A stretch of 63,695 nt of DNA, filler included, from Octopus bimaculoides (Eukaryota): the NCBI RefSeq assembly GCF_001194135.2. It is 6 parts of 5 records of this genome, joined end to end, with 100 filler letters (N's around TTAATTAATTAA, not from the genome) between each part and the next. Parts side by side here need not be neighbours in the genome. Positions count along the whole stretch, not along the records: positions 1 to 22,946 come from NC_068989.1; 5 more parts are not named here. One strand, 5' to 3'. This document shows positions 1 to 63,695 of this stretch, in pieces (the first letter of the stretch is position 1; every line of letters starts with the position of its first letter). The notes below the pieces were generated by a model. It worked only from the letters and a program-made list of their open reading frames with translations, searched no databases and was not told the DNA's origin. The translations under genes were made by a program, and so were the position numbers.

Positions 1-626
1 ATAAATATAAACGAATAATTATATTCTTGGGAATAGAAATTTCCCTTATGAATTTTTTTACACACTGGCTTCTTGATAAAATTCTTGTAAAAGAGTTTTA
101 TCCCTTTTTGAATTTATTTATCAAATATATATATATATATATATATATATTCTTTTATTCTTTTACTTGTTTCAGTCATTTGACTGCGGCCATGCTGGAG
201 CACTGCCTTGAAGGGTTTTGGATAAAGAAATCGATCACAAGACTTATTCAATGTAAGCCTAGTACTTATTTTATCGGGGGAAATAAACACACCAGCATTG
301 GTTGTCAAGTGATGGCGCGGGGATGGGGGAGGAGGAGAAATACAGACACACACACANNNNNNNNNNCACACACACATGCATATGTGTGTGTATATGCTCT
401 GCAAGCATGTGTGTGTGTCTGTGTTTGCATTTAAGTGTGCTCAAATACATGCTCCATTGGAAGGCAGATATTAAATGATGATGATGATGATGATAATGAT
501 ACCTCATATATATATACAAGTGTATGCATGAGTATGTGTGCTTGTATACATGTGTGTGCATATATATGGTCTGTAAGTATGTATGTAAGTGTGAAACTGC
601 ATCAGATCAGTGTTTTCAAAACTTAC

Positions 627-690
627 CGATTTTTATAATCTTGTTGTCAGCGAGGTTCAGCTCTCTCAAATACTTTAAACTAAACAAGTT
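627..690 (-). CDS. LRRC9: LRRC9-like, coding exon 4 (NLFSLKYLRELNLADNKIIKI-G)
   Basis: Absent from the ORF track. Minus strand reads ...ctctcattttgttctAG|aacttg...aaaatcg|GTAAGT, 64 nt, phase 0 to phase 1. It continues the LRR pattern LxxLxxLxLxxNxI in frame with the previous exon. The next exon lies outside the window. Confidence 0.9.
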
Positions 691-720
691 CTAGAACAAA
701 ATGAGAGAAAATATAATTAA

Positions 721-940
721 CCCTTTTGTTACCATATTTCTGTTGAAATACACTACCTTTGTTTTCAATTAGTTTTTAAAATAATAAAGAATTTAGTGAA
801 ATAACTTAATCTTTATTAAGCTGTTTATTGAGCAGAAATTATTTTGTCAGCTTAATAGAAGGTTTTCATTTAGTTGTCTTAATAAGGAGGAGTGTGCATT
901 TGAAAATCAGAGGTGGTATTTGGTGGTTGCATCAAAAGGG
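721..940. mobile_element. piggyBac-type MITE (220 bp)
   Basis: TTAA at 717-720 and 941-944; ends CCCTTTTG...CAAAAGGG. Confidence 0.8.
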
Positions 941-967
941 TTAACAAAACACTAAAAAAACCAAGAA

Positions 968-1258
968 AGTGCATGTCTCAATAGTTAGTGTGTTGGGCTC
1001 ACAATCATAAGGTAGTGAGTTCGATTCCTGGACCAGGCTCTTTATTTCACTTTGCTCCAGTTCACTGAACTGTAGAAGTGAGTTGCAACATCACTGGTGC
1101 CAAGCTGCATCATCTTTTTGTCTTTCCCTTGGATAACATCAGTGGCCTGGAGAGGAGATATGCATGGGCGACTGCTGGTCTTCCATAAATAACCTTGAAC
1201 TTGGAGGGGAACATTTCAGGTGCAATCCTGTGGTCATTCATGACTGAAGGGTTTCTTT
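968..1258 (+). mobile_element. tRNA-derived SINE (family B-type head, distinct 3' body)
   Basis: Degenerate A box and B box (gagttcgattcc). The head and the tttatttcac-ttgctccagtt segment are shared with copies at 36909 and 41170-41298. Confidence 0.7.
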
Positions 1259-1365
1259 AATAAAACCAAATAAAGAACCAACAAAATATGGAAGGAGATG
1301 GATTGCAATGATGAGTATTCTGGATACTTGATCAATTCAACTGTTTATTTATTGCATTATATAGT

Positions 1366-2035
1366 AAGGATGGTGAGCTAGCAGAATTGTAAGCATGCCG
1401 GGCAAAATGCTTAGCAGTATTTTGTCTGCCTTTACGTTCTGAGTTCAAATTCCACCAAGGTCGACTTTGCCTTTCATACTTTCAAGGTCAATAAATTAAG
1501 TACCAGATGCATACTGGGTTGATCTAATAGACTGGCCCCATCCCATCAAATTTCAGGTCTTGTGCTTAGAGTAGAAAAGATTACATAGTAAGTGGAAGGT
1601 AGCAAACTAGAAGGATTATTAGCACACTGGAAAAAATGCTTAGCAATATTTCTTTTGTCTCTTATACTCTGAGTTCAAATTTCAACAAGGTTGACTTTGC
1701 CTTTCATCCTTTTGGGGTTAATGAAATAAGTACTAGTCAAGTACAGGAGGGAATGTAGTTGACTAGTCCTGCCCCCACCAGATTTCAGGCCTTGTGTCTG
1801 TAACAGAAATGATTATATAGTAAGTGTGGCAAGCTGGCAAAATCCTTAGCGCATTGGTAAAAATGCTTAGCAGCATTTCTTCTAGCACTTTACATTCTGA
1901 GTTCAAATTCTACTGAGACTGACTTTTCTTTCATACTTTCAGGGTCAATAAAATAAGTGGCAGTTGAGCACTGGGGGAGGGGCAGTGTAATTGATTAGCC
2001 CTTCTCAGCCTTGTGTCAAAATTTGAAACCATTAT
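1366..2035 (+). mobile_element. Three head-to-tail copies of SINE family A (AAGGCGGCGAGCTGGCAGAATCGTTAGC... type)
   Basis: Three ~220-bp units, each with ctgagttcaaat (B box), gactttgcctttcat, ataaaataagtaccag and gccttgtg. Confidence 0.9.
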
Positions 2036-2239
2036 ATGGTAAGTGGCTGAATATTCCACTTGTATCTACCCTTAAATCCTATGTCTCTTCAAGCAGAATC
2101 AGTGTAACACTGGGTGTAACAAATCTGGCCCTTGAATTACAAGTTTAGTTACCCTACTTCCTACCTTTCTCTCAATATGTTGGGTTGTCATGAATTTGTT
2201 TGTCTTTTTTCCATTTACTTTAGTCCTTACATGTCATCA

Positions 2240-2930
2240 ACAATTTTAGCAAATCAGTCAATAATGTATCCCCCTTCACTGCTCCCAACTTCTTGCCAAT
2301 ATTCCACTAGCTAGACAATGCCTTGATGGGAGAAATCATTGAGTTTTGACTCAAAGACTTCCTCAAGCCACGTTTTCAGCTCCATATTGTTGAACAAAAC
2401 ATCTTGCAAACTGTTGGAGAGTGACTGAAAAAGGTGACAATCTGAAAGCACTATAATAAAAGAATACAGTGGGTATGGTAGAACTTCCCAACCAAGCTCT
2501 TGAATAGCATTTTTGGAGAAATTAGCAATGTTGAGATGAGTGCTGCTGTGTTGAAGAAGCATGCTGTGTCACCTGTTGAGTAGTTTCTGCTGGGTTGTCT
2601 AGTTGAGTTGGTGCATTTACTGAATGTTATGTATTGAATATGTGCTTGTTTTCAAGCATTTTGCAGTGGATTAGTCCTTCCCAATTCCAACAAGTGCAGA
2701 TCATTGTCTGGTATGGATGCAACTTTGGCTTGGTTTGAAGTATTGCATGCTTATCAGAACTCAACCGTTCTTTCCTCTGCTTCATACTGATGTAGAGGTG
2801 CCATTTTTCATTACTGGAGATGATGTAGTAAAGAAATCTCTGTTTGTGTCCATAAGTAGCCTGGTGTTGAGCAAACAAACTAGAGTGCTGGAGTTTGTCT
2901 CTTTCATTCAGAGTGTGTGGCACCCATGCA
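2240..2930 (-). mobile_element. Degraded mariner transposase
   Basis: Frameshifted remnants PHTL (WVPHEL), IISSNEKW (IVTGDEKW), CWNWEGLIH and WEVLPYPLYS...SDCHLF (YSPDLAPSDYHLF). Confidence 0.85.
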
Positions 2931-3681
2931 ATGAGGTTTTATCTCACTCATCAAGTGAAGGTGATGGTGTCATGACAGTATCCCATCTGCTAGACCTATT
3001 TCCTAGTGGATTGGCACAGATCCTCACCAACGCACACATACATATAACCAGAAAAAACAATTAAGAGAAAGATAAAACAAGGGAGACTCTAAATGGTGGT
3101 TTGACCTGTTAGAATTAGCAGCAAAATCTCACTCAAATACCACTCTACCATTTTAAAAGAAGAACACTGGATAATGTAGTCCCAAACACAGAAAGTCTAA
3201 AAATAAGTAAAGGAGGGATGGTCATGACTGGAAATCTCTTGATCATATTTTTACCAGATCATAGTGATCTGTGTTCAAAGAACAGCAACATCAATAACAC
3301 CCAAGTAGAACACCAGTATCACATTACAAAAAAAAAAAGACACTGTTTAACATCCTTTTTATACACTTGCATAGTTGGGTTAAGTTTTATAGTTAGATAC
3401 CCTTCTTACCACTTAGAACTCACGTAGCAACATGAAACAACAGCAGAATCATTTTTGCTTCACAATTTTTGACAAAGAAAGGTAATCAATGTTATGTATT
3501 CTGAACAAAGGCTGGAGTTAGGTTTGAACTTATATCTACGCCTATGTGTCTGTACTTCATCAGTACCTTAACAACTTCACAACTTTTGTACTTTAGAAAA
3601 ATAACAAAGTCCTTAGTGGGATTTGAACTCAATACGCATGGCAAGTAGAATGAATCAATAGAATGAACCACCATAACTTAC

Positions 3682-3822
3682 TTCGATAATACTGATGCAG
3701 TTATTGTTAAGCCAAAGAACTTGAAGTTTCTTCAACTTCTCCAAATGTTCAATCTTTTTTATCTGGTTGTTGTACAAGTAGAGCTTTGTCAATAAGCAAC
3801 ATTTATCTAGGTTGGAGATTTT
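3682..3822 (-). CDS. LRRC9: LRRC9-like, coding exon 3 (KISNLDKCCLLTKLYLYNNQIKKIEHLEKLKKLQVLWLNNNCISIIE)
   Basis: ccttacAG acceptor and GTAAGT donor, 141 nt, phase 0-0. Two SDS22-like LRRs match the remembered vertebrate LRRC9 segment [29 protein letters not shown]. Confidence 0.93.
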
Positions 3823-4690
3823 CTGTAAGGAGAAAAAACAACAACAACAGTAACAATAACGAAACATTTTAAGATATTCAAGTATTGAGAAATTGCTTAT
3901 TTGCTTTGGAAAGCTTGATGATAAGATGATTAGACAAAGATGTCGTCATGAAGAAAAAGCTTAAATTTGAAACCGTGTTAGCTCAGTAACAAGAAATAGG
4001 CCACAGTATATCAGGTAATCTTGAGTTGATTGTTAGCTAATAGTATTTCAGCTACAATTGTTCAATTGTATGTGAATGGAAATTTCCATGAGTTTCTCAC
4101 CAGAACATGGCTATAAATTGAGATGCCTGCCATGATCAGGCAGAGGCAACAAAGGCATGTTGACCCCTGGTTAAAAGAAATTGTTTGTCTACAATGAACA
4201 TGGAATTTTCCTGAGTCTCACAACATTAAGATATAGTTACAGTTTTTGCAAGCATGCAGTTGTATCTCTAATGATAGATATTTACCTAGACTTCTGGCAT
4301 CGTAAACTCTTGACAAAAACCTCTGTATATTTTTTATGTAAATAAATGATTTCATCAAAAATATTGAACAGGCTTGATTTTATTATGGGTAACAGCATGG
4401 AACCAAGATCAGTCCTACAAGTTATTCTATACCTGTTTAATCAAGCTTCTACAACTTTGAAATACAGGTACGACTCATTGTTGCCAGCAACATGAAATAA
4501 AGTGTCTTGGTCAAGGACATAATATGTCACTGGGAATTGAACTCACTATCTTGCAATTATGAGCTGACTACCCTAACCACTAAGCCATACACCTTCACTA
4601 CCAATGTAATACATCATTTGTAACAACTTCTCTAATGAACAGTCATTTACTCCTTTACTCCCTCTCTTTTCCCCTCTTTGTCCTCTTCTG

Positions 4691-5353
4691 TCATCATCAT
4701 CATTGTTTAACGTCCATCTTCCATGCATACATGGGTAGGACAGTTGACAGGAGCCAGCCAGGTAGAAAAACTACCCTAGGCTACTATCAGTTTTGGCAGG
4801 GATTTTATGGCTGGATGTCCTTCTTAACACCAACCACTCCACAGATTGAACTCAGTGCTTTTTATGTGGTACTAGCACAGGCGAGGTTAGTTTTGGCATG
4901 ATTTTTACAGCTAGATGCCCTTCCAAATGCCAACCACGTTATAGTGTGGACTGGATGCTTTTAATGTGGCACCAGCACTGGCATGGTAACTAAGTAACTT
5001 GTAAGACAAGGAATTATGAGAAGGGTAGGGGCATTTGAGGAGGGGGAACTTGCTTGTGTCAGGGGATGAAAGGTTAGCGCATGACAAAGAGATAGAAGCA
5101 GGTGTCTTGTCATAACAGAGGGAGCATTAGAGGAGGTGATCCAGTGTCAAATGATGAAAGGTTAGAGTGTAACAGAGAAATAGAGAAGCAGAAATAGGTG
5201 AGAGAGACAGAGAAAGAGATGATTATTTATTTAATGTGACACCAGCACTGGCATGGTAACCAAGTAACTTGTAAAACAAGGAATTATGAGATGGGTAGGG
5301 GCATTTGAGGAGGGAGAACTTGCTTGTGTCAGGGGATGAAAGGTTAGAGCATG
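4691..5353 (-). repeat. Interspersed repeat family F (GGATGCCCTTCC...GCCAACCAC core, (GAT)n tail), with an internal ~122-bp direct duplication (4961-5083 and 5231-5353)
   Basis: A homologous copy lies in the opposite orientation at 5530-6110. The duplicated segment is read directly from the sequence. Confidence 0.7.
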
Positions 5354-5529
5354 TTTAAGTGCATCTGTGTATGTACACGTATAGTATTCCTTTACTCTCT
5401 TTCAGCCACCAAGCCCAGTATGTGTACTTATGCAGCACCTTTTATGTTTACTCTTTCTGTATTTCATGTTCACTCTCCCATTCTTTCAAAAAGATGTAAA
5501 GCATGACTGGAGAAATCAATCAATAAAAG

Positions 5530-6110
5530 CATCCGTGCCATGTGTGAGGCACCTGTGCCAGTGACATGTGAGAGGCACCCATGCTGGTGACACATAAAAG
5601 GCACCTGTGCTGATGACATGTAAAAGGCACCTGTGCTGATGACATGTAAAAGGCACCTGGTACACTCTGTGGAGTGGTTGGCGCTAGGAAGCACATCCAG
5701 CCATAGAAACCAAGCCAAAACTGACTGGAGCCTGTTGCAGCTCTCTGGCTTACAATCTCTGGTTAAATCATCTAACCCAGTGCTTCTCAAACTATCTGAT
5801 GTGGCATACTGGCAGTTTTCTTTTTCCAATGTTCCAGGGAACAGTAATATTTCTTAGTAATATTAATTTATACCAGAAGCAATATATATAATAAATTTAA
5901 TAAAAGTTGACATTTTTTTTATTGCATATTTATTTTGTAAACAAATAACAATATTACATAAACGTTTTAGAAGTATTTTATAATGTTTCTTTTCTGGAAA
6001 CTTGCCGCATATCGGCACCAGTCTGCGGACCCCCACTTTAAGCAGCACTGATGTAACCCATACCAGCATGGAAAATGGACGTTAAATGATTCTGCTGCTG
6101 CTGATGATGA
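5530..6110 (+). repeat. Family F repeat, plus copy, with ~4.5 units of a 26-bp tandem repeat (AGGCACCTGTGCTGATGACATGTAAA) at ~5549-5660
   Basis: Ends ...catggaaaatggacgttaaatga(tgc/tga)n, the reverse complement of the start of the 4691 copy. Confidence 0.7.
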
Positions 6111-6231
6111 TTTTACAGAGATTTCTGCACCCATTGTTACTGTTCCTTTATAGTGAAAGTAGTGAAAACACATTACAGAGCAAGAACTTTTTTTTAACAG
6201 AGTCAGAGTGGTTAAAAGAGATGGCACTTAC

Positions 6232-6450
6232 TTTTAATCCACACTGACACAACCAAAGCTCTTGCAGGTTGGGCAGTTGACGTAGTCCATGTGTGCACTC
6301 AATGCATTGCTGTACGATGACCAGTCGTTGAAGGTTTGGGAAATGCTGGAACCCTTGAATGTTTGTCAAGCCTGAGAAAAACATCTCCAGCTCTTGTACA
6401 TATTTTCCTTCTTCCCTGACATGTGCATATGACAACCCATTGGCAGTACA
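6232..6450 (-). CDS. LRRC9: LRRC9-like, coding exon 2 (CTANGLSYAHVREEGKYVQELEMFFSGLTNIQGFQHFPNL...LWLCQCGLK)
   Basis: tctttttcAG acceptor and GTAAGT donor, 219 nt, phase 0-0. The C-x-x-NGLSY and LEMFF-x-G motifs are characteristic of the LRRC9 N-terminus, recalled from the vertebrate protein. Confidence 0.93.
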
Positions 6451-6546
6451 CTGAAAAAGACATACATATGTGGGAAGTATAGAGAGATAGAAAAACGTAT
6501 AAAGAGAGAGAGAGAGAGAGAGGAGAAAACTGTTAAACGTATTTAA

Positions 6547-6765
6547 CCCTTTAGCATTCAAACTGGTAATATCCAGCTACAATATTCACTCTCCTTATGC
6601 CCAAACCAGTCAGCTCTGGTCTCTCACACCTATCCTGCAATGTCATTCTAAAAATAAACAATCACATCATTGAAATCTTGAAGCAACAAGATAATGCGTG
6701 ATTAATTCGAAACAGTTTGAATGAATAAGCATCATATTTGACATAATAGTCTGAATGTTAATGGG
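6547..6765. mobile_element. piggyBac-type MITE (219 bp), second family
   Basis: TTAA at 6543-6546 and 6766-6769; TIRs CCCTTTAGCATTCAAAC / GTCTGAATGTTAATGGG match at 14 of 17 positions. Confidence 0.82.
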
Positions 6766-7033
6766 TTAATACGTTTTAAAATTCACATGCACACACATAC
6801 AGGCTTTAATTTATATATTGGGTGGGATGAAGTGGGATGCGAACAAAATATTTGATTTGTCATTATTGTTCTTTTAATGTTCATTTTTTCCATTACTTGC
6901 TTGGAAGAAAGAAGTGGGCATAGTGCATGAGGAGAGTGAGAGATGTATGGTGGAGGAGGAGAGATAATTTGTTGGCTCAGTGGGGGCTGGTGGGAGCCAC
7001 ATAGTGATGGAATGATAAGGCTGATAAACAATA

Positions 7034-7072
<39 letters not shown>

Positions 7073-7300
7073 CTGGCTTATTCCCATTTGTTTTTCTGTA
7101 GGAGGGGGTAGCCACAAGACACATCAGGCATTCCTGCATGGCATAAGAGGCGACTAAAAGGGGCAGGAGTGAGGGGACTGGGAATCTGCTCCTCCTAGTA
7201 AATCAATTTTCCTAAAAAGACAGCAAGGAAAATATAAATATATGTACATTTAATCTCATATATGAAATCATTCTTAACTAACCACATATATATGCACACA

Positions 7301-7551
7301 CAGGGCTGATTTTAAGCCAATTAGACAGATCTGTTCAAACTGGGTACCGTGCCAAGAGAGGGCCCTGTGTCAAGAGAGGGCTTCACGCACAAGCTTGGAG
7401 GATGCTGTGATGAATTTTTAGTCTATCTCAACGCTTTTTGGCTGAGACTGGTGTACAACATGAAGCATAAAACAGCAATCTTCAGCTTTTGTAGAGTAAA
7501 GGGCCCCACTGACAATTCTCTAATTGGGTCCCACTTCCTAGTGCTGGCCCT
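7301..7551. mobile_element. ~250-bp dispersed non-autonomous element with short CAGGGC...GGCCCT ends; second copy at ~62063-62330
   Basis: Both copies share ttttaagccaattagaca, tgatgaatttttagt and gacaattctctaattgggtccc. Confidence 0.6.
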
Positions 7552-7618
7552 TCACACACATACACACAAATAACAGAAACAGGTAACACAAAAATTCCAA
7601 TAGGCAATACTGTCTTAC

Positions 7619-7663
7619 CACTTCCTCAAGTTGATGTTCCTCTTTGTAATTCTTCGCGTCCAT
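7619..7663 (-). CDS. LRRC9: LRRC9-like, first coding segment (MDAKNYKEEHQLEEV); the exon spans 7619-7718 including 5' UTR
   Basis: ATG at 7663 in acaATGg context, donor GTG|GTAAGA in phase 0 matching exon 2, and upstream acceptor ttttctcttgtAG at 7719-7720. A non-coding first exon must therefore lie further right. Confidence 0.8.
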
Positions 7664-9356
7664 TGTCGTTCGTCTGATAGTATGAAACTATCGGATGTAT
7701 TCTGTTACCATTGGAACTCTACAAGAGAAAAGATAAGAATGGTAGAGAAGAGAACTAAATATGTTTTGGTATTTAATCACAATGTGTATTTAAAATATTC
7801 TGAATGAAACTCTTCTCAAAGTCGATTCCTATTTTCACCTTTCCTTAAGTATAATTGTTGTAATTGTTTAGCCTAAGTTAACAATGTTTGAGGAGATCTA
7901 TGATCAAAAATACTCCTGCTGTGGCCATTTTTATATTTATTTCAATTACAGTGCATTTAGAACTACATCATCCAAAGTCTCCAGTCTTATTTGTAAAATG
8001 GCACACTGTAATTTGAGGGAAATGTGGCTGTTAATTCCAACAAGTTAAGCAACCACACCAAAGCTCCTCTTATCATCGAAGAAGTAAAAGCCCCTAACGC
8101 AGTCAATTGAACTGCTGAATCAATCAGTGGTCTTCCAGCATACATAATAAATTCATTGAATGTTAGATGGAATACTTGTGGTATTTGTTTTGATTCTCTA
8201 CACCCCGAGTTTAAATCCTGCCAAGGAGAGCTTTGCCTCTATATGGTCTTTAGAAGTATCAAAAATAGCAAGTAATTAAGTTAGGAAAAGACACACTGGC
8301 GATGGTCGTGACTTTTGATTCTCGGTTTGCTTGATCAGAAATGACCAGGGCCTAAACAACAACAACAACAACAACAACGACTATAATAATCATAATGCTA
8401 TCTCACATAGGTACAGGACCATATATTTTTTTGGCGGAGGGACAAAGTCGATGAAATCGCTGCAGTAATCAATCTCAGCAATGTAGAAAACAAAGTAGAT
8501 TTAGGTGAGCTTTCAACTGTGAATGTAAAGGGACACAACTGAGATTTCGACTTTGAATGTAAAGGGACACAACATTTTGTACAATTTTCTCCACAAATGT
8601 CAAATATAAATAACTTCCTGAGCCAACAAGGGAGTTACTATATGGTCGCTAGACCTACTTGAAATAGCAGTAAAATACCTTTCAATCACATTTCACCGTT
8701 TTATAAAGAGACATGTTAAATAATGAGGTTCTGGGTTCATGGTACATATGGCGGCAGTTGAGGTAAATAATACCTTGTATCACAAGTTTTTTTTTTAAAA
8801 ACAACAACAACAACAATATATCTCCACCACTACCAACTTTTAGCAAAGGTATAAAGCTATATATTTGGTAAAGAAGAACCATGATTAATTTAATCGACTA
8901 GTACTTTATGTTACCAACTCCTGAAGTACGAAGGGCAAAGATGAGCCTAACTGCCTTCTAATGCTTTATACTAACAACAACAATAAACAATAAAAGTATT
9001 TCTTACGTAGCATGGTGTCGTTTGATTTGAAACAGATATATATATATGTATATATATATATAGAGAGAGGACAGTAGTAGAAAATAGTTATGGTGTGATG
9101 TTCATTGTATTAGTTTTAAAAGCGTTAGGTCTATAAGCCATATGTCGCTACATAACAGCGAGCTGAATTGAAGTAGGATTTATAAAAGTAGGGAAATAGG
9201 ATGTTGCAACGTTCCTGCCTCGCCCAGAACTATTATTACTACTAATACTATTAGCTGTGATAAACAAACAGATTTTCTTATAGTTTTCCGACAAGTGTTA
9301 AGGGAATATATATTTGAATTAGTTCCAGCCATGAGTAACTGAAATCGCTGCTTTTG

Positions 9357-9418
9357 ATTGGATAATTAGTAGTCATAGCAACAAGCCAAAACATATGCCA
9401 ATAGTTGTCCTTAACAAC
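9357..9418. promoter_or_regulatory. Putative bidirectional promoter core: two RFX X-boxes plus two CCAAT boxes
   Basis: GTAGTCATAGCAAC (9369-9382) fits GTHNYYATRRNAAC exactly. GTTGTCCTTAACAAC (9404-9418) fits with a 3-nt spacer. ATTGG at 9357-9361 and CCAAT at 9398-9402 face opposite directions. The cluster lies between the divergent LRRC9-like and TBCA-like genes. Confidence 0.65.
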
Positions 9419-9888
9419 GTTGAAGAGAGAGACAGAGAGATATATATAAAGAGGAATGGATAGATAGAAAGTAAGAGATGAAAGAGAATGTATGTCAGAG
9501 GGAGGGAGAGAGAGAGAAAGCCAAAAAGACTTAATGGACGGACATACTAACTTGGAAAGAAAAGCTGCCGCATCACCGAACTAGTTTTAATTTTTCAAAA
9601 AAAGTTTAAAACCAGGCTGTTAGTAAGCTTTCCTTTCGACTATAAAATATTTAAAATATTTTATTTATACATTTGTTTAAAAGGCCAGAAAGAGATCCTA
9701 ATTTACCAAAAAAACTTGAAAACAAAACAAAAAAAGAGTAAAGCGCTTTAATATTATAAAAGCGAAAGTAAAAATATACCTAAAGCAAAAAATAAGAACA
9801 ACAGAAAAATAACTTTAAAATTTTACAGTAGAAACAAAGGGAATAATTGTAAAAGATAAAAAAAAAAGAAAAAAAGAAATACGCCACA

Positions 9889-10224
9889 ATGAACAGTGAT
9901 ATCGTAAAGGAATTAGAGGTTAAAGCCGGTGTTTTACAGCAATTCATCCATGAAAAATCATCCTATGAAGTTGAACTGAAACAAGATATGCAGAGACTTG
10001 ATAAAATGAAAGAAACGAACGAAGATGAACGAGACATTGCCGAACAAGAAGACATGATGCGTGAGGCAAAAAATATGATATTCGAAACTATGCGAAGATT
10101 GGAGGTGGCTTACGATGATTTGAAAACCTTCCATGATAAAGTTCAACAAGAACTCAGTGAAATTCCGTCCTTTTTGGCTGCTCAAGAAGTTCTCTTGTCT
10201 GCCCAAAACATTTTAAATCATTAA
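9889..10224 (+). CDS. TBCA: Tubulin-specific chaperone A (cofactor A)-like protein, intronless and divergent, 111 aa
   Basis: Intact ORF, colinear without gaps with remembered human TBCA over the first ~78 aa (K-x-GV, EK-x-x-YE-x-E-x-KQ, KM, DI-x-x-Q, E-x-x-x-MI, RRLE-x-AY-x-DL). Roughly 30% identity by eye. Confidence 0.85.
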   Translation: MNSDIVKELEVKAGVLQQFIHEKSSYEVELKQDMQRLDKMKETNEDERDIAEQEDMMREAKNMIFETMRRLEVAYDDLKTFHDKVQQELSEIPSFLAAQEVLLSAQNILNH

Positions 10225-10677
10225 TATATGAAATATGAGGGCGAGGAAATACGACGGTGTTATTTAGTTGTTATGAATTAAGTAATCGATTGATTAGATT
10301 GTTCAATCAATAAGCTAATGTCACTGTTTTATTGTTGTTATTGTTGTTTTTGTTTATCCACACACCTCACTGTTCCACACCGCCTCAAGTCGGTCCTGAT
10401 TAAACAGACAGACATGAACATAAAAGGGTATTCCAGCTGGGATCATCACATCTTTTTCTTTTTTTTTCGCCAGGTATATTCAGGATATTCCATATGTTCT
10501 TCCGGAAGTTGACAGGGGGAACTTTGTGAAAGAATGGTTGACTCTTTCTTGCAGGCCGACTTACAACATAAAGGCGCTATCTATGGTTCGTTTCACTGTG
10601 TGTATGTATGTGGAGAGGTTTGTTTGGTTTCTATCGATTGCTGATTGGAGATTATTATTATTATTATTATTATTATT

Positions 10678-11985
10678 AAAACGGTGAGCCGACAGAATCG
10701 TCAAGCGCTCCGGACAAAATGCTTAGCTGCATTTTATCCTGTTCTTTACGTGCTGAGCTCAAATCCCACAGAGGTTAACTTTTCCTTTCGGGGTCGATGA
10801 AATAAGTACCAGTTGAGTACTCGAGTAGATGTCATAGATACCCCTTCACCTCAAAATTGCTGGCCTTGTGCCAAAATCAGCAAGAATCATTATTGTTAAG
10901 ACACCGAGAAAAGGCGGTAAGCTGGCACAGTCGTTACCGCGCCGGGAAAAATGGTTAGCGACATTTCTTCTGACTTTGTTCTGAGATCAAATGCCACCGG
11001 TGTCAATAAAATAAGTACCAGATGAATATTGGAGTCGATGTAATCGACATGCACCCTCTCCCACAATTGCTGATCTTGTACCAAAATTTGAAACCATTAT
11101 GAAGACCGGGGATGGGGAGGGCTGGCAGAATCGTTAACGCACCAGGCAACATGCTTAGCGGCATTTCTTTCGGCTCTTTCCGTGCTGAACAAGAATCCTA
11201 CCGAAATCATATTTACTTCCAAACTTTCAGGGTCGATAAAAAAAGTATAAGTCGAGTACTGGGGCCGATTTAACCAACTTGCCACCTCCTCTCATAATTG
11301 CTGGCCTTGTGCCAAAAGTTGAAACATGATTGTTAATAACAAAATATGCCTTGTGATATTTAGTTACGTTCCTTTACCATTTGATTGCTATCGAATTCAC
11401 TTGATATCTTTTCCCAGAAGATTAAATAAAACATCGGTTAAATATTCTGGATGATACGATCGGTGGATTGAAAGAAATGTTAGTGCGCCTTGTAGTAGCT
11501 CTTTCTTTCAGAGTTCGAATTTCGTCAAGGCCTATTTTTCTTTTCCTCTTTCCAGGGTCGATAAAAGAAGGTATCAGTCAAATGCTGTGTTCGATGTAAT
11601 CAGCTTTCTCCTTCCTTCAAAACAGCTGGTCTTGTGTCTGAATTAGAAATTATTATTAACAAAATACTTCGCAGGGGTTAGTCACGTCTCTTTAGGTTCT
11701 GATTTGAAATTTCAGCGTGGATGAGTTTGCTATTCTCTAGTGGATAAAATAAAGTACTAGTTAAATGCGATGTCACCTCGCCTTTCAGCCTTCTGCAAAT
11801 CTGGCTGGTTTGATATTCCTACAAAGGATCTTGGTTCTGAATGGAATTATAGCGAGAAACGAAAAATTTCTCCTTCACCTTTTCCCAAGAATATATAAAA
11901 AGGTACAAATCAGGTACTGAAGTCGAAATAATTCATCGCCACCCACAATTTTTAGCTTTGTGTCTAATTTGAAATCATTATCATC
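10678..11985 (+). mobile_element. Cluster of about six same-orientation SINE family A copies (10678-10893, 10911-11100, 11101-11335, ~11455-11660, ~11670-11790, ~11805-11985)
   Basis: Recurring gtcgataaaataagtaccag / gccttgtgccaaaatttgaaac modules separated by ATT-rich tails; the copies further right are more degenerate. Confidence 0.85.
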
Positions 11986-12284
11986 ANNNNNNNNNNNNNN
12001 NNNNNNNNNNNNNNNNNNNNNNNNNNNNNNNNNNNNNNNNNNNNNNNNNNNNNNNNNNNNNNNNNNNNNNNNNNNNNNNNNNNNNNNNNNNNNNNNNNNN
12101 NNNNNNNNNNNNNNNNNNNNNNNNNNNNNNNNNNNNNNNNNNNNNNNNNNNNNNNNNNNNNNNNNNNNNNNNNNNNNNNNNNNNNNNNNNNNNNNNNNNN
12201 NNNNNNNNNNNNNNNNNNNNNNNNNNNNNNNNNNNNNNNNNNNNNNNNNNNNNNNNNNNNNNNNNNNNNNNNNNNNNNNNNNNN

Positions 12285-12490
12285 GCACCTCCTCTAATGG
12301 GTCTTATCAGAAACAGCTTTCATTAAAATTACCTGATGGATTCTCAAGCGTGACCAGCTGCGACTCTGGATATTATACAACCATCTTGCTCTTGGTCTGC
12401 TCTTAGGTTTCATACCGGTTGGCTTAGCTTGAAGAATCTCTCTACGGCATGCTGACCACATGTCAGGAACTATAAAAGAAGACATTTTTA
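12285..12490 (-). mobile_element. RTE-clade (Rex3/Expander-like) LINE 3' end fragment
   Basis: ILQAKPTGMKPKSRPRARWLYNI...W-x-RL-x-I matches the RTE C-terminal motif G-x-RPRGRPR-x-RW-x-D. Confidence 0.7.
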
Positions 12491-13329
12491 ATAAAAGTTA
12501 TTCTATAACAACCTCTTTGAAAAGATGGTCTCATTTAGCTACCTCGGTGCAAAACTGTGACTAACAACTTAAATCATTTACATTCACTATAATATATGTT
12601 GTGAAACAGCAGTCAAGTAACGTAGTCCTCCATTACAATTCCATTCACATCAACGATCCATTATAGAAACTGACGTGCATTCCTCCAAATCCAAGTGGCA
12701 CCGTAAAAATTTCTAAGACATTATAAAGATTCTCCATCAGAGACTCTTTAAATGAATATATGCTCACACTTGGTTGTGTGCATCTACAAAGGCACATGTG
12801 AGAAGTAATCATACACGAGCGCGCACACACACATCCACACACACACAACACTTGTCAGTTACCGTGTATTGGAGGAGACGATAAAACATTTTAACCTTTT
12901 CTTTTCTTTTCTTTTCTTTTCTTCCCTTCCTTTCCCCCGTTCTTCTTATGCCCTTATTTTACCGACACATCAAATGCAATGGCTGTGTTATTCGTACTGA
13001 AAAAACGCAGTCCTTATTTGTAGTCAAGCAATACAGACGAAAACTTATTCATCGTGTGGTGCAGATGTTTTCCACTTTTGTGTTTTTACCACCCGAAGTT
13101 AATTCCCCTCATCCACCGCTATTTGAACCCTGTCTTCATACGATGTTTCTTGGTTAAACAGACTGAAATTACGACCACCTGTAGTTCTAGTTCGATGTGC
13201 ACTGAACAGAAATCCTTTTTTGTATTCATACGTATATATTACAGGGACGGCCAGTTGGACAGGATCCGGATCGAAGCTATCCTTAGAAGAAGTCTTTAAG
13301 AATGTAACCTCCATCCATGCAGCGCACTT

Positions 13330-13550
13330 GACCAAGCTGTCGCAGACGACGCTCGGCACGCACGCCGGGAAAAAAAGCTTAACGGCATTTCGTCCGTCAT
13401 TACGTTCTGAATTCAAATTCCGCTGAGGTCGACCTTGCCTTTCATCCTTTCGGGGTCGATAAAATAAATATCAGTTGAACACTGAATCGATGTAATTGAC
13501 ATACTTCCTCTCCCGAAATTGCTGGCCTTGTGCCAACATTTGAAATCATT
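13330..13550 (+). mobile_element. SINE family A copy; other copies at 14226-14453, 56236-56440, 58132-58312 (minus), 59200-59410 and 61026-61245
   Basis: Same diagnostic modules as the arrays above. Confidence 0.9.
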
Positions 13551-13574
13551 ACTATTTTTATTTTATTTATTCGC

Positions 13575-14180
13575 TTAATTCCTGATTTATCTATGTCTAT
13601 GTCACGTCTCAGTTCCATACTGCAGCTTAAAGACGCAACACTTTCCTCAACAGATGAGCTATTCCAAGTATTGCTGCCATCTGAATACTTCCTAAGAAAT
13701 TTGGTATTAGCAGCGTTTGAAGCCAGAATATTGCTCTTTTTGAGATGGTCCCAAGTGCACCGATCACAATAGGTACCATATTTACTTTTGAGACTCTATG
13801 GATTCTTTTCACTTCCAATCCTAAGTCTTGGTAATTTTCGAATTTCTTGTCCTTTGTCTTCACAATATTCTGGTCTGCAGGTATATCTACACCGATGCAG
13901 GTCCATTGTTTAGACTCCTTCAGTTGGAGAGTGATATCTGGTCGGTGGCGCTGCAACTTTTTGTCTGTGTATATTGGTATATCCCATCTGATCATTCTCT
14001 GCTACTGGCAAAGGTTGGTGCTCATACCACTTGTTGGAACATTCTAGTCAATACATATTCGCACTGCTACTTTGTCATCGCATTTTATTTACCTCTTTTG
14101 GTCTAACTTTGAATATTCACTAATTATATGTTTATTACAGATGACTTTCCATAGTCTACACAAAGGTGATACTGCTGTCT
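13575..14180 (-). mobile_element. R4/Dong-clade non-LTR retrotransposon 3' fragment (restriction-like endonuclease)
   Basis: RWDIPIYTDKKLQRHRPDI (PD motif), KFENYQDL and VPIVIGALG...AAILG-x-AHLLRKVL; the upstream zinc-knuckle remnant is frameshifted. Confidence 0.85.
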
Positions 14181-14453
14181 TATCAATGCTACATTTGATT
14201 GAGTCAGTTCGTAAAACTAGTCCTTAGGCAGCAAGAATCCATCCTTCCGTGCCCTTCGAGATTGCAGAATCGTTAGCACGTTGGAGGAAATGCTTAGCGG
14301 TATTTCGCCCGTCGTTACGTTCTGAGTTCAAAATTCCGCTGAGATTGACTGTGCCTTTCATCCTTTCGGGATCGATAAATTAAGTACCAGTGAAACTCTG
14401 GGGTCAATGTAAACGACTAGTCCCCTCCGCTCAAATTTCAGGCCTTGTACCTA

Positions 14454-14858
14454 TACTCTTTTACTTGTTCCAGTCATTAGACTGAGGCCATGCTAGAGCA
14501 CCGCCTTTAGTCGAGCAAATCGACCCCAGGACTTATTCTTTGGAAGCCTAGTACTTATTCTATCGGTCTGTTTTGCCGAACCGCTAAGTTACGGGGACGT
14601 AAACACACCAGCATCGGTTGTCAAGCGATGTTGGGGAGACAAACATATACACACACGCACATACATACACATATATACATATATATACATATATACGACG
14701 GGCTTCTTTCAGTTTCCGTCTACCAAATCCACTCACAAGGCTTTGGTCGGCCCGAGGCTATAGTAGAAGACACTTGCCCAAGGTGCCACGCAGTGGGACT
14801 GAACCCAGAACCATTTGGTTGGTAAGAAAGCTACTTACCACACAGCCACTCCCACGCC
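14454..14858 (-). mobile_element. Full-length composite CORE-type tRNA-SINE (family C; probably the Octopus OR group) with an internal TA/TG microsatellite
   Basis: tRNA-like head, CORE-like accttgggcaagtgtctt and (GAGTAAAA)n tail. Further copies at 36460-36904 (+) and 43506-43889 (-); partial copies at 155-355, 34625-34760, 53940-54102 and 57760-57953. Confidence 0.88.
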
Positions 14859-14898
14859 TATCGAAAAGATTATTATTATTATTATTATTATCATTATT

Positions 14899-14985
<87 letters not shown>

Positions 14986-14986
14986 T

Positions 14987-15900
14987 TCTCTTTATCACAG
15001 GTTTTGTTGGAGCTCCTGGAGTGTTGCATACGTAGCAGGCTTACTACCTATAGCCTACGGTACCATGCTAATCGTTCTTTTCAGCTATCTAATACTTTCC
15101 TGATTATTTTAGCCGTGCCAAGGAGGCAAACCTTTTGCAACAGTTCTACTGGGCACTTTATTCCAATTTCGTTTATATTCCTCTCGAAGCCTTCTGATAC
15201 TGTTCCCAAGAACCCAACAATAATTGACACTATCTTCGCCTTCTTCATTTTCCATAGCCGGGCTAATTCGTACTTAAAAGGTTACTATCTTTTCGCCTTC
15301 ATTTTTTACTATTCGTAGGTCAAAGGCGCATGCCACGTCAACTATATAGCATATGTGATGCACCATGACCACCACCACTAGGTCCGGTCTGTTATGCTCT
15401 AGCACCTGATATGTTTGGATTGGGAAATCCCAGAGAATATTGATCGTCTCCGACTCTGTCGCTCTCTGCGGTTTGTGCTCATACCACATCTTACCTCTCT
15501 CTAGCCTCCACTTTTCGCACAGTTTCCAATGTAGAACGTTCGCTACCTGATGATGTCGCCACAACTTGTAGTGGTTTTGGGCAAGTCTAGGGCATTCGTT
15601 TGTGATATGGGCAATGGTTTTGTCCACTCTATTACAGGTGCAGCACAACAGAGACAGCTCATTCCACAGATTGACCCTCCAGTTATCATGGCCAAAGTTT
15701 GGTCTTGCACTGCCAGTATAGTGCTCTCCGTCTCTTGTTTTAGTGTGCCATTCTTCAGCCAATCCCGCTTGTTTTATCCAGCAATTTCTGTTGGGACTAC
15801 ATGGAATTCATTGTGTAGCCCTTGTCGCATAATTCTTCTTCATGTCCTTTTTGTACTTATTCCTTTGTATATAGAGAGAGGGACAGAGAGATGGAACTGT
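14987..15900 (-). mobile_element. Second R4/Dong-clade LINE 3' fragment (CCHC knuckle plus RLE), ending at an (AAT)n/(AAC)n tract
   Basis: C-x-x-C...TIAHITNEC, RHHQVANVLHWKLC, WYEHKP, ILWDFPIQT...HNRPD and LQKVCLLGTAKIIRKVL; the 3' end abuts the microsatellite at 14869-14985. Confidence 0.88.
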
Positions 15901-16694
15901 TGTGGCAGGCAAAAGATTGTAGTAGACTACGTTTGGTCAGTTCTTGTGGATTGTAGTGGGATATTTGAAGGAAAGGAAATTCTTGCGGTAAAGGTTTGTG
16001 TGTATATTTTTAAAGAAAAATGTACTTTGTCGTTACATGTTTTAAAAGAAAAAGAACTTTGTTAACTTTTGTTAACTGTGATGTTAACTGGTGGAAAAGA
16101 AAAGAAAAGAAAGAACTTTGCTAACTCTTGTTAAATGGTTGAAAAGAAAAGAGAGAACTTTGTTGTTACATGTTGTTCAAAGAAAAGAAAAACAAAGAAG
16201 TAAAAGAACTTTTAATTGACTTGATATACGAATTCTGATTGTAAACTTTTGATTACGTTAAATGCTTGCATGCGCTATTGTTACATGTGTTATTTCAGAA
16301 TTATTGTTATGCAATGTTTTGTATTGTGATGTAAAGAAAGAAAAGTTAGTTTCACTACGCAACGTATGGTCCGTGTTATTTCTTCCTCCTTGCCTGTTGT
16401 CATCGTTNNNNNNNNNNNNNNNNNNNNNNNNNNNNNNNNNNNNNNNNNNNNNNNNNNNNNNNNNNNNNNNNNNNNNNNNNNNNNNNNNNNNNNNNNNNNN
16501 NNNNNNNNNNNNNNNNNNNNNNNNNNNNNNNNNNNNNNNNNNNNNNNNNNNNNNNNNNNNNNNNNNNNNNNNNNNNNNNNNNNNNNNNNNNNNNNNNNNN
16601 NNNNNNNNNNNNNNNNNNNNNNNNNNNNNNNNNNNNNNNNNNNNNNNNNNNNNNNNNNNNNNNNNNNNNNNNNNNNNNNNNNNNNNNNNNNNNN

Positions 16695-16736
<42 letters not shown>

Positions 16737-16807
16737 GTGTCTAGGGAGAGTTATTATGCCAATATTATTCACATAAAGAATCTTGCAAACCAGATACACA
16801 TATGAAG

Positions 16808-16841
<34 letters not shown>

Positions 16842-17259
16842 TGTATGTGTGTATATATGCAGACACACGTATATCAACACACGCAGACGCTACAAATGAC
16901 ACCTTTTCCTTTCTCTAACGCACTAACATTAACATCCACATCTTCAACAGGTCAGCTTCTTGCACTACGTGTTCCATTAACGACAATAACAAACATAATA
17001 TACTACAACCACTACCACCATCAAAACAACCATCAAAATATTCCTTTCTCTGAACTGTCTACTAGATTTTATTATCTTGCTCTTTAGCTCAACCTACCTA
17101 GTATTGTCTGTCTTCTGTGTATATTGCCCCGCAGTTGCGTAGAGTTTATAGTTATTTGATAAAAGAAAACGGTGCATGCCAAATATACTGAAAGAAATGC
17201 TTTGAATTATTTTCCATTTTTCTGTTTATTTCTGAGTCTTTCTGTTATTGTCATTTTGT

Positions 17260-17341
<82 letters not shown>

Positions 17342-17619
17342 AAGCACAGACACGCACATATGTATCAACAGAGATACATACACGTACAGACCACATACAA
17401 GTATCATATGTTAGCTTTCCATAAGTAAGTCAGAAGAAAAAGCATCTTCAATATAATCAATAGAGCTGGGACCACATAGACTCTAGGCAGGGTCTAGAGA
17501 TGGAACGAAAAATAGCAGAAAATATTTTTCAAGAGGAAAGAGGAGTTATTTCTCGTGGATTAGTGTTAGCTGTGGGCGAAGCATGTAAACTGTATGCGTG
17601 TATAGAGTTCAAAGATGGA

Positions 17620-18790
17620 CAAGATCAAGATGCAAAAATAAATTTACGCTGATGAGGGTTTCACCTGAAAGTTTCACTTTTCGAGTTGAAGTAAGCGCTC
17701 AAATCACGTGAAGTTTATTAGAATAATTCTCCTCTCCACCTAGCTGTGACTGAATCTTTTACTTCCACTAGGACACACACGGCTAAGAACATTCCAGTAA
17801 CTAAATTGCCGTATAGCTAACTAAATTTGTAGCATTACACCTCCCATAGGTTTAAAGTGCTCCGTTGCCTTGACGTATTTTTGTACACGCGTCATCCCAT
17901 TAGTGTTGGTTGACTCCATTTCTGCTACGTTTTGTTTTGCATTAACTATTAACTCAGCGGTTACTATAAACTCTACATGAGCCACAGCTTGTGGGTACTA
18001 ACTAATATGTTTTGATACTTGGTGTGCAGCTGAACGAACCCAGTAAGTTATGTCTATTAAATATCTCACTAATCTGTGGTCCAGCGTCAACTCTTTGTGC
18101 ACTAATCTAAGGAAGACCCTACCCACTTAGGTAAGAAAAACTGCAACCAGATGACTTTGCAGCGGCACTTTTCTTGTGGGTGTTGGGGCTGGGCATGTAA
18201 GTAATACGGCCTTGAAACTGCTGGTTGCCAAAAGCCTCGTCATAGAACGGAGTCTACTTTATCGAAGACATTTATTGAACGATAGATTCGAGATACTCCC
18301 ACTGACACCCTTTATCAGGTTTTTAAATACGATAAGCGAGTCACAGGCAGCTGTGTTGATGTACGACAGTTTCTCGTTTGGTTTTGTGTAAAGATCGTCT
18401 GAAACTGTGCCCAGATCGAGTGTTACATCTAATTAAGGTTTGGTTAGTCTCTATTGTAATCTTGGGTCTTAGAAAATTAAGAGTGTGTATCAGGTTTTTC
18501 CTGAGCTTGTCCATCTCTAGAGATGGCTAAAATGTTGGCTCTACGTAAGCCAAAGCATATTCAAAGGAATTTTGCATCTAGGGTCTAGTATAAAGAAGCC
18601 TATATGGTCGGAGATATACTCACTGCCGTCAACATAAAGTTTATGCATCTCCATCATAACAAAGGCTATGCGTTTCCAGTCATAGCTGGAAGCTTGATGC
18701 TTCAAGCATCACCAATGTTTGAAAAGTTATCGATATTGTCAAGTGGCAATATTCGGCACGAAACCAACGGTAACATTCTGACAAATTTTA
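17620..18790 (-). mobile_element. Degraded Penelope-like element: RT C-terminal half, linker and GIY-YIG endonuclease
   Basis: Manual translation with frameshifts gives DGSEYISDHIGFFIL, KITIETN, LDVTLDL...YTKPNEKLSYIN, ISNLS, FNRHN...SFSCTPS, WNVL...SGSKR and NSKSE...HQRKF. Confidence 0.75.
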
Positions 18791-19558
18791 TGCCATAACA
18801 ATGTAAAATATTACTTGACGATGAAAAGCATATAGTAATTGAAAGGTCACTGACGTCGCATTTAGCTGGTACGCTGAATAAGATTTCGTTGTATACAGGG
18901 GTGCTACAAAGAAGTTAGATAAAATTATATGTAATGAAACCAGTAGTACCTGCCCTAGATATAGAAGCAAAGACAGGAATAGGATACAAAGGGTATGCAT
19001 CCCACCCCAAAATAGGATACAGATAGACATACAAACGGATAGATACATAGGTAATATGGTCAGACAAGCACACATACACACACATACGCAGATGAAGTCT
19101 GAAACACATGACCATATACACACACTTCACTTCATACAAGGACACATATAGAGACACACGCCCACACATGGAGATACACATTCATACACACAGACACAGT
19201 GAATAGTCACCCCCCCCCGCCACACTCACTCAGACATGCACACACAAGGAGACAGAGGTACACACATAAGCACATGCAAACACACACACACACACACATA
19301 AAAACACACGGACACGAACACACAAACACATGAATATGCAGAATACATACATACAAACGTACACACACTTACATGCATGCATACATATATACATACATGT
19401 GTATGCGCACTGACCCACACACATGCGCACAAACAAACAGAAGGAACGCAGCTTAAGTAACGGACAGAGTCAACAACTATTGCCAGAGTCACATAATGCC
19501 GAAAAGGAAGCCTATACAAAGCGTGGAAGGTTAAAAAAAAAGGTTAAAAAAGAAAACG

Positions 19559-19597
<39 letters not shown>

Positions 19598-20266
19598 GAA
19601 AAAGTCACCAGGAATAAGTAAAAAGGTAAAATATTAACAAATTAATCTGGTGAAGGCGGAGTATATATATGATGCAAAGAGGATCAAACAGGTGTTGACA
19701 AATTAACTTAGAAGCACCTCTGTGTATCTTAGGCGAACAGGTTACTCCGAAAGATTACTTAAATATTCCAGATTCTTTAACTGGTATATATAGCGGTCTA
19801 CACAAAGTTAAACGATCATTTACTGAGCGGAGGCATCGTGTAAATGCATATAAGTATCAGTTGTGTAATCGGTACATATTACGCTGAGTGTCATTTAGTA
19901 AACAAATAAGAATGGATAGCTCAAAACATTACTGCAAGCGTTTCGGTAACTTGGTTATTTATGAATAATACAAAGTGTATTACATAACGTTACATAGTTC
20001 TGTATTGTGTAACCACCCTATTTCGTCAGGTGATATTCTGCTTTCAGTCGGCGAAATACCAACAAATCTGGTTTTATTGCAACGGGGAATTACATAATAT
20101 TATGTTCTTTTCATTGTTAAAAAATAACCATGCTATTGAAACGCATGAAGTAGTGTTTTGACCTATCCATTCTTATTTGTTTACCACATACATACATACA
20201 TGCATGCATACATACATACATACATACATACATACATACATACATACATACGTACATACATACATA

Positions 20267-21551
20267 TTGGGTCATCCCATAAATAATGCAGTTTTTTATA
20301 CTTCTTTTATTTTTCAAAATTAAGAATAACAAAGTTCTTTTTTAATCTAAAATATACTATTGAAACGCATGAAGTAGTGTTTTGACCTATCCATTCTTAT
20401 TTGTTTACCACATACATACATACATGCATNNNNNNNNNNNNNNNNNNNNNNNNNNNNNNNNNNNNNNNNNNNNNNNNNNNNNNNNNNNNNNNNNNNNNNN
20501 NNNNNNNNNNNNNNNNNNNNNNNNNNNNNNNNNNNNNNNNNNNNNNNNNNNNNNNNNNNNNNNNNNNNNNNNNNNNNNNNNNNNNNNNNNNNNNNNNNNN
20601 NNNNNNNNNNNNNNNNNNNNNNNNNNNNNNNNNNNNNNNNNNNNNNNNNNNNNNNNNNNNNNNNNNNNNNNNNNNNNNNNNNNNNNNNNNNNNNNNNNNN
20701 NNNNNNNNNNNNNNNNNNNNNNNNNNNNNNNNNCTTTTAGCGCTGACTTAAGCCGCTCAAGCTGTTGCAGTAGATCTCCTTTGTTATCGTTTGGTTTGGG
20801 TTTAAAAGTTCAAAGTGGACTAAACCTTTCATATCCCACTAAACAGATAACAACTCTTTACGTAGATGAAGACCTTCTTTAGCCTGGGATGCCAGTGTTT
20901 CTCCTTTCCCTACTCAGTCTTGGACATTTGACATTTTTATAGAGAACCTATTTCTCATCACCAGTCACTATTCGGTCCAAAAGTGGTTCATTCTTGAGAC
21001 GTAACAGCAAAGAAGAGCACACATTCACTCTCCGCGCGTGATTAGACACGAAAAGTTTGTAAGGAACCCATTGACTATTTGCTGACTTTTTCGATGGCAC
21101 GCAGGTATCGATGAATCGTTGAATGACCAAATCCAAGCTTCTCAGCTAGTTCCTCAACGATTTTGTTCCACCAGTGTTTGCAGGATGTGCTCGTTGAGCT
21201 CTACAGATCTTCTAGGACGAGGTTCGTCTTTTAGGCTGCAGTTGACACTGGCTTACGCTTATTGTCCGATACCCATATACTGCATTAATATTCCGCGCAT
21301 TTTCAGTTGCGTTGTTGCCTTTATTGAACTCATAACGCAAAATATGCCGAATACGTTCCTTTAGCACTTCCATTATAACTTTGAAGAAATAACTGTTAAA
21401 ATCGAACTGCACTCTTGAAAACTTGCACTATAAGTACAAGGTAAAATTACTACCTGCTTTTATAGCAAGTTGATGTAGGTTGTTTATCCCGTTCGCTCCG
21501 ATCTTTAGTTCATGCATCTAAGAAAACCGCATTATTCATAAGATGATCCAA
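20267..21551 (-). mobile_element. Full-length-sized (1285 bp) mariner with both TIRs and TA flanks, degraded and partly in an N gap
   Basis: TA-TTGGGTCATCCCATAAATAATGCAGTTTT ... AAAACCGCATTATTCATAAGATGATCCAA-TA; transposase remnants RHILRYEFNKG, WVPYKL and RIVTGDEK. Confidence 0.9.
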
Positions 21552-21557
21552 TACTCA

Positions 21558-21594
<37 letters not shown>

Positions 21595-22001
21595 NNNNNN
21601 NNNNNNNNNNNNNNNNNNNNNNNNNNNNNNNNNNNNNNNNNNNNNNNNNNNNNNNNNNNNNNNNNNNNNNNNNNNNNNNNNNNNNNNNNNNNNNNNNNNN
21701 NNNNNNNNNNNNNNNNNNNNNNNNNNNNNNNNNNNNNNNNNNNNNNNNNNNNNNNNNNNNNNNNNNNNNNNNNNNNNNNNNNNNNNNNNNNNNNNNNNNN
21801 NNNNNNNNNNNNNNNNNNNNNNNNNNNNNNNNNNNNNNNNNNNNNNNNNNNNNNNNNNNNNNNNNNNNNNNNNNNNNNNNNNNNNNNNNNNNNNNNNNNN
21901 NNNNNNNNNNNNNNNNNNNNNNNNNNNNNNNNNNNNNNNNNNNNNNNNNNNNNNNNNNNNNNNNNNNNNNNNNNNNNNNNNNNNNNNNNNNNNNNNNNNN
22001 N

Positions 22002-22800
22002 GGTACGATGAGTAAATTGTTACCATTTTATATTTTTAATTTCCAGCATGCGCATTGTTTGTTTTTGATTTTGTCGACTACACAGTATAGTTAGGTCAGT
22101 TGGGCACCGTTTGTGAGAAAAACAGCATCATGACGCAATTCACTCTGCCAGAAATTTGGAAATGACATGCTGTACTGCTTGGCATTCGCACCGGTAGCTC
22201 CAATACGAACATTTCAGTGTTTGGGTGTCAATCTGAGTGTTTGCCGTGTCCACAAAACGTACCGGGAGTGATAAACATCCAGTCAGCATCATAGTGTTTG
22301 GAGTGATGGCGACGTTATGCCTCCATTTATGTTCCCACAATGGCCTCAGACTCAACACGGAGGGTTACATCAAGTGCCTGGATGAAGTAATGCTGCCCTG
22401 GGTGTAGAGGGTAGCTGCTGGAAGACCCTATGTCTGACAACAGGATTCTGCACCATGCCACAGAAGAAAGAGAACCCAGTCATTGCTTTCAGACAATTTC
22501 TGCGACCACATCATCCTTAACATTTGGCTACCTAATCCGCCAGACTACAACCAACCTTGATTATTATGTGTGGGGCGCAGTTGAGCGAAAGAGCAACAAA
22601 ATTCCTTGTAACACCAAAGATAAATTGAAGGCAAGAATTTTGACATTTACCGACTTAAACAAGGAGACCGTCCAGAAGAGTTGCAGGAGCTTCCGAAGTC
22701 GTCTGGAGGCCGTGGTTGAAGCCAATGGTGATTTTATTGGATAAATTTACTCTTTAGTATTTCAAGATATTTAAGGATTTTTATGTAATTTTGGTAAATA
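22002..22800 (+). mobile_element. Internally deleted Tc1/mariner element of the DD37D (maT) type
   Basis: KHPVSIIVFGV...QQDSAPCH...WLPNPPDYN-x-LDYYVWGAVE. There are 37 residues between the second and third D after correcting one +1 frameshift. End coordinates are approximate. Confidence 0.8.
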
Positions 22801-22946
22801 TCCCGAAAGTTGATAGCTAACGGGAGATGGAGATAATCCCCTATTGTTTACTCTCATAGCTGAATGATGGCGGTACAAGCGGAAGTCGCTAGCCATTAGC
22901 GAAGGGAGAAAATCCAGACTTTCCCCCTCCATATTATAAAGAAGTC

Positions 22947-23046
22947 NNNNNNNNNNNNNNNNNNNNNNNNNNNNNNNNNNNNNNNNNNNNTTAATTAATT
23001 AANNNNNNNNNNNNNNNNNNNNNNNNNNNNNNNNNNNNNNNNNNNN
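22947..23046. other. Artificial scaffold-join spacer N44-TTAATTAATTAA-N44; the 12-mer also at 34897-34908, 43934-43945, 53884-53895 and 56020-56031
   Basis: The identical 12-mer, which has stop codons in all six frames, sits in the centre of 100-bp N blocks five times. Confidence 0.95.
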
Positions 23047-23117
23047 GTAAGTATGGACCAAATGACGCGAAGCATTTTTTCCGGCGTCTAATGATTCTGG
23101 CAGCTCACCTCTCTTAT

Positions 23118-23175
<58 letters not shown>

Positions 23176-23204
23176 GCTGCTGCTGCGGCGGCGACGGCGG
23201 CGGC

Positions 23205-23287
<83 letters not shown>

Positions 23288-23344
23288 GCGGTATTATTAA
23301 TAATAGAGGTAATGTTTGTAATAGTAGGAATTTAATTACAGTAA

Positions 23345-36908: not shown

Positions 36909-37229
36909 CATGGCTTAGTGGTTAGGGTTTTCAGCTCATGATAGTAAGGTTATGAGTTCGATTCCCGGCGGCGCGTTTTGTCTTCAAACAAGACACTTTA
37001 TTTCACGTTGCTCCAGTTTACTCAGCTGGCAAAAATGAGTTGTACCTGTATTTCAAAGGGCCAGCCTTTTTACATTCTCTATCACGCTGAATGTCCCTGA
37101 GAACTACGTATATATATACATGTCTGTGGAGTGCTCAGCCACTTGCACGTTAAATTCACGAGCAGGCTGCTCCGTTGATCGTATCAGATAGCAGCCTCGT
37201 TGTCGTCACTGACGGAGTACCAGTTATTG
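36909..37229 (+). mobile_element. tRNA-derived SINE family B, directly behind the tail of a family C SINE
   Basis: tggcttagtggttaggg A box, gagttcgattccc B box, and a 3' body gtggagtgctcagccacttgcacgtt shared with the 42431 copy. Confidence 0.8.
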
Positions 37230-37527
37230 GAAATGCAGACACAGACCACATAAGATGAACTGGTGGTTGAGCCAATGGCTGTAGTTGATGATATGGTCGG
37301 AGTAACAACAAGTTTTGATACATGTAAAGGCAATCTGGTGAAAGGGGTGAGGAATTGTTTAAGACAAAACTGTAAGTCACGAAGATAAACACTGAGTTAG
37401 ACATGAAAAATATAAAATCATTCAACGTCTTAACACTCCCAGACTTCAGATAGAGTTACAGTTAATTTTGTAAATTGCAAAACCAAACAGGGCCATGTTT
37501 AATTGCTCTAAAATGTGTAATTAAACA

Positions 37528-37707
37528 TCACTTCAAAATAGAAGAGCAACTACAACGTCAATTCAAAATAAGGAAGCAACTACAATGTTACCTCAAAATA
37601 AGGGAACAACTGCCATATCACCTCAAAATGAGAAGACAATTTCATTGTCACCTCAAAATGAGAAAGCAACTACAGCATCACCACAGAATGAGAAAGCAAC
37701 TACAATA
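37528..37707 (+). repeat. 30-bp minisatellite, six units (consensus TCACCTCAAAATGAGAAAGCAACTACAATA)
   Basis: Units start at 37528, 37558, 37588, 37618, 37648 and 37678; no indels. Confidence 0.9.
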
Positions 37708-38829
37708 TCACCCCCAAGGAGTCGCAAAATGATCAGCAGGGAGCATGCAAATATTGGATTGGCAAGCCTTAACATACTCTCCCGATTTTCCATCTAAATA
37801 TGGCGGATATATCTTCTTCAAATCACACTTTGCTATCTTCGTTAAAAGGTTATATTAAACAATCATGTTCCTGATACACAAAACGCCAGCGAGTTGATCA
37901 CAACTAGGCTGATATATACATATCAGCGATCGCATCTCGTGGATTTCAGATGCATTATACTCTGCCTTATACTCCTCCGTATTGGATTACTCTGTAGTCT
38001 GGTAGCCGGGCCTACCAGAGGAGCTTTCCGTGATCGCCACATGATTCAATGAATCCATATATTACACTACATACATGCATATATACATATATACAAACAA
38101 TGCATACTGCATATACAAAGCCACATTTACTTACAAACATATACACTTCCATGTATATATGAATGCATATATCATATATACAATCTGCATGTAAATATAT
38201 ACACCCACCCACCTATGCTGTGCACAACTTATTAACAAACCAAAAACTAAGACCATGTCATTTTCCCATTGCGTGTTCATCTCTTAATGTGTCCGGACGT
38301 ATGTTTGTATGTATGTGTGTGTATATATATGTATATATATATATATATATNNNNNNNNNNNNNNNNNNNNNNNNNNNNNNNNNNNNNNNNNNNNNNNNNN
38401 NNNNNNNNNNNNNNNNNNNNNNNNNNNNNNNNNNNNNNNNNNNNNNNNNNNNNNNNNNNNNNNNNNNNNNNNNNNNNNNNNNNNNNNNNNNNNNNNNNNN
38501 NNNNNNNNNNNNNNNNNNNNNNNNNNNNNNNNNNNNNNNNNNNNNNNNNNNNNNNNNNNNNNNNNNNNNNNNNNNNNNNNNNNNNNNNNNNNNNNNNNNN
38601 NNNNNNNNNNNNNNNNNNNNNNNNNNNNNNNNNNNNNNNNNNNNNNNNNNNNNNNNNNNNNNNNNNNNNNNNNNNNNNNNNNNNNNNNNNNNNNNNNNNN
38701 NNNNNNNNNNNNNNNNNNNNNNNNNNNNNNNNNNNNNNNNNNNNNNNNNNNNNNNNNNNNNNNNNNNNNNNNNNNNNNNNNNATATATATATATATATAT
38801 ACTGGAAGTATGTATTGTATGCATCTAAA

Positions 38830-39818
38830 TGGACATGTTTGTGTGTGTGTGTGTGTGTGAGTGTGTTGTGTGAGTGTGTGAGTGCGTGCGTATAGTGACG
38901 GGCTTTGGTTGAATGGGGCTGGAGGTTGTGGGTAACATAATATTGCTTCGCCCTTGTATTTTGTCGCCCACAGACTCTCTCGTATGATGGACTGTTTACT
39001 GCGCAATAAATTGGGTAAAGAGGTGGGGGTGGGGGTCGAAGGGTGGCCTAAAAGGGAGAGGAAGAGACAGACGGACAGATAGGTAGACAGAGTGAAACGA
39101 CAATAAAAGAGAGACCATAAGTAGGTTCTGACTGAGAGAGGGAAAGAGAGAAAGAGTGGGAGGGAGAAATAGGGAGAGAGAGGGGGGAGGAGCGATAGGA
39201 GGAGGAGAGAGAGAGGGGAGAGGGAGATGTATCGGTATGAGGACATGTGACATAAAAGTGAAACAAGACGGCAAAGAGATAAAATGAGAGCGTGAGATTG
39301 AGAGGAAGGGTAAGAGAGAGAGAGAGAGAGAGTGAGAGAGAAAGAGAGAGGGGAAAAGAGAGATTGAGAGACAGGAACAGAGAGACAGAGGGGGTGAGAA
39401 AGAGAGAGAAGGCTTTAGCTGGAGAGGGAAATATCCAGACAAAGGAAGTCGGTTGGTGTGTGTGTGTGTGTGTGTGTGTGTGTAGCGGGAGAGTGGGAGA
39501 GTGGGAGAGAGAAAGAGAGGAGAGAGAGATGTACACAAAGAGAGGAGGGAAAGTGGGAGAAGGTAAAAAAATCATACAGGATTAAAAAGTTGTTCTTGTT
39601 GTTGTTGCTGTTGTAGAAATTAAAAGNNNNNNNNNNNNNNNNNNNNNNNNNNNNNNNNNNNNNNNNNNNNNNNNNNNNNNNNNNNNNNNNNNNNNNNNNN
39701 NNNNNNNNNNNNNNNNNNNNNNNNNNNNNNNNNNNNNNNNNNNNNNNNNNNNNNNNNNNNNNNNNNNNNNNNNNNNNNNNNNNNNNNNNNNNNNNNNNNN
39801 NGGTAGTAGTCAGAGGAT

Positions 39819-39851
<33 letters not shown>

Positions 39852-39881
39852 AATACACACACACGCACATACACATTTGTG

Positions 39882-39912
<31 letters not shown>

Positions 39913-39913
39913 A

Positions 39914-39952
<39 letters not shown>

Positions 39953-40300
39953 TGGCGGTGCCCCAGCATGGCCACAGCTCATGAGCTGAAACTAGATAAA
40001 ATGAAAATATGTATGTATGTATGTGTGAGTGTATATATGTATGGGTGTATGTGTGTGTTGCCCTTTTATTTGAAGTGTGTGCGTGCGTGTGTGTATGTGT
40101 GTGTGTGTGTGTGTGTGTGCATGTATAAGAACAGAGAAGTAAAAGTATAAGAAAGAAAGAAGTAGATATAATAGAGGAAGTAGGTGGAAAAGAAAGTGAG
40201 AGGGAGAAATTAAAAGGAAAGGGAGGAGGAGGAGAGAAATGCAAGCACGAATGGGAGTGGGGGGAGAGAATAAGTAAAAAGAAAAAAAGAAAAAGAAAAA
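38830..40300. repeat. Compound microsatellite and purine-rich low-complexity block (GA, GT, TA)
   Basis: Direct reading; it explains all overlapping ORFs in the track. Confidence 0.9.
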
Positions 40301-42430
40301 GAATATTGATGATGAAACATTCTGTATATGAGCATGCGCAGTTGAAGCTTCGTGCAATTGCTTTTGTTGGCCTTTTTTCCTTTTGCTTTTTACTTGCTTT
40401 TTATGGTTTTGTCGCTATAAAACTTCCTTGTTCATATCCGGTTAATGATCTCGCAACCTAATACTTCTACCGATCCCAGCAGAAGACCAAGTGGCCTTAG
40501 TTTGCACACTAACTAGGCCAAGAAGTAAGGTGGCTCATACTGTCTACATGAAAAACAATCTTATTTCTTCTTTATTATTATTATTATTTGCTTTCCCAGT
40601 TTTTTTTTCTTTCCTTGGCGGGTAAGGGGTTCGTTTTATTAGCTTCAAGGCAATGATATTTCAACTCCTGGGTGTGGTAATTTACGGTGAAAATGATTCT
40701 GATTTTGTCACACTGACATAAAGCTATTAAGCTTATAGGTAAATTTGCCCCACTTTTAAAAGAGGAATGTTGACTTTAGCGAATGCAAGTGAAGGAGAAA
40801 GCAGAGCTCTGTGATTAAAACGCACCGATTGTGGTTTTTGTCATTCGTATTTTTGAGGTCGATTGAATAAAGTTACCATTCGGGTGCTATACCCCATTCT
40901 CTGAAACTGTGTGGTCTTGTATAGTGCTGTCTTAAGGTGTAGGCAGTTACTCGAGGGTGCCACTGATGTAGGAGTCAATTTGCTGAAAATGTATTCTATA
41001 TATGATGGGCTCTCCTGTCGTTAGATAACATATTAGGGGTTCGACAATTTCTTACTGAACAACCACACAAATGATTTGTTTATAGTAATCAAATGTTTGT
41101 GTAGACATAAACTCACACCCTCCATCAGATCGATGTTATCTGTACATGTGCAACGGATGGCACATGTCAGATGTCGAAATGATTGCAGAGCAACGTGAAA
41201 TAAAGTGCTATGCTCAAGAACACAACGCAACGCCCGGTCTGGTAATCGAACCTACGATCTCGCAATCGTGAGTGCAACACCCTAACCACCAAGCCATGTG
41301 CTTATATATATATNNNNNNNNNNNNNNNNNNNNNNNNNNNNNNNNNNNNNNNNNNNNNNNNNNNNNNNNNNNNNNNNNNNNNNNNNNNNNNNNNNNNNNN
41401 NNNNNNNNNNNNNNNNNNNNNNNNNNNNNNNNNNNNNNNNNNNNNNNNNNNNNNNNNNNNNNNNNNNNNNNNNNNNNNNNNNNNNNNNNNNNNNNNNNNN
41501 NNNNNNNNNNNNNNNNNNNNNNNNNNNNNNNNNNNNNNNNNNNNNNNNNNNNNNNNNNNATATATATATACGTTTACCAATTTGAGGCGGAAGGCCTGGT
41601 GCTAAGAACAGTGACACACACACAAGCATACACACACACACACTCACGCACGCATACACACATACACACACATGCGCACGCACACACACACACACACACA
41701 CATACACACAAACACATGCACATAAGGATACACATCTTAGTACAGAACGGAGTAAGTGGAGTAAACGCACACACGAAAACGAAATAGAAGTTGAAAATGC
41801 ACTGAGAATAGTTGAAATATTTTTTATTCAAATATTTGAAGCTTTAACCGGTTTCACAGTTTACTTTGATTTCTAAAAAGTTCAAATAGAAAGACGTGGC
41901 TTATGTCGCAGCTGTCTTGCTCCTGACTCGTGTTTGAAGTTTATAGGTCATTCATGGCTCAAATTAGTACATGTTTTGAATAGGATTTGATTGCTAGAGG
42001 ATATATGTATATAAGTGCGCCAGTGCATTGCTTAGCTAGAGAGCCTATAATACTTTAAAGAAAGGTTCTGGTTTCTCCGGGATGTTCCATATTTCTTCTG
42101 TCTTCGCTCCAGGGAGTAGAGTTGTAATTTTTTCAGTCTTTCCCAATACTTCAGCTGTCTCAGTGAAGCAATCTTCTAGCTGCAACATGGTTGAATTTCT
42201 TTGGGTTCCGCTATAGATTTTGATATTGTAGGGTGACCATAGTTGAGAGCAGTAGTCTAGATCTCTGAGAGCAAATGCTGTATCGGTGGCTATATTGTCC
42301 GAATTCTGGTCACCACTGTTATATCGCACGTTCGACGTACAATATAACAGGATAATAATAACGTACTCGCAAATCGTTCTACTCAATATACACAATACTT
42401 GTAATAACCCTTGACTTTACACAGCTCAGT

Positions 42431-43091
42431 GGAGGCGCAATGGCCCAGTGGTTAGGGCAGCGGACTCGCGGTCATAGGATCACGGTTTCGATTCCCAGAC
42501 CGGGCGTTGTGAGTGTTTATTGAACGAAAACACTTTAAGCTCCACGAGGCTCCAGCAGGGGATGGTGGCGAACCCTGCTGTACTCTTCCACTACAACTTT
42601 CTCTCACTCTTACTTCCTGTTTCTGTTGTGCCTGTAATTCAAAGGGTCAGCCTTGTTACACTGTGTCACGCTGAATATCTCCCGAGAACTACATTAAGGG
42701 TACACGTGTCTGTGAAGTGCTCAGCCACTTGCACGTTAATTTCACGAGCAGGCNNNNNNNNNNGGTTTCGATTCCCAGACCGGGCGTTGTGAGTGTTTAT
42801 TGAACGAAAACACTTTAAGCTCCACGAGGCTCCAGCAGGGGATGGTGGCGAACCCTGCTGTACTCTTCCACTACAACTTTCTCTCACTCTTACTTCCTGT
42901 TTCTGTTGTGCCTGTAATTCAAAGGGTCAGCCTTGTTACACTGTGTCACGCTGAATATCTCCCGAGAACTACATTAAGGGTACACGTGTCTGTGAAGTGC
43001 TCAGCCACTTGCACGTTAATTTCACGAGCAGGCTGTTCCGTTGATCGGATCAACTGGAACCCTCGACGTCGTAAGCGACGGAGTGCCAACA
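42431..43091 (+). mobile_element. tRNA-derived SINE family B, appearing twice because of an unmerged contig overlap
   Basis: 42484-42753 is identical to 42764-43033 across a 10-N gap. Confidence 0.85.
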
Positions 43092-44819
43092 CAGCTCACG
43101 ACTCTCTCCGCACACTCTCTGCACATATCCATTTATATTGTGGCACAGTCCATTAGGAGCCAACCAATAGGAGTGTTCTACTTCCACACAACAGTAAACA
43201 TCCTCCATAAGACCAGCATCGTTTCTTGGTCCCTTGTTCTGAAAGTTCTCAGAATCTACCTGGTCATTCGCCTGCACATTACCACTATCTTGGTAATATG
43301 CACATGAAAGGAAGTATCTATCTTTACTCATATCAATATCCAGGTCATGTCATTGATTCTGATTGTGGGGTTACCGTTCCTTCTGGTTTGAAATATCTGT
43401 GTTGCAGTGTGTTCGCACAAAACTGGCTGATAACTGCGTGGAATTGCATGTCGTATGACATCTTGATCTTTCTGGAGGAGATTAGTATACTTTTGATCTT
43501 TTATATTCTTGTATTTGTTTCAGTCGTTTGACTTCGGCCATGCTGGAGCACCGCCTTTAGTCGAGCAAATCAACCCCAGGACTTATTCTTTGTAAGCCTA
43601 GTACTTATCCTATCGGTCTCTTTTGCCAAACTGCTAAGTTACGGGGACGTAAACACACCAGCATCGGTTGTCAAGCGAAGTTGGTGGGGACAAACACAGA
43701 CATACAAACATATACACACATACATATATATATATATATATACATATATACGACAGGCTTCTTTCAGTTTCCGTCTACCAAATCGACTCACAAGGCTTTG
43801 GTCGGCCCGAGGCTATAGTAGAAGACACTTACCCAAGGTGCCACGCAGTGGGACTGAACCCAGAACCATGTGGTTGGTAAGCAATCTACNNNNNNNNNNN
43901 NNNNNNNNNNNNNNNNNNNNNNNNNNNNNNNNNTTAATTAATTAANNNNNNNNNNNNNNNNNNNNNNNNNNNNNNNNNNNNNNNNNNNNTCAACGACCTT
44001 CCGTCAACGACCTTCCACCAATGCCCTCGTGTCCAGCAAAAAGGGTTTGACCCAGGCACACAGTAATGCACTCATGTACACACATGCAAACCCTTATAAA
44101 GCGGACACCACTCCCAACACATACCCCTGCACACAAATTGAACCCCCACATACATAGACACCTCCATCCTACATATACATTAGACATTACACACACATTC
44201 CACACCGCCCGCTAATATACCCACTCCCACGACTTACAGAAAATAAAACAGACCAACGAACACAGCTATATACACCTACACCCCGGGAAATCCCCACTTC
44301 AAGATAACTCTTACCGGCTTCACAGCATACCCAACCAAGGGACATAACTGCGAACCTAATCCCCTTGTCCTTTTTCGTTTCACCCCCTTTTTTCACAGCA
44401 GCCACTGACCACTTGACACTCTTCGACAATAGAGAACAGTGACCACTTGACACTCTCTGACAATAGAGAACAGTTGCCATATTCCCTTCCATATCGGCTA
44501 ACTCTGATGAGTGCAAAGTTACATAATTGGTTTGTTACCTAACGCTCCATTGTATTCTTTATGCGAAACCGATTGGTAAGACCAGCTGTGATGGATATTT
44601 GATATTATGCATTTCGGATAATATAACCATTCTACTGACAGATATAGGAGTGCATCTTTTCCCTGACTTATGGTCTGTAAGACGACTCACGTATACATAT
44701 ATATACATATAAATTCAAAAGGGGATAAAACTCTTTTACAAGAATTTTATCAAGAAGCCATTCGGTACTAAAAATGTGTTTATTTTGAGAAGTCCAGTGT
44801 GTGGCATTATTATTCTGTA

Positions 44820-45402
44820 GTAATGCCCCTTATATAAATATAAACGTATATATACATACAAACATACATACATACATACATACATACATACATACATACA
44901 TACATACATACATACATACGTGTGTGCGGGTGTGTGTGTGTAAAAGAGAGAGATGGAAAGAGGAAGGGACGGGCAGTTTTTGCGGGTAGGCATGGCCAAA
45001 AGTTTCGGAAAGTGTTATTGATTTGCAAGAATAACATCGCGAGTTCAGTCCTGCGGCTGGGCAATTTGGGGGTCACTTGGAGTATAGTTTTGGGTCGAAT
45101 GGAGGTTTGGGAATGAAATGGAATGGAGGGGACGGAGACAAAAGAAGATGTAATAGGGATGATGATGACAATGATGATGATGATGACGAGGATGATAATG
45201 ATGAAAAAAAGAGGAAGAGGTGGAGAAGAAAAAGAAGACGAAGAAGACAAAAAGATGTGAATACGATGAAGACGATGACGATGATGATTGATGACTGATT
45301 GATGATGATGATGATGATGATGATTGCGATGGTGATAGCGGTGATGGTAGCTACAGTACCTACGGCGACTGAAGGAACCAGCAAGGCGTGATGTACTGGC
45401 AG

Positions 45403-45485
<83 letters not shown>

Positions 45486-45718
45486 CAGATTAAGAAGGGG
45501 AGGGAGGAGGACGAATCGAAAAGAGGAGAAAGAGAAAGTAGATGTTTAACGAAAAACAACAAAAGCCGAGAAAGGAGGGAATACAAGAGAATTTAAGAAA
45601 GGGACGAAAGGAAAAGAAAGAGGGTAAATAAAGAGAAAGGAGGAGGATAGATAGGGATCCAAAGGCATCTTTAGATAGAATGATAGATAGGCAGAGAAAG
45701 ATAACCAGTAGGGTGGAC

Positions 45719-45749
<31 letters not shown>

Positions 45750-46393
45750 GATAGATAGATATATAGATAGATAGATAGGGAGATAGACAGATAGAGATTC
45801 TGTAGTACTTTGTACTATATATATATATGTGTGTGTGTGTGTGTATACATATATGTACACACACACACGCACGCGTACATACACAGACACGCATACATGC
45901 ATAAATATAGACGAGAAAGAGAGAGAGAATGAGAGATAGAAACGGAATAAGACAGAGAAGGGCAGAGAGGGAGGGGGAGAGAGAGGAAGAGAAAGAGAGA
46001 GACAGAAAGACGGAAAAAGAGAGAGAGAGAGAGGGAGAAAGAGAAACAGAGACAAAGAGACGGTGACAGAGAGACGGAGAGAGAGAGAGAGACGGAGACA
46101 GAGAGACAGTGACAAAGAGACGGAGACAGAAAGACAGAGAGAGAGAGAGAGAGACAGAAAGACAGAGAGAGAGACAGAAAGACACAGAGAGAGACAGAAA
46201 GACGGTGAGAGCGAGAGAGAGAGAGAGAGAGAGAGAGAATACAGGGAAGAACACTAACAGAACACAACACAAAACGAATGAATGTTGTGAAGGGGGGAAC
46301 GAAAGAAGAAAGTAGGAGACGACTAACAAGAAAGAGACCGAAGAAGACTACAACCACCACTAATTCTACTAATAATACAACTACTACTACTGC

Positions 46394-46425
<32 letters not shown>

Positions 46426-46799
46426 GTGATACGAAGAAGAACAATAAACAAGAGCCAGCTCTGTTGTCTGCCTCTTGCCGCTCCTCGTTGGCCACCCCTG
46501 AGGAATTGCGGAAAGACAAGGAAAAGCATGAAGCTAGGAACCATATGAAATGGTCGCTGGATATTACATAGCGTCCAAATGTTTCAGAGGAAACACCACT
46601 GTGAAGGTTGCTCTGTGGCTTCTGAACGACACTGCCGGAAAACGTACGTAAACGCGTTGGATTTTCGTTTCTGCTTGCTGGGATTGCATGATGGAGTAGT
46701 GGAGGTCTTTTATGGATTGCTGTCTGTGTTTGGCGTTTGTGTATGAATGTGTGTCTCTGCCTGTCTGTCTGTGTGTGTGTGTGTGTGTGTCTATCTTTG

Positions 46800-46846
<47 letters not shown>

Positions 46847-47337
46847 GTAGAGGTATGTGTATATATTCATGTCTTTCGCTATGTATATTTAGAATGTGAT
46901 TGTGTATGTATGTATATATTTATATATGATTTTTACCGATGTATGTATATATGTATGTATGTGTATGTATTTGTATGTATTTATATATGTACGACAGCAG
47001 TCTTTATGTATATATTTATGTCTTTCGGTATGTGTATTTAGAATGTGAGTGTGTATGTATGTATCCATGTATGCATGTATATATATTTATATATGATTTT
47101 ACCGATGTATGTAGTTATATATGTATGTATTTATATATGTATGACAGCAGTTTTTATGTATATATTTATGTGTGTATGAACACGGTTGAGTAAATATGTA
47201 TGTATATAGGGGTGTATATATGTGTATACGTTAATGTGTTGGAGGAAACCTGTATGTATGTATGTATGTATGTTGTATGTATGTATGAATGTATGTATGT
47301 TTGTATGTATGTATGCAAGGATATATGTGTAGATGGT

Positions 47338-47402
<65 letters not shown>

Positions 47403-48018
47403 CTTGTATATGTATATGTATGTGTATGTATTTGTATGTGAATGCACTGAAGTACTTCTGTCTGTCTGTCTGTATGTATGCATGTATGTTTGTATATATG
47501 TATGTACATCGTTGTGTACATGTGTGTATACAGTCGTGTATATACGAATATATTTTGATAAATTTATATGTATGCGTTTGTATATATTTGTATGTATTTG
47601 TGCATGTATGTATACACACGCACACACAAACACAAACACACAAACACAAACACAGCACACACACACATACACACATAACTTCGTATGAATGTATGCATCT
47701 AGGCATGTATGTATGTATGTATGTAGGCATGTATGTATAGAGATGTATACTTTATTAATATAGTGAAATACTAAGCATGTTTATGGGTGTGCACGAATTT
47801 ACGAATTTTGTATACACACACATATATATATGCATGTATATATGTATATATACATATATATATATGTATATATATACATGCATACATATACACACATAAT
47901 ACATATATATGTATATATATATGCGTGTATGAATGTATGTATATATATATATATACACATACATGCATCCATATACATACATGATAAATACATATACATA
48001 TATATGTATGCATGAATG

Positions 48019-48101
<83 letters not shown>

Positions 48102-48250
48102 ATGTATGTATCTATCTATCTGTATATACATGCATGCAAACATACATATTCATATTTACGTGTATATATATATGCACATATATACATAAGTATGTATGAA
48201 TGTGTGTATATACATACATACACACATATATACATGTACGTATATATACA
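44820..48250. repeat. Long compound microsatellite field (TACA, GAT, GA, AAT, TA, TG), including a ~150-bp tandem duplication at ~46870-47170
   Basis: Direct reading. Confidence 0.9.
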
Positions 48251-48927
48251 TGTTTATATCTGTGTTGTGTTGATTCTTCTACGTAACGCGAGTTATACTT
48301 TGATAGAAGCGATTTACGCTCCAAGCCTCTCCATCCGTGACCATTCGTTCTATTTTTTTTACTCTATATCTCCATTATCCTCTTGAGGAATGGCATGGTT
48401 GTTACTTCCTGCATGTCGTCTCTCTGTTTCGTTTGTGTTGTCTGTCAGTCTTCTATGTGCTCTGCTTGACCGAGCAAAAGTGTAACCAAGCTGTTTCCAA
48501 CCGTGACCATATCGTCTGTCATCGAGGTTATTCTGTATGTGATAACGGTAGCGTGTGATTTAAACGAGATTTGATTTTGGCTGCTGTTTCTAGCATTTTG
48601 AGGAGATTCACCTTCATTGTGCTGTTCCCTGTCTCTGTCAGGATTACATAAACACACACACACACACACATGTATACATATACAAGACTGTGTGTATACG
48701 TCTGTATTTGTATATATATATATATATATATATNNNNNNNNNNNNNNNNNNNNNNNNNNNNNNNNNNNNNNNNNNNNNNNNNNNNNNNNNNNNNNNNNNN
48801 NNNNNNNNNNNNNNNNNNNNNNNNNNNNNNNNNNNNNNNNNNNNNNNNNNNNNNNNNNNNNNNNNNNNNNNNNNNNNNNNNNNNNNNNNNNNNNNNNNNN
48901 NNNNNNNNNNNNNNNNNNNNNNNNNNN

Positions 48928-48962
<35 letters not shown>

Positions 48963-49034
48963 ATTATCTATCTATCTATCTATCTATAAAACTACACTCG
49001 CATACATATACAAAACTTTGTGTGTGCTTGTATA

Positions 49035-49078
<44 letters not shown>

Positions 49079-49088
49079 NNNNNNNNNN

Positions 49089-49132
<44 letters not shown>

Positions 49133-50039
49133 TATTCATATATTCTGACTGTGTGTTTGTTTGAAATGTATGTACGAATGCATAATATTGTCTGCTGTTG
49201 TTATTGTTGTTGTTGTTGCTGCTGCTGCTGCTACTGTTGCTGCTGTTGTGTTGTTTCGTACCGAGTCAGCTTCGAATGGGCAGACCTATCATTAAATGCG
49301 TTCCAGGCGTGATCATCCAGTCTTGTAAATAACATGCATCGTTTTTTAGCAACGACAGGTTGTAACTGAAGCGAATTTTCGCAGCTATTTCTAGCACTTC
49401 AAACGACTCATATACAAGTTCCTTCTCCGCGTGTTGTACACATTACTTCCTGTGCGCGTGCGCGCATGTGAGTGCGTGCGCGTGCGCGTCCTCGTGCGTG
49501 CGTGTATGTGTGTGTGTGTGTGTGTTGGTGTCGCTGTTGCTATTTTCCTTGTTGCTTAGCTCCAACTCAATCCTGATTCAAAGAAACTTGAATCGAAGTG
49601 GTTCCAATTCTGACCACACCGTTTTCTAACGTATTGTGTACTCGGGAGCACGCTGTGTCGCCGAGTGTGTCATTCTTTATATAAGGGATATTTGGCTACC
49701 GTTCTTTGGAGGTCGAACAACTGTATATTTAGGCTGGCTTGCTTAGGTGTGAGTACGTATTGAACTGTAAGTTGTATCCAAGTATATATACACATGCCTG
49801 TATTTATACACACACACACACATACACACACGTACATATATATATATGTATATATATATAGCAATTAGAAATTTCTAATTGCTATATAAATTTAGGGTAA
49901 AATAACCCCCGTTTTACCCGCACCCACTTATTACACTTGGTATAGCACTAGTGTGACAATAATTGGGTACCCTCCCAGCAGTATATTGGATAGATATTAT
50001 CCCTTAGTGGGTTGAATCCTCAACCCCTAACTCCCTTGC

Positions 50040-50125
<86 letters not shown>

Positions 50126-51481
50126 ATACACGACGCTATAGTAAAGCTTCACTGTATATATATATACTGGCAAAGAAGTTTGCGGGCGGCGAACATAAAC
50201 AATTTCATCTTACTTGTAGGAAGAACAGTAAATGACTGTACAACCCAGATGTGGATAATCTAGGACCTAGGTTTCGAACTTTCAAAATTACGTTTTTTAG
50301 CGTAAATTTGATTAGTTCTCTTCTGCTATGTATATATATATCTCAGGTCCTGGTAGAGTATAAAGGTAGGGTATTTCAAGAGAAGCACTGAACCCGAATT
50401 CTGAGCTATCAACACTGTTAGGTTCCAAACCAACGCCGAAAATTCTTCAAGTATAGAAAGTCCTGGTTTCCCGACGGTAACACCGTTCTGTGAGTTTGGC
50501 AAAGTATGTACCTATACACTAATATTGAACAGTGAAAACGAATGCTTAACACTGCATTGGTAGAAAAATATTCTTAATTTTTTTTTTTTGTTAATAAGGC
50601 TACCATTAGTTTCATGCAGAGAGAAATTTTTCGACAATTATCTAGCCAGTCACACGGGAAGATTGGCACTCGCCTCCAACAACATATACGTATAGGGAGT
50701 GGATGAGAGAGAAATAAGCTCAGTATAAATAACACAGAATAGTGGTCAAATGAATGTGAACTTATATTCCAACTACATATATATTCCTATATGTAATATC
50801 AGGCCTACTTGTGATACCAGGCTACAGTGCCCATAACCTGTATCATCAGGATCTATAGGATGTAACACCAGAACTTACAACCTGTAGCACCGATGCTTAT
50901 AACCTGTAAAACGAGGGCCTGTAGCACTAGGGACCAGAAGTCGGATTTAGCCGGTACCTCGGAGCCAAGCATAGGCCGAAGCCCTCCTCGAAAAGAACAC
51001 TTCACAACCTTGAACTTATGAGAAACCCACCGTTTCTCCCGGGACCCTAAATTATTCTTGTAATGTTTTGCTAAATTTCTCTCGAAATCCTAGTGTAGTA
51101 TTCGAATTTGTCCGTATTTTGGAATTTGTCCGTATTCTCAAGACCTCAAAGTTCTCCACAAGAGACAACACTCTGTCGCTCAAAATTGCTTCCACAACAT
51201 CGTTAAATTCTGGCCATCATTGCTCCCAGACTATATTCGATCCCTGGTCATCGTCGCTTCAACAACTTTTGTTGAGTCAACTTTATCGACTTCATTACTA
51301 GACGAGTAGTTATTTTATCGACCCTGAAAAAAAAACAAAAAAGAACAAAAAAAAAATCAGGACCGTGGCTCGTGTCGTGATTGGAACTCTCTGTAGCGTA
51401 AAGAGCCACTGCAAGCCATTTTGTTCGGCGCTCTAACAATTCAACTACGAGTTCTTACCCTCCCAGTTAATAATAAATACT

Positions 51482-51514
<33 letters not shown>

Positions 51515-51937
51515 ACGTGCACGCGTAGCTATGTACACACATATATGTATGTATATGTATATATATATATATANNNNNNNNNNNNNNNNNNNNNNNNNNN
51601 NNNNNNNNNNNNNNNNNNNNNNNNNNNNNNNNNNNNNNNNNNNNNNNNNNNNNCTGCAGAATTAAACAGACGAGAGAGGGCGGGATCTCCACCCACAATT
51701 TTCGGGTTTAGGACACCGGTGCGTTCGTAATACAGTTTCTCCACCGCACAGCAAGGTCAGAGGAGACGAAAAGGACCACGTTCCTCAGATTATAGACCAT
51801 CACATCGATTGCAGCAGCAACAACAATGTCGAAAGCGACCAAAGGTTCTGGAGGATGGATGCGAACTGTAGACCTTTGAACTGGTGGGTTGATGCTTCAA
51901 TATTTTACTCCTAACTACGTCTGTCTGTCTCTATCAG

Positions 51938-51979
<42 letters not shown>

Positions 51980-52057
51980 CGTTTTTACGTGTTTATGTAT
52001 GTATGCGTGCATGTATGTATCTATCTATCTGTTGTCTGTCTATCTCTCTCTCTCCTC

Positions 52058-52138
<81 letters not shown>

Positions 52139-52565
52139 ACATGGCTACTTGACTCGCCGTCCATCCATTCTTCCTCCAGTCAATCTATCTTTCTATCTCC
52201 TCCCCCCCCCTCTCTCCTCTCTTTTTCTCTCTCTTTCTTTCTCCCACCCCCTCTCTCCCCACACCTCCCGTACCAATCACTTACCGGAATCGTCCTCACG
52301 GCTATCTATATCTTTCTCGTTCACATGTGATTTTTAACTATCGATTTTTGCTATTATCTATTGCTACGAGTCGTCAACACAAAAGTTGCTGTTCCGGCGT
52401 CTGTTCAGTCAATGTTCTTACACATTCCTCTAATACAACTTCGTCTTCCGGTGTCTCTTAAATATACGTAGCTATTTATATAAGCTACCTTCGTGTTCCG
52501 GTCTCTCTTAACGTGTACGTGGTTATATATTTATGTAATACAACTAATAAGAAATTCATTTACCC

Positions 52566-52629
<64 letters not shown>

Positions 52630-52814
52630 GTCTACTTACACACACTTATATATTATACATATATGCATACATACATATATACAAGAAATCATATATACAT
52701 ACATACATTATCATTTAAGTATATATGAGCATGACAGTTTCTTCTGCTATTGCCTTGGGCCGACCAATGCCTTGCGAATGGATTTGTTAGACGGAAACTA
52801 AAAAGACCCGTTAT

Positions 52815-53013
52815 CGCCATGATAGATCACTGACCACTACATTTACATTTTTTCTCCTTGTTTCTCTCCTTGTTTCTTTCCGTGTTACTTTCAGTTGAAG
52901 AGCGTAGGCTCGAAACATCAAAGACTTTCTCTATTCCCGAGCGTTAAACTAATACATCCATTTGTTGTTTACACCACCTGTCTTCGTCTGTTGTTTTTTT
53001 CGTAAATTCTCCC
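52815..53013 (+). mobile_element. ~200-bp non-autonomous element carrying a degenerate hammerhead-like motif (52886-52925)
   Basis: Homologous end to end with 54172-54374 (reverse complement): gccatgatagatc-x-ctgaccac ... tcgtaaattctccc(TA)n. Confidence 0.8.
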
Positions 53014-53096
53014 ATATATATATATATATATATTTTAAAGGCGGTGCTCCAGCATGGCCGCAGTCAAATGACTGAAACAAGTAAAAGAGTAAAAGA

Positions 53097-53690
53097 GGGT
53101 GGGTGCAAAGTAAGTAGGCATTACTTACACTGGGTGGGTGAAAAGTAAGTAGGCATTAAAAATTGTTAATAAAATCCATATTCCTTTTACAAATTTATTG
53201 AAACAAATGATACATGTTCTTTATCACATGAGAAAATGAAAGTAAATCTTCATATTTCAACGCAAGCACCGGTGGCGTCAACCAGTTTCCTGAAATGGCC
53301 AAGGATCGAATGAACAAGCTTCTGAAGGACGTTGTCTGGCATGCCATTGAGAACCTCCTGAATCAATGTTTCCAAGTTTTCCAGTGGGCGAGGTTTTGTC
53401 TTGTACACCTCCTCTTTTGTGTAACCCCACAGGTAAAAATCACATAGAGTGATATCTGGACTTCTTGGAGTTCTGGAGTTCTGGACTTCTGCGGTCAGCG
53501 TCTTCAAGTTTTAGCTTCTGCACGTAATGGGGTTTCCACGGACGAAAATTCATTTCTTTATGCAGCACCGTACGTATTGTGTATCTTGTTAGTCAACTTT
53601 CAGGAGATGCTTGACTTGTTGATTTTTGCGGGTTGCACTGTTACCACATCCTCCGCTGACCGGGATGTAGTTGGACGGCCACTTCTACCA
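53097..53690 (-). mobile_element. Internally deleted Tc1/mariner-superfamily element with a duplicated terminal motif (GGGTGGGTG-x-AAAGTAAGTAGGCATT twice)
   Basis: RSGRPTTSRS (HTH region) and RPWKPHYVQKL are fused directly to RSPDITLCDFYLWGY...; the first catalytic aspartates are missing. Confidence 0.8.
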
Positions 53691-54171
53691 CTTCTACCAC
53701 TTCTACCACCGCCACTTCTATCATCATCAACACCACAAGCATCACTGGCTCCGCTGCCATTACCCTCATCAGTAACAACACCAACGCCCAAACCACCGCC
53801 GCCGCCGCCGCATACGCCGCCGCATACGCCGCCGCATACNNNNNNNNNNNNNNNNNNNNNNNNNNNNNNNNNNNNNNNNNNNNTTAATTAATTAANNNNN
53901 NNNNNNNNNNNNNNNNNNNNNNNNNNNNNNNNNNNNNNNATATATCACGGCGGGCTTCTTTCAGTTTCCGTCTACCAAATCCACTCACAAGGCTTTGGTC
54001 GGCCCGAGGTTATAGCAGAAGACACTTGCCCAAGGTGCCACGCAGTGGGACTGAACCTAGAACCATGTGGTTGGTAACCAAGCTACTTATCACACAGCCA
54101 CTCATATATATATGTATATATACATCTGTGTGTTTGTGTGTGTGCGTGTATGTATGTATATATACATATAT

Positions 54172-54374
54172 GGGAGAATTTACGAAAAAAAAACAACAAC
54201 AGACGAGGCCAGGTGGTGTAAACAACAAAAGGATGTATTAGTTTGACGCTCGGGAATAGAGAAAGTCTTTAACGTTTCGAGCTACGCTCTTCAACAGAAA
54301 GAATAAGGAGAAAACAAGGAGAAAAACACAGAGAAAAAAATTGAATGTTGTGGTCAGCGATCTATCATGGCGAC
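54172..54374 (-). mobile_element. ~200-bp non-autonomous element carrying a minimal hammerhead motif (54266-54302)
   Basis: Minus strand reads TCTTT-CTGTTGA-A-GAGC-GTA-GCTC-GAAAC-GTT-AAAGA. Confidence 0.8.
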
Positions 54375-55418
54375 ATATAAATGATTTGATCTAAATATTT
54401 GGTTTGCACATTTTAACGAGCTGTATCTCTTAATGCTGATTATGTATATAATCTATATCTCTGATATTCTGTCTTCGATTTCTTTCCATAGGGATAGCGT
54501 TTCAACAGCTTTTGAGGAGTTGATGTTTAAGAAAACAACGTTTGGCAGACGGCAGTTTCTTGTACTATAACGCATACTTTAAATCATTCAGCAATATATA
54601 CTTTCCCATCAATTGCTTATTGCTATTTCGGACAACCATCATTATCTTACGCACCACCATTATTACAGCATGAAACCATTATTACACAGCATCAAATATA
54701 CACATACATACATAGCCACATATGTAAGTGTACCTCAGAGAGAATGTGTGACTATACGATTTTATGTGCATTGGCGTTCTTTTTCTCAGCTGTCTATGAA
54801 CGCTACCACTTCTCTACGCTAACACACACAATATAACTGAACTCATAATGGGCTCTTTTTCTCTTCTTTTGCACTCCTTCTCTCTCTCTTTCTCTCTCTC
54901 TCTTTATCTTTGTCTCTTTTCTCTTTTTCCATCACTACCACCATTAATGTCATCGCAGCGAATGCATCGACGACTCATAACTTGAATTACTTCATTTAGC
55001 ATGGTGGATTCCCTTACCACATCAATATTATGATAGACGGTGGAAGGCAACCCATGACCGAATAAGACCACTTCCTAAATTCGGTAAATCGGTGCAAAAA
55101 TCCGGAGAGATCTATAAATTCCTGTGTTTGAATTTGTTTTGAGTGGATAAAGTGTTGCACAGCACTGAACTCACGTTTCAGAGCAATCAGCAATAAAAAC
55201 AGAGACACAACAAAGGTTGAGGCAATCAGAAACCAACTGCACTTCAAGTTTTACTCATACGAGTTTACCTTTACCCAGAAGGAAGTCCTAAGGAAAACTG
55301 CGAGTTCTTGACGCCCATTGGCACATATACGACTTAACGAGTAGCCTGAAACGCAACAGATGCTACTACTCCAAGTAATAGCAAATCTGGGAACAATAGT
55401 GGCTAAGGGGTGATAGAC

Positions 55419-55483
<65 letters not shown>

Positions 55484-55595
55484 TGTGTATGTAAGTATAT
55501 ATATGTATATACATATGTATATGTATATGTGTATGTATATATGTTTATATATATGTGTATATGTACATACATACATACTTACACATATACATGCA

Positions 55596-55819
55596 TAGTG
55601 GCCCAAAATTAGGTTTACAGATATCACATAGGCACTTTCAATTTCTTTAAAAACATTTAGATTTCTATCTTACAAACTGAAAAGGGAGCTTCACAAAATT
55701 AACTTAATTAGCATAGAGTAATGATTTCATATTTTGTTTATAATTAAGAACTAAACTGTTAATATATGAATGCGAAAGAGATAGTTGAATAATTGTAAAC
55801 CTAATTTTGGGCCACCCTA
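55596..55819. mobile_element. Tc1/mariner-type MITE with 22-bp perfect TIRs
   Basis: GTGGCCCAAAATTAGGTTTACA (55598-55619) and its exact reverse complement (55794-55815), with TA-rich flanks. Confidence 0.85.
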
Positions 55820-56128
55820 TATGCTTATATACTTCTATATTCATGCAAACACTTCAGATATTCATAAGAGTACATATACATAAGTTTAAGATTACATATA
55901 TGCTTCTACATCTCTATCTTTCTCTCTTTTATATTTATATATACGTATATATATACGTCTATATATACATGTGTANNNNNNNNNNNNNNNNNNNNNNNNN
56001 NNNNNNNNNNNNNNNNNNNTTAATTAATTAANNNNNNNNNNNNNNNNNNNNNNNNNNNNNNNNNNNNNNNNNNNNTATATTCGACTCATCTCCCTACTCT
56101 GAAATTGCTTGTATTGTACCAAAATTTG

Positions 56129-56235
<107 letters not shown>

Positions 56236-56451
56236 GAAGGCAGCGAACTGGCAGAATTGTTAGCACGCTGGACAAAATGCTTGGTGGTATTTCGTCCGTC
56301 TTAACGTTCTGAGTTCAAATTTCGTCGAGGTTGACTTTGCCATTCATCCTTTTGGGGATCGATGAAATAAGTACCAGTTGAAGACTGGGGTCGATGTGAT
56401 CGACTCATCCCCTCCACCTTGTGCCAAAATTTGAAACCATTATTATTGTCA

Positions 56452-56772
56452 TTGTGTGAGAGAGCAGCGCATGCCATCAAAGTGACACTGGGGTACAAAT
56501 ATACGAAGTCCAATATACCTATCATTACAACCTGTCTGATAAAGATACACCAAACACATGCATCACAACAATATGTACGCGACATGGTGATCTTATATGA
56601 AGATAAATAGCGCATGACCTTGCAGGTAAGCGCCCAGTTAGAATTTTCTTCAGGTTAAGTAGCCCATCTCGTTCAAAAGGTCCCTGAATAAGGTTTGTTT
56701 AAGGATGATGAACAAAACACCCATGTTTCCAGAGGTGAATTATTCAAACTCCAAAGAACTCCCCTCAAACCA
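56452..56772 (-). mobile_element. SINE-like family D; second partial copy at 58481-58588
   Basis: Both copies share gagagagcag-x-gcatgccatcaaagtgac-x-ctggggtacaaatata next to (ATT)n. The orientation is inferred from the tail. Confidence 0.65.
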
Positions 56773-58410
56773 TTGCTAATTATTATTATCAATAATATTA
56801 ATATGCCAATTTGTTTTTGTATGTACCTGATGCGCGTGTCACGCTTAAAAGGAAGAAAGTGTTGTAAGAAATTTTGTTGCTTAAATAAATATTTTTAAAT
56901 AGATCTCTTGTAATTTCTGGAAGAGATTTGAAACTACCACTTCGCAATGCCCNNNNNNNNNNNNNNNNNNNNNNNNNNNNNNNNNNNNNNNNNNNNNNNN
57001 NNNNNNNNNNNNNNNNNNNNNNNNNNNNNNNNNNNNNNNNNNNNNNNNNNNNNNNNNNNNNNNNNNNNNNNNNNNNNNNNNNNNNNNNNNNNNNNNNNNN
57101 NNNNNNNNNNNNNNNNNNNNNNNNNNNNNNNNNNNNNNNNNNNNNNNNNNNNNNNNNNNNNNNNNNNNNNNNNNNNNNNNNNNNNNNNNNNNNNNNNNNN
57201 NNNNNNNNNNNNNNNNNNNNNNNNNNNNNNNNNNNNNNNNNNNNNNNNNNNNNNNNNNNNNNNNNNNNNNNNNNNNNNNNNNNNNNNNNNNNNNNNNNNN
57301 NNNNNNNNNNNNNNNNNNNNNNNNNNNNNNNNNNNNNNNNNNNNNNNNNNNNNNNNNNNNNNNNNNNNNNNNNNNNNNNNNNNNNNNNNNNNNNNNNNNN
57401 NNNNNNNNNNNNNNNNNNNNNNNNNNNNNNNNNNNNNNNNNNNNNNNNNNNNNNNNNNNNNNNNNNNNNNNNNNNNNNNNNNNNNNNNNNNNNNNNNNNN
57501 NNNNNNNNNNNNNNNNNNNNNNNNNNNNNNNNNNNNNNNNNNNNNNNNNNNNNNNNNNNNNNNNNNNNNNNTTTCCCTTTCTTTAATACTAACACGAGCA
57601 TAGTATGAGAGAGATTTGACTGTTATTTCTAGGAAATTGAACCATACAGAGTTGTTCAATTGGCTCATTTGTTGATGTGAAAAGTAAGCAAAAACTAAAA
57701 GACGCGCGCGCGCACATACACGCACACACACACACACGCAAACATATATATATGAATGTGTCTGTGTTTGTACCCCCACCACCATTGCTTGACAACCGAT
57801 GGTGGTGTGTTTGCGCCCCTGTAACCTAGCTGTTCAGCAGAAGAGAGTGATAGAATAAACACCAGACTTACAGGGAATAAGTCCAGGGGTCAATTTTTTC
57901 GACTAAAGGGCGGTGCTCCAACATGGCCACCGTCAAATGATTGAAACGAGTGAATACGAGAAAAACGTTCCATACCGCTAAACCAAGAGGGTTCTCTGAA
58001 TACGTACGACGTGATTTAAGGCTAAATAGTAATTCTGTTTATGTTTGCGTAACTGAGATATTTTGGTTGGATTATATACTTATCGGTTTTATCCTTCTTT
58101 CTGTAACTGTCGCAATATACTTTTCTACTATAGGCACAAGTCCTGAAATTTTTGCGGATTAAGATTGATCCCAGTACGCAACTGGTACTTAATTTATCGA
58201 CCCCAAAAAGATGAAAGACAAAGTCGACCTTGGCAGAATTTGAACTCAGAACGTAAAGACCGCTAAGCATTTCGCCCGGTATGCTAACGATTCTGCCAGC
58301 TTGCTACCTTTAACTGTCAAAATATAGAAACATTTCTCATTGCACCAGCACACAGTTTACAGATGCTTACATTTTTTATATTTTCCATGAATTTTTCACG
58401 GATTCAGCTA

Positions 58411-58469
<59 letters not shown>

Positions 58470-61249
58470 CATTATTATTATTGAGTGAGAGAGCAGTGCA
58501 TGCCATCAAAGTGACGCTGGGGTACAAATATATGAAGTCCAATATACCCATCACTACTACCTGTACACAAGGCACATGCATCACAACTTTGCCTTTTGTC
58601 CTTTCGAGAAGATAAAATAAGTAACACTTAAGTTCTGGGATCGATGAAATCAACTAGCTACTTCCTCTAAAATTCCAGGCCTTGTGCCTATAGTTGAAAG
58701 ACCTATTATCATTATATCACGTTGAAAAAATCAGTTCTCATCCCATCACCTCTGTAAAGTATTCAGACGGAAAAACCCAGATGCTGTTTCTATATAATAC
58801 CTTGTTTCAATTATTGTGTATATTAATAATATTTTAACTATTCTAAGCAATTATGTATTTGTTGCTATAATAAATTTTAAGATTTTACTCCTCGCCTTTG
58901 CATAACATGTGTGCCCTACAACACACTTTTTTTGTGAGCCCCGTAATTTTAACCTTTGATATTTTATATGCATGAATGATGAGCAGTGCTTTGATTACAA
59001 CTAATGACCCACCAGTGGGAAGTTGTTGTAGTTCTAAATCGAAACATCGAATGATCGTTGGACACGGTCTGTTTGCATCAATTCCTTCTAGTCAATGTTA
59101 CATTCACCTAAAATAAATAAAGAGGAGGCCTCTCCTTTCAAGTGTAACTGATCTCATAAAAGAAACTGAGCGCAACTGTCCCCAGTGGCTAAATAAATAA
59201 TTGATCGGTAGAATCATCTGTGCATCGGATAAAATGCTTAGTGGTATTTATTTCGTCTCATGTTTTTGAGTTCAAATCCCACTGAGGTCAACTTTGTCTT
59301 TCATGCTTTCATCCTTCCGCAGTTTATAAAATTAAGTATCAGACAAATACTGTGGTAGATATAAGCGATTGTTCCTCTCATCTAGATATCTGGCTTTGTG
59401 TTTATAGCGGAATTTTCAGAGCAGCAGATTGGCAGACTCGTTAGCGAGCTGGAGAAAAATAGCTTGCAGTATTTGTTCTGGTTCTTTACGTTCTGAGTTC
59501 AAATCCCGTCTAGAATTTACCTTTCTCTCTTCAGAAGAAAAGTAGCCATCAAGGGTTGTTTTCCTTTGTTTTTTTTTAATAATATTTCTTAAACAAAAGC
59601 ATAATTTCTTAGAGTGTCCGCCTTTGTTTCATGGTTAAAATGTTTGGGGTATTCTCACGAGAACCAGAAAGGAAATGGAAAATGCGTGCTTGAAACAACT
59701 GTTTTTGCACGTATTGCTCGCACGAGTTCATTTTAGAAAAATACACGTAAAGATAAACGTTTTCTGGATAACTTCTGTATATCTCAAAATATCTTCAAAC
59801 AACAGATAAATAAAGAGAAAACAGGCTCGGCTTACCAACTGAATAATAAGAAACGTGAAACTTGGAGTACTGGAAATTATAAACTTTTAAGTTATAATTT
59901 GATTANNNNNNNNNNNNNNNNNNNNNNNNNNNNNNNNNNNNNNNNNNNNNNNNNNNNNNNNNNNNNNNNNNNNNNNNNNNNNNNNNNNNNNNNNNNNNNN
60001 NNNNNNNNNNNNNNNNNNNNNNNNNNNNNNNNNNNNNNNNNNNNNNNNNNNNNNNNNNNNNNNNNNNNNNNNNNNNNNNNNNNNNNNNNNNNNNNNNNNN
60101 NNNNNNNNNNNNNNNNNNNNNNNNNNNNNNNNNNNNNNNNNNNNNNNNNNNNNNNNNNNNNNNNNNNNNNNNNNNNNNNNNNNNNNNNNNNNNNNNNNNN
60201 NNNNNNNNNNNNNNNNNNNNNNNNNNNNNNNNNNNNNNNNNNNNNNNNNNNNNNNNNNNNNNNNNNNNNNNNNNNNNNNNNNNNNNNNNNNNNNNNNNNN
60301 NNNNNNNNNNNNNNNNNNNNATATATATATATATATATATATAATCACACACATACATACACTCACACACAATACATACACACATACATATATGTACATA
60401 TTCATACACACACACACACATCTTTCTAAAGTAGAAGTCTTACATTATTAGTATGTTGAAGTAGTTAACCGTTTGGGCGCAAACACAACTATGTATGTGT
60501 ATAAATATGCAACTGATCTAAGGGGAGTACTTCTTAATTATGATGTATTGGCACTGTCCAATACGGACTTACAGTTAAAACTAGATGCGTACTCCTCCCA
60601 TATGCATACTAATGCAATTATTCATTTTTCACACTGGATCTTAATGCTGTATAGATATTGTAACCATACTGATTCTATTGATTGAGCTATCGTATTGATT
60701 TACTTGCTGTTGGTCTAATACAGATTGGTTTCTTTTCAGTACAGCTATTTCGATACTCGTCGAACCGTTCCCTCCAAGCTGTTTCCCCTATACAAGATTC
60801 AATGAAGTTTGCAACAATTCGTCTCTGAATTCTCTGAACAATTATTCTCTGAACCTTTTACAGTAAACTATATTTCTTAATAGCAATTAATATGTAGGCT
60901 TGTAGCACATCTTTGCATTTTTTCCTACAGGTGCGCGAATCAAAGGTGAAAGAATTTACAAATTATAGATATATATATCTGTTTGATATTTTCTCTCCAC
61001 GATTTTTTAATATTAAGATTAGTATAAGGCCGCAAGCTGGCAGAATCTTTAGCACTCTGGGAAAAATTCTTAGCTGCATTTCGTCCTTCTTGATGTTCTG
61101 AGTTCAAATTCTGCAGAGGTCGACTTTGCCTTTCATCTTTATGGAGTCGATAAAATAAGTACCAGTTGAGTACTGGGGCCGATGTAATCGACTTATCTCC
61201 TCTCCCGAAATTGTTGGCCTTGTGCCAAAATTTAGAATCAATATTAAGA

Positions 61250-61790
61250 TTAATTTTTTTTTCAAGGATTTTCTTAAATCTGTTATCTATTTTCCTATTG
61301 GGAGTGGCATCTACTAATATTATACCATCAACTGTTTTGTTATCATGACACATAAAGGCCTCAGCTTTTTTCATTTTTCTCACGTTAAATCTGTTCCCAA
61401 AACGTGTTATCATTTACAGGGCATATTCCATCTGCATCATTATTTTTTCTAGAATATTTTCAAACCTTTTGTCGGCTCCCTTTTACACCCTGACCCTACC
61501 CTTTTGTGTGTAGCCAGAAAACTGCACATAAAAGATAAAACATTGAAACTGCTTCCGCTCTTCATAAGTGTAGCACAGTTGTTACGCATTCTACATTAGT
61601 CCTTGAGGTTCGCTATTACAATCTTCAGTTTGGTAGTTTCCGGTATAACAGTCTTTCTTCACCAGTGGATTTGCCATGCTTTTTCAGTTATAACAGCAGA
61701 ATTTGCAAGGTCTAGTTGCTCCGTTGGCGATAATGCTTTCTACCTGTAATTTGGGGTCCGATATGGGGGTAATCTACTGCAGGGGTGTCT
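61250..61790 (-). mobile_element. Highly degraded Penelope-like C-terminal fragment of a different PLE lineage
   Basis: ...RKMKKA...DGIILVDATPNRKIDNRFKKILEK resembles the PLE motif (S/G)V-x-FV-x-ATP; upstream frameshifted remnants IANG...ANSAVI and MRNNC. Confidence 0.45.
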
Positions 61791-62357
61791 AGAATCTGAG
61801 GACAGACATCTTTTGATGCAACCAGTTTGGGACGTGTACTGTCGCTTCAGTAATAATTTGCATACAGGTGTATGTATGCATGTATGTATGTATTTGTCTG
61901 TGCGCATGTTATATATGTGTGTGTGTGTGCGTGTGTCTAATATATATACACGCATATATATATATATATATAAAATTTGATTTATAATTGGCAGAAGTTA
62001 CAAAGTGATTTAAGGGTGAAGAGTTTTGTCCATACCCCTTATCATACCGTTTCCAAGTTTGGTAGTCGGTTTTAAGCCAATTAGACAAATTTGTTCGAAT
62101 TGGGCTCCGCGCCAAGACAAAGCCACGTGCACACGCTCGAGCGAAGGACGCTATGATGAATTTTTAGTATATTATTGTAGATAATGGTGGAACTTTAAGC
62201 CCTCAACGCTTTTTGACTGGGACTGACGTATTATACAAAACATGAAAATATCAATCTTCCGATTTTGTAGTGTACAGGGCTCCACAGACAATTCTCTAAT
62301 TGGGTCCCGCACTACCTAGAACTAGCCTTGCTCTCAACTACCAAACTCACACGCGCG

Positions 62358-62406
<49 letters not shown>

Positions 62407-63527
62407 GTGTGTGTGTGTGTGGTGTAGAAAAAAATAAGATGCTTAAGAGCACAAAATGTGATTGTGGAGAGGGATATAGCTAAACCCGTTGATAGCAGAG
62501 ACATAACATCCATATTATGGTTTCATAGAAGCATCTGCTCTCTCTCTCTCTTTCCCTCTTTTTCTTTTCCACTCTATTTCTGAATCTCTGTGTGTGCGAG
62601 CGCGCGCACGTAAATGTGTGTGTGTGTATGTTCGTATGTGTGCGTGTGCGTGTGGATGAATCTTCGCTGGCATACTCGATGATATCTTAATCGTTCAATC
62701 AATAAAATCATCTACTCATTCATTGGTAAGTGGCTGTGTATACCACAAATGTGTGTGACAAGGCTGAACTTTCTCAATTATTGTTAGAATCCACCTGACA
62801 GACTTCCGTACAGCTTCCGTCAAACTAATTTCATTCATATGGTTTAGATCCAGTTGAGGCGATGGCAAAAACCTTGCCCAAGATTCCGCGTATAGGGATC
62901 GAACTTGCAGCCGTGCGGTTGCGAAGTGAATTTGTTGGCCATTCAACCATTCTGTGTGTGTGTCTCCCTCTGAATTTACATTCATACATACAGATATATG
63001 TACAGAGATGTGTGTGTGGGGGTATACTCATATATCATATATATATACATATATATANNNNNNNNNNNNNNNNNNNNNNNNNNNNNNNNNNNNNNNNNNN
63101 NNNNNNNNNNNNNNNNNNNNNNNNNNNNNNNNNNNNNNNNNNNNNNNNNNNNNNNNNNNNATATATATATATATATATATACACACACATATTTTGGCGC
63201 TAAATTCGAAATCCTGATACCAGCCTTAACTGGCATTCCTTCTTGTTTTTTTTGCAAAGGTAAGACATGATCCTTATTCACATATATATTTTTTTTTTTT
63301 TGCAACCATGCCTGTAAAAATTTAGTGTTAATTCTTGTGGCTTCGGAGTGTTTATGGTCCTTACTTTTAGCTAAGCTGGTGCTTCTTAGTGCTCTCATTT
63401 TATATACATTTTTATATTTATTAATTTTGCCTATACAGTTTTATGCTTGCAGCCATTAATATTATTATTGTTTATGAATAATAATATTCTCTCTCCCTCT
63501 CTCTCCTCTCTCTTTCTCTCTCTGTAT

Positions 63528-63569
<42 letters not shown>

Positions 63570-63695
63570 GAACATATAGATGTATATATATATATATATA
63601 CATACGTTTGTGTATGTATATATATATATATATGTTGCATGTATGTTTGTATGTATATATAGGAAAGGATGAGTGTGCGTGTATCTGTATATATA

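What the first reader, a model, noticed from the sequence alone, without database searches (positions are those of the whole stretch)
9357..9418. Compact bidirectional RFX/NF-Y promoter between LRRC9 and the TBCA-like gene
Seen: within 62 bp, a perfect 14-bp X-box (GTAGTCATAGCAAC), a second near-palindromic X-box (GTTGTCCTTAACAAC) and two CCAAT boxes on opposite strands. The cluster is ~470 bp upstream of the TBCA-like ATG and ~1.65 kb upstream of the LRRC9 ATG exon. Established: RFX X-boxes mark ciliary gene promoters across animals and often co-occur with NF-Y sites. Inference: one RFX-driven element fires both genes.
Basis: partly seen in the sequence, partly recalled or inferred. Interest (0 to 1): 0.7.

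Follow-up and report, generated by a model that had tools for sequence, protein, structure and literature searches.

The report
Conserved double RFX-site promoter, octopus TBCA/LRRC9
A 62-bp block between two head-to-head octopus genes carries two binding sites for RFX, the cilia-gene regulator; a distant relative has the same pair in the same place, so the block is probably a real but ordinary promoter element, not yet shown to drive both genes.

Summary
All four motifs are at the stated coordinates: ATTGG 9357-9361, X-box 1 GTAGTCATAGCAAC 9369-9382, CCAAT 9398-9402, X-box 2 GTTGTCCTTAACAAC 9404-9418. "Perfect" holds only against the degenerate nematode consensus.

One X-box alone is not significant. 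A pair within 60 bp in the 1 kb upstream of the TBCA ATG has simulated P about 0.006. O. vulgaris keeps both X-boxes and the ATTGG, but the second CCAAT is CCAGT there.

The decisive evidence is a distant, unidentified animal (L009, relative L002) with no alignable DNA. It has the same LRR gene head-to-head with TBCA and two strong X-boxes 235-290 bp upstream of the TBCA ATG (P about 0.003). Nine TBCA loci from at least five other animal species have none.

In octopus and L009 the LRR gene's ATG exon follows a strong splice acceptor, so a non-coding first exon lies upstream, possibly at the module. No transcription start site could be mapped.

The gene is probably the ordinary cephalopod TBCA, fast-evolving in octopus. 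The LRRC9 label could not be tested.

Verdict:
- RFX element: supported.
- NF-Y part: weak.
- Bidirectional firing: plausible but untested.
- Novelty: new member of a known kind.

The parts
9357..9361 (-). CCAAT box (ATTGG on the + strand; reads CCAATCA on the minus strand) at the LRR-gene-side edge of the module, 7 bp from X-box 1
   Evidence: Identical in O. vulgaris. L009 has an analogous CCAATTGG 3 bp from its outer X-box on the same side. L002 has none.
9369..9382 (+). X-box 1, GTAGTCATAGCAAC: a strong right half-site (AGCAAC) and a degenerate left half
   Evidence: Only match to GTHNYYATRRNAAC in the window, 0.18 expected. Identical in O. vulgaris. Its reverse complement GTTGCTATGACTAC differs at 2 of 12 half-site bases from GTTGCTATGGTTAC of L009 and L002.
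9398..9402 (+). Second CCAAT, 1 bp upstream of X-box 2; probably not functional
   Evidence: It is CCAGT in O. vulgaris. No counterpart next to the inner X-box in L009 or L002.
9404..9418 (+). X-box 2, GTTGTCCTTAACAAC: a near-palindrome with a 3-bp spacer and one mismatch per half-site to GTTRCY
   Evidence: Matches GYTNYY N1-3 RRNRAC on both strands. Identical in O. vulgaris. Differs at 4 of 12 half-site bases from GTTGCCTTGGTAAC of L009.
9889..10224 (+). Intronless coding sequence of tubulin-folding cofactor A (111 aa), the gene nearest the module
   Evidence: ORF. Pfam TBCA PF02970, E = 5e-19, covering 97 of 99 profile positions. 97% identical to O. vulgaris CAI9727818.1, named 'tubulin-specific chaperone A'.
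7619..7663 (-). First coding exon of the LRR (LRRC9-like) gene, MDAKNYKEEHQLEEV, ending at a GTAAGA donor
   Evidence: The counterpart in L009 is MDLLEKTKYEEIFEDIQLQDL followed by GTAATT at 5431..5369.
7719..7753 (-). Polypyrimidine tract plus AG (ctcttctctaccattcttatcttttctcttgtag): a predicted 3' splice site about 55 nt upstream of the LRR-gene ATG. It implies a non-coding exon 1 further upstream.
   Evidence: Conserved in O. vulgaris with 3 differences in the pyrimidine tract and the AG intact. L009 has the same layout, with an even stronger tract. Inference only; there is no RNA evidence.
6232..6450 (-). Second coding exon of the LRR gene (CTANGLSY...LWLCQCGLK)
   Evidence: Pfam LRR_4. The orthologous exon in L009 at 1287..1123 is 51% identical, E = 3e-15.
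3682..3822 (-). Third coding exon of the LRR gene (KISNLDKCC...VLWLNNNCISIIE), SDS22-type leucine-rich repeats
7704..7717 (-). Proximal X-box-like site GTTCCAATGGTAAC, 40-53 bp upstream of the LRR-gene ATG and just inside the predicted exon. It is the basis of the rival 'separate promoter' reading.
   Evidence: One mismatch to GTHNYYATRRNAAC. The class is not above chance, 5 found against 5.4 expected. Half-sites are kept in O. vulgaris, GTTCCAAAGGTAAC. L009 has a GTTGCT half-site at a similar offset.
9443..9451 (+). TATA-like TATATAAAG, 25 bp downstream of X-box 2; a candidate core element for TBCA
   Evidence: The TATAAAG part is kept in O. vulgaris. Weak evidence in an AT-rich, microsatellite-rich region.
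9001..9006 (-). Candidate splice donor (ctac|GTAAGA) that could end a non-coding LRR-gene exon 1 starting near the module
   Evidence: It lies inside a 48-bp run of perfect identity with O. vulgaris, 8973-9020. Inference only.
9821..9828 (+). Candidate splice acceptor (ttttacag) 60 nt upstream of the TBCA ATG, with a candidate donor GTAAGA at 9471-9476
   Evidence: Both are conserved in O. vulgaris. Inference only.

Best explanation
The block is a genuine RFX-responsive promoter module. It holds two X-boxes 21 bp apart, each able to bind an RFX dimer, with a CCAAT box on the outer, LRR-gene side.

The module and the gene pairing predate the split between the octopus lineage and the L009/L002 lineage.

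Most likely mechanism: RFX factors bound to the two X-boxes recruit the transcription machinery. TBCA transcription then starts within roughly 100 bp on the plus side. Transcription of a short non-coding first exon of the LRR gene starts on the minus side, and that exon is spliced over a 1.3-4 kb intron onto the ATG exon.

Shown: the motifs, their conservation, the gene pairing and the splice-acceptor layout. Inferred: RFX binding, both start sites, and hence bidirectional firing.
For: 1. The motifs are verified. A pair within 60 bp in the 1 kb upstream of the ATG has P = 0.0057 by simulation.
2. O. vulgaris keeps both X-boxes and the ATTGG unchanged. The block has 1 difference against a mean of 6.5 per 62 bp. 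Bin 9300-9400 is the most conserved intergenic 100-bp bin, 0.97, equal to the coding sequence.
3. L009 carries the closest TBCA outside the octopus cluster (43% identity). It has the orthologous LRR exon on the opposite strand (51% identity, 3e-15).
4. L009 has GTTGCCTTGGTAAC at 9712-9725 and GTTGCTATGGTTAC at 9755-9768, 235-290 bp upstream of the TBCA ATG. These are the only matches to the strict GTNRCC N0-3 RGYAAC in 20 kb, with pair P = 0.0027. L002 has the same pair.
5. The window and L009 share no nucleotide-level similarity. The recurrence is therefore not residual neutral conservation.
6. Between L002 and L009 (82% identical in the coding sequence), the two X-boxes are the most perfectly conserved upstream pieces.
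7. By the published comparative criterion (at most 4 of 12 half-site bases different, position within 500 bp; PMC2375033), both octopus X-boxes count as conserved, at 2/12 and 4/12.
8. Nine TBCA loci from at least five other animal species have no X-box within the upstream sequence available, up to 1 kb. The X-boxes therefore go with the LRR-gene linkage, not with TBCA as such.
9. In octopus and in L009 the LRR-gene ATG exon follows a strong polypyrimidine-AG acceptor 55-60 nt upstream. The LRR gene must therefore start further upstream.
10. No other full match to the three published X-box consensus patterns lies between the acceptor and the module in octopus.
11. A conserved L002/L009 block with aligned GT donor candidates lies 60-250 bp from the X-boxes on the LRR-gene side.
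12. Mouse Lrrc9 is listed in a flagellar proteome and in a comparative ciliome set (PMC3069013). It also appears in a Stentor basal-body regeneration cluster.
Against: - No transcript or start-site data were available.
- The coding starts are 2.2 kb apart in octopus and about 4.6 kb apart in L009, more than in classical bidirectional promoters.
- X-box 1 and X-box 2 each fail the strict classical consensus.
- Octopus-to-O. vulgaris conservation discriminates poorly: 5.8% of intergenic 62-bp windows are equally conserved.
- The second CCAAT is lost in O. vulgaris, and L002 has no adjacent CCAAT.
- A proximal X-box-like site exists next to the LRR-gene ATG.
- The L009/L002 organisms are unidentified.
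- The LRRC9 identity of the LRR gene was not verified.
- The simulated P values are post hoc, for patterns chosen after seeing the sites.
Confidence: 0.55

Rival explanations
1. The double X-box is a one-directional TBCA promoter. The LRR gene uses its own promoter elsewhere, for example near the proximal X-box-like site at 7704-7717 or at an unrecognised upstream exon unrelated to the module.
For: The module is 235-520 bp from the TBCA ATG in all lineages, but 1.7 kb (octopus) and 4.3 kb (L009) from the LRR-gene ATG. A proximal GTTCCAATGGTAAC keeps its half-sites in O. vulgaris. L009 has a GTTGCT half-site at a similar offset.
Against: TBCA loci elsewhere in animals lack X-boxes, so the module tracks the LRR-gene linkage. 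The proximal site class is not above chance, 5 against 5.4 expected, and it lies downstream of a strong predicted acceptor. The recurring CCAAT and a conserved block sit on the LRR-gene side of the module.
Confidence: 0.2
2. The module belongs to the ciliary LRR gene only, as the promoter of its non-coding exon 1. TBCA, a housekeeping chaperone, is driven by a separate core promoter closer to its ATG.
For: LRRC9 appears in ciliome lists while TBCA is not a known RFX target (one search found no paper linking Tbca and Rfx2). X-boxes are absent from TBCA loci of other animals. The region between the module and the TBCA ATG is long and A-rich and could hold its own start site.
Against: The module keeps a short, similar distance to the TBCA ATG across lineages, while its distance to the LRR coding exons varies 2.5-fold. 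Conserved sequence continues from X-box B towards TBCA in L002 and L009.
Confidence: 0.12
3. The motifs are a chance cluster in AT-rich intergenic DNA, or part of a repeat, with no regulatory role.
For: A single degenerate X-box match is expected in about 12-27% of comparable sequences. Laurencon et al. found that presence of an X-box alone is not predictive. Background identity with O. vulgaris is about 90%.
Against: A double X-box recurs independently at the same syntenic position in a lineage with no alignable DNA. The joint probability is of order 1e-5. The block has no other copy in the window or in L001, and there is no Rfam or tRNA hit.
Confidence: 0.05

Closest known systems
X-box promoters of ciliary genes bound by RFX factors (DAF-19 in C. 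elegans, dRFX in Drosophila, RFX1-4 in vertebrates, cRFXa in choanoflagellates)
   Same: An inverted repeat of GTTRCY-type half-sites with a 1-3 bp spacer, lying within 1 kb upstream of the ATG. It is conserved in sequence and position between divergent species, the criterion that best predicted true dRFX targets (PMC2375033). The consensus is GTNRCC N0-3 RGYAAC (PMC10530576). One flanking gene is a ciliome candidate.
   Different: There are two X-boxes in tandem, 21-29 bp apart, rather than one. The nearest gene is a tubulin-folding cofactor, not a classical ciliary structural gene. The octopus copies are degenerate relative to the near-perfect boxes of L009 and L002. No binding or expression data exist for any cephalopod.
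MHC class II S-X-Y module (RFX5 complex on the X box with NF-Y on the Y/CCAAT box); from my own knowledge
   Same: An X-box with an inverted CCAAT (ATTGG) close by on one side.
   Different: No S box or X2/CRE element was looked for or seen. Here the CCAAT is dispensable in at least one lineage (L002). The resemblance is superficial.
Bidirectional promoters of head-to-head gene pairs
   Same: Divergent gene pair with conserved linkage across a deep split. A single compact factor-binding cluster lies between them. Palindromic sites can act in both directions.
   Different: The classical definition needs start sites less than 1 kb apart, and these are unknown here. The coding starts are 2.2-4.6 kb apart. 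No CpG island is present; the region is 29-34% G+C.

Membership tests
RFX X-box (dimeric RFX binding site) | Match to a published X-box consensus | tested here: met
   X-box 1 matches GTHNYYATRRNAAC. X-box 2 matches GYTNYY N1-3 RRNRAC. Both fail the stricter GTNRCC N0-3 RGYAAC. The L009 and L002 counterparts pass the strict pattern.
RFX X-box (dimeric RFX binding site) | Located within about 1 kb upstream of the start codon of the regulated gene | tested here: met
   471-520 bp upstream of the TBCA ATG in octopus, 233-289 bp in L009 and 251-309 bp in L002. For the LRR gene the distance to the ATG is 1.7 kb, so the feature is met there only if a non-coding exon 1 exists.
RFX X-box (dimeric RFX binding site) | Conserved in sequence and position between divergent species (at most 4 of 12 half-site bases different, position within 500 bp; Laurencon et al. 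2007) | tested here: met
   X-box 1 against the L009 B box: 2 of 12. X-box 2 against the L009 A box: 4 of 12. Positions differ by less than 300 bp. Both are identical in O. vulgaris.
RFX X-box (dimeric RFX binding site) | Bound by an RFX protein, with target expression dependent on RFX | not testable with these tools
   Needs EMSA, DAP-seq or ChIP, plus reporter or knock-down experiments.
NF-Y CCAAT box | CCAAT pentamer with favourable flanks (RRCCAATSR, consensus from my own knowledge) | tested here: inconclusive
   Site 9357-9361 reads tatCCAATca on the minus strand: good 3' flank, poor 5' flank. Site 9398-9402 reads tgCCAATag: poor flanks.
NF-Y CCAAT box | Conservation across species | tested here: inconclusive
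   The first site is kept in O. vulgaris and paralleled by CCAATTGG in L009. The second is CCAGT in O. vulgaris. L002 has none adjacent.
NF-Y CCAAT box | Position about -60 to -100 from a transcription start site | not testable with these tools
   No start-site data.
Bidirectional promoter | Two genes head-to-head on opposite strands | tested here: met
   LRR gene on the minus strand, TBCA on the plus strand. The same arrangement holds in O. vulgaris and in L009.
Bidirectional promoter | Transcription start sites less than about 1 kb apart | not testable with these tools
   There are only indirect hints: acceptors upstream of the LRR-gene ATG exon and candidate donors near the module.
Bidirectional promoter | Correlated expression of the two genes | not testable with these tools
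   No expression data.
TBCA (tubulin-binding cofactor A, PF02970) | Full-length match to the family profile above the curated cut-off | tested here: met
   68.8 bits against a cut-off of 30.3, covering profile positions 3-99 of 99. 228 TBCA relatives found at E <= 0.001.
LRRC9 orthologue | Best reciprocal similarity to LRRC9 over the long multi-LRR protein | tested here: inconclusive
   Only three N-terminal exons lie in the window. The word-index search returned nothing. The PDB holds no LRRC9 chain, and the best hits are generic SDS22-type LRR proteins. The O. vulgaris model is at least 983 aa with LRR_4, LRR_8 and LRR_9. Similarity to human LRRC9 rests on my memory of that sequence only.

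The most novel reading that the evidence does not exclude
In the cephalopod lineage the housekeeping tubulin chaperone TBCA was captured head-to-head by a ciliary LRR gene. Since then it has been transcribed from a shared tandem X-box promoter, putting tubulin-folding capacity under the ciliogenic RFX programme.

The two box types appear in opposite order and orientation relative to TBCA in octopus and in L009/L002. That could mean the module was inverted without loss of function, as expected for a truly bidirectional element.
Probability: 0.3. Interest if true: 0.45.

Novelty: new member of a known kind. Interest (0 to 1): 0.3.

Why it matters
RFX control of ciliary genes through X-boxes is well established from choanoflagellates to mammals, so another X-box promoter is expected rather than surprising.

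The modest added value has three parts:
- It gives a concrete, comparatively validated RFX target module in cephalopods, where cis-regulation is almost unstudied.
- It suggests a lineage-specific coupling of a tubulin-folding cofactor to a ciliary gene.
- It offers a compact 60-bp element that could serve as a ciliated-cell or testis reporter driver in octopus or squid.

Tried and rejected
- **Word-index homologue searches.** The search with TBCA found only its own cluster. The search with the 88-aa LRR N-terminus found nothing. LRRC9 loci from other animals could therefore not be fetched, and the question of whether LRRC9 promoters generally carry X-boxes stayed open.
- **PDB search with the LRR N-terminus** gave only generic LRR proteins.
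- **Literature.** No paper links LRRC9 to RFX in a meaningful way, none links Tbca to Rfx2, and none mentions the run accessions of L002-L009. The organism behind L009 and L002 remains unknown.
- **Transcript test.** I asked whether the L002-L006 contigs are transcripts that would mark a start site. They are collinear genomic unitigs that break at homopolymers, so they are uninformative.
- **Structured RNA or tRNA-derived repeat at the site:** none found.
- **Repeat origin of the block:** no second copy in the window or in L001.
- **Special ciliary TBCA paralogue.** I considered this and rejected it as the default. P0003 and P0152 are closer to insect TBCAs (47-50%) than to the octopus protein (43-44%). 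The octopus gene therefore looks like a fast-evolving orthologue.
- **Inversion of the X-box module.** The octopus minus strand aligns better to the L009 plus strand. However, the CCAAT sits on the LRR-gene side in both lineages, which does not fit a simple inversion. I left this as a passing note.
- **Pfam on four long ORFs downstream of TBCA:** nothing found.

Full report
**What is in the sequence**

- ATTGG at 9357-9361, which is CCAAT on the minus strand.
- GTAGTCATAGCAAC at 9369-9382 (X-box 1).
- CCAAT at 9398-9402.
- GTTGTCCTTAACAAC at 9404-9418 (X-box 2).

The TBCA-type ORF starts at 9889, 471 bp downstream. The ATG of the LRR gene is at 7663 on the minus strand, 1,694 bp away.

"Perfect X-box" needs qualifying.
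- X-box 1 fits the degenerate nematode-type consensus GTHNYYATRRNAAC. It is the only such match in the window, with 0.18 expected, and 12 of 100 shuffles have at least one match.
- X-box 1 fails the classical GTNRCC N0-3 RGYAAC. Only its right half (AGCAAC, reverse complement GTTGCT) is a good RFX monomer site of the GTTRCY type (PMC10530576).
- X-box 2 fits the Drosophila-type GYTNYY N1-3 RRNRAC used by Laurencon et al. (PMC2375033), with one mismatch per half-site to GTTRCY and a 3-bp spacer.

CCAAT is under-represented in the window, 33 found against 56 expected.

**Is it more than chance?**

One degenerate X-box is not. As Laurencon et al. noted, presence alone does not predict regulation.

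I simulated the 1 kb upstream of the ATG with a second-order Markov model of the locus. A pair of matches to any of the three published consensus patterns within 60 bp occurs in 0.57% of 20,000 simulations. This is suggestive, but post hoc.

**The genes**

The 111-aa ORF at 9889-10224 is a full-length TBCA domain: PF02970, 5e-19, profile positions 3-99 of 99. It is 97% identical to O. vulgaris CAI9727818.1, "tubulin-specific chaperone A". The window is therefore from a congener of O. vulgaris. The two loci are about 90% identical at the DNA level and collinear.

On the minus strand I reconstructed three coding exons of a long LRR gene:
- 7663-7619, MDAKNYKEEHQLEEV followed by GTAAGA.
- 6450-6232.
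- 3822-3682.

The O. vulgaris model of this gene has at least 983 residues with LRR_4, LRR_8 and LRR_9 hits. I could not verify the LRRC9 label. The word-index search returned nothing, and the PDB holds only generic SDS22-type LRR relatives. The resemblance to human LRRC9 rests on my memory of that sequence.

Mouse Lrrc9 is listed among candidate cilia genes, from a flagellar proteome and a comparative-genomics set (PMC3069013). It also appears in a basal-body gene cluster in regenerating Stentor.

**Close comparison: O. vulgaris (L001)**

Both X-boxes and the ATTGG are identical. The second CCAAT is CCAGT.

| Measure | Value |
|---|---|
| Intergenic identity | 0.896 |
| Differences in the 62-bp block | 1 |
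| Mean differences per 62-bp intergenic window | 6.5 |
| Intergenic 62-bp windows at least as conserved | 5.8% |
| Identity of bin 9300-9400 | 0.97 (the most conserved intergenic 100-bp bin, equal to the coding sequence) |

This is consistent with constraint but not decisive at such a short evolutionary distance.

**Distant comparison: the decisive evidence**

A full HMMER scan of 1.84 billion representative proteins gave one clearly closest relative outside the octopus cluster, P0003 (44% identity). A profile search added P0152 (43%). I fetched their DNA.

L009 is a 290-kb ENA contig of unknown organism.
- TBCA is on the plus strand with its ATG at 10001.
- The orthologue of LRR exon 2 is on the minus strand at 1287-1123 (51% identity, 3e-15). 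The head-to-head pairing is therefore conserved.
- No nucleotide-level similarity to the window remains. Only the two coding regions match by tblastx.

Between the two genes, 235-290 bp upstream of the TBCA ATG, L009 reads CCAATTGGctcGTTGCCTTGGTAAC, then 29 bp, then GTTGCTATGGTTAC. These are the only two matches to the strict classical consensus in 20 kb. The simulated probability of such a pair is 0.27%.

L002-L006 are Logan contigs of a related species, 82% identical to L009 in the coding sequence. They carry GTTGCCTTGGCAAC and GTTGCTATGGTTAC at the corresponding place.

In a global alignment of the two upstream regions, most of the sequence is at 40-60% identity. The two X-boxes stand out as the most perfectly conserved pieces.

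By Laurencon's comparative criterion (at most 4 of 12 half-site bases different, position within 500 bp), octopus X-box 1 scores 2/12 against GTTGCTATGGTTAC. X-box 2 scores 4/12 against GTTGCCTTGGTAAC. Both count as conserved.

Taking octopus and L009 as independent lineages, the joint chance probability is of order 1e-5.

**Controls**

TBCA loci from other animals have no match to any of the three consensus patterns within the upstream sequence available, up to 1 kb:
- L007, dipteran-like.
- L010-L012, beetle-like.
- L013, Exaiptasia.
- L014, Drosophila hydei.
- L016-L018, unidentified.

The only hit in L016-L018 lies inside the coding sequence. L008 and L015 were also scanned without a hit, but hold only about 230 and 106 bp upstream. 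The X-boxes therefore go with the LRR-gene linkage rather than with TBCA as such.

P0003 and P0152 are closer to insect TBCAs (47-50%) than to the octopus protein. The window gene is thus most simply the cephalopod TBCA orthologue, fast-evolving in octopus, and not a dedicated paralogue.

**Does the element serve both genes?**

This could not be tested directly, because no transcript data were accessible. The indirect evidence is as follows.

- In octopus the LRR-gene ATG exon is preceded, 55 nt upstream, by an excellent 3' splice site, ctcttctctaccattcttatcttttctcttgtag, with the AG at 7720-7719. It is conserved in O. vulgaris.
- In L009 I located the counterpart ATG exon at 5431-5369, MDLLEKTKYEEIFEDIQLQDL followed by GTAATT. 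It is likewise preceded, about 60 nt upstream, by ttttcttttttttttttattttctttttaag.
- In both lineages the LRR gene therefore very probably has a non-coding exon 1 further upstream.
- In octopus the module holds the only full matches to the three published X-box consensus patterns between that acceptor and TBCA.
- On the LRR-gene side of the X-boxes, L002 and L009 share a conserved block (L009 9536-9648). They also share aligned GT donor candidates: AT|GTGAGTAAT in L002 and AG|GTGTGTAAT in L009.
- Octopus has a candidate donor ctac|GTAAGA at 9006, inside a 48-bp run of perfect identity with O. vulgaris.

These observations fit a short untranslated exon 1 starting next to the module. They are inference, not proof.

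The evidence against:
- The coding starts are 2.2 kb (octopus) and about 4.6 kb (L009) apart.
- A proximal X-box-like site, GTTCCAATGGTAAC at 7704-7717, lies 40-53 bp from the LRR-gene ATG. Its motif class is not above chance, 5 found against 5.4 expected. Its half-sites are kept in O. vulgaris, and L009 has a GTTGCT half-site at a similar offset.

**NF-Y**

Only the CCAAT at the LRR-gene-side edge recurs. It is ATTGG, 7 bp from X-box 1, in both octopuses. It is CCAATTGG, 3 bp from the outer X-box, in L009.

L002 has none adjacent, and the second octopus CCAAT is lost in O. vulgaris.

That module uses the RFX5 complex and a different spacing. I rate NF-Y involvement as possible for the first site and unlikely for the second.

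**Mechanism proposed**

Two RFX dimers bind the tandem X-boxes, possibly assisted by a CCAAT-binding factor on the LRR-gene side.

TBCA transcription starts shortly downstream of X-box 2. A TATA-like TATATAAAG lies at 9443-9451. A candidate 5'-UTR intron runs from the GTAAGA at 9471 to the ttttacag acceptor at 9821-9828, and all of these are conserved in O. vulgaris.

LRR-gene transcription starts on the other strand, and its exon 1 is spliced to the ATG exon.

My confidence by step:
- The X-boxes are functional RFX sites: about 0.75.
- They act on TBCA: about 0.65.
- They act on both genes: about 0.5.

**Comparison with known systems, and novelty**

This works like, and passes the testable membership criteria of, the RFX X-box promoters known from nematodes, flies, vertebrates and choanoflagellates.

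It differs in three ways:
- The two boxes are in tandem.
- A tubulin chaperone is the nearest gene.
- The module lies in a conserved head-to-head pair.

It is a new member of a known kind, and a specialist would not be surprised by it. The most novel reading still open is a lineage-specific capture of TBCA by a ciliary gene's RFX promoter, conserved since before the split between the octopus lineage and the L009/L002 lineage.

**Verdict**

- Observation: confirmed.
- Interpretation: partly supported.
- Interest: 0.3.

Noticed in passing
window 7704-7717 (minus strand); L009 about 5474-5479 (minus strand): Both lineages have an RFX half-site about 40-50 bp upstream of the LRR-gene ATG, just inside the predicted exon after the acceptor. 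Octopus has GTTCCAATGGTAAC and L009 has GTTGCT. This could be a second, proximal RFX input or a coincidence.
   Followed up: partly
window 9369-9418 compared with L009 9712-9768: The two X-box types appear in opposite order and orientation relative to TBCA. Octopus has the AT-spacer box first, with AGCAAC on the plus strand. L009 and L002 have it second, on the minus strand. The octopus minus strand aligns better to the L009 plus strand. The CCAAT is on the LRR-gene side in both lineages, which does not fit a simple inversion.
   Followed up: partly
window 9889-10224; proteins P0001, P0003, P0152: Octopus TBCA is unusually divergent. The L009 and L002 TBCAs are closer to insect TBCAs (47-50%) than to the octopus protein (43-44%). 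The coding sequence is intronless in octopus, L009 and L002, while another animal (L018) has an intron after residue 82.
   Followed up: partly
window 4480-4491 and 5256-5268 (introns of the LRR gene): Two matches to the strict X-box consensus lie inside the LRR gene. GTTGCCAGCAAC has a zero spacer and is TTTGCCAGCAAC in O. vulgaris. GTAACCAAGTAAC is GTAGCCAAGTAAC in O. vulgaris. Their significance is unknown.
   Followed up: partly
window 9255-9270: TAAACAAACA (TGTTTGTTTA on the minus strand) lies about 100 bp from the module on the LRR-gene side. From memory it matches the core of the FOXJ1/HFH-4 consensus. It is only partly kept in O. vulgaris, as TAAACAGGT.
   Followed up: no
window 1375-1958, 10712-11324, 13360-13571, 14288-14448; also 14454-14852: There are interspersed repeat families. 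A unit of about 200 bp occurs at least 8 times in the window and several times in L001 at 73-80% identity. A unit of about 400 bp (14454-14852) has three copies in L001 at 88-91% identity but is absent from the syntenic place there. No tRNA-like part was detected.
   Followed up: no
window about 11987-12286, 16410-16690, 20430-20740, 21590-21960: Runs of N (assembly gaps), often flanked by dinucleotide microsatellites. Microsatellites (AT)n and (AG)n also flank the promoter block at 9036-9070 and 9420-9520.
   Followed up: no
window 13627-13995 (-), 15274-15762 (-), 22430-22744 (+): Long ORFs downstream of TBCA that look like transposon remnants to me, but have no Pfam hit. Their nature is not established.
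   Followed up: partly
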